Shown: positions 1 to 64,000 of the stretch, in pieces | How positions within the stretch are numbered: the first letter of the stretch is position 1 | Layout of the letters: the number at the start of each line of letters is the position of its first letter | From: Eukaryota sp. TZLM1-RC | Taxonomy: Eukaryota > Protista > Metamonada: BaSk clade | Length of the DNA stretch: 64,000 bases | Reading direction: 5' to 3' | Assembly (NCBI GenBank): GCA_040285825.1 | Contig: JAUPSS010000004.1 | Location: forward strand, 1,964,550 to 2,028,549 | Program-made: the position numbers and the translations under genes | Notes under the pieces: model-generated | The model's database searches: none | What the model was told of the DNA's origin: nothing | What the model saw: the letters and a program-made list of their open reading frames with translations, nothing else

Positions 1-541
1 AGGGGATGTTTGAAAGCAATGGTATAACATCTGGATGTAACTTTTCAATGTAACAGACCAAACCAGAACAAGCTGAAACAAGGAGAGGAAGACGGGACTC
101 ACTGGACATACGTTGTTCAAGTTCCGCTTTAGTGGCTAAGAGGGCAACATCCACAGCAGTAGACATATCAACAACAAAGGATGACGGAAACAGAGTCTTA
201 AACAGTCCAGAGAGACGTCGCATTGCACAGAGACCAGAAACGCCCCAAAAGCCTGCAAAGGAAGCTCGTGCTTGGGGTGTAATTGAAACGACAATTGGCT
301 GAGGAAATTTGAACAAGGTTGCAAGGGATTGTGATGAGAGAAGAACTACTTCAGCAGAGGTAACACAACCAGAACACGCGAGACAGCTTTTGAGACTTAT
401 GTTTACAGAAGATGTAGCAATTTCATTCATAGCAGTAGTGGTATCATCAGCAGCAGCAAGTTTGCCTGAGTCTTCAGTCAAAGTCACAACACAATCCTCA
501 GCGGGAGTAAAATCAGATATATTAGCAAGACGCAAAGCCAT
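1..541 (-). CDS. NAR1: Cytosolic Fe-S assembly factor Nar1/NARFL (CIAO3), hydrogenase-like; 5' part only, runs off the window edge
   Basis: Not in the ORF track. Manual translation from ATG at 541: MALRLANISDFTPAEDCVV...ISLKSCLACSGCVTSAEVVLL...VSITPQARAS...LPLLVSACSGLVCYIEKLHP. This matches the Nar1 motifs CLACSGCxTSAE and SACPGWICYAEK. Frame is open to position 1. Confidence 0.9.
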   Translation of the reverse strand, partial: MALRLANISDFTPAEDCVVTLTEDSGKLAAADDTTTAMNEIATSSVNISLKSCLACSGCVTSAEVVLLSSQSLATLFKFPQPIVVSITPQARASFAGFWGVSGLCAMRRLSGLFKTLFPSSFVVDMSTAVDVALLATKAELEQRMSSESRLPLLVSACSGLVCYIEKLHPDVIPLLSNIP

Positions 542-681
542 TGATGCTCAACAGTAACTAGAGAGATGTATTAAAAGAAAGAGTCTCTGTACAGCACAGA
601 AGTTATGATAGTATCACGTTTACAATTACGTGGGATGTGTTGATATAAGGGAAGTTGTTTTCAAGTTGATATTTTCTTTTC

Positions 682-2688
682 ATGCGGGAGCCTCTTTTAA
701 CATCAAAGAAGCATTTGCCCTTCTTTTATCATGGGCCTCTGAGCTATCCTCCAAAGATGGAAAGTTCTGAAGCTCGCATTGGTAGTGGTTTCACATCATT
801 GATGGGAATGGCGTGGCTTTTTAACCATTTCTATTTAGAAAATGATGTGCTTTCCTATGTGGTTATTGTTGCCTTTGGAGATTTTTTCCTTCGCCTGGTT
901 TTGGGGCCACTGTTTTCACCCCTAGGGCTGCTCTCCAAGATTCTGTCGTATGTTTTTCCTCCCAACCGGTGTTCAAGTGTTCCTAAGCGACGTGCGTACT
1001 TTGTTGGTTCATTGTTCACCGCTATTTCAGCTATTGCGCAGTACCTTGGTTATCCCATTGTTTCTGTTGTATGCCTCGGAATGCTGACCATTTTTTCGTT
1101 TGCTGAAGCTGCATTTAGTTTCTGTGTCCTGTGTGTTTTCATCAAGGCCATTGCCCAGTATCGAAAGCAAAGGTTACTTACCTCTTTGTATTCGTCTCTA
1201 GAACCTCATTCTAAACCATTCACCAGATCTCATCCTCCTGTTGATAAATCCCCCCAAGGCCAATACGACTATGATTTAGTCTTCATAGGTGGTGGTTCTG
1301 CTGGTATGGCAGGCTGTCTTTATGCCAAAAAACACTATGGTCTCCGTATCGCCGTTATTGAGTACCATGAACAGTATGGTGTTGCCGGTACATGTGCTAC
1401 CCGTGGTTGTATTCCTAAGATTCAAATCCATGAAGCTGCTTCTCTTAAAAGAACACTCAGTCCTGCTTTCAGCAAGAAGTATGGCTTTAATGTTGATTAT
1501 GAATTTGACTGGTCCCAATTAATGTCTCAAGTTCAGAACAACACCGAAAATACTTCAGTAGCATACACTCAACAGCTTGAGTCCAATGGAATTGATCTCT
1601 TCAGAGGTTTTGGCAGCTTCGTAGATCCCCATACTGTAGAAATCTCTGACCCTGATGCCAACTCCAAGAACCAAATCACCGGTAGAAGAATCATCGTTAG
1701 TGTTGGTGGTAGACCAAATCTACCCAAGATTGGAGGTATTGAACACGCAATCACCTCTGATGACTTTTTCAAGCTGAAAACCCAACCCAAGAGCATTGTT
1801 GTTGTTGGTGCTGGTTTCATTGCTCTTGAATTGAGCACTTTGCTTGCTGAACTTGGTACTAAAGTCACTGTAATGGTTCGAAACACCATTGCTCGTGGTT
1901 TTGACAAGGAAATAGTCGAAAAAATAACCCAGGATTTGGAAGAAATTGGTGTAGAATTCGTCAAAGCCTCACCTGTTGGCATCTCCAAAACAGAAGATGG
2001 CTTATCCACAAAGTATGAAATGAAGGATGGTTCAAATGGAACAATTGATAGCGAAATGGTACTTTTCGCCACTGGAAGAACTCCCAACACAGACACTCTC
2101 AACCTGGAAAATGCTGGTGTGACCATTGCTAAGAATGGAAAGATTCCAACCATCAATGAACGAACCAATGTCGATCATATTTATGCCGTTGGTGACGTAG
2201 TTTTTGGAATCCCAGAACTAACCCCTGTCGCCATTCAATCCACCAAGCTTTTACTTGATCGTCTTTATGGTGGAAAGCTTACTAGAATGAACTATGCCAA
2301 TGTTGCAACTACTATGTTTTTAACCCGTGAATATGGCTCTGTTGGTTTAAGTGAAGAAAAGGCCAAGGAAGTTTTTGGCAAGGACAACGTAACCTGTTTT
2401 GTTAGTGCTTTTACTCCAGCTTACTGGGCATTTGTCTCTTCCGAGTTTCAATGCTTTGTGAAGATTGTTGTTCATGACAGAGATGACCGAGTTGTCGGAA
2501 TCCATCTTTTATCTCCTAGATTTGCTGGTGAAGTTATGCAAGGATTTTCTAGCTTCATCAACTGTAAAGGAACCAAACAGCAACTTGACCTTACCACTGG
2601 TATCCATCCCACGCTTGCTGAACAACTGAACATGTGTACTACCATCAAGGGTAAGGGTAATGCTCAAAAAACTAGTTGCTGAGGTTAA
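682..2688 (+). CDS. TXNRD: High-molecular-weight (animal-type) selenoprotein thioredoxin reductase with an N-terminal DUF4395-like membrane domain; UGA at 2680-2682 read as Sec (C-terminus TSCUG)
   Basis: FAD motif GGGSAG; redox disulfide GTCATRGCIPK; NADPH motif VVGAGFIALE/MVRNTIARGFD; GDV..PELTPVA; GIHPTxAE. Ends TGC TGA GGT TAA (C-U-G-stop) with a SECIS downstream. The N-terminal ~160 aa are hydrophobic with FSP, PKR.A..VG and EAAFSFCVLC. Confidence 0.93.
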
Positions 2689-2710
2689 GCCCTGCCACTA
2701 GGCGGGGCTT
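2687..2710 (+). promoter_or_regulatory. GC-rich hairpin immediately 3' of the Sec codon (candidate Sec-redefinition-like element)
   Basis: AAGCCCTGCC-ACTA-GGCGGGGCTT: 10-bp stem with one G-U, beginning 4 nt after the UGA. Confidence 0.55.
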
Positions 2711-2724
2711 TTATTTCAACACAT

Positions 2725-2795
2725 GCTGAAGTGGATATTTGTGACGGAAACTTCTCTCAATGCGTAAGCACGAGAATTTCCTGATTTCATTTAGT
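2725..2795 (+). promoter_or_regulatory. Eukaryotic type II SECIS element in the TrxR 3' UTR
   Basis: Helix I GCTGAAGTGGA/TTCATTTAGT; core GTGAC (2741) with TGAT (2782); helix II GGAAA-C-TTCTC/GAGAATTTCC; unpaired AA (2759-60); mini-helix TGC-GTAA-GCA. Confidence 0.9.
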
Positions 2796-2943
2796 TTTGT
2801 GTTTTTTGTTGAATAAATTCATAATATTTTTTCAGTAAACCAGGGAAACTCAACAGTGTCTAGTCTTATTTTTAATGATTCAAAAAGTACAAAATAAGTG
2901 AAAAGATAATGAAAACAAATTTAACACAATATTTACAAAAAAA

Positions 2944-3873
2944 TTACCTTGAAGAAACAGAAAACTGAGCAGCAGCAAAGGCTTTGGGAAACTTCTCACC
3001 TTCTTGTTTCAATTCATCCAATTTTGCTATAATTTCACTAAAATCTGGTTCAATTTGCCGAGAATCAGAAGACATCTCCTCTGATTTGTGTGAAGTCAAG
3101 ATTTTCAAAAGGTTGGAAATCACCTTGTTGCGTTCTTCATTTGTAAAACTCAATCCCTTTACTCTTAGTGCCCCAATGGTATCCCCAACAATACCAGAAG
3201 CTCCTTCAACCAGAACTTTTCTTGCCTTAACGACTGCTCCTACTGTTTGACTCACCATCATTCCCTTTGCGATGGACGCATCGTATTGAATGTCAACGAT
3301 TTCAAAAGAGAGGCAGTAAACACCACAAGCTCGCGCTCGTTCAGTGAGGAGCTGACACATGGCAGTAGATACTTCAGAACAGTCAGATTCCAAGGAAGCA
3401 TGTTTGGGCTTATCAGTATGGTAGGGGTAATTCGATGTGGTTTTTTTCAAAACAGCAAGACTTAAATTAGATAAGTAGTGATGTACGTTTTCAATGTTGA
3501 GAATGGCCTTGACTGGGTCAACGATTCTATACGTACACACGCCTGAAACTTGGAGCATGCATCCTGAGGAATCAGTAACGGTGATTTGATCATGTCTGAT
3601 TGAGAATACTTTAAGTGAAGCAACTTTGATTGATCTCCCAAAAACAGATATCCAGTGTATTCCAGGAGAGCAAACCTTGTAAAACTTACCAAACATGAGT
3701 ACTAGATGATTTTCATTGGGAGCAACAACAAAGAAAGAAGCTAACAATGTGACCGGAAAGAAGAGTATACCAATAAAGATAGCAACGATTCGTTCAAATG
3801 TAGAGATACGTGATACAAGACGTAGTGGAGGGGAATGTACAAGTAAATAGTCAGAATCAATGTATTCTGACAT
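2944..3873 (-). CDS. SPFH / Band-7 (stomatin-like) membrane protein
   Basis: N-terminal TM segment followed by VVAPNE..LVLMFGKF...PGIHW and V.GV.TYRIVDPVKAIL.IEN; ARKVLVEGA..IV is typical of SPFH proteins. Confidence 0.85.
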   Translation of the reverse strand: MSEYIDSDYLLVHSPPLRLVSRISTFERIVAIFIGILFFPVTLLASFFVVAPNENHLVLMFGKFYKVCSPGIHWISVFGRSIKVASLKVFSIRHDQITVTDSSGCMLQVSGVCTYRIVDPVKAILNIENVHHYLSNLSLAVLKKTTSNYPYHTDKPKHASLESDCSEVSTAMCQLLTERARACGVYCLSFEIVDIQYDASIAKGMMVSQTVGAVVKARKVLVEGASGIVGDTIGALRVKGLSFTNEERNKVISNLLKILTSHKSEEMSSDSRQIEPDFSEIIAKLDELKQEGEKFPKAFAAAQFSVSSR

Positions 3874-3974
3874 AAGCTGTCGATGTCAATGGTTGAATTG
3901 GTGAAGAATCAATACTCGATTGAGATCGAGAATGGAAATGCAAACTTTTTTAAACAAAAGAGAAAAGTTGATCA

Positions 3975-4650
3975 ACACACTTAAAATCAAAATCTTCATA
4001 GCCCAAATCAGCCAAGAAGAATTGACTTAAAGTTCTTCTTTCATAAAACCGACCAAGAGATAACAAAGCAAAAGTTTACAAGGGGACAACATCTTTAAAA
4101 ATTGAAAATACAATTCCGTTCTGTCAAAATTTCTTGTCAAAAACTCTTCATGTACGATGTTTCACAGTTTCAATAAAATCATCCAAGAAAGATAATGCAG
4201 TTGGTGCAAGGCAGCCATGCAGGGAGAATGCAAATGGACAAAGGACATAATGAGTATGCCATTCGACATTCAAGGATAGCAACGTTGCTCTATATTTATC
4301 AATGTTAGTGTGCTTCTGCAACAAACAGGGGATTCATGTATTTTGACTGAGTTAACGGTAGAAAACAATCATTACACACATCAGTGGATCTCACATCAGT
4401 AATAATGAGGTTTTTGAGCAATTAAACATGAAGAGGAACTGTTCGGGACATCTAACTGAAAATTAGCGAAAGCGGAATTATCATGTGTGGCTGAGCCGAG
4501 ACAAACATCAATCAAAGCCTTCAATAATTATTGTTAATTTTTGCTGCAATTTTTTAAAACAGCAACTCAAATTTTATAGCGTTTTAGGTGGTATTTGCTG
4601 TACAGTAAGAGGAATACAATTACTTCAAATGTCAGGGGGCAATTAATCAA
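3975..4650 (-). mobile_element. Degenerate CRE-type non-LTR retrotransposon, 3' (endonuclease) fragment
   Basis: Minus strand reads HYVLCPFAFSLHGCLAPTALSFLDDF (~4180-4255) and CCFKKLQQKL (~4540-4570), homologous to the C-terminus of the 17759-19507 ORF; broken frames. Confidence 0.7.
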
Positions 4651-5072
4651 GAGCATTCCATCCAACGAAGTCTCAATTACGTTGGTCTTGACATTTTGCT
4701 GTGATGATCCCCTTTTTGTAGGTCACGGTAGGGTGTCTAAAGACCAGGGCTTTGAATTGGAATGTACAGTTACTGGTGAATTAAGGAGTGGTTTATTGCT
4801 TCACTAAGCAGAAAGTGATAAAGGTTTTTGTGTTTTGTAGTTGAGATGAATTGATTCAAGGTTCCAAATTGGTACAGTTGCAATCAACTTGGCTCAATTA
4901 GTGAGAGAAACATTTAATATCGAACTCTTGTTAATTTCAATCCATTTGATGAAGGATTTTAGGCTTTATTCCAAGAATGCAAACAAGATAACTATAAACA
5001 ACAACAATGCAAAGCAATATTCTAGATAAGTGATCACTGACAAAATGAAGGTAGGTTCTCACTATTTACGGG

Positions 5073-6360
5073 TTAATGAGCACGTACATTGTGAAACTCA
5101 GTAATACTTGAAAGTATTGAGTTAAAATAACGTGGTAGAGCCTTAAAGAGTGAGAAAACAATTCTGTTCTTCCAAATAAGTTGATCAAAAGAACGTCCTG
5201 AGTCTTTTAAGAAACTGCCTAAATCATTCAAGAAAGATAGTCCTTCCCTGCCTAAAGTACCAAAAATAGAAATTCCAATTGGAACAAAAACGATGTTTCT
5301 GCCACGTTGTTTGTTCAAACGTACAAGTAAATCATTATACTTCGAGTGCTTGCTCCTTTCTGCATTCTTGAGGGTTGATTCAATGTCAGAAGACGACGAC
5401 AACTTCCAAGGAGAAACAGTTGTACAATCAATAATTAATTCCTGGCCGCTATGCAAAGCACATTGCATGGCACCTCTTTTTTGACTTTGAGCAAGCTGCA
5501 TTTCATCAAAAACTCGTTCTAGTCGTACTGGATGATGAACACTCTTCAACAAATCATAAATGCAATCGCGAACGGCATTGTGAATTATCGACCTCTTCTG
5601 AGTGAACTTCCTACAAGACAAGACATGAGTATAAGAAGCAACTGCTCCACATTTACAACGAAATTTTGTTAAACATTGAGGGGGAGGTAAGTTCAAACGT
5701 AGTCTCATAATTGTTAAAAACTGGGAATCGGAAAGCAACAGACCAAAACGGCGAGGTACTTGGGTTATTAGGCAAGATGCACTGTTGATAAAAGAACCCT
5801 TATCGCAAAGAGAGGATAGAAATGTTGCAAAGGAAGAATCACCTGAATTGTTAGCCAAGCTAATTTATTCTTCTAGTGATTCAGCTTCGAGAGCATTAAT
5901 CAACTTCTTTTGCAGTTTAGGGACAGTTCTCAAAAAATTACTTAAATCTTTAACTTCAACAGAGAAGCAAACATTCAAAACCAGAGTTTATCAGTGCAGT
6001 TATGAAGGAATATTTTGACAAAGAGAGCAGCACTTGGGTTAGAATTAGTGACTAAATCAATCCAGCTATTAGGGAATCGTACAGATAATTCAAACAAGAA
6101 ATTCTTAATGCCTCCCTAGAACGCAGCATTTGTCAAGATTGATGAACGAGTCAAACCAACACCACCATGCAAATGTGACCTGAAACAGTGAAGCGGAATA
6201 TCCTTAATGTTCTTAACACTGAGTAAGTCAGCCAAAAAGTTGGATCTTCGAAAAAAAACAATTTGATTTCAGGTGTGGTCAAATCTGGTGGAATAGAGCG
6301 AATCAGGTGATTTACTTTAGAACTGAAGCATAACCTATCCACATGGAATTTAATATGTTC
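5073..6360 (-). mobile_element. CRE-type non-LTR retrotransposon relic (post-RT region + CCHC + restriction-like endonuclease)
   Basis: ORF 5073-5858 has CKC..HVLSC, HNAVRD, D..TV, E..K..KY and W.NRI.F; upstream fragment LCFSSKVNHLIRS. Confidence 0.85.
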
Positions 6361-6519
6361 TTTGATGAAGGATGGTCATGATTTAGTTAAATGCGACTTG
6401 TCATGTCAAGTGCAGTCAGTGCTAGTCAGATGTCAGTACCATAGTTGAATTGATGTGTTGTTTTTGGGTGTGCGTTTTTGAGTCATTCAAATTCACAATA
6501 GAAATGGTGTTGCGATAAA

Positions 6520-7030
6520 GGCTTCTTACACTCTTTATAAATTCATTCAGTGTAAGTAGATTCAATTTCGAACTATTGGAAAACTATTGAAGCCTGAAGT
6601 TGCTATGCAACAATATCTTTGATATTCCCCTAATCGACACAATTCCCATGAATTTATTGAGTTTGGATAGGTTTCTTCACTTGGTTTATTTATTTTCTTT
6701 AATTTTTTTATTCAGTCTTCGAATATTGCTTTTAATTCCCCTATTTTCCTTTTCATTCTTATATAAGCGTTTGGATCAGATATTTTTAAATCACAATTTT
6801 GTGATACCCTTTATATTGTTGAATACACATATCGCACATCGGGCACTAGTTCTATATTCATCCTTCAGATATACTACGATATCCAATACCACGTAAATTT
6901 TTTCCCAAATTTGCACCTCTTATAGAAGCTGTTGTTCCTTTACGATTTCTTCTGGGATTTCAATCCCCAAATATCAGTTACAAATGTAAAAATCTGTACT
7001 TTTTGAACTGGTGGTTATTTCCATAGATCG
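6520..7030 (-). pseudogene. Fanzor1 (eukaryotic TnpB) relic, family B
   Basis: Manual translation: NHQFKKYRF / LIFGD(W>*)NPRRNRKGTTASIRGANLGKNLRGIGYR / VYLKDEYRTSARCAIC / IHG. These are the FGDW, RuvC-II DEYRTS and CxxC motifs of Fanzor1, with stops and frameshifts. Confidence 0.8.
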
Positions 7031-7206
7031 GGAGTAAATGTAAATCGTGAAGTAGTTTCATTCTTTAAATTTATTCAAATCTATTGTTTTGGCAGAGTAT
7101 TGAAAAAGTTAATCTAATATGGATGTTGATGTTTTTGACGTGATGATGATGTGGATGCAAGAAAAGGAAACCTGCCAGATTTGAGTCACTTTCGTCGTTA
7201 ATTACA

Positions 7207-7873
7207 ATGTCCCTTACTCAGTTCACTGCCAAGGAAGACCTAAAGTCTAGAATCACTGATCTTTCAGGATTTACCCAAAGACAGTGGGATGAGCACTGGA
7301 AACTTTACAAGGGCTATGTTAACAACAGCAATCAGCTCATGGCTGAACTCCGTGAAGCCCGTGAAGCCAATCGTGAGGATCGCTTTGGTTTGTAGATTAG
7401 CTGTAATCTCATCTCAGTCCAAGACCGCCGTCGCCTAGAAGGTTTTGAAATCTCTGGCATCCTTCTCCACGAAATTTACTTTGGATCAATTGTCAATGGA
7501 GGATCTAAAATGACCCCTGAATTCACGAGTGTCATCAATAAGCACTTCGGTTCTGTTGATTTTTTTATGGCTGATTTGGTACGTTATCTTACTCAATTAA
7601 TCTCAGACCAACACTGTCAAAACAAGAGGTGTCGGTTGGGCTTGTGTTTATTATGACAAAGACCGAGATTCCATGTGGATCGGACATGTAGAATTGCATC
7701 AAAATGGACATGCCGCTGGTGTTCAAATTGTACTTGCCTTGGATTGCTGGGAGCATGGTTATGTTATTGACTTTGGAACAGGACCCACTGGTCTTGCAAG
7801 TCTTTGGGATGCGCTAAAACCCCATTTAGATTGGGTTGCTATTGAGCAAAGATACCGCAAGTTGTCCCAATAA
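7207..7873 (+). CDS. SOD: Fe/Mn superoxide dismutase, 3 exons (7207-7387, 7418-7578, 7607-7873; 202 aa)
   Basis: Metal ligands EHWKLYKGYV, LHEIYF and DCWEHGY. Removing GT-AG introns 7388-7417 (30 nt) and 7579-7606 (28 nt) gives one continuous frame. Confidence 0.92.
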
Positions 7874-8230
7874 GGGTATTTTGACTGCATTTGTGAATTA
7901 CTGTGAATAAAAATACTTGAAAGTGGGTCTTTTTTCTTCTCTGTTTCTTAATAGTCTTAGTAACATTGTCAGTGTACTAAAATTCCCGTATTGTTGCTGT
8001 TATTATTAACAACAATAAAACACGGCAATAACTTATTAAATGAACAGTAACAGTTTGTACTTGTGCATTTTGGTAAAATAAGATTGAATTTACTATATTG
8101 CTGAGTGAATCCTCAAAAGTGATTTTCTATTCACTGCAGCAGTGTCAGCGTTGGTAGCAAACTACACTGATTGAGAAGAGGAAGGGTTTGGGTTTGTGGA
8201 GTTTTGGTTGCTGACAATGTTAGAATTACT

Positions 8231-8278
8231 GAACTAGTTCGGCCGAACGTTCGGAAAGGTTGCGAACGTTCGGAATTC
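8231..8278. promoter_or_regulatory. Cluster of GAAnnTTC-type palindromes upstream of the ADH gene
   Basis: GAACTAGTTC, GTTCGGCCGAAC and CCGAACGTTCGG; 13-bp direct repeat CGAACGTTCGGAA at 8244 and 8263, about 50-90 nt before the ATG. Confidence 0.4.
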
Positions 8279-8324
8279 TAACATTGGTTGCTGATGATGC
8301 TGCAGAAAATTTCAATCTATTTCA

Positions 8325-9470
8325 ATGCCCACTTTTGTTGACATCGTCCCTTATATTCCCTCCAAGTTCAATGTTTTCTTTGGATCTCATTGTGTTTCTA
8401 ACAATGTTGATCAACTTAAACTAGGTGGTTCTTGCGCGATAGTTACTGGACGATCGTCTGCAGTGAAATCTGGAGCCTTAAACGATGTCACAACATCTCT
8501 TGCCGCTCTGAACATCTCATATACAATTTTCAATGAGATCGAACAAAACCCCCTGTATTCCACGGTATTCAAAGCATTCGAAAACCTCCCTAAAGTAGAT
8601 TTCATCATTGCAATCGGTGGAGGCTCTCCCATGGATGCTTCGAAACTCCTCTCTGTCATGATGGCTAATCACAATCCTGGCTCGATCAGTGAGGAGGACA
8701 TGCAAAAGACTGTCTTCACAACCAAATATGAACAGAATTTACCCTTAGTTTGTATCACTACCACTTGTGGTTCAGGTTCTGAAGTCACCCCATATGCAGT
8801 CATTACTGATACAATTCATGGTAACAAAAGAAATTTGGCCACTCCAGTCTACCCCACTGTTTCATTTGTGGATCCTTTGTATTTGACCACTTTACCTAGA
8901 TCATATGTGATCAGTACTGCTCTGGATGCCCTCAGTCACTTAATCGAACCTAGAATGACTGTTAAAGGAAGAGGTGATGAAAAGGTTTGTGAGTTGGTAG
9001 AGATTGGCCTTGGAATGTGGAAATCTCTATTTTCAATTCTTGATTCAGATACTTCCTCTCTTTTTTACCATGACTTAGCGCTAATGCAGCTTATTGGTGG
9101 TTTGACCATCACCTTTGCCGGAACCACCATTGTACACGCTGTTGGTTATTGCCTAACCTTCCATCTAAATGTTCTTCACGGAGTGGCTAACTCCCTAGTG
9201 ATGCCTGCATTCTTTGAATTTTACAAGAAGTACGATTCTGAACTTGTTGATTTAGTACTTTTGCAAATGGGCCTTTCAAGTATTTCTCAATTCAAAACCA
9301 CTATTAATTCATTGTTGGTGACATTACCAAGAGAATATGTGACTGTTGAAATTAAGCAAGATGACATTGAAATGTTTAGTAAAAAGGTACTGATGCAAAA
9401 GAACAAACTTGAAACTTGTCCTTATGAAGTCACTGATACTGATATTAAGAAAATTTATGAATCAATTTAA
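8325..9470 (+). CDS. Iron-containing alcohol dehydrogenase (bacterial-like)
   Basis: IAIGGGSPMD, TTCGSGSEVT, DALSH, and H..GY.LT....HG.AN metal ligands. Confidence 0.92.
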   Translation: MPTFVDIVPYIPSKFNVFFGSHCVSNNVDQLKLGGSCAIVTGRSSAVKSGALNDVTTSLAALNISYTIFNEIEQNPLYSTVFKAFENLPKVDFIIAIGGGSPMDASKLLSVMMANHNPGSISEEDMQKTVFTTKYEQNLPLVCITTTCGSGSEVTPYAVITDTIHGNKRNLATPVYPTVSFVDPLYLTTLPRSYVISTALDALSHLIEPRMTVKGRGDEKVCELVEIGLGMWKSLFSILDSDTSSLFYHDLALMQLIGGLTITFAGTTIVHAVGYCLTFHLNVLHGVANSLVMPAFFEFYKKYDSELVDLVLLQMGLSSISQFKTTINSLLVTLPREYVTVEIKQDDIEMFSKKVLMQKNKLETCPYEVTDTDIKKIYESI

Positions 9471-9515
9471 AATATTTATTGTACATAAAAGAGTAGTTTA
9501 CTGCAAGTTTTTAAT

Positions 9516-12500
9516 TTACATTTCTTCTTGGTTTAAAAAAGACAATTCAGCTTTAAAATCCCTATCAAAATTGCTTAGTAAAAACGATTTCAAAATTTTG
9601 ATAGTTTTTACTTGCTTTAAATCCCAATTCTCGAACACTTCATCAATCTTTGCAGGGAGATTTGAATCAAAAATCAATTTAAATTGTTTCATAAATTGTT
9701 CAAAATCTTTTGAACTCAACTTTCTTCCCAGAAGCTCTGCATTGTAATATAAATAATTGAAATCAAAATTATCAAAATTGAGGGAATTTTCACATGCACC
9801 AATAAAAAGAGGTGCCAAAGATGAAAAATCGTTTAAATTCCAATAATAATGATCAAAAGTTACAAAAACACTTGAATACCAGGAGCACATTGCAAAAACT
9901 AACTGTATAGTATTAATTGAAGGAGTTGGTGGTAAAAAAGGCTCAATAGAATGCAAGATACGAATTAAAAGATGATTAAAAGTTAGCAACTTTGCACAAC
10001 CAACAGCAAAAGAATTACTCAACAAAGAATTTGGAAGAAAATTAAAGTCTTGAGTTAGGTAAAACAAATTTGGTTTTCGGTCAATGTTGGCAACTCTAGA
10101 CTTTGTGATAATCATGGTCCAGGCGTCCTTGCTTCCAGAATCAATCAAATTTGTCGAGATTTTGACCTGATGTTGTGATTCATTAGCCTTATTGAACTCT
10201 TTCATAAGCGAAATGAAATTATTCAATTCTAGATCATTTTTGTAATAAAAAACTACAGGAACTTCAAGATAACAAACTGAGTGTAATGACTTGGGAAACG
10301 TCAAATTTTCAAAGAAACTTGAAATTTTGGAGAAAAGATCATCTTCAGAAATATACTGAGTTAATAAATCAGATGCGATGGTCAGGAAAAATTCTAAACT
10401 AGTACCAGTTTGATTGAAATATTCAAATTTTGTGGTTAAAAACTTGGAAATATCAGAATATTGGCCAAATTGAGTTTTAATTTGGTTCTTTTCCTCTAAT
10501 AATTTATCCAATTGAAGTTTCTGTTCTTCTTGTTTTACCTTGAGATTTGCAAGAGTTCTAATCATGACGTTATCGTTGTAGACCACCGATTTTGATGAAA
10601 AAATATCAAGAATTTCAGACTCAATTTCATAGTATTTACCTTGAGATTCCTTAATTTCATCTTGTAAAGTTTGTAATTGGGCGTAAAGCACCGGTTCTTT
10701 TGATTTACAGACTAATTCATCTAAATAATGATGTGGAAAATTGTCCGACTTTAACATTGGATATTTAGAGGTGAATTCGTCAATAACAAACACTGAATTA
10801 GGTTGAGCTTCAACACTGAAATCTTTTAAGATGGTTTTAAACTTTGAGAGTTCATCCACTAAAATAAACCCATCGCGAAACACTGAAAAAACAGTTTCTA
10901 AACTGTTCAAAACAATATTAGTACAGTTTAAAGGAAAATCAAAGGAAAAAAATTCACAAAATTGGACAAGTAAATTATTGTCAATATGCAGAGAAAAGAT
11001 CGAAAAAGCTGAAGTAGAACTGAAAATAACAAGCGATGACATTACAATAAAACAAGAAAGTAAATCCAAATTTTGAGAGAGTTCCATGAGCTCACTTGAT
11101 CTCTTTTCGAAAGTTTGGAATACTGGTTCAAAATTTGACAAAAGATCTTCAAATTTCTTTCCAGAACGTTTCCCGTCTTTGATTTTCTTCCAAAGTTGAT
11201 CCAATTCTGATTTAATTACATGCCTATCAGTCAAAAACTCATCTTTTTGACCTTCTAAACCTTCTAATTCCTGCTGATGCTGTGACAACTCTTTATTTAT
11301 GACTTCTAAATCATCTTTGAGTTTTCCCAATTCTGTCTTGAGTGGCAAGATGTCTTTATTACTTTCATGTACTTTGACAAGGGAAACCACCCAATCACCA
11401 ATCATTTTGATTACAACCGATGACGTCATTTGATTAGTATCGAATTCTGACCTAGAAACTAACTTTTGTAAAAATTCTAAATCAGATTCCGATAAAGAGT
11501 CCTTCTCAAAAGATTCAATTTTAGTAGCAAATCCTTTTTTGCATACAAATTTCCTAACCGTAATCCAGTCTTGACCGAGGTTGAATAGATGACTGATTGC
11601 CTCTGAAACTAACTGGCAATTGATTGAGGGACGGTCAATACACCTTAACTCATCAAAGTCATCCTCGGAAAGTGTCTGTATTGATTTGATTGATTTAGCG
11701 TATGATGATTGATTGGTGGTAGTTATTGAAAGAATTTGGGAATCCAACTCTTGTGCGGCAGAAGTTTTTGATTCTAAATTTGATTGAATCTCATTGACAG
11801 TTGACCTGATTGAATCAATTGATTGATCGATTTCGACAACCGATTGATTGACGGAGTCATAATCAGTTTCTTTTTTGGCCACATCTTCTTCATATTGAGC
11901 TAATTGCATTTGTAATTCATTCAAATTAGCTTGACAAGTATTATAATAATCCATAGAACTGGAAATTAAGTAAATTTTCGATGTCAATTTACTATCAAGA
12001 TTACCTTTCAAATCTTCAATAATAGAGGGAACAAACTTTAATTGATTTAGTAATTGGAAAATGGGAAGTTTTGTGTTCAAATAATTGCTAAAATGATTCA
12101 AGCAGTTTTGGTCCAGCTTAAATGAAGAAAGATACTGCGAAATTGATTCAGAAATAGAGTAATTCAGTCCACAAAACTTAGCAAATGTGTGAGAGCAATG
12201 AGGAGTGGCCATTGATGAGCTCACGGTCAAAACAATTCTGACCTTATGTCGTGATAATAGACTAGAAAGCTGCTCCAAATCCTTAATTTCAGAGAATGTA
12301 GTTGACAATAGTCCTATTAGTTCATCAGAGGTAAATAGTTCAGAAATACTTGAAGGAATGCAACCCAATTGATTAGTTACAAGTGCATATGAATGATTTA
12401 AATCTACCATTATCCATTTGTTTTCTAGACAAGAAGCAACAATCAATTGTTTGAATTGGGAGAACAGATCGTTTTCAGGGGCAACTTTCTCGTTTGCGCC

Positions 12501-13469
12501 AATGAACTGGTAGGCGATTTCAATCAAACTGTCATCACAGCCAATCAATGAAGTGATTTGATTGGTGGTGATGGCGTTAGCGATTGAGAGTATTGAACAA
12601 ATGACATATTGTTGAAGAGGTTTAGCAAACTCATTCAACAAAAGTCCTTCAAAATGATGTGATACAAGGTCAAAAATAGGCCCAGAGAGCTCAGAAATAG
12701 ATGGAAACTGCATGGGGTAATTAAAGACTACTTCACTAGTGACATCATCCTTAAATTCATGATTAATTACAACACTTAGCCTAGTTGAAAGCCAGTCCAA
12801 TTGATTTGATTTGATGGGTAAAGAGGAAAAATAAAGTTTAATTGAATAGCAAAATACTGATAAAAGATGTTCATTCGGAGGGTCAAAAAGGGTCAAGATT
12901 CGCTTGAAAAAGTGGGAAAATCCACTAATATCACTACCAAACTTCTCCTTAAAGGATTCTTGTATAGATTCACCTACTTTAATGTATCTCTCTACTTCAG
13001 TAAATTCTTCCTTTTTAGACGGTTCACCCTCTACATTAAGGTAACAAAAATCGTCAGTGAAATAGCACGGGGAGCTGAAAAGAAAATAACTGTTTCTAGG
13101 AAGGTAAATCCTCCTACCTGATCCGGCAACCTGGAAGATTTGATGACGGATAGTGGGTAGTAGACGGCGAAGAACCACATTGGTAACTTCACCAGTAAAT
13201 ACAAAGTAATGAGAAAGCTCATGGTCGAGATTGGAGAGAAGAGAAGAGAAAAGGTCGTTGGAGTTTGCAAATATACCAGAGGAAAGGCTAGGTGATCCAA
13301 ATAGTGTAGAGAAAGGTAGGGTGAGGTCTAAAAAGTGGACTTTAGATGAGTCGTCTGGAGTGGAAGCAAAAGCATTCATGATGGACGTGTGATCACCACT
13401 CCCGAGTAGTACCACTGCATTGTAATTGGAAAAAGCAGACGAAATACGTTGAATTATATGTTCAAACAT
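9516..13469 (-). CDS. Divergent, truncated dynein heavy chain-like protein (stalk/MTBD, strut, degenerate AAA modules)
   Basis: Coiled coil, then ELRCIDRPS..CQLVSEAI..LF...DW...RK...F..KI.SFEKDS (MTBD), SS....IGDWV..L......I.PLK and a second coiled coil. Strut KEP.L......EIESEIL..FS; AAA6-like QLVFAMCSWYS..Y.WN.ND. No intact Walker A. Confidence 0.8.
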   Translation of the reverse strand: MFEHIIQRISSAFSNYNAVVLLGSGDHTSIMNAFASTPDDSSKVHFLDLTLPFSTLFGSPSLSSGIFANSNDLFSSLLSNLDHELSHYFVFTGEVTNVVLRRLLPTIRHQIFQVAGSGRRIYLPRNSYFLFSSPCYFTDDFCYLNVEGEPSKKEEFTEVERYIKVGESIQESFKEKFGSDISGFSHFFKRILTLFDPPNEHLLSVFCYSIKLYFSSLPIKSNQLDWLSTRLSVVINHEFKDDVTSEVVFNYPMQFPSISELSGPIFDLVSHHFEGLLLNEFAKPLQQYVICSILSIANAITTNQITSLIGCDDSLIEIAYQFIGANEKVAPENDLFSQFKQLIVASCLENKWIMVDLNHSYALVTNQLGCIPSSISELFTSDELIGLLSTTFSEIKDLEQLSSLLSRHKVRIVLTVSSSMATPHCSHTFAKFCGLNYSISESISQYLSSFKLDQNCLNHFSNYLNTKLPIFQLLNQLKFVPSIIEDLKGNLDSKLTSKIYLISSSMDYYNTCQANLNELQMQLAQYEEDVAKKETDYDSVNQSVVEIDQSIDSIRSTVNEIQSNLESKTSAAQELDSQILSITTTNQSSYAKSIKSIQTLSEDDFDELRCIDRPSINCQLVSEAISHLFNLGQDWITVRKFVCKKGFATKIESFEKDSLSESDLEFLQKLVSRSEFDTNQMTSSVVIKMIGDWVVSLVKVHESNKDILPLKTELGKLKDDLEVINKELSQHQQELEGLEGQKDEFLTDRHVIKSELDQLWKKIKDGKRSGKKFEDLLSNFEPVFQTFEKRSSELMELSQNLDLLSCFIVMSSLVIFSSTSAFSIFSLHIDNNLLVQFCEFFSFDFPLNCTNIVLNSLETVFSVFRDGFILVDELSKFKTILKDFSVEAQPNSVFVIDEFTSKYPMLKSDNFPHHYLDELVCKSKEPVLYAQLQTLQDEIKESQGKYYEIESEILDIFSSKSVVYNDNVMIRTLANLKVKQEEQKLQLDKLLEEKNQIKTQFGQYSDISKFLTTKFEYFNQTGTSLEFFLTIASDLLTQYISEDDLFSKISSFFENLTFPKSLHSVCYLEVPVVFYYKNDLELNNFISLMKEFNKANESQHQVKISTNLIDSGSKDAWTMIITKSRVANIDRKPNLFYLTQDFNFLPNSLLSNSFAVGCAKLLTFNHLLIRILHSIEPFLPPTPSINTIQLVFAMCSWYSSVFVTFDHYYWNLNDFSSLAPLFIGACENSLNFDNFDFNYLYYNAELLGRKLSSKDFEQFMKQFKLIFDSNLPAKIDEVFENWDLKQVKTIKILKSFLLSNFDRDFKAELSFLNQEEM

Positions 13470-14030
13470 GTGCTGCAGTTGAAGGGGGTATTCCTAGTAC
13501 TGATTCAAGGAAGCAACTCTTATAGTGCTTTTAAAAAGTTAAAAAGTTGATTTTAAATCGTTGATTCTCAAATTGAAAATCTATTGTCTTTCTCATTTGA
13601 ATTGTACTCTTCTCTTTTTGTCAACCATTTCATCTTTTCAAAACAAGTTACACGTCACTAATGTAAATGTCATACACGATTACTAATAGATTAATGTATT
13701 CAAAATTCCCAATTTTTGTTGAACAATTATTATTTTTCAGCACGATTGAGAAAAAAACGAATATCCAACAACTGATTGTGTAATTACTGAGTCAAAATGA
13801 ATGAATGTCATTTGATCAAAACTGAGGTACTGCTAAAGCACACAAATCAAGACTATGATTAGTACTGTCCTGTAGAACATATCATTTAGTATTTCTTGTG
13901 TGTGCAGCAAGTTTAGAGCAACAGTTGAGGAGTCTGGAATAGCATAAATTGCTGACTCATTAATACGTGTCACCATCTTTACTGTACACAATGTATGTAG
14001 TCTTTATTTAGCAAAACTCTGCTGTAATCA

Positions 14031-14950
14031 ATGTCTACACCACGAGGACGTGAACCTATCGAGGGTGAAGTCTCCCTTGACGCCTCTAATCTTGTAATCA
14101 AAAAACCTATATCTCCACCTGTAGATGAATCCTCACCATCGCCTCAAACAGGTGCCAAAGTTACCGTTCATTATACGGGTACACTTGAAGACTCTTCCAA
14201 ATTTGACTCTTCCCGGGATCGTGGCGAACCATTCTCCTTCACTATTGACCAAGGCCAGGTGATCAAGGGCTGGGTATGATTTTATACACTTTTCTGTGCT
14301 CACCGAAGGATATTGCGGTTAAATCTATGAAAGAAGGAGAACGTGCTTCCTTTTGGCTCCACTCTTCTGTTGCTTACGGTGAACGAGGAAGTCCCCCCAA
14401 GATTCCTGCCAATGCTCCTCTGGTATTTGATATTGAGCTTATCAGCTTTGAACCTGATTACTCTTCTTTGTCCAGTAACGAGCTCATTGAAATTGCTGTT
14501 CAGGAAAAACAAGCAGGAGCAGATAAGTTTTCTTCAAAGGACCTCCAAGGTGCTGCTAAACACTGGCAAAGATCATTAGACGCTCTTGACAACATTTGGC
14601 CAGAAGAAGAAGAAAAGGAATTAAAAGAACAAGTCGATACCATGATGAAATCTGTTCAATTGAACTTGGGCCTTGTTCATCTTAAAACTAACAATGCAAG
14701 AAATGCCATTAATGTTTTACTTAAAGTGCTTGAGGTGGAACCAAACAATAAGAAGGCTTTGTATCGTCTTTCAATGGCCTATTTCGAATGTTCTGACTTT
14801 GAAGAAGCCAAGAAATTTGCCGAAAAGCTGATTGAAGTTGATTCTGATTCAAAGGAAGGAAGGAACATGTTAAGCAAGATTTCTCAAGCTGTTAAAAGGG
14901 AAGAACTTCGTCAGAAGAATATGTTTAAGAAAATGATGTCTGCATTGTAA
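14031..14950 (+). CDS. FKBP-type PPIase with TPR repeats (FKBP4/5-like Hsp90 co-chaperone), 2 exons (14031-14273, 14309-14950; 294 aa)
   Basis: VHYTGTL..FDSSRDR..PF.F...GQVIKGW|DIAV..M..GE...AYG..GSPP.IP.NA.L.F.IEL, then TPRs (KALYR). 35-nt intron 14274-14308. Confidence 0.92.
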
Positions 14951-15016
14951 TTGGGAAATAAATAAATAAAAGAAGCATTCAATATTTAGATTTATATAAT
15001 AAATACAATAAATAGT

Positions 15017-17476
15017 CTAATTCAAAGCTTTCAAGTCACTCTTCTTATAATTTACAACAGATCCAAAAACAATACTGATTTCATGACCTAAATACCTGCT
15101 AAAAATACAATTTAAAAGGCCAAATTCATTAAGTAGTCCACTAGTTTGTCTTTGTAAAACAGGTGAATTGGTTGATTCTTTTGGAACTGCAAATGCCAAA
15201 ACTTCTTCTTCTTTATCTTTACCAAAGACGATAGCAATTACGGGTAAAGATTGTTTAACAAAAGTGCCAATTAAAACCTGTTGGATATCGGTGAAAGAAA
15301 AGAATTTGTACTTGGACTTATCAGCGAATGTTTCAACTCTTGTAGCATTTGAATCAAGCGTAAAGATATAAAAGCCAGCAGGTGATTGATTAGAATCAGT
15401 CATCAATACCAATTTTGGCTTTTTTTGGAACAAAGCATCAAATAAGTAATGTCTGGTTGGGTTCGCACATGGAGGCAGAATTGATTTTGCAATATTTACA
15501 ACATCTAATTCTTCATTATTGAACAATTCAAATTTAAAAAGCATTTTAATGTGTTCCAAGCCAATATACCTGGAATTACGAATTTCCTTCAATGAATTCA
15601 CCTTTGAAGAAACATCAATGGCGGGTAAAGTGGGTAAAAGAGCGGCATGAAGCAAGACATTCTTGATATCAAGTTCTTTAGGGTGATCAAAAGGAATTAA
15701 AGAATAATAATAGTACAATGATGACGTCACATGGTCAAAATAAAGATTGGGGGTTCTTGACTGTCCAAGAACAATCTTTTTGATTGACAATGATTGCTGT
15801 TCATCCATAAAGGACCTCAGACCATCAATAATCACCAATGCTAAATTGCCAAAATCTTCTTCATCCAATTCAACATTCTTTGTAGCATCTACGGAAAACC
15901 CTGGTGCAAAGAGGGAAAGCAAATCATAAAGTTCCAGTGGGTAATGAGTGTAAAGACCAAATAAACCCGATAAAACATCCAATTCTTTGTTGAAATCTTC
16001 AATCCCATTCGCCGACACTTGACAACCCAAACCAACAATTCGACGGATCTCGCTCCTAAACTTGGTCAAAAACTTACATGCAAACTTTCCCATAGGATAA
16101 AGTGACACAGATGATTCACAACTGAGCCTGTTAGCCAATTTCTCTACAAACCCTCTAGTTAAGCAGCCGCCAGGATAAAGGGATTCCACCTCAGCAGAAG
16201 GGAGAGTGACTGAAATAACCAAGGATTTGATTGGTTTAAGTTGCTTGTGTTTCAGAGCGTTGAATCTGGTTTTTTCAAGGTAAATATTAACTGGAGATTT
16301 CTTCGTGTCTTCAATGAAATCAATTCTAATGACTGATAAATTTCGAAGAATTTCAGTCAAGATGGGAGCGGGTAAGAGACTTAATGTCAATGGTAGACCA
16401 GAAAGAGCAGCAGAAGCCATGAATGATTGAATTGGCTTGACTGGTTGACTTTTATTGACCAAAAGGGCAACTGCAACGTCATCAATTCCATTTTTGAGCT
16501 CATCAACTGACGAAACTGCCGATTTACTCACAGTTTCCCAATCACTCTCACACACTACTTCCTCAATACCAAAATGCTTTGATAACAAAAACCTTAATGT
16601 AAAGGTAGCAGGAGAGAACAACAAAGAAGAAGAGTCCAAGGTAATATCTTCGGAAAGCGATGGTTGTACATGGAGGGTTCTTAAAGTTGAACAGCGTGAT
16701 AAAAGCATGTTCTTTGGCGGAGAGGTATCTTCTGATATAAAGATCTTCCATGTGTCAGTCACGTCATTGCTGACGTCATCAATCGTGTCACCATCAGGCA
16801 AAGGCGAGATTATGATGGAAGACAAGGCAGTTTCGGCTGATTCGCAATAAAGAATAGCATCAGTTAATTGAACTTTACTACTACGAAGAGCGGCAAAAAG
16901 ACTAGACTCGAGAGCATCACAAGCATCACCAATAGCAGCAGCAACTCTGGCAGAGGCAGCAGGACACTCCAGATCAGTACAGTGAGATAGATTAGTGTAG
17001 AGAGCAAGACCTTTGAACTTGTCATTGAAGGAAGACTTGAAGTAATCCGTGGAGGCAGCAGGGAGGGACGAGCGGAGGGAGGTCATGATTGAGACTGGGT
17101 GGGGGATGAGGTCAGCGTCGAGTTTGATCATGTCGGTGAGTTCTACTCCATTGGCAGAGGAATGTATTTGAAGGGAAGGCTCTTCAGTAGTGAAGGAAAC
17201 GGAAATGCGAATGATCGACTTGAGGAGGCGCTTCCACACAGGATTTTTGGAAAGAAGTTTAGTAATGGAGGCATGGTATCGTCCAAGAACCAGGGGGGAT
17301 GAAATGCGGTGGATGACCTTGAAGATTGAGGACGCATGAGATTGTTCATCATCAACTTGGGACTTGACTGTCGTTCCCAAAGACTGGGCATCAATAGATA
17401 GGCCAAATTCAGGATGAAATCCAAGAAGAACAAGATTTTTGTTCAGAGCTGTCAGATAGTTGGAGTCAACAGACAT
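15017..17476 (-). CDS. Hypothetical protein, 819 aa
   Basis: Long intact ORF with host-like codon usage; no family recognised. Confidence 0.75.
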   Translation of the reverse strand: MSVDSNYLTALNKNLVLLGFHPEFGLSIDAQSLGTTVKSQVDDEQSHASSIFKVIHRISSPLVLGRYHASITKLLSKNPVWKRLLKSIIRISVSFTTEEPSLQIHSSANGVELTDMIKLDADLIPHPVSIMTSLRSSLPAASTDYFKSSFNDKFKGLALYTNLSHCTDLECPAASARVAAAIGDACDALESSLFAALRSSKVQLTDAILYCESAETALSSIIISPLPDGDTIDDVSNDVTDTWKIFISEDTSPPKNMLLSRCSTLRTLHVQPSLSEDITLDSSSLLFSPATFTLRFLLSKHFGIEEVVCESDWETVSKSAVSSVDELKNGIDDVAVALLVNKSQPVKPIQSFMASAALSGLPLTLSLLPAPILTEILRNLSVIRIDFIEDTKKSPVNIYLEKTRFNALKHKQLKPIKSLVISVTLPSAEVESLYPGGCLTRGFVEKLANRLSCESSVSLYPMGKFACKFLTKFRSEIRRIVGLGCQVSANGIEDFNKELDVLSGLFGLYTHYPLELYDLLSLFAPGFSVDATKNVELDEEDFGNLALVIIDGLRSFMDEQQSLSIKKIVLGQSRTPNLYFDHVTSSLYYYYSLIPFDHPKELDIKNVLLHAALLPTLPAIDVSSKVNSLKEIRNSRYIGLEHIKMLFKFELFNNEELDVVNIAKSILPPCANPTRHYLFDALFQKKPKLVLMTDSNQSPAGFYIFTLDSNATRVETFADKSKYKFFSFTDIQQVLIGTFVKQSLPVIAIVFGKDKEEEVLAFAVPKESTNSPVLQRQTSGLLNEFGLLNCIFSRYLGHEISIVFGSVVNYKKSDLKALN

Positions 17477-17590
17477 CGGCTAGTAGCACAAAAATGTCAA
17501 ATAGTAGTAACCCGTTGAGATTACAGGAATGTGAAGATGAAATGAATCAAGTTGATCTTTTCAAAACTCGAGGTCTGCCATTTCCTTTTT
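17477..17590 (-). mobile_element. Fanzor1 family A right end (last codons + omegaRNA-like 3' region) abutting a host ATG
   Basis: Encodes KGNGRPRVLKRST* (stop 17547-17549), then 70 nt ending ...TAGCCG|ATG. Near-identical to 32940-33022 (6 substitutions and one 3-nt indel). Confidence 0.85.
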
Positions 17591-17639
17591 TTAAAAAAAG
17601 GAATATTTATTGAGAAAAAAAATCTAGAATTCAATATCC

Positions 17640-20600
17640 TTCACCCAAGCATCACTATTACTAAACCTACTCACAGCATTACGTTCATATTTTACACCAA
17701 TAGCTAAAAGTGCCTTTGAAATCATTGTTTTTTTAATCATTTTAATTTTATTCAAAACCTATAAATCAACATCTAAAAAATCCATCTCTCCCAAAACAAA
17801 AACACTAGATGCAACTCTTTCATAGTGAGAACCAAGAGACAGCAAAGCATAAGAAACCATCTTCAACATCCCCTTAAAAATAGAAAACACAATTCTATTT
17901 TGCCAAAACAATCTGTTGAAATTTCTCCCAGTTCTTCTCTTTACAATCAATTCAAAATCATCCAAAAAACGTAAAGCAGTTGGTGCAAGTGAACCAAAAA
18001 GGGAAAATACAAATGGATACAAATTGTATTTTGCATGCTGTAGACTGGCCAATTTGGACAAAGGTTCATTGTATTTTTTGAGTTTAAAATTTTCAGCATT
18101 TGAAAGAGGATTATGAATTTCAGAATTAACAAGCCTTTCATTTGAGGCATTACAAGGATCAACAGACATTACATCCAATAAAATGAAACTTCCATCTAAT
18201 CCAGGTAATATAACATCACCTCTATTATTCTTATGAAAATCATCTTCAGCATCAAACAGATTTGACAACAGAGGTTCCAAGAAGGATTCAAGTCTGTGAG
18301 ATTTACACATACAATATAACTGGTCTCTTACAGCATCATGAACCTTGCTTCTAAAAGTAATAAAATGTTTACAATTTAACAAATGAGTAGTTGTAATTTC
18401 TCGAGAACATTTACAAATTAAATTATGAGGTAAATTATCAGGCCAGATAAAGGAACGAAATCTCATATTCAGAGTCCAAGCAGAATCGGTTAAGAGAGTA
18501 CCATAAACTTGTGGAATTGTTGTTACTAAAGCAGAAGAAGTACTGTCACACATATCTTGTAAAAGATTTGCAAAAGCGGGATTCTTTTTCTTGGCCAAGC
18601 CAAGTCTAACATCAAAATCCAAGCTTTCAAAAATCTTTGACAATTTTTGTTGAAGCTTTTTACAGCAAAACTGTAAATTAAAAAGAGATCGGTTTGGAAT
18701 TTCTTGAATTGATTGAGGAAAACATTTGATCCAAATTTGTGGCGGCAATTTTTCAAGTTCACAAGATAACTCATACAAATAAGGACTGCAATTGGGAACT
18801 AACAGATGAGAATCATCAGGAAATCTGCGAGAAAATTCATAAATAAAATTTTTACCACCACCCAAGAATGCTGATTGACACAAAATTGAAGATTTGGTAA
18901 ATCCAATACCACCCAAATTTGCTGAAAAAAAATGGCTTTTCAACATTCCTGGTTCTACATCCAATAAATCAGCAAAAAATTCTGTTCTCAATGAATTAAA
19001 AGAACGACAAAAATCTAATGCTATGGAAGGAGCACAAGATCTCAAAATGTGGGTTATTCTCCCAGTGTAGCAAATTTTAAGCATGAAAGATTTAATATGT
19101 TTTTCTATATCTAGAGAAGAAATTGAATCAAGTTCAATTTTCATTTTTTCCAAAATAACTTGTAATTCATTCTGAATTTGAGGCATGTTTCCTAACCAAC
19201 AACCAAGGAACTTAAAAGCATCACTACTATAATTAGTAAAAGGAACAATAGAATCGTTTATCACGAGATCTTGAGCAGAAGAGCCAATCAGAAGGCATTT
19301 GCTCGCATTAAGATGAAGCCCAATATTTTCATATGAATCGGCAATTTCTTGAGCAACCAATTCTAGTAAATCAAATGAACCAATCAAGGATATATCATCC
19401 ATATAAGCAACTATTTTTATAGATGGGTATTTTTGCTTAATGATATTTAAAGTTTTGTGAATAGCTAAACAAAACAATAATGGGCCTAAAGGATCTCCCT
19501 GCTTCACTCCAGAAGATGATTTAAGACCAAATGAATTAAAAATTAAATCTGATTCTTTCCCATAAAAATGGTAGAAAAAACTCGATAGCTCAGGAAAATC
19601 AGATTTAATAACTTCAAAAATTGCTTCTCGCTTTACAGAATTAAAAGCATTTTGAAGTCGAGATTAAAAATAAAATTATTTTCCTCTGCATTATAACAGG
19701 TATCAGAGGCAATAGCAGCAACAGAAGCACCATCAATTATTTTGATTCCACATTGATGAGGATTCAAAAATGTAGAAGCTTTGTCTTTGACACGATCGAA
19801 GACTATTGATGCCAGCAAACGAGAAAGAGATTCACCAACAGCAATTGGGCGTATTCCATCAGGTTTGATTCCGTTTCCAGGCTTTACTAAAGCAATCAGA
19901 CGTGCAGCGAGTAATTCAAATGGAGGATTAACTTTCAAAACAATTAATTGTTGAAAATAATGGGCCAGATCATCAGCAATTTCGGGAGCACTGGAACACG
20001 CTATTTTTAAGAGATCAAAAGAAATTCCAGATGGGCCTGCTGCTTTCCCCTTTGGTAATTTTTGAATAGCTTTAAGAACTTCAATTGAAGTAATAGGATT
20101 TTCAATCCAAAAAGGACACACATCAGGCTTGCTGCACTTAAAATTTTCTTGAGGATGTAACTTTTGAAGTTTTTCAAGAGTATCAGAGTTTGCATCAGCC
20201 AAAGAAGAGGAAAACAAGGACTGCTTTGCGGCACCATAACGACCACGTAAGAACAATTTTCGGCAAATTTTTGATTTTACAATTTTTCTATTTCCAAATT
20301 TTTTTTAAAACAATTTTTGTTTTTTCGAGCAAAATATTTCCAGAAGGATGAAATATTCCACTTATTATTTTTCAATTCAGAAGTAAAATTTCTCATTTCC
20401 ATTGAGAAGGGAATTGTACTGGCGGGGCTAATTTCTACTGGGATCTGGATCGGGGGTCTTACGGTATCAGCAGCTTTACAATTGGTACAAAACAGAAGTT
20501 TTCGACCATTTCTTGAATCTGTAACATTTTTTTGCAAAATGGACAACAAAAATTATTGTTTTCAGAAGGGGAAGAAGAGTGAGCACTGGAAGCATTCAAA

Positions 20601-20670
20601 TGTTGATCGTCAGAAACATTATTTTCAGCACTTTTCACATCGGCATCAGCTGGAACAGAACATTCGAGAA
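17640..20670 (-). mobile_element. Near full-length CRE-type non-LTR retrotransposon, frameshifted
   Basis: KAAGPSG, RLIALVKP..IRPIAVGE, DF.NAFNS, GVKQGDPLGPLLF, YMDD, FLG; C-terminal CKC..HLLNC, HDAVRD, RGD..D and E..K..KY. Split over ORFs 20277-20549, 19633-20256 and 17759-19507. Confidence 0.92.
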
Positions 20671-22772
20671 TCATTGTTGGAATAGACTTGAAAATGCAAA
20701 AAGCAATTCTATTTAACCAGAAAGTGGAGTTCATTGTTTTACCAGACTTATTCACTAACACTTTTCCAAAAACTGCAACCCTGAAGGTCCAATATTGCCA
20801 AAAAGAGAAATTGCAAACGGCACAAACTGATATTTCACATGTTCCACTCTACCTCACTGTGCCAAAGGTTCTTCATATTTTTTTATCTTCTTTTTTCGGC
20901 GTTAGATAACGGCGAATCAGCGGAATACACTCAACGAGCAGCAGAATTTTTGCAAACATCAACTGAGACAACATCTACAACATTGAGAACACCATCGATC
21001 CCTGGAGCTACTAAATCTGCCCTTCTTTTACCAAAGGAATCATCAGTTTGATCTGAAGACATCTTACGTACTAATGGCTCAATAAATGCCTCTATATTGA
21101 ATCTTTTGCACATGGCATATAATTGATCACGAACTGAGTCATGAACAATTGAGCGATAAGTTATAAAATACTTACAGTTTAAAATATGGGAAAGCGTAAC
21201 AACACTCTTGCAGCGACACATTAAATCATTTGGTAAAGAACAAGGTCATAGAAAACATCTCATTCTCATTGCAGTGGTCCATTGGTGATCATTGAGTAGA
21301 AGGCCATAAATGTTGGGATTTTGGGAGATTAGGCAACTTGAGCAACTGTCTTCAAGATCAATCAAAAAGTTTGCAAAAACGGGATTTTTTTCTTGAGCCA
21401 AGCTAAGACGTACAATTGATGCTGTTAGGCAGATGAACACACGAAGGAGAGAGAGAAATCTAAGTTTATTAATAAAACTGATTCATAAACGAGTATCACG
21501 TCATCAGTCAAAATACAAAGATACCTACTAATTCAATTTAAGTTCGACAACAACACTACTTTTTCCCATTTTTCTGAGGACAAATACAGTACTGGCTCAA
21601 TAGAGGGAAGATATGGGGTTTGTTAAATACTCCGGTGCATCGTTGGTATGAGAACGTTGGAGACCTACGGGAAGAATTCCTCTGGCAAATCGGTTCAGAA
21701 AAGCTATGTCTGGCAACTTCAGTCCGGAAGCCCTACTCTTTACCTGGAGGAAACGTCGCAGGTAACAGGACATGCGTTCTCGGACGTCACCAATACGGAC
21801 ATCAAGCTTCAGTTCTGACATAGCCAGACTAAAATCTTCGTACGTGACGAACGATACGACAGATTGTAGATGTCTGAGAAGAACATCGTCACTGGATGAG
21901 ACGTCGGATTTCTGGAGAGATAGGGACTCTAACAGAAAAGAATCGACCAAGAGTCTTGCTGGAACAAGCTCTTTCTTAGGAGTCACCGAAGAATAAATCT
22001 TTCACTCCTATAGCAACAGAAGAACACTTTCAACTTTCATGGAAGAAAGAGACGTCAGGTTAACAGAGGGAACAGTCATCTGAAATAAGAAGGGCCAATA
22101 ATTATTGATGCCGTTAGGCAGATGAACACACGAAGGAGAGAGAGAAATCTAAGTTTATTAATAAAACTGATTCATAAACGAGTATCACGTCATCAGTCAA
22201 AATACAAAGACACCTACTAATTCAATTTAAGTTCGACAACAACACAATATAATCCAAGTTTTCTAAAACTTTCAAGATTTTGTTCTGCAATTTTGCAAAG
22301 GTCAGTGGTAGGGAGAGCAAGCTTCTTGGAGGAAGTTCCACATTATCAGAGGGGAAACATTTAGACCAAATATTGGGTGAAAGAGTTTCAATTTCCTGTT
22401 GCAAAGAAATAAGATAAGAGCTGCCACAATTTTCAATGAGATCAATTTTTTTCAGGAAAACGATTCACAAATTCATAAATAAAATTCTTTCCACCTCCAT
22501 TAAAGGCAGCTTCACAAAAATAGCTTGATTTATTAAAATCAACACCACCAAATTTTGTACCACAAAAAATGTGGCTTCGTAACTGAGATGCATCAATTTC
22601 CAATATTTTTGCTAAAAAATTGGTTCTTTGTTCATAAAAAATTCGACAAAACTGCAAAGAAATTGATGGTGATGTTGATCTCAAAATATGAGTAAATTTT
22701 CCAGAATAACAAATTTTTAGGAAACAGAATTTCAAATGTTTCTCAGTATTTAAATTTTCTATTGATTCTAAT
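20670..22772 (-). mobile_element. Second CRE-type element (3' half), interrupted by a mini-LTR element
   Basis: KICYSGKFTHILRS, LENLDYIV|RLSLAQEKNP (split by the insertion), CRC..HILNC, HDSVRD, RRAD and W.NRI.F. Confidence 0.85.
21417..22244 (-). mobile_element. 828-bp non-autonomous mini LTR retrotransposon (TRIM/gag-only-like)
   Basis: 139-bp LTRs at 21417-21555 and 22106-22244 (TG...CA, 2 mismatches). 4-bp TSD CAAT at 21413-16 and 22245-48. Minus-strand PBS-like TGGCCCTTCT after the 5' LTR and purine tract AAAAATGGGAAAAAGTAG before the 3' LTR. Internal ORF from ATG 22079 with two stops. Confidence 0.92.
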
Positions 22773-22912
22773 TCATTTCCTTCAAGATACTGATCAACAT
22801 GATTCATATTAAGAACAGCATTGACGTTACAATTCCATAGACATCCACACTTCCTGTAAGTGAGTAATCTATGTATATTAACTGTTTGTGTTTCTGCTTT
22901 CCTGTGAGGTCC
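22772..22912 (-). pseudogene. Fanzor1 family A internal fragment (Zn finger / RuvC-III) joined to CRE sequence
   Basis: PHRKAETQTVNIHRLLTYRKCGCLWNCNVNAVLNMNHVDQYLEGNE; clear nucleotide similarity to 33021-33160. Confidence 0.8.
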
Positions 22913-23329
22913 TGTAAATAATGAAGCATTTCGAATTCTTGGAGCTGTGTTTGAAAAGCTGTCTTTCTTGACTTTGACATAAAAACCGGACATTCTTTAG
23001 GTACAATCGGTGCACCTTTGATGTTTTAACTACTGAAATTGTTAGTCTCAAATGAACACAATTGTTTTTTACAACTTAGTTTCTCACGAACATTAGCTCA
23101 AGTACTTTAAGACCACTTACCATCGATTAGCGTCAAACGTTCCTTTATTTTGTCTGAAAAATATAAGAGACGAATTTTTTTCGTTTTTGTACCAGTATAT
23201 TGTTTTTTGTATAGCTTAGTCGGTAAACTAACGACAATAAAAGCAATTTGAGTAGCATTGACAGTTGATATTTTTCGTGAAGATTTATTAAATTTCCTGG
23301 AAACCAAGACGTACAATTGCTGTATCTAC

Positions 23330-24677
23330 TTCGTTGTTTGGAGTTCCCAATATTTCACTTGTAGTTCATCTGGATACACAAAATTGCGATATTTCAGCTT
23401 TCTCACGTAGATGGTGTATGATTGAGCTCATAGTTTCTGATATCAGAACAGTTGAGGTTGTGTTCGATTTACATAAACAAATAGACTTCAAAAAAATAGA
23501 AATCTTAAAAATTTGGTGGAGTTGGTTTTTCAAAAGCAGAGTATTTATGCAAAAGTGCTTTTATTGGTGGTATGAAAAATTTTCTTTTTGAATGGAAACT
23601 TCGTTTTGATCATATTCCTTTAAATGAATCACATCCTTTATTAATTTCTCTTGAAAAAATGGTGCAAGAACTACCTGTTGATATTTGGAATAGGAGTTTT
23701 CCTTCAAGTTTGCCTGCTGTGCCTTCGAGATCTTTCACCAACCTTCATCTTGCTGTTGTGAAATTACAGAAGTCTGTTCTTATTGGTTTTGAAGACCTGG
23801 ATTTTTCTAAACGACTTAGTGTGACTAAGATTAATAATCCCGTCTTTGCTGCCTTTTTATCAGACATTCAGAACTGTACTAGTTTAATATCTCAGCAACC
23901 AAGGCCATTTGGTCTTCACTTAACAAATGAAGCTTGGAAACAAAACATGCGGTTGAGATTAGGGATGTATCCAAGTGGTCTTTTGGACAATTCTTATTGT
24001 ATTTGTAAAAAAACCTACTGCCAATTTTCGTCATATTGTGAGCTGTAAGAAATTTCTCCAATATAGGTCAGTTCTTCATAATGCCGTTCGTGATGTGACA
24101 TATGAGATGTTCAAGTGTTACAATTTTAGTTGCAAAGTAGAACCTTTGTTGAAGCATTATAGTGATGATAATCTTTTTAATTCACGTCGAGGTGATTTAA
24201 TTGCTCCTTTTGTGGATTCCTCTCAAGTTGTTGTTGATTTCACTACAGTTGATCCCTTTGCTTTTGTTTATCGCGATGATGTTTTACTTAGTACTAATGG
24301 TCATTTAAACAAGGCTGAAGATCGTAAGAGAGATAAATATACCGAGATATTAAATGATTTAAATAAGAACCTTTATTCGAAGTTTTCGTTTGTTCCTTTT
24401 GCCTTTTCGATTTTTGGCAACATTGGACAATCCGCCTTGAATTTCATCAATGATTTTGGTAATTTATGTCGTTCAAGTGGTAAGAATTTTGCAGAGAATT
24501 TATGGAAAAATCGTATCATTTTCGCTTTGTACAGAAGTGTTCCGAAGTACTTAAGTTTAATGATGTCTAAACTTTATAAGGATTCATCAAGAGTTGGCGT
24601 GGAGAATTTAGTTTCTTATGTGTTTTAGTTTGTTTTGTTTTTATTTGATTCTTTATATAAATAAATAAATAAATAAA
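23330..24677 (+). mobile_element. CRE-type retrotransposon 3' fragment with (TAAA)n tail
   Basis: CIC..HIVSC, HNAVRD, RRGD, DFTTV, EDRKRDKY and WKNRI; (TAAA)n at ~24657-24677. Confidence 0.85.
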
Positions 24678-25439
24678 GAAATCTTAAAAAAATAAGAATT
24701 TCTTCAGTACAATTGGATTGAATCTAGACTCAATGACTCAATGACTTTCTGATTTGATGCTTCATTTTAACATACTTGTTCTTTTGTTTCATTTTATGAT
24801 CTTCTGCCTTTGTTGCTGTAGCTTTCGCTGTGGTATTCTTCAATATAAGTGTGAAAAAGAAGACTTGGGGAAGAAAATGAATCGACTGATTAGCTTTTGA
24901 TTCTACTTACTTGTTCATTTGGAGAATAGATTTTTAATTTTACCATTGTTTGCTTTTGAACGAGTTTTTGAAGACTGTTTTTTTCAAAGTATTGTTTCTA
25001 TCGATACGCTTCTGATTACAGAAAATAAGGATAAATGAACGTAAATAATAAAAAATATTTCTGACAAAAAGTTCATCTTTATTGAGTTACCCCAATGCAG
25101 AACTAACGTTTCTATTCTCTGTGTCAAAAAAATGAAGTCGTCGGTAATATTGGAAACTCATATAACATCTATTGTTAAAATTAATCAAATGATAATAAGA
25201 GATGTAGTGAATTTTATTGTGTTGAGATAACAAAGTGCAACTAATTTGATCAACAACAAAAAGATTCCGATTTTATAATTACTAAAAAAAGGTAACAAGT
25301 AAATTTAACAAAAAAACCAAATGTGTACCAAAGAATTCAGTTAAAACCAATAATAATAATAATAAATTAAAATAAACAAAATAAAATAAAACATAAAAAA
25401 AAGAAAAACAACAAAAGGACTAAGAAGCAAAAGTAAATA

Positions 25440-26552
25440 TCACCTCTTATCATCTTTCATTACATCAACATTGAGCCCTGGAAATTTTTGTTTTAAATTT
25501 CTACGTATAACATCAAGAGAGCAATCGGATGGAAAAAAAGCAAAACATTCTCTAAATGATGGTCGATCATTTGATTGAACACCTTTATTAATTCTCATTG
25601 ATTTAATTTTCTCCACGGTATCCCTACCTGACATGTAATTATCAAAAACAATGAGATATCTAACAGATTCTTGATTTTTGAATAACTTGTTTGGCTTTCT
25701 CTTATTGTGTCTATTTCTGTTTTTGTCCGAGTCGTCTTTTTTCTTCTCTCTTCTCGGCAACCGCTCTGAAGGTGACCTACGTGATCTTGATGGTTCTTCA
25801 AAGAAAGCTGAGGGTGAAATTGATCTTCGACTTCGTTTTGGCGATGGTTCTGTCGATATTTCGGGCGAATGAGCTCTACTAATGTCCACCAAAATATTCC
25901 CCTTGTCGATTCCAGCGACATCTCCAACATTATGCTCGAAATCTATGTACCTACTACGTTTTTCCTCTAATTTTGGTTTGATCAAAGGCTCAGGTTTTTG
26001 AATAAAGCCTTCCACATCAACTTTGACCCCATTTATTACTAAATCTAAATCAATTAAGGCCTCTAAAGCAACTTTGGTATTAAAGAAAGAGTCAAAAATA
26101 ATCTTAAGTTTTAAACTGGTACCATCGTCATCAACATTGATCAAAGGTTCATAAGACTTGGCACCAAAAGGGTTAAAGTGCTGCTTCACGACAGAGGACG
26201 GTAATGAAGTAGGAAAGGAAACAATGAGAAGAGGTTCAACAGGTTGAAATTGTTCAAACGAGGTAGGTTCCCACGCTCCATCCTTTGTTTTGTAGATTAT
26301 GGTTGGGTTCGGATTAAGGGGATGTACTCGAAGATGATCAAATGCATTGCGATAGGAAGACATTCTGAAAAAGGTGACATGGGCTACACACTTTGAAATG
26401 TCGGTCGTGCGAGGTCGTATTATTTTACAAGTATTTACATAACCAAAACGACCAAGAGTGCTGTATAGAAACTGTGGAGATAGTCCAAAAGGGACATCGA
26501 ACTCAATGCTTAATGATGTATCAAAGATGATATTATCATACTTATGAAACAT
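25440..26552 (-). CDS. Putative RRM-containing RNA-binding protein with R/S/K-rich region
   Basis: L...LGRFG.V...KII......CVAHVTF (RNP1-like), a second degenerate RRM, an SR-like low-complexity tract and C-terminal CFAFF. Confidence 0.6.
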   Translation of the reverse strand: MFHKYDNIIFDTSLSIEFDVPFGLSPQFLYSTLGRFGYVNTCKIIRPRTTDISKCVAHVTFFRMSSYRNAFDHLRVHPLNPNPTIIYKTKDGAWEPTSFEQFQPVEPLLIVSFPTSLPSSVVKQHFNPFGAKSYEPLINVDDDGTSLKLKIIFDSFFNTKVALEALIDLDLVINGVKVDVEGFIQKPEPLIKPKLEEKRSRYIDFEHNVGDVAGIDKGNILVDISRAHSPEISTEPSPKRSRRSISPSAFFEEPSRSRRSPSERLPRREKKKDDSDKNRNRHNKRKPNKLFKNQESVRYLIVFDNYMSGRDTVEKIKSMRINKGVQSNDRPSFRECFAFFPSDCSLDVIRRNLKQKFPGLNVDVMKDDKR

Positions 26553-26729
26553 CGATGGGAAACAAAGTAAAGAAGTTTAATTTTTTGAAAAATATTTAAG
26601 GTCAATTAGCTTTGGTTTACTTGAGGAAAAGGTCTATTCTTGATATAAACATGAAAACGTATTCAATTGTTGTGTATATCGTTGATTATTATATTTCGAT
26701 CTTATCGCATTTATTGAATTTGCACACTT

Positions 26730-29700
26730 GATTAAATTAAATCATAACTAATGGGACGACTATCATTAAACCAAGATTTCCTCTACAAAATCTTGATTTG
26801 CTTGCTGTCTAGCTAAAGCTTCTCTAATTCGATTGAAAAACCGCGGTAATCTATTAATAATGGCAAATTGAATCCGTGAACGCCATAAAAAAATATCAAA
26901 TCTTTTCATTGTTTTTTCTTTCACCATTTTTTGGAAGTCATCCAAAAAAGTTTCTGCTTCAACTGATAATCTTCCATTTATCGAAAATGGGAAAGCAATA
27001 AAAACCAGATGTGTATTTCTATCGACATTTGCATCTTCAATTTCTTTATCATATTTTCTATGTTTTTCTTTTGCTTTAAAATCCAGAGCAGCCACAGGAT
27101 TAAGTTTTCTTCTGTGAACCAAAGTATCATTTGCAACATTACATGAGACAAAGTCAACAATAGCTTCAGAATTATCAATCCAATCACAGTATACATCACC
27201 TCTATCATCAGAACCAAAATTATTCAGAGAAAGTGTTTCCTTCAGCAGGGGATCTTTGATACACGATATCCTTGCAGTTTGTGCCATATTGAAAACAGTG
27301 TCTCTAACAGCATCATGTAATGAAGAACGATAAGTTATCAATTTAGAGCAATTTAGAGCATGGCGCAAAGTGAGTTGAGGTGAATTCGAACAAATACATT
27401 TTTCTTTTGATAATAATTGGTTAATGGGGATGTTCAAATATAATCTCATTTTTGTTACAAATGCTTCATTAGTGGCACACAATCCAAATCTTCGTGGTAC
27501 AATGGTTACAAAAAGTGAAGAATCTGACGCCTTGTTTTCACAAACAGCCTTTTCCAATAACAATGAGTGAAGATCTTGATTTAAAACAGCCGAGCTGCAA
27601 ATATTATTATAAGGATCTTTTTCATACATTCCAGTCAATCTTTTCTGTAATGTTCGAAGAGTGTACTTCAAATTTAAAACATTTTTTTCTGGAATATTGC
27701 CATTGAATGATTGGGGAAAACACCGACCCCATTTTTCTACATCAATTCTTGAAATTTCTTCATTTAATGCAAAAACAGTGGAACTTTGCGTTGTCATCAA
27801 TAAATCTTCCCAATCTGCAAATCCTTCGGAAAACTCAAAGATTGCATTTCTGCATCCACCAACAAAAGCACACGAGGTAAGAATAGAAGCCTTCGTCCAC
27901 CCTAAACCACCATAATGTGGACTAAGGTAAGCATGATCTGGAATTTGAAACATTTTACATCCCAGTAATTGAGACAGAACTTTTGCACGTAACTCATTAA
28001 ACTTTTGAGCCAAAGGTCTAGTGATGAGAGGATTTGTAGATCGAAATATATGATTAAAATTGGAACTAAAACACAGTCTTATAATGGTAAATTTGATGTG
28101 TTTTTTTATATCTAAATTCATCATTCGGTCAATTTTGTCGAAATTGAGTTCAACTTTTCAAACAATTTTTTGGTAATTTCATCATTATTTCCTAAAAGCG
28201 AACCCAAATGACGAATAGCATCAATTGAATATAATTTGGCTTGAATTTCAATATCATCAATTATTGTGGAAACTGGAGAATTCGATAACAAAACACATTT
28301 AAGTAAATTAAGTCGGAGACCAATTTTGGTAAATTATTCTTTAAAACATACAGTTGCTTTTTTCACAATATTTAAATCACCAATAAGCACAACATCATCC
28401 ATATATGCAATCATTTTTAGTGAAGGAAACATCTCTTGAATTTGCAGTAGAATAGGATGAATGGCCAAACAAAACAAAAGAGGTCCTAACGGATCTCCTT
28501 GCTTTACGCCACTTGATGAACTCAAAATGTTGTTACCAAAATGTAAATTAGAATATGTGCAATATGTTGATTGAAAATACGGTATTAATTCCGGCATATA
28601 TTGCAATAGAGCACCATGGATACTGCGACGACATTGTGAATTGAAAGCATTACTAAAATCCAATGACATACAAACATTGGATTCATTTTGGCGAAATTAA
28701 ACATCAGTAGCAAATATCGCTGAAGAGACTCCATCTGTAGTATTTATACCATATTGAAAGGGTAATAAAATTTTTTTTGCTTTCTCGTTAAACCTGCTTA
28801 AGCAACACGCAGAAAAATATTGTGTAAGCTCTCAGAGACTGCAATAGGACGAACATCCATTTTTGAATTTTTGACAAGTGCAGTCAAACGAGAACTTCTT
28901 AAATCTTCTGGGTATTTGCGTTGACCAGATAATATTTGGTTGAAAAATTTAGTCAATAAACCAAGGCAATCTTCTGAAGAAATAATTGCGGCTTTTACAT
29001 GATCAATAGTAATACCAGAAAGTCCGGCAGACTTACCACGAGGTCTCTTTTTGATAACCGAAAAAACTTCTGATGGCATCAATGGATAATTTTACCAGTA
29101 TGTGCCGTAAAAATTTTGATCCATTATAGGGTCTTCATAAGGATGAAGTATTTTCAGTTTATCTATTGTATTTTCATTGTTCGGTGCTTTAACTCCGGGA
29201 CTTAAAGCTGACAAAGCCTTGGACCATTTGTTGTCAAAGCATTTGTCTTCAAAAATTTTACTTAATTTCTCGGATGCCTGATTTCTCGGTGCTATATTAG
29301 TTAAATCTTCAGAAATATTAACGAAATTTTGTTCAAAAGGAGGACAAAAAGAACCAAAAAATTCCCAAATAATATTGATAGCATACTTTCCTTTACATAA
29401 TTGATCCAAAAATCTTTGAAAAACGAAAGCAAATTCATTGCATTTGGTCGGATGAATTTCTTGAGGTATTCTTATAGGAGGATGGTAGTTATCAACTATG
29501 CGGCATTTCAAGCAGCGGTCAGAAGTTTTTCCTTTTGCATTTTTTCTAAAAGAAATACCACAAGTGTTGCAAGTTTTGTGCTTTAATCGGTTGCAAACTG
29601 GTTTTGCAACAATTTGTGGAGCATTATTTGAGGGTTCTACCTTAGACTCTTTCCTTCTAATAAATTTTCTTTTACATTTTGTTTCAGAATTTGCCGCATC

Positions 29701-29990
29701 ATTTTTTCCAACATTGGGGCATGTTCGAGCATTATGTCCCTGTTGTCGACACTTTGAGCATCTGTAGGAGCGTGGCTTTGTTTTTGAACAAACTTTGTTT
29801 TCATCGTGATTGTCTAAAAATTCTTGATCAGAATTTTTTTTGTCCAAAAATGAAGAGAGAAGAGGTTGAGGAGGAGAGGTGGAAAGGACGTCTTGAGCAT
29901 CTTGTTGACTATCGTTCTTTCTTTTGACTCCATTAGAATCAGAAACTGATTCAGGCATCAACAAGAAAGAATAGAAGCAATGATCTCGGT
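26730..29990 (-). mobile_element. Near full-length CRE-type retrotransposon with N-terminal CCHC knuckle, frameshifted
   Basis: RCSKCRQQGHNARTC, RLTALVK..VRPIAVSE, LDFSNAFNS, GVKQGDPLGPLLF, YMDD, CIC..HALNC, HDAVRD, RGD and EK..KY. Confidence 0.92.
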
Positions 29991-30059
29991 TCAGCCAGGT
30001 TTTAAGTTAAACGGTTATATGTAGAGGAAGAAAAAAAATTCGATCTTTTAATACTCTTA

Positions 30060-30790
30060 TCTCTAGACTTTTGACGCAGGAGGTTAATGAAGTACCTGCT
30101 AAAGTTTTGTCTTAGCTGATATGGTGTAGAAACTTTCATATTCCTAATGACGCTTATCTTAGTCCACACTATGGTGCTTTAGGCTGGGCTCATGCCTCAA
30201 TTCTTACTTCGAATTCTTTCATTAATTAATTTTCAGGGATGTCATAATTGAGTTTTCTCAAAGATTTGCAGATTCGAAAGATGTATAAACAACAATCCAA
30301 AGCTCAAAAATCTTTGCATTAGAAGAAGAATTTAAAAATTGATATAGACAAATGGGATCGATCCTTCTTTCAACCATTCAATGGAAGTATTTTTAAAAAT
30401 ATCAGTTGAAGTTGAAATTGAGAACGCTTCAAACTCTGCAAAAACGAAAAACTAAAATGTATGGAGAAAATTTTGTTAATTTTATATGCAGCTCGCATCT
30501 CAGCTGCTTTGAATCATGATTTTCATTCATTGGTGACGGAACAAGGTGTACGTTAGAATATGTCATCAAATTCGTCACTATTTGCCACCATTGTGCTGCG
30601 AAGGTTTGGTCTATGTGCAATGAAGCTTTTGTACTAAAAATGAGAGTATAACTGAATATTGTAGTGTATTTGTTATTGAACGGAAACATTTAGAAAATAA
30701 AAAGTAGAACTAATGGGACTAAATTCAATGAACCAAGGTTTCCTCTACAATATCCTGATGTGCTTGTTTTCTCGCCATGCTTCTCTTATT
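30060..30790. mobile_element. Degenerate rearranged fragments of the 26.7-30 kb CRE family
   Basis: Plus strand resembles AYLSPHYG.LGW..ASILTS; 30705-30790 resembles the 3' end at 26745-26830 in the opposite orientation. Confidence 0.7.
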
Positions 30791-31751
30791 TGAAGAAGCT
30801 TATGCTGATAGAATTAGACAACTTGTTCTTATTGTTTTCGCATTTTAAAAAACGGATATCTATCAGTACAAATAGGAAATCCCTTGAATGATTTCCAAAA
30901 TTTGAAGAGATCTGAATTGCTATTCACTATTACCAAAATGTCTTTAAGTACTCATCCAGTTAATATAGTGTTTTCTCATTGTGAAAGACAAAGTTATTCC
31001 AAAATTCAGTTCTTCTTTTATGAAATGTAATTTTCATAATTTGACATCAATGTTCCTTTGTTCCAAGAAGCCAGCTTTTTCTTCTACATCGTTCTCTACA
31101 TTATTTACTGTTTCTCGCAACACTGCCAAACCACAGGCATTAATAGACATTGACATGATGATGATATGATGAAGTGGTTATTTTGTGGATGATTAAATTC
31201 ATAAAACGTTCACGAAAAAGGAATGGAATCTCTGATTTGTGAAACAGACTTTACCTCAAATTTTTGCAAACAGTGCCTTTTGTCCTGTGTTGGTTTATTC
31301 TTCTACTACTTGTTATACCAATACCATGAAGTTGAAATTTGACACCATTTCCTATTGTTATTAACCAGCATTTTACAGTATGTTACACAACACCTAAACC
31401 TAAACCAAAAAAGACGCTCAACTGAAGGAGTCAGTCAGACTAAAAGACATAATTAATTTATTGAGAAGATCGAATCACAAAAAAAGTTCAAACCAAACAC
31501 TGGTTCTGATAATTAAATAAACAAGAATTACCAAAGTCAACACAAAGTAACCCAAACTAACCCCAACAATTGATATATTGGAAAGAAATATAAGTAAAGA
31601 AAAAAAAAGAATTTGAAAATTCTGCAAACTTTCCAGTAATTTCAAAATGGAAACAGCCAATTCAGGATAATAGACTAACAAAATTCCATTGATCTCAAAC
31701 AAAAACCAAAAGAAGGCACTTGTTCGAATCAAACTCCCAAAATCAACAACC

Positions 31752-32939
31752 TTAAATGCGCATTTCCCTATTTAATTTTAACTCGACTGCCTCAGCTAAT
31801 GTTTGAGCAATTTCAAAGTAAACTTGCTGAAGTCTATAAAGATCGTCTTCATAATTAACCATTAATTGCTGAAAGGCCTCCATCCAAGGAACCGAGCAAC
31901 ACAGATGGAGAACCGGAACAGTATCCGAATGATGAAGTTTCCCGGCAAGTTTGGCCATCATTTCATTTATCTCAGTTTCGGTTAAGTTTTTAGTTGATTG
32001 AGCCAGATTTGAAAGTTCATTGTGTTGTTTCCGCAATATGAGCAACTTCTTTTTGGAAAGTAATTTCTTCTTCTTCTTCTCCACCTTGCTTCTGTTTTCT
32101 TCAATGGCAACATCCAAATTTCTTATTACGACACCAATGAAAAGGTTAGTAAAAAGAATATGTCCCATTAAAACGAATGCAAGAATATAAAACCTACTAC
32201 TCTTATCATGTGTATCAAGAACTCTGTTAACTTCTGTCCATTCATCAATAGTCACATAACACATTAATGTCAATAGAGCACTTCCCAAGCTTCCATAACG
32301 TTCAGGATCACCTTCTGTTCCGTAAAGGTAATACCCCATAATACCAAAAACATAAAGGATAAGGATCAGTAACAAGGCCAAGTTTCCTATAGACAGTACC
32401 GTTTTGATTAAAGCCTCGAATAATATCCTGAGGGCTGGAATAATTGAGATGGCTCTTAATGAACGCATGGCTCTGAGGGCTTGAACGACCCTTAGGACAG
32501 ATAAATCGCCGAGAAAGTTGAGAAAAGTGAAATTGACTTGGATGAAGGTGAAAAGGGATACCAAAAGAATAAAAAAATCAAACTTATTGTAATGGTTATG
32601 CCAATATTGATTCCCGAGGCCATAATACTTTAGAATGAATTCAAAAAGATAAATAGAGAGGAAGATAGCATCAAGGATAGCAATGAGGTGCTTAAAGTCC
32701 ATTGCAAAGGATCTAGAAGTTTGGAGAGCAACAGAGATTACGTTGATTAGAATGACAAAGATTAAGACGATGGAAAAAGCAGGGTGGACAGCAACAGTGT
32801 AAGCAAACTCATGAAGTGAAGATCTGAACTGACGGTTCTCATCAAATGCATCAAAAAAACCTGCTGCTGTGGAATTTGTATCATATTTAGTAAGTCCATC
32901 CAGTGAAAAGGATTTGTCAAACCCCAAAGAAGAAGACAT
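31752..32939 (-). CDS. CATSPER3: Single-domain voltage-gated Ca2+ channel subunit, CatSper3-like
   Basis: 6-TM Ion_trans; S4 LRVVQALRAMRSLR; pore TIDEW; S6 FTNLFIGVVI.N. The C-tail LHHSD.V........S.P........LYRLQQVYFEI resembles the CatSper3 tail. Confidence 0.75.
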   Translation of the reverse strand: MSSSLGFDKSFSLDGLTKYDTNSTAAGFFDAFDENRQFRSSLHEFAYTVAVHPAFSIVLIFVILINVISVALQTSRSFAMDFKHLIAILDAIFLSIYLFEFILKYYGLGNQYWHNHYNKFDFFILLVSLFTFIQVNFTFLNFLGDLSVLRVVQALRAMRSLRAISIIPALRILFEALIKTVLSIGNLALLLILILYVFGIMGYYLYGTEGDPERYGSLGSALLTLMCYVTIDEWTEVNRVLDTHDKSSRFYILAFVLMGHILFTNLFIGVVIRNLDVAIEENRSKVEKKKKKLLSKKKLLILRKQHNELSNLAQSTKNLTETEINEMMAKLAGKLHHSDTVPVLHLCCSVPWMEAFQQLMVNYEDDLYRLQQVYFEIAQTLAEAVELKLNREMRI

Positions 32940-33420
32940 CGGCTAGCAGCACAAAAATGTCAAGTTGCAACCCGTTGAGATTGCTGGAAAGTGAAGATGA
33001 AATGAATCAAGTTGATCTTTTCATTTCCTTTCAGATACTGATCAACATGAATCATATTAAGGACAGCATAGACATTACGATTCCATAGACATCCACACTT
33101 CTTGCAAGTGAGTTATCCATGTCTGAGGACTGTTGGAGTCTTTGCTCTCCAGTAAGGTCTTGGATTAGGTACTTGATGTTTCTTTACATTTTCAACTTCT
33201 TTTCCCTCGAGTACATATGCATGACATCGACAAGTTATTCTATATTCATCCAGTAGCAATCACCGGAAGTTACGTTTTTTAAACATCTTTCGGTAACCAA
33301 CATTCTTTGTAGGTGCTTGATGTCTAAAATTGGGTTGTTTCCCATCACTACAATGTTATCTTCTGGATTTCCAAACTTAATCTCAAATTTATTCATCCAT
33401 TTTGCTTCAAACCATACTTG
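32940..33420 (-). pseudogene. Fanzor1 family A relic (C-terminal third + right end) abutting the CatSper ATG
   Basis: EAKWMNKFEIKFGNPEDNIVVMG / QPNFRHQAPTKNVGYRKMFKKRNFR*LLLDEYRITCRCHA...NPRPY...RHG*LTCKKCGCLWNRNVYAVLNMIHV. Stop 33007-33009, then 67 nt ending TAGCCG|ATG. Confidence 0.9.
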
Positions 33421-33949
33421 GGTATCACAATCTCTTGTGTTGTGAAATTTGTGAGTGATGTCACATTATCACAAAAGCACCCTTGTGTGAGTGATAATTA
33501 TGATATTTGTGATTTGTGTGATTTTTCTCTCCTTTGCACATGTCTGCTAATATCTCCGATTCTGATGTTGAAGAATTACCTTCTAGAATAGCCCTTGACA
33601 CCACTTTGCCTGAAGGCTTCATTTGGCGGAAAACTACCTCATCCAATCCAGTTTGGAAGGTGACCAAGGTTCGCAATTTCAACCCGAAAACTCAATTTCT
33701 TCCTTTGTTTTCTTAATGACCCCATTCGTCCCATTCCAATTTTTGATTTTCGAATAATGTTGTTGGAAATTTTCAATATTTTCACCAAGAAGAGCTTCAC
33801 AATTTCTCAGGTAATTGGATTCATCTGGGATTAAATTACTGTAAATTGCTTGTGTGTCCTAGAGAGCAAGCCCAGGTATTTCAGACGTCTGAAGTGGAAA
33901 TAATTTTTTTTCAGACAACCAAGACCTGATAAATGGTAACGTTTTCAAT

Positions 33950-35080
33950 TTTGCCATCGGCAGTGTCATTTGGGAACAGAGCAAACCAGTTGAAGATCCT
34001 GCTACAACCTTGTTTCATAGGAAATATAGGCCCAACATCTCCTTCAGCCGGTTGTTAACAAACTTACAGCAGAACTGGTCCACGGTTTAGAAAGAGCTTT
34101 ATGCTGTTCTTCTGAAACTAACCAAAAGCGGCTTCGAGAACTACCTCAAAGAAAGGCGACTGACCATATTCACAGATCAAAACCTGACTTACATCTTCAC
34201 CACACCCAACAAGAACAGAATAACCAAAAGGTTGTTACCCAGCCTCTCTAAGTTCCTATCCGACATTGTTCACAACAAAGGTGAAGAGAACCATATGGTC
34301 GATATGTCATCTAGAATAAAACCGCCCCAAGACACACGCTCAGTCAATCATCTCACTCATTCAAAAAGATGGAGTTTCATCTCATTTACACTACCAAGAA
34401 AATTGACAAAACGGTGCTTAAAAGATGCGTTGTGGAAGACCTCGACACTTTTAAAATGGTTTTAATACTTCACAAAGATGCTCCAACAACCTCCCGCTAT
34501 TTGATCAATAAATGCTTTTTGCTCTGCAAGATTAGGTCCGAACAAATCTCGCTGCCGCTTTAAAAAACACCTCGTTCAACAAATGTACTCTGGTTAATTG
34601 TTTAGATCTATTAATGACTCCAGAACACAAGATAGTGATTCTTCAATCACTGGTCAAGGATACACTGAATCTCCTGCATAGGCTCCCGCAAGACGTTCAC
34701 GCCATCAAAGCTGAGGGTTTTTCAAACTCAAGAATAGTGACTACTTTGGCTTGCGCGTTGTTTGGGATTCAGTTTTTAGTCCATAGCGATAACGGTCCTG
34801 AGTTTTCCAAAGCCGTCCACGACGCTCTATACGAGTTTCTGGGTGTGGAGGTTTCTAATTCCGTTTCTCACTTCTCTCAGTCTCGGTTTAATCAAACGCC
34901 GTCACCACCACATTTTGAAAAACTTGGGGAAGCTGCTCGTATACTTCAGCGCCTACACCGCATACATCTGAGTATATCCTTGTGTAGAAATGATGATCAA
35001 CTCATCCAAGAGTTCGATCAATGGACACTCACAATATGAGCTCATGTTTGGTTCGGGTACTAGCCCTAGGTCAGACCTCT
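33950..35080 (+). mobile_element. Degenerate Ty3/Gypsy pol relic (RNase H + integrase)
   Basis: QQNWSTV*KELYAV, TIFTD, KGEEN..VD.SSR, HSDNGPEF and G.S.YELMFG. Confidence 0.8.
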
Positions 35081-35259
35081 ATGGTCGAAAAGAAAAAGGG
35101 CAGTCTAAGCCTTGGGTAGACTTATTTCATAGTTTATCAAAGTTTATTATGGAAATGCGCTCTAGCGCTAAAGACAAAGGAAACCTGTTTGCATTCGTAA
35201 TAACTGTCTTTACACTCACTATAGTATATCTAACCGTAGCAGATCATCACTGTTCCTAT

Positions 35260-35382
35260 ATTGAACTTTTTTCCAAAGCAAACGAATTTCGCGATTTAGT
35301 CTATGTAGCCATCGACGGTGTTGCTCCATGTGCCAAGAAGAAGACATATGCAAATAGCAGAAGTGTGAAACAGCTAACTTGA
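35260..35382 (+). pseudogene. Fragment of an XRN-family 5'-3' exoribonuclease
   Basis: LVYVAIDGVAPCAK resembles the XRN motif LY.AIDGVAPRAK; isolated, with no full ORF. Confidence 0.55.
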
Positions 35383-35937
35383 TGAAAAAAAGATTCAAAC
35401 AAAACTATACATAGTTTCCCAACATGGCTGTGTCACTTATGATGATGTATTGAGGGCTGGTTGTTGAATTAGACTTTTTGTTATACCATCACCCTCATAA
35501 ATTGTCAATCTTCTAGTCTACATCTTGTTTCCATAATTGCCTAATTGATTGTCTCCACAGAATCGGGTTTGATCAGACTATGACTATTAGGGAGAAGGAT
35601 GCTGAGAATGGCCGATTGCGGGATGTTGATATCAACAAAACACAACTGTGACAAAACAATATTTAATCTATAACCTATTCAGTTGAGGTTTTAGCGAATT
35701 TTATTTGCTTCTTTGGAACTGTCAAGTATATTTGAAAAAATAGTACATTAAAAAAACAAATTTTAATATTTAAAAAAATTTATTCAGTAGGCTATCCAAA
35801 ATGTTGGAAAACTCGTTCTTTACGTGATGAATGAGGGTAATAAACACTGTTAACAAAACATTGAACAAGCGCAGATGGTTAATCCATTGAATCGTAATAA
35901 ACAATAGAATTAAATGAAAAGAGTACCAAAAACACAA

Positions 35938-36600
35938 TCACACTTCTTTAACATTAATTGACAACAAAGAAATACTTCCGTCGTTTTGACTGTCAATTTC
36001 GTCCACAGAAAGCCCAAAATGTTCTATATGAGACCAAAAACATTCATTAGTATCATTAGCCCGCCATTTCAGAGCAAAAATCACTTTACAGTTAGTGTTT
36101 TTAATCAATAAATGAACTGTAGAAAGCAAATCGGGCACAGACTCTGGACTATAAACAACATCTGCAGCGATGAGGTAATCCAAAGATCCCTCAACCAAAC
36201 TTGAGGCAGTTGCATTGTCTCCCCAAATAAGAGGACATACACGTACTCTTTCTGCTTGATTTAACTGAACATTATGCATTGTCCACTTAGTTATGTATGG
36301 AATATCAGTAGCGATGACCTCCGCTGCTCCCATGAGTGAAACAGAAATAGATAGAATACCTACACCAGACCCAAGTTCTAAGACTTTCTTATCAGTGAAA
36401 TAATCCTTTGGAAGTTTATTTAGATAATCCAAGAACAAATTGGAGGCTGGCCATATACTACTGCCAATCGAGCCAGAAACAGTGGTCTGCTGTATGATGA
36501 TGTCATTGTTATGTAGTTTGAAGGAACATTCAACAGAGTCTTCAAGTTCTTCAGCAAATTGATGTTCGGGGTCAATTAGATTATCGAAGAAGAGTTCCAT
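35938..36600 (-). CDS. METTL21-family (Methyltransf_16) protein-lysine methyltransferase; likely start MELFF at 36600
   Basis: IG..IWPAS, VLELGSGVG, ATD, L.WG and D.LIAADVVY. Confidence 0.88.
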   Translation of the reverse strand: MELFFDNLIDPEHQFAEELEDSVECSFKLHNNDIIIQQTTVSGSIGSSIWPASNLFLDYLNKLPKDYFTDKKVLELGSGVGILSISVSLMGAAEVIATDIPYITKWTMHNVQLNQAERVRVCPLIWGDNATASSLVEGSLDYLIAADVVYSPESVPDLLSTVHLLIKNTNCKVIFALKWRANDTNECFWSHIEHFGLSVDEIDSQNDGSISLLSINVKEV

Positions 36601-37190
36601 GGGTGGGGTAAGAGATTCTTTGCTGTGAGGGCAAATCCAAATGCATTTACCAAACCTCAATTGAAATCCATTCTTCATTACAACTCCAGACACAATTGAG
36701 CTGCCACATCGTTTAAGATGGACTGTTATTTTCTTCTACAGATGTCTTCTTGACTACTTTCTTTTTAGTTCCTTCCTGTCGTCTTTTAGCACCCGTTGAG
36801 AATGTGCTTGTTTCAGGAACTTGCGATGAACACTTTCTTCTGTTGTGGCCTTCTCCGCGACATAAACCACATCTTCTCGGTTTTTTGTCCTTCTCAGCAG
36901 TCTCCTTTTTCTGATCTCTCTGTGAAGTAGATGATCCATTTTCGAAATCTTTTGTTTGAGTTTTTGGTCTCTCGAAAATGGATGGTCTACCTTCACCGTT
37001 GATTGCAGATGTGATAATGGAATATATATTTATGGCAGAGTTGAAGTCTCTATTCCAATACGTGCTGCAATAAACTCCAGTAGTAAATCCAGATAAACTC
37101 CATGCAACAACCATATAATTCAACCATATATTAAACTCCTTTATAGATGATCTTGTCAAAAACTTGTTGGATTTAATTGTTGTTAGGAAT
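36601..37190 (-). mobile_element. CRE-type element 5' fragment (CCHC knuckle)
   Basis: RRCGLCRGEGHNRRKC resembles RCSKCRQQGHNARTC of the 29092-29964 ORF; followed by a decayed Cys cluster ending ..PP. Confidence 0.65.
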
Positions 37191-37307
37191 CAATGAAAAC
37201 TGAGCACCAAAAGCAATAATATACAGTAGTTTTAATAAACAATAGTGATGAAGAAGCACATCAAACAACATTTACATTGAAAAGAGCAAATACAAAAACA
37301 ACAATTA

Positions 37308-37925
37308 TTACTCATCTAATATAGTTGATAACTTTGACAAAAGGTCGTCAGCAAATTTCTTCTTCTCCTCAAAACTCAATTCATTTGCTTTACCCTTAAA
37401 CGAGGATACATCATTCATTAGCGTAGAAAAGACATCATCTTCAAAACTTTCCTTTTCCTGGGACAAGGAGTCCGTCTCCCATTGAATAACTTCAAGTGAT
37501 TCAGTAAAGGAAGATTGGTCCTGGTCAGAGAACTCAAGATCTGGGTGACTGGTTGAAGTTATAATTTCAACAAAGTATTCCTGCAAAAGAGATTTAAAGT
37601 TATCTGGAAGTGTTGTGGATGATGTATTAACAAGAAAAACAGCTTCAGGACGAGACTTCGCGAGAGAATGTAACCAATTACTGGCAAATTGTATTTGATT
37701 AGGAGTGTTTAAAACAATAACTAAGACATAAGGCGAGATTTGACATATGCTATGAATGTCAGAGTGTTGAAAATGAAGAAGTGCCGTATAATACTTGGTG
37801 GAAAGCGTATAAGGATTAGAAAGTGAAGCACCATCATCCCAATCACTGTTAGGAAGTAATGAACAGATACATTGACGTGAAGTTTGAGGAGAGTCCGAGA
37901 CAATGAGACACGTATTAGAATGCAT
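37308..37925 (-). CDS. AAGAB: Alpha/gamma-adaptin-binding protein p34 (AAGAB/Irc6-like)
   Basis: LSTKYYTA motif, LEVIQW, and C-terminal F..LM.....K..A..L..EE.KKFA. Confidence 0.8.
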   Translation of the reverse strand: MHSNTCLIVSDSPQTSRQCICSLLPNSDWDDGASLSNPYTLSTKYYTALLHFQHSDIHSICQISPYVLVIVLNTPNQIQFASNWLHSLAKSRPEAVFLVNTSSTTLPDNFKSLLQEYFVEIITSTSHPDLEFSDQDQSSFTESLEVIQWETDSLSQEKESFEDDVFSTLMNDVSSFKGKANELSFEEKKKFADDLLSKLSTILDE

Positions 37926-38290
37926 GAGCTGAAGAACAATCTGTGGTAACTCAAAAAATGCATGTTTTTATCCATGCTAATAAATCTTAATACTAATAAT
38001 CTAAACATTCCTTCCCACACTCAATGCTCGTTACAGTACCACTGGTCTACAATTATCATGAATATGTGAGTACGTAATCCTGTACATGTGTAGAGCACTG
38101 TTAACATCCTTATCTCAATAGACGCCACATTCACTGTTTTGACAGTGTAGCAGTCCATGGCATGGGACTAGTTTGACATCATCCTTTTTTGATTCCAATT
38201 TTGTTGAAGTTCATGAATTTTGTTTCCAAGATTTTCCTTACATTGTACGCTTGGACCACTTGCTTTATCTTTTTTGGATCATTTTGTTGA
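37926..38290 (-). pseudogene. Fanzor1 family C relic (Zn finger, RuvC-III, right end) abutting the AAGAB ATG
   Basis: LVPCHGLLHCQNSECGVY(W>*)DKDVNSALHMYRITYSHIHDNCRPVVL*RALSVGRNV* (last stop 38001-38003). Followed by 75 nt containing hairpin GCATG-8nt-CATGC and ending TTGTTCTTCAGCTC|ATG. Confidence 0.82.
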
Positions 38291-38634
38291 AATTGTAAAA
38301 CAACGTACATTAAGAATTTTAATTGCTGCAGATTCAAAGATTTTTTGAAATATCTGATAATTTATAAGATATTTCTTGTAGTGACACCTTGGATTGCGTT
38401 CTCTGAATGTAAAATTGGGAAGAGATTTAATGATTTCCTCTTCACCGTTGATTCTTTTTATAACTGCAGTTTTGAAAGAGTTTTCACTGCCCTCAATCCT
38501 AAAAATGATCGAATTTAGCTAGTTTGTTTCCGTTTCTCTGAATTTCTCTGTTTAATCAACTCTGACAAAAAGTATGCATTTCAAGTAAAAACCACAAGTG
38601 AATTTCTTGAAACTTTCTTTAATTGTTTTGTGTG

Positions 38635-38705
38635 AACTTCTTTACTTTGTTTCCCATCGATGTTTCATAAGTATGATAAAATATTCTTTGATACATCATC
38701 AAGCA
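38635..38705 (+). repeat. 71-bp inverted copy of the start region of the RRM gene (26507-26577)
   Basis: 67/71 identical by eye; 25 nt of leader plus the first ~15 codons. Confidence 0.85.
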
Positions 38706-38895
38706 CAATGAATTTCCTTTCTCTTATTAATTTTCAGATGATTTATAGAAATTTTTTATTAGCAAAAATAAAACAATGAAAAGGATTTTATTAATGTCAA
38801 AAATGTGGTTCAAAAAATTCAAGGAGAAACACAAAACTGCGAAAAAGTAAAGGAGTGTAAGGTAAAAACCAAAAAGAAATCAATAAACACCTAAA

Positions 38896-40692
38896 CTATT
38901 CTGCACCAGCAAAAAAACCACATCCTATAGTTTCATTACCATCCCTTATAACAAATCTATTTATCCTGTGCTTTGGTTCCGGGGAGAAAGTGAGTTCACG
39001 TTTAGATTTGATAACCACCAATGCTCTACTCCAATTAGGCAAAACCTTTGGCTTCTTGGCCAAATCATTCTTTGTTTCTATTGTTAAAAGTTTAGTAATT
39101 GAAACTTCTTCTGTTTGATTGTTCCGTAGTAATAAACAATGTCTTCCTTTAGTAATCGGTAGTAAAGGGTCAAAAACGATTAATTTGCAGTTGAATTTTG
39201 ACCTAGCGATGACGTGATTCGGATCATTGGTCAAAATTTTAAAATATTCAGGTTTAATTTCCTCTGATCCTCCCAATAGCAGTTCCACATCATCCCCTTC
39301 TATTACTGATTCTTTACTCAAAAGAGTACCCCTGCCAGCAATAGAATTGACAACACAAGGTACTCTGCCTGGAAATCCGAATAATGAATTTCTTTTTCCA
39401 ACAAAACCAGATTCAACTTTACCACAAATAGCTTCAGTACCAAAAACATCAGATAAGGTTGATCCAAGGATAGAGATCAGTAATGGATCAGTTGAAATTT
39501 TGGAAAGATTGACAGGTTCTACGGCAGATGATTCAAATGCTTCCACTAGAGTTGGACCTTCATACCAATCAGTTTTGATTGAAGATGATGTGATATTTTG
39601 ACCCTCAATGGCTGAAACTGGAATGAACACCACATCATCAGGTTTAAAACCGATTCCTTTTAATTTAATAGTAATTACTTCCTTAATATTAACAAATCTT
39701 TCTTGAGAATATTCACAGCTATCCATCTTATTTACAACAACTATCAAATTAGAAATTCCAAAACTTTTAGCAATTAGAACGTGTTCTTTGGCTTGACCTT
39801 TATCAAAAATTTCATCAAAATTTCCCTCTGAGCTATCAACCACCAAAACCCCCAAATCAGCTTCTGAAAGACTCTGGACAGCACGAGACACAAACTCCCG
39901 GTGTCCAGGAGTATCTAGGATGGTGACGTCAACATTTTGAGTTTTGAGCCTTCTTAATGACACGTCCATCGTCAACCCACGTGATCTTTCCTCTGAGTGC
40001 TCATCCAACACCCAAGCATAACTGAAACTTGCCTTTTTCAGCAAGGCAGCTTCATCCCGGAACTTCTTGATCGTCCTTTCACTCACAGTTCCCATAAGCA
40101 CAAGTAAATGTCCAATTAAGGTAGACTTGCCACTATCAACGTGTCCAATGATAGCACAGGAAAGACGTTTTCTGGAAGCATAGGGGGGAGATATTAGTGA
40201 AGGTCGGGAAGGTGGCAAAGACTCAGAAACAACAGGACTTGGTTCAATATTGGCCTTCACTGTGGTAGACTCTTGCTTTTTTTGTGGTATTTGAGATTCT
40301 ATTTTGAAAGCTATACGCTGACCAGGGTGAGTTATGGCATGTGTAGCTTTTTTTAGAGCACTGTTGTTTCTTTCCTCCACACTGAGACTGGTCATTAGAT
40401 CAGCTATAGGAGAACTTGATTTTTTTTGAGAGGAAGGTTGAACTGGTTGAATAGTTGGTATATGAAAGCACTCTTGAGTTTGCGATGAAGGTGTGTTATC
40501 GGTGTGAAATGAATCACTGTATAAGAGATCAAGAGCTACATCTACATCTCCCTCAGCTTGTGTACATGCATCATAAATTGTTTCATGTGTGAATTCATCA
40601 CCAACGATCTCAACAACTTCTTCAAAACATTCAGAAAGAACATCTGCTTCTTCGGCGGAATAGGAAGAACCAATGTCATAATCATCGTACAT
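38896..40692 (-). CDS. HBS1: HBS1-like translational GTPase (likely start MYDDY)
   Basis: Acidic HBS1-N domain; GHVDSGKST, SF.YAWVLD...EER.RG.T, DTPGH, NKMD and SA..G.N. Confidence 0.9.
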   Translation of the reverse strand: MYDDYDIGSSYSAEEADVLSECFEEVVEIVGDEFTHETIYDACTQAEGDVDVALDLLYSDSFHTDNTPSSQTQECFHIPTIQPVQPSSQKKSSSPIADLMTSLSVEERNNSALKKATHAITHPGQRIAFKIESQIPQKKQESTTVKANIEPSPVVSESLPPSRPSLISPPYASRKRLSCAIIGHVDSGKSTLIGHLLVLMGTVSERTIKKFRDEAALLKKASFSYAWVLDEHSEERSRGLTMDVSLRRLKTQNVDVTILDTPGHREFVSRAVQSLSEADLGVLVVDSSEGNFDEIFDKGQAKEHVLIAKSFGISNLIVVVNKMDSCEYSQERFVNIKEVITIKLKGIGFKPDDVVFIPVSAIEGQNITSSSIKTDWYEGPTLVEAFESSAVEPVNLSKISTDPLLISILGSTLSDVFGTEAICGKVESGFVGKRNSLFGFPGRVPCVVNSIAGRGTLLSKESVIEGDDVELLLGGSEEIKPEYFKILTNDPNHVIARSKFNCKLIVFDPLLPITKGRHCLLLRNNQTEEVSITKLLTIETKNDLAKKPKVLPNWSRALVVIKSKRELTFSPEPKHRINRFVIRDGNETIGCGFFAGAE

Positions 40693-40751
40693 GACAAAAT
40701 GCTGAACACAAAAAAGGGCTAAAAAACTGCATCTATCATTACTATCAACAT

Positions 40752-42449
40752 ATGACTTTTCAACGTCGCTCTCACACACGAGGGAAGAACCATGGCAAGC
40801 TCTTCCTTAGTCTCATTCTCCTCACTCTTCTCTCCTTTCTTATCGTATTCACTCATACACTAGCCACGATGACATCCAAACTCGTTCAACATTCTCCAGA
40901 TAACTTTGATTCACCACCACTTCCTTCCCTCAATGTGTCCCTCAGTACCACACTCAAAGACCCTTTTCACCCTTTCAACAATTTCAAATACTTTCACAAG
41001 CACATTAAACCTATCTGGTACATGCTCTCTAACCATTCTTCACCTGATTCTGTTCTTTCTTATCAAAGATGGGGTGTGTCTATAAATGTTATACCATTTA
41101 CTTATGAGTTGAAAGTATTACCATATACATTAGCCATTGTCGTTTCAGACCAAATTACTCTGGTCCGTCCTAATTTTCACTTACTTATCCAATCAACAAT
41201 CAATCAAATCACGTCATCAGGCCAAACTGCACACACTTTCTTTCACTCATTCACTCCAAATGCATGGCTTCTCCTGGTCCCTACACTCTCTTCTCCTCAT
41301 TCCCTTTCCTTTCCATCTGTCATCAGCTCCTCCTCTCATCATCCCTTCACCCAATGTTCTTGGTTAACATGGAGAGAGGATGATGGAGCAAGGTTTGGTT
41401 ATGGAGGTCCTTTTTCAATAGTAAAGTTCAGCGGTTCGTTCCTTTATCAATCACAAATTGATAATGATAATAGTTTCCCACCACTCAAAGTCTTGGCAGA
41501 CAGTCAAATTACCCAATCATCACATCATCAGTTTCCGATCGATAAGACTGCATATGTTTTCTCCTGGATTGGACCATTCTCTCTGTCCAATACCCTTTCA
41601 ACCACCTTAAGTTCAATGGTAGCATCGGTGAACAAAGTAAGATTGTATTCAAGAAGAAGAATTGTTATTCTGGTAGAAGATTGTGCATTTAATGATTTTG
41701 TTGAGTTATTTGATTTATTTCCATTGGGTGTGGAAATTGTAAAATTTAAGCATTCTATTGATATGGCTGATTTACCTATTTTTCAAAACAAAGTTCATTA
41801 CAGAGCCTCTTTTTATTTAAAGTGTTTTTATATTGTTAACATCAATGATTACGTTTCTCCACCAATAGAAAGGGTGATTACGCTTGACTGGGATGTTTTT
41901 CTTTTGACTTCAATTGACCATATTTTTGACCTACCTTTGGAGAAATTCTCACTGGTAGCAACTGGAGAATCTTCAGCAACTTATGTTACGATCAACGGTG
42001 GTCTTTTATCATTTTCTCCTGGAGATACCAATTTTTTAAATTTTTGGAAGGAAATTATTTCAAATTTTCAACACACCCCTTGGAATTATTATTATCCACA
42101 TAATCAAGTCCTTTCTGGGTCTGAGCAATCTATTTTCCTCTATTACTATCGAAGTATTAATTCTTTTTATTATCTTCCAAACACATATAACATGTTATCA
42201 AAAGGTTTCTATCACAGCACGGTTTTAAATGAGGAAGATGCTAAAGTAATTCATTTTGCTGGTGATAAACCATGGTTGAATTCTAAAAAGGGACACAAGA
42301 GAGTAATTGTTAATAAGTACTTACCGGAGTTGAAAGAATTCACTGTTGAAATTATTAGGAAAAGATGGTTCAGTACGGCATCAAAAATTTCAGGAATTTT
42401 AACATTTTTAGCTTTTGTTTCCTTCCTCACCAAGTTATTTAAAAGTTGA
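40752..42449 (+). CDS. Membrane-anchored glycosyltransferase family 8 protein
   Basis: N-terminal TM; LDWD (DxD) ..IDHIFD, INGGL, EQ, YN and IHFAG.KPW; C-terminal TM. Confidence 0.85.
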   Translation: MTFQRRSHTRGKNHGKLFLSLILLTLLSFLIVFTHTLATMTSKLVQHSPDNFDSPPLPSLNVSLSTTLKDPFHPFNNFKYFHKHIKPIWYMLSNHSSPDSVLSYQRWGVSINVIPFTYELKVLPYTLAIVVSDQITLVRPNFHLLIQSTINQITSSGQTAHTFFHSFTPNAWLLLVPTLSSPHSLSFPSVISSSSHHPFTQCSWLTWREDDGARFGYGGPFSIVKFSGSFLYQSQIDNDNSFPPLKVLADSQITQSSHHQFPIDKTAYVFSWIGPFSLSNTLSTTLSSMVASVNKVRLYSRRRIVILVEDCAFNDFVELFDLFPLGVEIVKFKHSIDMADLPIFQNKVHYRASFYLKCFYIVNINDYVSPPIERVITLDWDVFLLTSIDHIFDLPLEKFSLVATGESSATYVTINGGLLSFSPGDTNFLNFWKEIISNFQHTPWNYYYPHNQVLSGSEQSIFLYYYRSINSFYYLPNTYNMLSKGFYHSTVLNEEDAKVIHFAGDKPWLNSKKGHKRVIVNKYLPELKEFTVEIIRKRWFSTASKISGILTFLAFVSFLTKLFKS

Positions 42450-42689
42450 TGAAGTGTCAGAACCAAAGGATCGACAAGTATTGGGTATTGAAAACTCATT
42501 GCCGCTCAGACGAGATAAAACCTACTCAATTACTTGATTAATCAAATCAATGTTGAATTTATTAATATTGATATTTTATAATTTGTTGATGGTTGTTTAT
42601 TATCGTAATTGATGCTTTTCTATTTTTTCCCTAATTTGATCAAAAAATGTTTTGTCGTTTTATTGTAAGTTATGTGAATATTTTTCAAA

Positions 42690-44800
42690 TAGTAATTATA
42701 TATTAAACAACTTATAAATCAACATCCACGTAGTCCATCTCTCCCAAAACAAAACAACTCGATGCAACTCTCTCTTAGTGAGATCCAAGAGAAAGCAAAG
42801 CATCAGAATCCATCTTCAACATCCCCTTAAAAATAGAAAACACAATTCTATTTTGCCAAAACAATCTGTTGAAATTTCTGTTGGTTCTTCTCAATCATTT
42901 CAAAATCTGCTAAAAAATGAAAAGTCGTTGGTGCAAGTGAACCAAATAGAGACAATACAAATGGATACAAATTGTCTTTTGCGTGCTGCTGACTGGACAA
43001 TTTGGACAGAGGTTCATTGTATTTTTTGATTTTGAGATTTTCAGCACTTGAAAGAGGATTCTGAATTTCAGAATTAGCAAGTCTTTCATTTGAGACATTA
43101 CAAGGATCAACAGACATTAAATCCACTAAAATGAAGGTTCCATCTAATCTAGGTAATATGACGTCACCTCTTTTATTCTTATGAAATTCATCCGCAACAT
43201 CAAACAGAATTGACTACAGTGGTTCCAAAAAGTATGTCGTGAACTTGCTTCTAAAGGTAAAAATATGATTACAATTTGAGAAATAGACAGTTGATATTTT
43301 TCGAGAACATTTACAAATTAAATTATGAGGCAAATTTTTCGGCCAGATAACGGAACAAAGTCTCGTATGCAAAGTCCAGGCAGAAGCAGTTGTGGAAAGT
43401 GCCATAAATTTTGAAGAATGGTTGTTACTAAAGCGGAAGATGTACTATTCCAAATATACTACACAAGTTTTTTAAAAGCCGGATTCTTTTCTAAGCCATG
43501 CCAATTTGAACATCAAAATCCAAGCTTCTAAAATACTTTGACAATTTTTGCTGGAGTTTTTGACACCAAAACTGGAAATTAAAAGGAGACTGGTCCGGAA
43601 TTTCTTGAATTGATTGGGGAAAACATTTGGTACAAATTTGGAGTGGCAATCTTTCAGAAGATGAGTCATTCGAATATGGACTGGTTTTTGGAACTATCAA
43701 ATGAGAATATGCTGGAAATCTACGAAAAAATTCACAAATAATTGTTGCCTCCACCTAAAAACCTGATTGTCACAAAATAGAGGATTTTGTAAATCCATCA
43801 CCTCCAAACTCTAAAATAATTTCAATATTTAAAGGTGTTGTCCCCTTATTCTTCTGCTTTATTATCTCTTGGTAGCTATTATGAAGGAAACACTTCCAGT
43901 CAATTCTTTTTGGCTGATTTGGGATATGAAGATTTAAAAATTTAAGTTTGTTGCTTAGTTTCTCGTTGAGTTAACCTAAAATGTACAAAAAAACCGTGAA
44001 AATCTGCTGCAGAAAATAAATGATTTTTCAACATTCTTGAATCTACATGCAAAAAAATAGCAAAGAATTCTGTCCTCAATGATAAGGGATCGACAAAAAT
44101 CAAGTGTTATGGAAGAGTCTCAAATTGTGGGTTATTCTTCCTGAATGACAAATTTTAAGTATGAAAAATTAATATGTTTATCTAACACCAAAGAAGAAAC
44201 TGAATCAAGTTCTATTTTCATTGTTTCGAAAATCTATTGTAATTCATCCAGAATTTGAGGCACATTTCCTAACGAACATCCAACAAATTTGAAAGCATCA
44301 CTACTGATATTAATAAAAAGGACAACAGATTCATTGATCACAAGGTTTTGAGCAGAAGAACCAGTCAGAAGGCATTTGCTCGCATTAAGATAAAGCCCAA
44401 TATTTTCATATGAAACAGCAATTCCTCGGGCAACCAATTGTAGTAAATCAAATGAACCAATCAGAGAAGTATCAACCATATATGCAACTATTTTAACAGA
44501 AGGGAATTTTTGCTTTGTGATATCTAGTGTTTTGTGAATAGCTAAACGAAAACAGTGGGCCTGAATGATCAATGTGTTTCACACCAGAAGATGATTTTAA
44601 AGCAAATGAATTCAAAATAAAATCTGATTCTTTACCATAAAAGTGGTAGCAAAAACTGAAAAGCTCAAGAAAATCAGTTTTAATTACATCAAAAATTGCT
44701 TTGCGCTTCACCGAATTCACAGCATTTTTGAAATCAAGAGTAAAAATTTACTTACTATTTTCTGATTGGAAAATAGTGGCAGAAACAGGAACAGCAACAG
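42690..44800 (-). mobile_element. Decayed copy of the 17.6-20.6 kb CRE family, with an internal inverted CRE 3' fragment (~43810-43960)
   Basis: Colinear nucleotide similarity to 17750-19740 (YMVD replacing YMDD; DLMSVDPCN); many frameshifts. Confidence 0.88.
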
Positions 44801-45200
44801 CACCATCAATTTTTTGCGAATAATGTTGCATTAAATAAATAGTCTTTTGTGTACAACTTTGTCTTCAATTCAGCCTGTGAAATTTTCTTTGTGTTTCGGT
44901 AAATGCTCATTAAGCAAATCGTTCTTTAACAATGTCTCCCTGGGCGCTAATTCCTCTCAAATGGCACTGCTTTTATTCTGAGCTTTAATTAATACAATAT
45001 CTTCAACCGTATTCCAAAATCCACAATTAATGAGATTTTAGCCAAAGTTGTCGTAGGAGAGTTTTACTTCATTACTTGAATTCAATAGTGGAGCCCCCGG
45101 ATTATATAGAAGTTCGCTCTCACCAATTATTTCATTGGCCCATTGAAACAATTCAAATGAATTCAAATTCAGAACTTCTTCCCTGCACTGATGAATCAAA

Positions 45201-48200
45201 ATGCCTAGCTCTCAACTGGGACATCTGTTGTCAACCATATGTTCCCTCAATTCCAAGTCTGATCATCTTGGTCAAAATGAGCTTCATGAAGTACTCTCAA
45301 TTCTCCTATCCTATTCACGTTCGCCTGTCTTTTCACATTTATTTCAAGACATTTGTGATCTTCTGGCGTCTTGTTTCCGGGCCCAACCCATTACTCTCTT
45401 TACCATGACATCTTACCACTTCTCATTGCCTTTACAGAGCATTACCCCAAATCCAACATCATCTCTTCCGTCATTTCTTATTGATATACTATCCCAGCTT
45501 TCTCTAATCAATTCTTCACTTCTCTCCAAGACTTTTTCTCTCTTTTACACCATACTACCTTCACTTCCTTATTCATTGGTCCCTACTGTCCTAAACTTTC
45601 TCAAGTCCCACTTCAATTTCCTTCCCAATACTCTTGAATACATTCACCATTTGCTTGCTTTGGTGATTTCACTTGATTCTCGCTTTAACGAAGGATTCTG
45701 TAACGTCCTATTCGGTTACTTTACTAGTGAGCATCAAAATTTGACTGCTATTTCTCATCATTTAAGTGTTGAATTAATCAATGAATTGATTCAAAATTAT
45801 TTTAGAGTTTTAAATAACATCAATAGTAATCGAAAATTCTGTGATTTGATGCGGTGTGTTGTTCCTAGAGTTTTAACATTGAAAGGAAGGGATTCTACTG
45901 TTAAAATCGTTGCCACTAATTTAACTCAATTTCTCAGTATTTCTATTATGGAAGGAATCTCCATTGCTTCATTAGAGGAATTACTTTCCTTTCTAAGACT
46001 AGTAGATCCTTCCTTAATCAATTTTGATAGTTTCTCGACTTTTCCAAAGATCTTTCCTGAATTGGTCGGTATTTTGATTGGCAAAGTTTCTTTTTTTTCG
46101 GAAGAAGTTGTGTTTTTAAACACTGATTCAAATTTTAATTGGTTTATCTCCAATTTTTTTACTCGACCAAATAGTGATGGGTTTAATCCAATACCAAAAC
46201 TTTCTGATTTTTCACTTACTAATTTGGACAGTATTGGCTACTATTTATTGGCATTAACAAGAATTAGTTTACATTTTGAGTTGATTCAAAATACATTAAA
46301 TTCAGTTCTTTCCAAGATTAATGAATTGACAGCGACTGTATTTTTGGAAAATGCTTCACCTCATCTGGAACTCTTTTCTTTTTGCTTGGTCTATCTCTGC
46401 AATAAATACTCTAATGATGGCCTATTGTCCTCTATTATCAAGTGGTTATTAGATTACCAATGTAACCCTGTCAATTCTTTTACAGTTTCCTTAATTTGTA
46501 CTATCATAATCAATTTGCGTCATGACTTCTTTGATAATCCATTCAGATCAATTATTCCCAAATGTTCCACAGTTTCTTTAAAATCTAGTTGCCCAGTGGA
46601 ATTGCTTTCGGATTTCATGGAATTTTTAAAAGATAAATTCATTAAATCAGTACCGATTGTTGGGAAGACTTTATTATGCCTCATTGAGTCGTTTCCTAAC
46701 TTGGAAACTTTCTTATCCAAGGATTACATCATAAATCTTTACTTCAACTCTAGTGTAAATTTCGAAGTTTTAAAGAATTTGAATTCTGTTTTCGCCAAAT
46801 ATTTGGTGAAATGTTTGGCTACATCAGAATTTAGCTTTGTTAAAGAGGACGTTTTGAATACTATTAAAGATTTAATTCCCAAAATAGATCAATATTTAAG
46901 CCAGAAAACCATTATAAATCACAATGTTTTTTGTTTAATAGCTGAAATATGTGCTCAAATTCTCCTGTCTAATTTAAGCGAGTATTTTTTCATAATCTCT
47001 ATGTTCATTTGTTTTCTAGTCAGAATTCGTTCAAAGCCAAATCTCAATGCAGATGTTCAGGATTATGTGTCATTTTATTTTGAGAGTGTTCTTCACCAAA
47101 AAAAATCAAATAGTTTTCCTGTCGTTATTACTGAATTAATTCTGCATGGAGAATTTTTTGACTATTTTGTTGATCTTTTGATCAATTTTGACATTGAAGA
47201 ACAATATTTAAATTCAGTTTCAATATCACTATTTACAGTTTCTTTAACTAAAATGATAAATACAAATACAATCGGAAAACAGACCTCATTTACATTATTA
47301 TTTTTTCTTTCCTGCTCATTTTACGGAGCTTTCACCAAATTTTTGATGAACCGTGTTCGCCAGCATGATGATCTGACCCTCGAATCTATGGCCAATTTAC
47401 TCTCAAATATTCCAAATACTCACCATCATGCTTTGGCTATTAATACAATGAATGTTCTTTGTTTTAATATATTTCTTTACGATCATTCCCTGTGGACGAC
47501 CGTTTTATCCAGTGTTGCTAGTTTGTTGGCCCAATTCTGTTATCCGAATAACAAAACCGAATTACTTGACGATTTTCGTATATATTGTTACAGTAATCAA
47601 AATTTGATTGATTCAGGTTTTGATCTTTTTTTACTGACCTGTTCGAGTTTTACCAATAGTTCTACGCAGAATGTACACGAAGCAGCAGTTAAAGCTTGGA
47701 AGTATTCTCATAATGGAGCTTTTCCAGACGACTGTGTCTCAACTCTCACTTTGGCAGAAGAAAATCAGTTTTGTTCTCATTTAATTGGAATTTTGCATAA
47801 AATTCAAGGTTGTATTACCTCTTTTTTGTTTACAAGTTTTGAATTTGAAGTTTGTTCCTGCATGAATTTACTTGTTCTCTGCTGTCAATTACTCACTGCT
47901 AAAGCAAAAGCTTTCTTGCCAAAGATTGTTTCAATGTTGAGTAGTAATTTGAACAACTTTTCAGGTATTTGCGTCAGTACATTTGTCTCCTGTACCATCC
48001 AATGTCTAGGTTTTGTTTCTGAAATTTATTCGTCCCACTGTCCTTCTTCTCCTAGTTTATTAGGTCAAAATTCCGGGAATTTTGAGCCTTCCTCTGGGTT
48101 TTTGCTAAAATCTTCAGAATTGAGTAGAGTGTTAACAACATTAGTCGTCGACTCATTTTCTATAATGGATGCTCCTGCTGGAGGTCTTATTCTTTTGAAC

Positions 48201-51200
48201 TATTTAATTAAGATCGATTCACAAATTAAAAATCTATTACCACTACCTTTTCTTTTATTCAATGTACTGGGAGTCAATTGTTTTGCTTTTGACACTGTTT
48301 TAGAATTTTGTCGTAGCCATTGGAATGTACTTGTAGATGACATTAAAGAAATAGATCCAGAATTTATCAATTCCAAAAAATCGATCCTCAACTCTTGGTT
48401 AATTGAAATGACTATGCTCATTTCACACAAGAATGAACCTGTTTGTAAATATTCTAGTGTTTTATTAAACTCATTCTTTGAGGTTTGTGCACCTATTCTG
48501 TTCATGGATCTAGAATTAAACGAATTTTTCCTTCCAGCGCACCAAAATTTGGGATGTGAGTTGTTGACACGTTTGCGCAAATCATCAGTTTCATCTGAAT
48601 TAAGTTTTCTTATTTCAAAGTTATTAGCTAAAATACCCCTCAAACTATGTAATCTCGAAATTGGTTGTACTGGAAATCCTAGTGGGTCATTTAATTTTAT
48701 GGATAATCCACAATCATTTCTACACACTTTAATTTCTGATATACTAATTCCAAAGTTTAATGATTCATCCGCCACAGATTTATTAACTTTTTCATTTCAG
48801 CAGCTTTCTCTCTTAATTAAGGAGACTGGTCAGAGAAATTTGTTCAAGGAAGAAGATTGTCAAATTATGGATCTTTTCTCAGTCACTCAGTATACTTATA
48901 ATGAAACTATCGTAGATTTTGTTGATTTTCAAGTATTTTCTACTTGGATTTCACAAATAACCCATCTTTTTATTAATTTGATTAACACCGACACCAACTG
49001 TTTATTAGGAAAGTCACTAATCGCAAGCAAGTCTGTTCTTGTGGAAGATTGCAGTATAGCCAAGTTCATTTTACCAGTAGCTACGTATTATTCCCTCACC
49101 AAGTTTCCGGTGCCGGCTACTGAGCTGTTTGTCAAAACTGTCAATGATTTGCTCAATTCTTCTCACACTCATCTTTTGAAAGAAGCAATTCCACTTATCG
49201 TACCCATCTTGGATTCTATTGTCATTACTGGAATTAGGACCGTCAACACCTCTCCTGGACGCCAATCACCAAGAACCAGGAGACAGTCTGTCAGTAGAAA
49301 CGATATTCACTATTACTTCCCAAAACCAACTGTTTATAGGATAGGTGCAGGTAGTTCTATCCATCGTAAAGTCATTTCTCAATTGGATTTGGCCAAGCTT
49401 GTCTCTGTGTTTCATGAACTTGGTTTCGTTGATCAGGCCACTATATATTCCGAAATATTGATCAAGTTGACGAACAATTCAGATGAATATTTCACTCAGT
49501 TCACTTCTGCTCTGTCGATGATTAATGATGCCAGTCAAGAACTCTGTGATTGGTCTTTGATTGATAAAGTTGTGAATACTTCAGAAACCTATCCTCAACC
49601 ACTTTTAACAGATTTATCAGTTAGTTTAACCATTGGAAACAAATATTCGGTCGTTGATAGTATTGTTAGGCTTCAGACATTAGCTGACAAGGAGTTTTCA
49701 CTTCTGATTTCCAATGATATCCTCAACACCCACAGTGGAAACTCTTCTTTGGATATTTCTTCGATATTGGAAAACAGACGGATACTTTCCACAACGGAAG
49801 CAAAACCTTCTGTCTCTAGTCTAAATTTCATGTATCCAATACATTCTTTATTAGATGACAATCACCAGCTTTCAATTCTCAAACAGGGTTCGTACATCGC
49901 ACGTAAGAACGAGTGGGTTGAACTTAGTCTTGATTTGGTTGATCGTAGAGGTGATTGCAAAGATCTGGCTCTTGAGAGTTTTTTAAGTGAAAAAGTTAAA
50001 GTTTTACTACAATTGGGACAACTTTCACAAGCCAGAAATGTCATTACTGAGGTGTTCAATTATTCTAATAACCCTTCTAACAAGTCAATTAAACTAGACT
50101 ATTTACACGCCAAAGTACTCTTTGCAGCTGGGTACTATCTCGATTCTGTTTCAATACTGAGCAGTCACGCAACTACTTTTCAAGATATGTTCTTCTCAAA
50201 ATTTGGTGAATTTGTGATCAATGCTAGTGATATTCCTGATGTTGAAGTCTATTCCAAGGCTTCATTTTTACTGGCAAAACTACTTGATCGCAAGTTTGTA
50301 AGTAGTTTCAATGATCAGGAAAACCAACAAGATAAAAGCAAATACAGGCACAAGGAAAACATCATGCTTCCAGAAGATCTTTCTTTCAATGAAAAAGATC
50401 TCGTTTCTTCTTTTCAGCATTATTTACTTACAGTTTTACTTGGATCTGAAAGGGAAGTTGAATCGTTGTGTAGAGCAGTTTGTATGTTTTTTAGGTACAG
50501 AAAGGGCATTTCTTTTCCTACGATCAAACAGCTCGCAAAGTTAATAAAGTCGGCCATCAATACTTTAAACGCCAGTAAATGGACCAGACTTCTTTATCAG
50601 TTCAGTGAAAGAACCACCAAGGCAGGAGTTGGTAGTACCAAGAAAATATTTGATGATTGTATTGGGGTCTTGATAGAGAAGACTCTTAAGGATATTCCCT
50701 GCATCGCATCCTGGATACTGGTTCCTTTGGTCAGCATTTTAAAGCCATCAAATCCTTTGTACTCTACTCTTACTAATAATGCTGATTTCATGGCTGTTAT
50801 GAAGTTTTCTTCAACGTTCTCCACTTTGAAAGCAAGAATAATGGATTTGAAAGAAGCAGGAGCTCCTACAGTTCTTTCAAGTTGTGGTAATTGGAGATGG
50901 GAGCCAGGCATTGTTGCTCCTCTATTCAAAACCTACACTAATCCAAGTAATCCCTTGTATGTATCAAGTGTTGATGATTCTGTAAAGGTTTTCAATTCAG
51001 TGGCTAAACCTTTTCAATTACGTTTGGTTTTGTCGGATGGAAGTCGTTCCTCCATCATTGTAAAGCCTTTTGATGATCTCCGGCTGGATAACAGATCCGT
51101 TAGCCTAGTTGAATATTCAAACCATTTGTTTTCCAAGTCATTGTTTAAAAAGGCACAGTTAAGTTCTGCTGGTCTCTATCCTTATGCCATCATTCCAATA

Positions 51201-52022
51201 AGGACTGGGGATGAAGAGAAGCCACACACCCCAAACAACAATATTGGGTTAATAGAAGCGATCCCTAATGTTCAACCAATTCGACAATTATTATTTTCGT
51301 TATACACTAAACATGAAAACCATAAGGGTCCTGAAAGCAGTTGGTTTAAATCTTTTTGGTCTTTTTTTAAAAATCGTTTTTCCCAAGCTGATGGAACAAT
51401 TACCAAGGACCCACGTAAGCTAGACGAACTGGAAACTTTGTTTAAGGAAATTCAACAACATTTCCCCCCAGTTTTCCATCGGTGGTTTATGGAAAACTTT
51501 GATTCTATTCCCCATGTCGTTTCGGCAAGACGCAGATTTGGAGTTTCAACTGCTTTATGGTGTGGGGTTGGGTATATCTTGGGGCTTGGAGATCGACATT
51601 TAGAGAATATTTTGATTGCTAATGATGGGACTTGCCATCATTGTGATTTTAACTTTTTGTTTAACAAAGGAGTTAGAGTTTCGTGGCCAGAAACTGTTAA
51701 ATTTAGATTAACTAATAATATTGTTGATGCATCTGGTCCTTTCTCTATAAAACAATTAATTCACCCAGTAATGTCCAAGGCATTACACGTTCTCAGAGCA
51801 AATGAGGATTTCATTCAAGATTTCTTGTGGATTTTTCTAGACGATCCCCTGAAAGAACGATCTATAGTTGATGAAACTTTGAATAGAGTGCGTCGGCGAA
51901 CAAAGGGCTATCAGGATGGATTAATTCAGCCTGTTGAAGCACAAGTGGACAACCTCATTAAAGAAGCCACAAATCCTCGGAATTTATCGCAGTTGTGGCC
52001 AGGTTGGATGGCTGTCCTCTAG
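45201..52022 (+). CDS. ATR: PIKK-family kinase, ATR/Mec1-like (2273 aa, intronless)
   Basis: S.AKP, IVKPFDDLRLD.R, GYILGLGDRHLENIL, H.DFN.LFNKG, PETV.FRLT.N; FATC LIKEAT...NL.Q...GW. Confidence 0.85.
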   Translation: MPSSQLGHLLSTICSLNSKSDHLGQNELHEVLSILLSYSRSPVFSHLFQDICDLLASCFRAQPITLFTMTSYHFSLPLQSITPNPTSSLPSFLIDILSQLSLINSSLLSKTFSLFYTILPSLPYSLVPTVLNFLKSHFNFLPNTLEYIHHLLALVISLDSRFNEGFCNVLFGYFTSEHQNLTAISHHLSVELINELIQNYFRVLNNINSNRKFCDLMRCVVPRVLTLKGRDSTVKIVATNLTQFLSISIMEGISIASLEELLSFLRLVDPSLINFDSFSTFPKIFPELVGILIGKVSFFSEEVVFLNTDSNFNWFISNFFTRPNSDGFNPIPKLSDFSLTNLDSIGYYLLALTRISLHFELIQNTLNSVLSKINELTATVFLENASPHLELFSFCLVYLCNKYSNDGLLSSIIKWLLDYQCNPVNSFTVSLICTIIINLRHDFFDNPFRSIIPKCSTVSLKSSCPVELLSDFMEFLKDKFIKSVPIVGKTLLCLIESFPNLETFLSKDYIINLYFNSSVNFEVLKNLNSVFAKYLVKCLATSEFSFVKEDVLNTIKDLIPKIDQYLSQKTIINHNVFCLIAEICAQILLSNLSEYFFIISMFICFLVRIRSKPNLNADVQDYVSFYFESVLHQKKSNSFPVVITELILHGEFFDYFVDLLINFDIEEQYLNSVSISLFTVSLTKMINTNTIGKQTSFTLLFFLSCSFYGAFTKFLMNRVRQHDDLTLESMANLLSNIPNTHHHALAINTMNVLCFNIFLYDHSLWTTVLSSVASLLAQFCYPNNKTELLDDFRIYCYSNQNLIDSGFDLFLLTCSSFTNSSTQNVHEAAVKAWKYSHNGAFPDDCVSTLTLAEENQFCSHLIGILHKIQGCITSFLFTSFEFEVCSCMNLLVLCCQLLTAKAKAFLPKIVSMLSSNLNNFSGICVSTFVSCTIQCLGFVSEIYSSHCPSSPSLLGQNSGNFEPSSGFLLKSSELSRVLTTLVVDSFSIMDAPAGGLILLNYLIKIDSQIKNLLPLPFLLFNVLGVNCFAFDTVLEFCRSHWNVLVDDIKEIDPEFINSKKSILNSWLIEMTMLISHKNEPVCKYSSVLLNSFFEVCAPILFMDLELNEFFLPAHQNLGCELLTRLRKSSVSSELSFLISKLLAKIPLKLCNLEIGCTGNPSGSFNFMDNPQSFLHTLISDILIPKFNDSSATDLLTFSFQQLSLLIKETGQRNLFKEEDCQIMDLFSVTQYTYNETIVDFVDFQVFSTWISQITHLFINLINTDTNCLLGKSLIASKSVLVEDCSIAKFILPVATYYSLTKFPVPATELFVKTVNDLLNSSHTHLLKEAIPLIVPILDSIVITGIRTVNTSPGRQSPRTRRQSVSRNDIHYYFPKPTVYRIGAGSSIHRKVISQLDLAKLVSVFHELGFVDQATIYSEILIKLTNNSDEYFTQFTSALSMINDASQELCDWSLIDKVVNTSETYPQPLLTDLSVSLTIGNKYSVVDSIVRLQTLADKEFSLLISNDILNTHSGNSSLDISSILENRRILSTTEAKPSVSSLNFMYPIHSLLDDNHQLSILKQGSYIARKNEWVELSLDLVDRRGDCKDLALESFLSEKVKVLLQLGQLSQARNVITEVFNYSNNPSNKSIKLDYLHAKVLFAAGYYLDSVSILSSHATTFQDMFFSKFGEFVINASDIPDVEVYSKASFLLAKLLDRKFVSSFNDQENQQDKSKYRHKENIMLPEDLSFNEKDLVSSFQHYLLTVLLGSEREVESLCRAVCMFFRYRKGISFPTIKQLAKLIKSAINTLNASKWTRLLYQFSERTTKAGVGSTKKIFDDCIGVLIEKTLKDIPCIASWILVPLVSILKPSNPLYSTLTNNADFMAVMKFSSTFSTLKARIMDLKEAGAPTVLSSCGNWRWEPGIVAPLFKTYTNPSNPLYVSSVDDSVKVFNSVAKPFQLRLVLSDGSRSSIIVKPFDDLRLDNRSVSLVEYSNHLFSKSLFKKAQLSSAGLYPYAIIPIRTGDEEKPHTPNNNIGLIEAIPNVQPIRQLLFSLYTKHENHKGPESSWFKSFWSFFKNRFSQADGTITKDPRKLDELETLFKEIQQHFPPVFHRWFMENFDSIPHVVSARRRFGVSTALWCGVGYILGLGDRHLENILIANDGTCHHCDFNFLFNKGVRVSWPETVKFRLTNNIVDASGPFSIKQLIHPVMSKALHVLRANEDFIQDFLWIFLDDPLKERSIVDETLNRVRRRTKGYQDGLIQPVEAQVDNLIKEATNPRNLSQLWPGWMAVL

Positions 52023-52357
52023 CCTGAATTTATATTTAATAAAAATTAAAGAATATCATAATACAAATATTATTAGAAGCAACAGAAGATGATTACAATC
52101 CAGAATGGAAAAACGCTTGCCCGGTGCCTTGGGAGCAAAAGTGATCAAATCATGTTTTTCCCGTTATCTTTATAATTCTTTTAATTATGTTATTAGGAAT
52201 ACTATAATGTTTGTTAATTATTGTTTCTTATTATTTTTAAACGAAAGACCACACAGCTACATTGTTTTCTTCAAAGCATTTCTTGGATAAAATTATGATT
52301 TTATTCTGTGTCCTACCTTTATTTATCTAATAAAGAATAAAATCATCAAATACACAA

Positions 52358-53000
52358 CTAAAGTTCCACATCCTCGAAATCTGCCTCCCGTATATCAAAA
52401 CAATTAATTACTAAAGATTCAGAAAATTTCCCAAAAGAAGAGAGTAAATCAGAAATAAATTTCACCATTCCCTTAAAAATAGAAAATACAATCCTGTTTT
52501 GCCAGTAAACACGATTGAAAATTCTTCCAGTTCTTTCCTTTACAACAACAACAAAATCCTCAAGGAAAGCCATAGCAGCCTTACCTAAAGATCCAAGCAA
52601 AGAAAAAACAAAGGGACATAAATTATATTGGGCATGAGAATTTTCATTAATCGAGGAAATGGGTTTCGCATATTTAGCAATTTTGTATTTTTCGCCAGCA
52701 AGAAGAGGATTTTTGAAATGTTCGCTAGAAGAATTACAAGGGTCTATGGACATGGTGTCTAAAATAGCAAAACTACCATTTAAGCCGGGAACAACCAAAT
52801 TACCGTTTTTCAGACTCATAGAAGCTCTGTTGTAGCGCGTTCTATCAATATTTGGGGTCATCAAGAATTAATTTCGATAGCAAAGGCTCTCAAAAGGAAT
52901 CTACTCGATATGATTTGCACATTACATAAATTTGGTTCTTGACATTATTATGCACTTTGCAAAATATGAGTGAATTTTCCAGAATAACAAATTTTTAAAA
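52358..53000 (-). mobile_element. CRE-type endonuclease-domain fragment
   Basis: PGLNGSF.ILD.MSIDPCN, EKYKI.KY, PFVFS..G and WQNRIVF. Confidence 0.85.
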
Positions 53001-53559
53001 AAATTACCAATTCAAAATACAAAGTTTACCAACATGTCTATTACAAATTTTTGAGAAAATTCAGTTTTTTCTATAAAATAAAAGAAACTTTAAAAAATTT
53101 CCATAACAACTTTCATTCAATTTAAATTATAATCAGAGGTGAGTTGTCACGAAATGTTTTTCATGATATGATGGTTTTGTCTGATACGACAGGTGAACTA
53201 AGGCAGATGTACAAATATCTCCAAAATCAAATTTTCCTTGGACTCTCGATCTATCCGCCATTTATACAATTTCACATGAGGCAAATGTGTGGGTCACACG
53301 ATCCATTAGATGAGTCATCAGTGACTCATCACTTGCTGATGTGACGCATGATATTTGGATAAAATTGTCATTAATGACAATGCATTGAATGGAATTCTCT
53401 ATGAAGATCAGCTTTTATCCGTTCCACAGTCATAGTCATGAAATTGTGTGATTTTTTTGTGGAGTTATTTCTTTTTCATCATGAATTCAGTGTTTGGTTG
53501 GTAGTTGACCATTTTAATGATTTTGCTCTTATTCAGTTTAACTAATCTTACATTCTTCA

Positions 53560-55030
53560 TAGATTCTTGGGGAAGAATCTTATGTAATAAGGAGGCTTAG
53601 CTTAGGGAAACACTGTCGTTAAAGTAGTTTGGTTTTGATGATAGAGGAGATATTTAATGTGATTGGATGGAGAACTCTGAAGTTATTGCCGATTTTGTCT
53701 CCCGTAATGTTGCAAATGACATTTTGGTTCAGAGAAGGAAACTTAATCCTGTGAAAGCTCTTGATTATAAAGCGATTGAAAAACAAAGAAACAATGGCAA
53801 AGTTATCGAAGAAGCTAATACTGATAGAAATAGACCACATTTATTTATTGCTTTTCCATTTTCGATAAACGGAAGAATATCAGTAGAAGCAAGAAATTTT
53901 TTGAAGGATTTGGAGAAATTGGTTCAAGAAACAACATTGATAAGATATGATGTCTTTTTGTGGCGGTCACAAATACAATTTGCTATTAATAATTTTGGGA
54001 AAATTGGAAAGTACGTATTATTGTTCGACTTCGCACGGCTAAGCAAGGAGATCCTGCTTTTGCAAACTTTTTGATTTATTTGAAGGAAAATTCAGCTGCA
54101 GATTTGTTGAACCAAATTCCCCAGATTTATGGTCTGTTTGTAAATGACGACCAATGAACCACCGTTATGAAAATGCGTTGTTATTTGTGGCCCTGCAATT
54201 AACCCAATGATCTGCTCAGCAAATGTGAATCTGGTTTGACATTATCACATTTATTTAATTGCAACAGATTTATATCTTATCGTTCCACTTTGCATGATGC
54301 TGTCAGGGATCAAATCCATGCACTGTGATTCCTATCATAATGAATCATTTGTAGAACCTTTGTTGAGGTCTCTTGATATAAATGAAAATTCGAAAAGAAA
54401 TTCAAAATATTGAAAACGACGTGCTGATGTAGTTGTGCCCTCATTTGATGATGTCTTGAATGTTGTTGATGTTGTAACAGTGGATGTATGCAAAAAAAAT
54501 GCACAATCCGAAGTTTCCCCTCTTGATGATTCAGGATTGTTCAAACAGAAGAAATATACAAATCCTTTGAAAGAATTGAAACATGCTCGCCTTATGGATT
54601 ACCACATTTGCCCATTTGCTATATCTTTGAATGGACTTTTTGGATAAACTGTCATAAATTTTATTGATGATCTTGAAAATCTTGTAAAAAGAAGAATGAA
54701 GAAGAATTTTGGTTGAATCGTATTGTTTTTATTATTTTCAAAACAATTCCTAAAATGATTTCGAAAGCTCTGATGTCTGTCAGTGCACATTACGAAGACA
54801 TTGCCGTTGTACGGTTTGATGGTGTGGAAGCTTGTTTTGAAGATATTGATTTCTAGATTGTGGTTTGTTGTTTAGTTTCTCGGTGGAATGAATTAAAATG
54901 CTCAAAGAAATGACTACAATTAATTGATTGCCTCGGTTCTTTTATCGAATAAGAGAAACAATGGCGAGAAAACAAGCAGATCAGGATTTTGTAGAGAAAA
55001 TTTTCATTCATTGAAATTGGTCCCGATAGT
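53560..55030 (+). mobile_element. Tandem decayed CRE-type 3' fragments (families of the 26.7 kb and 20.7 kb elements)
   Basis: ADFVS.NVAND...RRKLNP and FPFSINGR; then HDAVRD, RRADVV.P..D.VLNVVDVV. Confidence 0.82.
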
Positions 55031-55125
55031 TCAGATTGAATTTTAGTATTAAGTTTTGTAGTTCTGCACCATATTTCAAAATTTTTGCTAATGGGTCATT
55101 TATTTATTTACTCTCTACATGTTCT

Positions 55126-55703
55126 CTACAAACCTTGACGTTCTAATTCGTCCAGTTCTCGTTGTTCCTGTTCCTCTTCCAAGTATTCAGCGCGTTTACC
55201 TCCAAGTTCGCGAATTAGTTCACCAGTTTTTGCGTCAACATCACACCCACCTGGACCACATCGCTCACCTCCAGGTCTGAATTGACCACTTCCCAAATGA
55301 CGAACACCAGACTCTTCAACACTATGATTATTGGTTAAGTCATCCATACGGTTCTAGCTCTGAGATTAGTGATAGACCTGCTAAACGAACGATGTATTTG
55401 GCCTGTTTCTGTGTCTAACTCAGCACCATTTGGTCCTGCACGAATTCCTTTGCTGATCAATTGACCTGGGCCATATCTTCTTCTATGTGTTTCTTTTTCC
55501 TGTGGTTGCTCGCGTCGACGGGTGGGTTGTCTGGCCTTTTGTCTAGACCTTAGTTGTTCAATTTCTGTTTCAGATCTGATTGGTCTCCACTCATGTGTAA
55601 CGGGGTTGTATTCTGCGCCTCCTGGTGGAGCACGCTCAAGCCCTGGCATTAGTCTTCCGCCTTCGTAGATCCAAGATTCGGCCCATTCCTGTTCAGATGA
55701 CAT
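55126..55703 (-). CDS. Unknown 172-aa protein with three Gly-rich repeats; 3 exons (55703-55391, 55359-55350, 55321-55126)
   Basis: Repeats G.G.....G.R..P.G...D..T...R are spread over two track ORFs in different frames. Introns 55360-55390 (31 nt) and 55322-55349 (28 nt) join them in frame. Confidence 0.72.
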
Positions 55704-57399
55704 TTGAAAAATGACTGGGATATTGAATTGACTGAATGACTTCTTGTTTAGGATATCTTTGTTTCGGATATCTTTGTCATGAAGTAGGTGGAATTCATAT
55801 CTTGTTTGGCTTTCAAATTTAGTTCGAGTTGCACTACTGAAACTAATTTGTCTCACTGCAGGATTTGTTCTGAACAATATCTGTTTTTCATTAGTTGTTT
55901 TTTTAATTTCATTTAATTTAAACCAATAAAGGTAATAATTCATTTATTAACATTAATGATGCAAATTGAAACACTTTGGTCACAATTTGTGAATATCATT
56001 AAGATATTTTGATTTCATCATCTTACCTAATCTCAAATTCCTAACTTGTCATTGACGACAAAAGAACAACATTTTATCAGGTCTTCAGACCTTTTGTCCG
56101 AGCTTTTTCATGTGTTGAGCAGGGGTGACAAAATTGAAGTACCTTATCTTCACATTTACGCAACAACAAACTTCAGTCGAAACTAACTCTCAGGAAAACC
56201 TTTCAGCCACTCAGAGCATGCTATCGCAAACTACAGTGAAAAAACGCAGTTTACAAAAAGTATCTACTAAACTTACATGTAAACTGATGATGGTGTGTGC
56301 GATATCATAGAATAGTGTAAATACAACAATTGAGAACAGAATTAGTCTCAGTACAGAGTAGTCTTGGTAAGACTAATTATTTTCAGGAGTCTAAAATTCT
56401 ATAAATTCAATAGAAAAACTAATTTTTTCCAATTGAGGATTACTTTTCATTCTACGCTAGTTTTAGTTAAGCTAGTCTTCTTTTTGATAAGCCCCTGAGG
56501 GCGAACTGTTTGCAAAATGCTGTCCCACATTCCTGCCTTGAATACAAAACAAGTTTTGATATATGATGAATTACGATTAATGGATCGGATTGTGCAGACT
56601 TTAGGGGCTGTGATATTATTTTTCACTCATTATTGTCTCTGGAAGATGATGGCACATCTGAAGGAATAAAATTCCTTCAGGAGTCTTGGATTCTTGGAGA
56701 AAATTCAATGACTGTCTAATAATTGATGATGCATATTTCTCAAATGTTTTGGTTAAATCTGGAAATGAATAAACGTTCAGCTTAAATGGAAAAAATATGA
56801 ACCATGAAAGCAACCAGCATTTGACTTTGCTAATTAAGAAAGTTTTCCACTGAGAAAAGTCTATTCAACACTGATCTCCTGTAAATTGGATTTGTGTTCA
56901 AAATGGTTCCTATATATTGAGTTCCCTTATAATGGTTACAGTTATTTTAATTTTCAATATTTGTTGCAGGTTTATTCCAAACATCAGCTACGCTGTATTC
57001 GTCCAAAACGTTGGTGCAATAAACTGGGTTTGGATATTTTGTAACTAAGCCTCAAATCGGGGTAAGCCAAATCATCTATGTTTCCCGGGTTTCCAATATT
57101 TACTGATATCAATTCACTTGACTTATGATCAACTCAAAATTTTTGTAGAAAAAGATGTGTGGAACATCTTGCACTACAAATACGACCTTTTTGATAGCCT
57201 TTATAGGGGTAGTGAAATCAACAAAAAATTATGTTTTTTCTTACTCCAGAACATGTTATATTACACATTTTTGTACATTAAAGAGTAATACATCAAATAA
57301 ATCATTTAAATCATGAACTACGGTTTTCCCTGATTCTATTTGTTTTTAATGTGCAGACGTGGATGAAAAATGTTCATCAGTGAACATCGAAACAATAGT

Positions 57400-58300
57400 G
57401 AATTCCTTGTTAATATAAAGCCCATTCCCAAAAACGGTACATAAAATTTGAAACTAACGAAGATCAGGAAGTGGATGAACAACCAGCAGTGTCAGTGTTT
57501 AACATTAATTTGATCGACTGGTTGCAAATCAAGGAGACAAGGTTTGGTACCCTAACTTCTGTTAGTGTCAATAGATTTGGATGTAAAAACGCCGTATTTG
57601 AGTTTTCTGAAAGCTACGCAATTACTCTACTCGTTTTGAGATTTTGAAACATATCATGATTTTTAGGCAAGAGCTGTGGCGGTCAAGAAATAATACTCAC
57701 ATTTCAAAACTAATTTTGTTAAAATTCACAACGAATTTTGACATTCATTTAAGTACATAAGTACAAATTGTTCTTTGCTTTCCTTAAGATGTCACACTCA
57801 ATCTTCCGATAAGTGATGTGTTTCTTCATCAAACTATGGAGTTGAACATTTCGCCTCCTCAAGAGTCTTGGTTTCTTTGTCAAGCAGCTGTTCTTGATGG
57901 ATGCATCCATTGTATTGTTGAAAAAAAATTAACATTATGAATCACAATCATATCAAAATCGGAAATCCCTACACGTAATAATATCCCCTTCGCTGAAGTG
58001 GCCCTGTTTTGGAATGTTCTAGAGTGTTTTGGATTTACTTTATGTGCTTTGTCCATTTGCATTCATCTAACAAGGCTCATTTGGACTTGATGCTCTATCA
58101 TTCCTAGATGCTTTTGTAGAAAATGTGTAAAAACATACAAGAAGAGTTTCTTATACGGTTGTTGGCAATAATTCAACTCTTTGAATTCAATTTTCCAAGA
58201 AGTTGTTTCGTTATTTTTGTCTGCTTTTTTTGTCCCTTGGAGTGTTTTATAATAGTAAAATTTTACCATGTCTTGGCAAATTTGGGGAAGTGGAGACATT
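57400..58300 (+). mobile_element. Highly degenerate CRE-type relic
   Basis: YVLCPFAF-like motif at ~58041-58064 and similarity to the 3975-4650 relic; no long frame. Confidence 0.5.
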
Positions 58301-58441
58301 CAATTTTGAGGTCAAAGCTCAACAATGTTTGCGTTGAATGAAAAATTTTCATAAATTGATATGGAAAAACGGAATCAATGTTTTATTTGAATTTCCATAA
58401 AATTCCCTATGTGAATATAATCTTGAATGAATCCTATACAT

Positions 58442-58825
58442 CTATGAAACGCTAAGTTTTCCTTCTGTGTAAAAGGACCTCTTGCAAACAGCCTTACGTG
58501 CAAATGGTGATGACACTTTAGGCATCAGCTTTGTACTTTCCTGACCCCATCCATAAGTTGAGTTCGTGGAAGGGCAGTGCACATAGCGATCCTCTGGTTT
58601 GACGTGTTTGCGCTGAGTTAGATAAGCTTGAGTACCATGACGACTGAGTAGCATCGAGTCTGGAAGAACTTTGGGCTTCTTTACAGGTGTCATTGGAGAA
58701 GATTTAACCTCTTTTCTAGCAGACAGCATTGGGGAAGGTTGATGGAAACGAGTCTCCCATTGTCTTGCTAGATGGTCTTCATGCTTTACGTATCTCTTCC
58801 ACCACTCAGATTGAATTACGTTCAT
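58442..58825 (-). CDS. SPMIP1/ATP6V1FNB-like ciliary microtubule inner protein (likely start MNVIQ)
   Basis: WW...V.HE......W..RF; YL..R....PE.RY...P.T...YGW; F.RK.......FY. Confidence 0.65.
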   Translation of the reverse strand: MNVIQSEWWKRYVKHEDHLARQWETRFHQPSPMLSARKEVKSSPMTPVKKPKVLPDSMLLSRHGTQAYLTQRKHVKPEDRYVHCPSTNSTYGWGQESTKLMPKVSSPFARKAVCKRSFYTEGKLSVS

Positions 58826-59212
58826 AAGTGGCGTTGATATAAAGACAATAAAACTGTTTATGACTGACATGAAAGTGACAAGGTCGGTCAATGCCAGTCA
58901 GCCTTGTTTGACATAGGTTGAACCGATCATCCTTTATTACAAATGTAAGTGATGTATGGAAGACCTATTGTTCCTAAGACTACACAAAAGTGAACAGAAA
59001 TTAGTACAGCTGATGAAACAGTTAGCCCTAGCATATAGAGTATGTAATCTATGAGGACAAGAGTGTGTCATTGGTTGAATTTGTTTTACCATTGGATACT
59101 GCTTCACAGAAGTTAGAACATTTTCTAATGGCAAGCAAAGATCACTACTAAATGTATCCTCAGGTGTTTCAACAAACATTGTAAAAGATACATTTATTAT
59201 ACAATTAATTAA

Positions 59213-62200
59213 TTATTCATAAAGCGAACTAACCCAAGATACGACATCAATTGAACCACTGGGTCTTTTTGGCAGAGTGGCACACATAGAATCGAGGGTC
59301 TTGTTGCCAATTACAGAAGAAAACAGTGACCTAAAGTGTTCCTCCTTGAAAGTGGAAATATTTGTAGATTTGATCAATCTTCTAATTGTAACTAAAAAGT
59401 CCTCAGGTCCATTAATTTGATCTACCAAAGCTGCCTTGCCTAGTTCTTCTACTGATGAATACGACTTACTATCCAAACCGGTTAATTCAGCAACTGAAGA
59501 AAGATCTGTGGTGAGATCCAATAACGATTCCAAGGAAAGAGATAGGTGGATCGGAATTGCGTTGGAATTTTCTTGATCGACCAAGTCATCGTAATGAGAT
59601 TTGAAAAGCAAAATATTGTCATTTAGTTGATGTTTTGCATTTTCTAATAATTCAAGCACAGAACCTTGGCCAGCTGAGCTGCATTGTAACTTTTTCAACT
59701 CAATTGATTGATGGTTTAATTCTGACAGAATCGCCAAGATATCTTCTGGTTCAAATGCTACCTTTTTAATCAAAGAAATTTTGTCATCAGAAAGTTCAAA
59801 AAACATCGATTTTTGACCTATTGAAGCCAAAGACACATCAAGACACGTGTGCAGAACTTCTAGGGACAAATCCTCCTTTTGTGCCTTGAGGTTAACTTGC
59901 ATTGAAACCAGACCATCTTCTACTTGCTTAACCCACTTCGGTAATAACTCCTTGGAGTCTAAAAGGTTATCAGAAACTCTTTCGACTTGATTTAATAAGG
60001 AAGCTCTTGCCAGGGGTAAGTTGGAGTTTTCAAATAAATTTTCCATTGAATTAGTTAGGGCTTTGGTTTGGGAAGATTCAATTAAATGTTTGAGATAATT
60101 AAAAAAATGATTTCCTAATAGAGAATTCATTTCAGATATTGATTTAATTCTGAAAACCGAATTGATAAGATCGCTGGTTTGTTCAGTTAATGATTGGTAA
60201 TTTTGGTTAGAGACCAAAGTTTTAAACTCAAACAAGGGAACTAAGATTGAATAATAATCATCAAAGAAGCTGGTGAATTCGGAAATCTCCATACAATCAA
60301 TTTCTGCTTGATTGATAATTGACAAAGTTTTCAAGAATGAGTGTGTCTGATTTTCTAAAATTGTAAATCTCTCAAATTGGGCTTCATAGGTGGCACGATC
60401 CTTTAAAGAGATCATGTCATGAAATTTTTGATGATTTTCATCAATCATTGAAGTTAGTAGCTTCTGAGCAATTTCAGTTGATAACTTTTCGATTGTTTGA
60501 CATGTTTCAAGAACAAATTCAAAAATTGGAAAAACCTGTAGACAATCTGAGCTCACAGACTCAAAAGTACCGAAAATTTGGGCAAATTCTGTAACCAAGT
60601 CATCAAAGGTAATAACATCATGATCAAATGTGCTCTTTTCGAAATATTCGCTAATGTATTCCTTCAACTCGGTCAGTGCAAGCTTGGATTCGGTTACTTT
60701 TTGCGAAAAACTTTCAGCAGCAGTATTTTTTGATTCTAATTGGATAGAAAAATATTCTACAACTTCTGAAATAGTCTCAAAAAGCGAAGAACAAATTGAT
60801 TGCTGAGTTTCATCGCAGTCGGGGATCACGTGATTAAATTCAGACAGTTTTGACCTGATGGATGACAAGAGGGTCATAAATGAAGAAAATGATTGATTGA
60901 GACACGATTCAGAGTCAATAGAAACAGAAAGATACAAAGCAATTTGACTGAAAATCTGTTCATTCCCTTTAACAAAAACATCAGAAAATTCAGACCAGAA
61001 TAATTCCAAATTTTGAACTGCTCTTACAGCTGGATTTTCTTGATCTCTACTATAATCAGTTGACACTGACGCCATAACCACATCAAGAGAGACCAAAAGT
61101 CTATTGACTTCAATAGAAATTTCTTCACAGGTCTTCGTGATTTCAAATTTATCGTGTGGCAAGTGGGTACATTGATTAAACGTAGTCAGATCAGAAATAG
61201 AAAGATTGCTACTAGAAAGTTGATTGATTGAATCAATTGATTTGAGCTCAGGGATAATGTTAATAATTTGGGAATTGAAGATTTTTAAAAGAATAGGATT
61301 ATCGACACCAGTAGAGCTCAATAGATCAGAAATGATACGACTTTGACCAAGAATTTTGAACTGTTTTGATTTGACAGCCAAGGACTGGGAACAATGTCCA
61401 TAGAACATTGTTTCAAGTTCTTCTAACCAATCTAAATCAGAAAAACAAATATTATTAAAAGAAAATCCATTGAAAACATCATTAACTATCCGGGAGAAAT
61501 CCAAGGTTAATGATTCCGTAATATCTGAAGTCCAGGCATCAACAGCATTCCTGATAAATCCAAGATTACTTCCGATTTGTAACAACCAATCAAAATCAGA
61601 ACATTCTCTAGACTTCAGTTGACCTTCCAATTCAGATATATAGTTTTTAAAGTCATTGAGTTGTTTATTTCTTGATAAATTGAGCAGATTAAACCCATGT
61701 TCAAAGACTGATTTAATTAACCTTATAGTTGAAAACTCAGAGAAATGATGGTAGACAGACTCTAATCGAGAAAGGCAACCAGTAATAATTGATTGAAGTT
61801 TTGATAGAACATCATTTAGGGAATTTTCAGTTGCAACAGAGTGCAATTTTAATGAGAATACTTTAGAAGCATCTAGACACTTCATGTAGAAAGATAACAA
61901 ATCCTTCAAAATTTTGGGAAATGAGGAAATGTCATCCAAAAATTTGGTCGTGTCAACAAAGAGCGCATTAAACTCATCAGTTCTACTCAATAATCCTTTG
62001 CAGTTTAGAATAAGAGAGGGCAGTGAAGAAAGTGTTAGATTAGCGTTTGAAACACGATGGTTTTCAATAAATAAATGTTCAATAAAAGATACTAATTGTG
62101 AGTAGTCATCATTAATTAATTGGTAAATTTGTGAAAATTCAGATGATTTACTTTTCTTATGGAATCGTCTCAAATATTCTAATCCAACATCAACTGACTG

Positions 62201-64000
62201 ACATCTATTTTTACAACGTTTGATCCCTTCTAATCTGTCAGAAGGCTCAAATGTAAGCACCATTGAAATATTTGCAAATTCTCTACCAAACCAACTTGCA
62301 AGATCAGATGAATAATTCAGAGCCGTGACATGCTGCAAAAACATATTTTCAGAAATATTTAAATTTTGCAAAACCTGTGATTCTGAACGGCTAATTAATG
62401 AACTCAATTTTTGTAATAATGGAATATTGGCAGAAAAAGAACCAGAAATATTACTGAGAAACTGAGAAATAAAAAATGCCAATTTAATTCTCTCTAAATC
62501 ATAAACATCTTTAAAATTGAATAATTCAAAATTAATTAATTCAGTAGACATTAATTGATCAAGGCTTGGTAAAATAGAACAAGTATCATTTGACAAATCA
62601 TTGCAAAGTGCTTCGGCTAAATGACTTCCCTCTTTAACAATTAATTCAGATAAAAGATTAGTTAAATCTTCCTTATTATTTGAATAAGGTTTCTGAATAT
62701 TGCGGTTTAAGCAGATTGTCTGAATAGAATTGGAAACAACTTGGACTTCAGCAATGTAATGTTTTGTGTTAAAGCTATTGAATAATAAATAGACCAAATC
62801 ATTAGAATTAAATGCAGAAATTACAGAATCAATGGAATCATTATCTGAAAAACCAAAATTATAAACCATATTCGCAAGATTCTCTTCATGGGAAACATTT
62901 AAGGAATTCTCTGGTAGAGCAGAACAAGATTTAATATTCTCAGTGATTACATCAATGGTACTTGATAACGATTCAAATTCCGACCCTAATTGGGTAATAA
63001 AAGGAGGAGTAATAGACAAATTTGTGAATTGATTTGAAAAAGAATTGAACTTATCTATTAAATAAATAAATTCATTCTTCAGGGATAAACAGCTATTGTA
63101 TGGGACTGTTTCTGAATCAGATATTTCAGCTAAAACTCGAAGTAAATCGTCAAATGTTGCATAAAGATTACGATGAACAATGAGAAACTTTCGCTCTAAA
63201 TCTTTGGCAGAATTCAATTGACTTTTGAGAGCTTTTTCTGACTTTTCTTGAATTTCTAGGTTTTCTTGTAATTTCTTGCTACTTTTGAGCGATGCCACCC
63301 CCCAATTTGAGCTAGATTGATAGCTTTCAGTGAGCTCTTGCTTGTCAATGGAAATTTTACGTCGAAGTTTACGAATTTGAATTTCAGGAACAATGGAATT
63401 AACACAAATAAACAAAGAATTATCCGTACAAAGATTAAAATCAGTACACATAGTAACCAATAGTCCTTCTTGAAGTGATTGAATCACGTGATTCTGAGCC
63501 GAATTAATTTCAGTTCTCGCTTGACGAATTTTTTGGACAACTCCGGACACAGAAATCGTGGTGTATCTATTGACAAAATGTAATGATCCAGTAGCAACAA
63601 TACTGAAAATTTCCAAAATTTTAGACTCCACAGTACAATTTCCAATCATTGATTTTTCACAATCAGTTAAAAATTCAAATTTTTGGATTAAAACATTAAT
63701 AAATTCAGGGGAAAATTCAACTGAGCCAGACAAAGATTCGACAACTTCCCTAGCTTTACTAATGACGTCATCAGACCATTTTGAGAGTTCAGATATTAAA
63801 TCTGCCACATGTTGCTGACGTTCCTCGAATTTTAATAGCTTTGTTTTGATGGATGGAAGCTTTTCAGTGGTAATGTTAACCTTGCCTTCTGAAATTTCTA
63901 ATGCTTTACAAACTGTATTGTCCAAACTTTCTCCAAATTTTGACAGTGGTTCAGTGAGCCTATTGATGTAGGAGAAGAGCTCACGTCGTAAACTAGATAG
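59213..64000 (-). CDS. Large unknown helical/coiled-coil protein, 3' part (frame open to the window edge)
   Basis: More than 1590 codons without a stop; the track's TTG start is preceded by 25 more open codons; no motif recognised. Confidence 0.75.
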   Translation of the reverse strand, partial: LSSLRRELFSYINRLTEPLSKFGESLDNTVCKALEISEGKVNITTEKLPSIKTKLLKFEERQQHVADLISELSKWSDDVISKAREVVESLSGSVEFSPEFINVLIQKFEFLTDCEKSMIGNCTVESKILEIFSIVATGSLHFVNRYTTISVSGVVQKIRQARTEINSAQNHVIQSLQEGLLVTMCTDFNLCTDNSLFICVNSIVPEIQIRKLRRKISIDKQELTESYQSSSNWGVASLKSSKKLQENLEIQEKSEKALKSQLNSAKDLERKFLIVHRNLYATFDDLLRVLAEISDSETVPYNSCLSLKNEFIYLIDKFNSFSNQFTNLSITPPFITQLGSEFESLSSTIDVITENIKSCSALPENSLNVSHEENLANMVYNFGFSDNDSIDSVISAFNSNDLVYLLFNSFNTKHYIAEVQVVSNSIQTICLNRNIQKPYSNNKEDLTNLLSELIVKEGSHLAEALCNDLSNDTCSILPSLDQLMSTELINFELFNFKDVYDLERIKLAFFISQFLSNISGSFSANIPLLQKLSSLISRSESQVLQNLNISENMFLQHVTALNYSSDLASWFGREFANISMVLTFEPSDRLEGIKRCKNRCQSVDVGLEYLRRFHKKSKSSEFSQIYQLINDDYSQLVSFIEHLFIENHRVSNANLTLSSLPSLILNCKGLLSRTDEFNALFVDTTKFLDDISSFPKILKDLLSFYMKCLDASKVFSLKLHSVATENSLNDVLSKLQSIITGCLSRLESVYHHFSEFSTIRLIKSVFEHGFNLLNLSRNKQLNDFKNYISELEGQLKSRECSDFDWLLQIGSNLGFIRNAVDAWTSDITESLTLDFSRIVNDVFNGFSFNNICFSDLDWLEELETMFYGHCSQSLAVKSKQFKILGQSRIISDLLSSTGVDNPILLKIFNSQIINIIPELKSIDSINQLSSSNLSISDLTTFNQCTHLPHDKFEITKTCEEISIEVNRLLVSLDVVMASVSTDYSRDQENPAVRAVQNLELFWSEFSDVFVKGNEQIFSQIALYLSVSIDSESCLNQSFSSFMTLLSSIRSKLSEFNHVIPDCDETQQSICSSLFETISEVVEYFSIQLESKNTAAESFSQKVTESKLALTELKEYISEYFEKSTFDHDVITFDDLVTEFAQIFGTFESVSSDCLQVFPIFEFVLETCQTIEKLSTEIAQKLLTSMIDENHQKFHDMISLKDRATYEAQFERFTILENQTHSFLKTLSIINQAEIDCMEISEFTSFFDDYYSILVPLFEFKTLVSNQNYQSLTEQTSDLINSVFRIKSISEMNSLLGNHFFNYLKHLIESSQTKALTNSMENLFENSNLPLARASLLNQVERVSDNLLDSKELLPKWVKQVEDGLVSMQVNLKAQKEDLSLEVLHTCLDVSLASIGQKSMFFELSDDKISLIKKVAFEPEDILAILSELNHQSIELKKLQCSSAGQGSVLELLENAKHQLNDNILLFKSHYDDLVDQENSNAIPIHLSLSLESLLDLTTDLSSVAELTGLDSKSYSSVEELGKAALVDQINGPEDFLVTIRRLIKSTNISTFKEEHFRSLFSSVIGNKTLDSMCATLPKRPSGSIDVVSWVSSLYE

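Follow-up and report, generated by a model that had tools for sequence, protein, structure and literature searches.

The closest counterparts of the protein analyzed here include the thioredoxin glutathione reductases (TGR; e.g., those of Schistosoma and mammalian TXNRD3), which are high-Mr, selenocysteine (Sec)-type thioredoxin reductases (TrxR) bearing an additional redox-active domain at the N terminus. This domain is a soluble glutaredoxin (Grx), probably reduced by the flexible Cys-Sec tail of the partner subunit, and to our knowledge all high-Mr thioredoxin reductases characterized so far are soluble enzymes. A gene of the anaerobic protist Eukaryota sp. TZLM1-RC (GCA_040285825.1), located in a 64,000-nt stretch of contig JAUPSS010000004.1 (positions 1,964,550 to 2,028,549 of the forward strand, hereafter the window), instead joins a TrxR to DUF4395 (PF14340), a domain of unknown function found in bacteria and eukaryotes (649 representative clusters). 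A sequence-only reading of the window had described the product as a membrane-anchored selenoprotein TrxR with an N-terminal DUF4395-like CxxC domain and a non-canonical redox loop, and all of these sequence-level claims hold. The features of the locus are collected in Table 1.

Table 1. Features of the DUF4395-TrxR locus (window coordinates; aa, residues of the encoded protein; RCL, Skoliomonas sp. TZLM3-RCL)
Position	Strand	Feature	Remarks
682..2688	+	Full coding sequence: 666 codons, then TGA (Sec), GGT (Gly) and TAA (stop)	Start at 682 supported by a conserved N-terminal motif (HLPFFY...YPxKME) shared with the in-frame upstream sequence of the RCL orthologue
766..1143	+	DUF4395 membrane domain, aa 29-154	Modelled helices 28-52, 56-73, 80-89 (short), 100-122, 125-145 and 149-171; small sheet of strands 25-27 and 96-98
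1123..1134	+	CxxC (Cys148/Cys151)	Glu142 lies six residues upstream
1162..1263	+	Linker, aa 161-194: end of helix 5 and a low-confidence tether	pLDDT 58-62 around aa 171-190, below 50 for segment 179-183; 33% identity to the RCL orthologue
1264..2679	+	High-Mr TrxR module, aa 195-666: FAD, NADPH and dimer-interface domains	Invariant in the alignment: GGGSxG, R400/R405, H642/E647 and C666
1393..1410	+	FAD-proximal redox-active pair Cys238/Cys243 in the non-canonical loop CATRGC	CSLRGC in RCL; CVNVGC in all other fusions and in 122 of 125 TrxR-type proteins collected
2677..2688	+	TGC TGA GGT TAA (Cys-Sec-Gly-stop), TGA at 2680-2682	TGC TGA GGT TAG in RCL; TGC TGA GGC TAA in Chroomonas
2689..2716	+	8-bp GC-rich hairpin (2689-2696 pairs with 2701-2708) and a U-run, directly after the stop codon	Partial terminator-like match (isrJ 3' hairpin); not conserved in RCL
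2739..2787	+	SECIS-like element, type II form: GUGA (2741-2744), helix of about 10 bp with one bulged C, AA bulge (2759-2760), mini-stem UGC/GCA, UGAU (2782-2785)	Same layout with different helix sequence but kept pairing 43 nt after the UGA in RCL; present with a canonical AUGA in Chroomonas

Pfam searches identified DUF4395 with an E value of 2.7e-14 (54 bits against a cut-off of 24.5, covering profile positions 4-125 of 130), followed by Pyr_redox_2 (PF07992, aa 197-520, E 1.3e-55), Pyr_redox (PF00070, aa 371-446, E 2.5e-14) and Pyr_redox_dim (PF02852, aa 541-649, E 1.8e-22). The DUF4395 domains of the RCL orthologue and of the Chroomonas-type fusion score 44 and 42 bits, respectively, and NCBIfam has no model for this domain. 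The TrxR module is complete: the FAD-binding motif GGGSAG is at aa 203-208, the His-Glu dyad (H642 and E647) is present, and the best solved relatives are Drosophila, rat and human TrxR and TGR (E about 1e-100). Within the membrane domain, the motifs VPKRRAYFVG (aa 100-109) and EAAFSFCVLC (aa 142-151) are found. Interestingly, the cysteines of the redox loop (aa 238-243) are aligned and invariant while the residues between them are not those found in most TrxRs, leaving open the possibility of altered chemistry.

The frame has no stop and aligns end to end with its orthologue, so it is intronless here. No Met lies between aa 134 and Met209, and Met209 is inside the FAD-binding motif; internal initiation therefore cannot give a functional soluble enzyme. 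It could be argued that two adjacent genes are read here as one, that the gene is a pseudogene, or that the TGA is a genuine stop giving a Cys-terminated enzyme without Sec, as there is no transcript or protein evidence for this organism and the public annotation of the RCL orthologue ends at the TGA. No SECIS family was matched by Rfam searches of the 3' region at E values up to 10 or of the whole window at gathering score, so the SECIS-like assignment rests on manual motif and fold comparison of three sequences. RNAalifold on a MAFFT alignment of the two skoliomonad 3' untranslated pieces recovered only the mini-stem because the helices are misaligned, and single-sequence folds were used instead. 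However, the TGA-GG(T/C)-stop arrangement is conserved in three lineages, SECIS-like hairpins of one layout follow in all three, and transcriptome assemblies of three other taxa carry the same fusion, which makes an artefact very unlikely. The terminator-like hairpin could suggest bacterial contamination or recent transfer, but this was rejected because of the eukaryote-type Sec tail and SECIS-like layout and the orthologue in a second skoliomonad genome.

The architecture is not unique to this genome, which is one correction to the sequence-only reading. A word-based search restricted to the DUF4395 region found only the orthologue of the sister species, RCL (55% identity overall), but an exhaustive profile search detected further DUF4395-TrxR fusions in Pygsuia, Cantina, Chroomonas and two environmental sequences. 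These have K-x-(G/S)-C ends, and Sec-type tails are found in all of the fusions. Those of Chroomonas, Pygsuia and Cantina are single assembled transcripts, and the Chroomonas-type contig is a polyadenylated transcript carrying both domains. The fusion occurs in a sister species and in three other eukaryotic supergroups, but it is rare (a few of 649 DUF4395 representatives), and no description of it was found in the papers searched. The TrxR modules of all six fusions can form one group (the constrained tree has lnL 18.3 higher, p-AU 0.87). However, on its own the DUF4395 domain of the window protein hits standalone proteins before the other TrxR fusions in a single-sequence phmmer search, and in the short DUF4395 tree it sits on an unresolved long branch, so that an independent fusion, or strong divergence, cannot be excluded.

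The two Cys of the CxxC are the only invariant columns in 97 diverse DUF4395 domains, and also in 68 standalone ones, and Glu142 is at least 90% conserved. DUF4395 is also the best conserved part of the protein relative to RCL, at 67% identity against 54% for the TrxR module. Elsewhere, DUF4395 is fused to glutaredoxin, to Thioredoxin_8, to Grx plus SLAC1/TehA-family anion channels and, in bacteria, to thioredoxin (Trx). In Bacteroidota, AhpC/TSA or Redoxin genes are its immediate same-strand neighbours in about 38 of 75 loci; the three neighbour families were seen in 18, 18 and 8 loci within three genes. These loci were retrieved with a 10-sequence subset that returned almost only Bacteroidota and are related to one another, so the counts are not independent events; three look-ups of standalone DUF4395 proteins in metagenomes gave contigs too short for context. 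An alternative is that DUF4395 acts only as a membrane tether, placing an otherwise ordinary Sec-TrxR where it reduces soluble thioredoxin or acts directly on membrane oxidants, with the CxxC in a structural or metal-binding role. The complete TrxR module and the long, low-confidence linker are compatible with this, and Sec-TrxRs are probably able to reduce lipid hydroperoxides, ubiquinone and selenite directly. However, a mere anchor would not need an invariant CxxC, would not be the best conserved part of the protein, and would not recur with Grx and Trx domains in unrelated architectures, and we consider this alternative unlikely.

AlphaFold2 models gave a pLDDT of 92 for aa 20-195 and 91 for the full-length protein. 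The hydrophobic part is modelled as four membrane helices plus a fifth, half-amphipathic helix that starts at the CxxC. The modelled helices and the positive-inside charge pattern put the N terminus, the basic 2-3 loop, the CxxC and the C-terminal reductase on the same membrane face, in agreement with redox partners being attached at either end. The sequence-only reading had proposed that electrons could pass into or across a membrane; this predicted topology favours the former, with reduction of DUF4395 by the Sec tail at the cytosolic face. A transmembrane conduit in the manner of DsbD or CcdA, serving thiol-disulfide proteins or oxidants on the luminal or extracellular side, finds some support in a frequent upstream neighbour in Bacteroidota, a 407-aa protein with a C-terminal Redoxin/TlpA-like domain of a kind that is probably a periplasmic client of CcdA/DsbD, and in a Cys-rich insert (CxxC...CxxC) in the far-side loop between helices 1 and 2 of the cryptophyte-type fusions. 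In the window protein, however, the far-side loops are 2-3 residues long and have no Cys, all conserved polar residues lie with the CxxC on the reductase side, and the two Cys sit together at a helix cap and not in two re-entrant half-helices, so that transfer across the membrane appears improbable.

Taken together, the gene encodes a single polypeptide in which a predicted four-helix DUF4395 membrane domain is tethered by about 25 flexible residues to a complete, dimeric, Sec-type TrxR. We infer, with moderate confidence, that electrons run from NADPH to FAD, to Cys238/Cys243, to Cys666-Sec667 of the partner subunit and then to Cys148/Cys151 of DUF4395, following the logic proposed for the Grx domain of TGR. 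In this reading DUF4395 is a membrane-resident disulfide acceptor, a membrane counterpart of thioredoxin, which would reduce an as yet unidentified substrate, possibly a membrane-associated oxidant or a small anion, at the cytosolic membrane face in a pocket lined by the conserved R32, D67, R71, K102, R103 and E142. There is no dimer model to show whether the Sec tail can reach Cys148/Cys151; the relay remains an inference, and a CxxC beside basic residues could equally be a metal or metalloid site. A related suggestion is that the CxxC and the basic pocket bind an oxyanion or metalloid such as selenite, tellurite, arsenate or sulfite, which the attached TrxR, Grx or Trx would reduce, in some lineages coupled to a SLAC1/TehA-type channel. 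In its favour, DUF4395 is fused to SLAC1/TehA-family channels, with or without Grx, in at least seven representatives, a CLC channel gene lies within three genes of it in 8 Bacteroidota loci and a molybdopterin oxidoreductase in another 8, the conserved R32, R71, K102 and R103 surround the CxxC face, and the hosts are soda-lake organisms (PMC11316075). This argument is purely associative, no oxyanion-binding motif was identified, and the basic residues may only reflect the positive-inside rule; it is doubtful as it stands, and is a special case of the same relay with a specified substrate rather than a true alternative.

A reductase built into a membrane through a domain with its own invariant CxxC would be a new way of taking NADPH-derived electrons to a membrane surface, and would give a testable function to DUF4395. 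The same logic explains the Grx-DUF4395, Trx-DUF4395 and Grx-DUF4395-SLAC1 proteins and the peroxiredoxin-fold neighbours in Bacteroidota. The hosts include anaerobes with extremely reduced or absent mitochondria, so the enzyme may be part of their oxygen or oxidant defence. More speculatively, and on balance less likely than not, DUF4395 may be a previously unrecognized class of membrane-integral thiol-disulfide oxidoreductase whose cytosol-facing CxxC is recharged by TrxR, Grx or Trx and delivers electrons to a lipid or quinone oxidant, or to an oxyanion handled together with SLAC1/TehA-type channels. The DUF4395-TrxR fusion would then be a self-contained NADPH-to-membrane reductase that arose early in eukaryotes and survives in a few, mostly anaerobic, lineages.

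Although the TrxR module matches TGR chains at E values of about 1e-94 to 1e-97, the protein is not a TGR: no PF00462 glutaredoxin hit was obtained, the N-terminal domain is instead DUF4395, the linker is longer and the FAD-proximal loop is CATRGC rather than CVNVGC. DsbB and the bacterial VKOR homologues fused to a thioredoxin-like domain are probably four-helix membrane proteins with a CxxC at the start of a helix and a thioredoxin-fold partner, but their active sites face the periplasm or lumen and oxidize partners using quinones, while here the CxxC is predicted to face the reductase side and is expected to be reduced. DsbD and CcdA take electrons from the cytosolic thioredoxin system through cysteines, but use two Cys on separate re-entrant helices and deliver electrons across the membrane, while DUF4395 has one CxxC at one face. 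Homology to VKOR, DsbB or CcdA is not supported: there was no Pfam hit, a Foldseek search of the PDB gave nothing at E <= 0.001, a VIA-align search of 48,161 chains returned only generic helical bundles at Z <= 9.3 (within the stated noise for helical proteins), and neither search listed CcdA, DsbD, DsbB or VKOR among its top 50 rows. In the mercuric reductase system, MerA, a class I pyridine nucleotide-disulfide oxidoreductase with a C-terminal Cys pair, appears to receive Hg(II) from cysteines of the small membrane protein MerT, but these are separate proteins, no HMA or MerT domain is present here, and there is no evidence for a metal substrate. Standalone and Grx- or Trx-fused DUF4395 proteins share the domain, the invariant CxxC and the Glu six residues upstream, and the model matches ESM Atlas DUF4395 clusters at TM scores of 0.74/0.78 and 0.70/0.54. 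In the Bacteroidota-like subset that was aligned, the bacterial forms carry an extra N-terminal Cys-Pro that the eukaryotic fusions lack, and the partner of DUF4395 in the window protein is the reductase itself, not a thioredoxin-fold protein.

The forward strand of the window carries an open reading frame of 666 codons that continues in frame beyond a TGA codon with GGT and TAA, so that the end reads Thr-Ser-Cys-TGA-Gly-stop. As shown in the table, Pfam places a DUF4395 (PF14340) domain ahead of three pyridine nucleotide-disulfide reductase domains, with DUF4395 scoring well above its curated cut-off. The nearest solved structures are insect and mammalian thioredoxin reductases (TrxR) and thioredoxin glutathione reductases (TGR), with E-values of about 1e-94 to 1e-102 over residues 192-660. 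Alignment with canonical enzymes showed that every catalytic element of a high-Mr TrxR is retained, namely the GGGSxG FAD motif, Cys238 and Cys243, Arg400/Arg405 in the NADPH domain, His642/Glu647, and the terminal Cys666 that precedes the TGA. The motifs noted in the sequence-only reading (PKR.A..VG, EAAFSFCVLC and CATRGC) are all present, and its observation of a DUF4395-TrxR fusion is confirmed. The loop between the two FAD-proximal cysteines is CATRGC; only this protein and its orthologue (CSLRGC) differ further. The best database hit is that orthologue, a hypothetical protein of Skoliomonas sp. TZLM3-RCL (RCL), a metamonad from soda-lake sediment, with 55% identity over 96% of the length. 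The window has about 35% G+C, and 35.8% is listed for Skoliomonas litria (PMC11316075).

Coordinates of features in the window, in its encoded protein and in related sequences
Sequence	Feature	Position	Strand	Detail
Window	ATG start codon	682	+	Start of the 666-codon frame
Window	TGA (Sec) codon	2680-2682	+	Followed in frame by GGT and TAA
Window	GC-rich hairpin and U-run	2689-2716	+	8 bp; starts on the base after the TAA stop, 7 nt after the Sec codon
Window	SECIS-like hairpin	2739-2787	+	Helix of about 10 bp with one bulged C; three-pair mini-stem
Window	GUGA of SECIS-like hairpin	2741-2744	+
Window	Unpaired AA of SECIS-like hairpin	2759-2760	+
Window	UGAU of SECIS-like hairpin	2782-2785	+
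Window	SPFH/Band 7 (stomatin-like) membrane protein gene	2944-3873	-	309 aa; convergent neighbor
Window protein	DUF4395 (PF14340)	aa 29-154		E 2.7e-14, 54 bits, curated cut-off 24.5
Window protein	Pyr_redox_2	aa 197-520		E 1.3e-55
Window protein	Pyr_redox	aa 371-446
Window protein	Pyr_redox_dim	aa 541-649
Window protein	Predicted strands	aa 25-27, 96-98
Window protein	Predicted helices	aa 28-52, 56-73, 100-122, 125-145
Window protein	Predicted short helix	aa 80-89
Window protein	Predicted last helix	aa 149-171		Begins with the CxxC and turns basic after about 12 residues
Window protein	Predicted short loops	aa 53-55, 123-124		Two to three residues long, no Cys
L001 (RCL orthologue locus)	In-frame upstream ATG	5887-5889
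L001	In-frame sequence upstream of annotated start	5887-6000		MYGTINHSPRHLPFFYQKGFAYPKK
L001	Intron (GT...AG)	6646-6676		31 nt; between CSLR and GC
L001	TGA codon	7949-7951
P0271 (cryptophyte-type DUF4395-TrxR fusion)	Cys-rich insert (CxxC...CxxC)	aa about 205-230
P0121 (cryptophyte-type DUF4395-TrxR fusion)	Cys-rich insert (CxxC...CxxC)	aa about 105-130

The TGC-TGA-GG(T/C)-stop arrangement is conserved in two other fusions, the RCL orthologue and the distant Chroomonas-type fusion (contig L002). Downstream of the window's TGA lies a hairpin whose layout, with GUGA and UGAU flanking a helix, an unpaired AA and a mini-stem, appears to correspond to the type II SECIS form. RCL has the same layout 43 nt after its TGA, with a different helix sequence but with pairing kept, and Chroomonas has it with a canonical AUGA and an AAA bulge. 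However, no Rfam SECIS model matched at E-values up to 10 or at gathering score, and an automatic consensus fold of the two skoliomonad sequences recovered only the mini-stem, so that this element is regarded as a probable, but not proven, SECIS. The stop codon of the convergent SPFH/Band 7 gene lies about 155 nt from the end of this hairpin. A second hairpin, immediately following the TAA stop, resembles a bacterial intrinsic terminator (partial match to the isrJ 3' hairpin) and is not conserved in the RCL orthologue; it may be a Sec-recoding stimulator.

The 25 residues preceding Met26 are conserved with the in-frame sequence upstream of the annotated RCL start, with HLPFFY...YPxKME present in both. 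The assigned start codon is therefore likely to be real, and the public RCL annotation, which starts at the second Met, is probably short by 38 residues. No methionine is found between residue 134, inside a membrane helix, and Met209, inside the FAD-binding motif, and internal initiation cannot yield a functional soluble reductase. An intron splits the redox-active motif of the RCL orthologue, whereas the window gene has no intron at this position.

To determine how common the fusion is, a profile of three DUF4395 domains was searched against 1.84 billion representative proteins, which identified 649 proteins at E-values up to 0.001. Pfam scans of the long hits, together with cluster look-ups, revealed further DUF4395-TrxR fusions in Pygsuia biforma (724 aa), Cantina marsupialis (716 aa), Chroomonas sp. 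CCMP1168 (879 aa) and two environmental sequences, all ending in K-x-(G/S)-C, which is the Sec type. Three of these are transcriptome assemblies, and the Chroomonas-type contig L002 ends in a poly(A) run and carries both domains. Other architectures were also identified: glutaredoxin-DUF4395, Thioredoxin_8-DUF4395, CRAL/TRIO-glutaredoxin-DUF4395, Usp-DUF4395, and a second fusion class, glutaredoxin-DUF4395-SLAC1/TehA anion channel, variants of which lack the glutaredoxin (DUF4395-SLAC1) or carry a C-terminal hemerythrin (DUF4395-SLAC1-hemerythrin, Ostreobium quekettii); this class (related proteins P0128, P0152, P0205, P0139, P0148, P0184 and P0169) links DUF4395 to anion channels. In an ESM Atlas cluster of bacterial DUF4395 proteins, 30% of members have a thioredoxin domain. 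Several protist Sec-type TrxRs (e.g., the soluble TrxR relatives P0003 and P0100) carry an N-terminal extension of about 100 residues with a Cys-containing motif (for example, WSACPYF) that Pfam does not name, and which may be another uncharacterized redox extension. Full-text literature searches for DUF4395, PF14340, IPR025508 and membrane-bound, membrane-anchored or transmembrane thioredoxin reductase found only passing mentions, and none described this architecture. The fusion is therefore rare, spread over four eukaryotic supergroups and apparently undescribed, but it is not unique to this genome.

In an alignment of 97 diverse DUF4395 domains, the only invariant columns are Cys148 and Cys151, with R32, F68, S79, P101, K102, G109 and E142 conserved in at least 90%; the same holds for 68 standalone proteins. 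AlphaFold2 with this alignment gave a confident model (pLDDT 92), and the full-length model has a pLDDT of 91 and a pTM of 0.84. The 2-3 loop and the sequence following the CxxC are rich in Lys and Arg. By the positive-inside rule, the N-terminus, the 2-3 loop, the CxxC, all conserved polar residues and the C-terminal reductase are predicted to lie on one face of the membrane, presumably the cytosolic one. This agrees with the fusion pattern, in which Grx and Trx domains are always N-terminal and TrxR is always C-terminal, as four membrane passes place both ends on the same side. Because everything conserved is on the reductase side, a reaction at that membrane face is favored over a relay across the membrane, which is unlikely. 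The cryptophyte-type fusions do carry a Cys-rich insert in the short loop between helices 1 and 2, on the face opposite the reductase, but the window protein lacks it. Between the window protein and RCL, DUF4395 is the best conserved part, with 67% identity against 54% for TrxR and 33% for the linker. Fold searches found no solved relative: Foldseek gave nothing at E <= 0.001, and an exhaustive VIA-align search returned only generic four-helix bundles at Z <= 9.3, within the stated noise for helical proteins. VKOR, DsbB and CcdA did not appear among the top matches of either search.

The three genes on each side of DUF4395 were examined in 75 bacterial loci, almost all from Bacteroidota. The most common neighbor families are a 407-aa protein with a C-terminal Redoxin/AhpC-TSA domain (18 loci), a 213-aa AhpC/TSA protein (18 loci) and a 1-Cys peroxiredoxin (8 loci), which between them are immediate same-strand neighbors in about 38 of the 75 loci. 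A CLC channel and a molybdopterin oxidoreductase each recur in 8 loci, in some genera. As these loci are related to one another, the counts do not represent independent events. The standalone bacterial DUF4395 proteins of this group (loci L005-L084) have an extra invariant N-terminal Cys-Pro (SCPVD...) that the eukaryotic fusions lack.

In a tree of TrxR modules, the four non-skoliomonad fusions form a supported clade (SH-aLRT 98), with the skoliomonad pair on a long branch nearby. Holding all six together gave a tree with a log-likelihood 18.3 higher than the free quick search, with p-AU 0.87. In the short DUF4395 tree, the TrxR-fused domains of Pygsuia, Cantina and Chroomonas are sister to the Grx/SLAC1-fused domains, and the skoliomonad pair is unresolved; on its own, the window's domain hits standalone proteins before the other fusions. 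A single origin with strong divergence in skoliomonads is the simpler reading, but a second, independent fusion is not excluded.

The sequence-only reading, which proposed that a new TrxR architecture could pass electrons into or across a membrane, is supported with two corrections: the fusion is not unique, and a relay across the membrane is unlikely. The protein differs from known enzymes of its kind in its DUF4395 membrane domain, and it also carries the first coherent functional lead for DUF4395. The recurrent links to SLAC1/TehA and CLC anion channels and the basic pocket around the CxxC make an oxyanion or another anionic oxidant one candidate for the terminal substrate, and a membrane lipid or quinone oxidant is another. 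The flow of electrons is inferred to run from NADPH to FAD, Cys238/Cys243, the Cys666-Sec667 tail of the partner subunit, and then Cys148/Cys151 of DUF4395. This inference is supported by the invariance of the CxxC, the recurrence of DUF4395 with three different classes of thiol reductant, the predicted location of the CxxC on the reductase side, and the strong conservation of the membrane domain. The inferred scheme follows the logic of TGR, in which an N-terminally fused redox domain appears to be served by the Sec tail.
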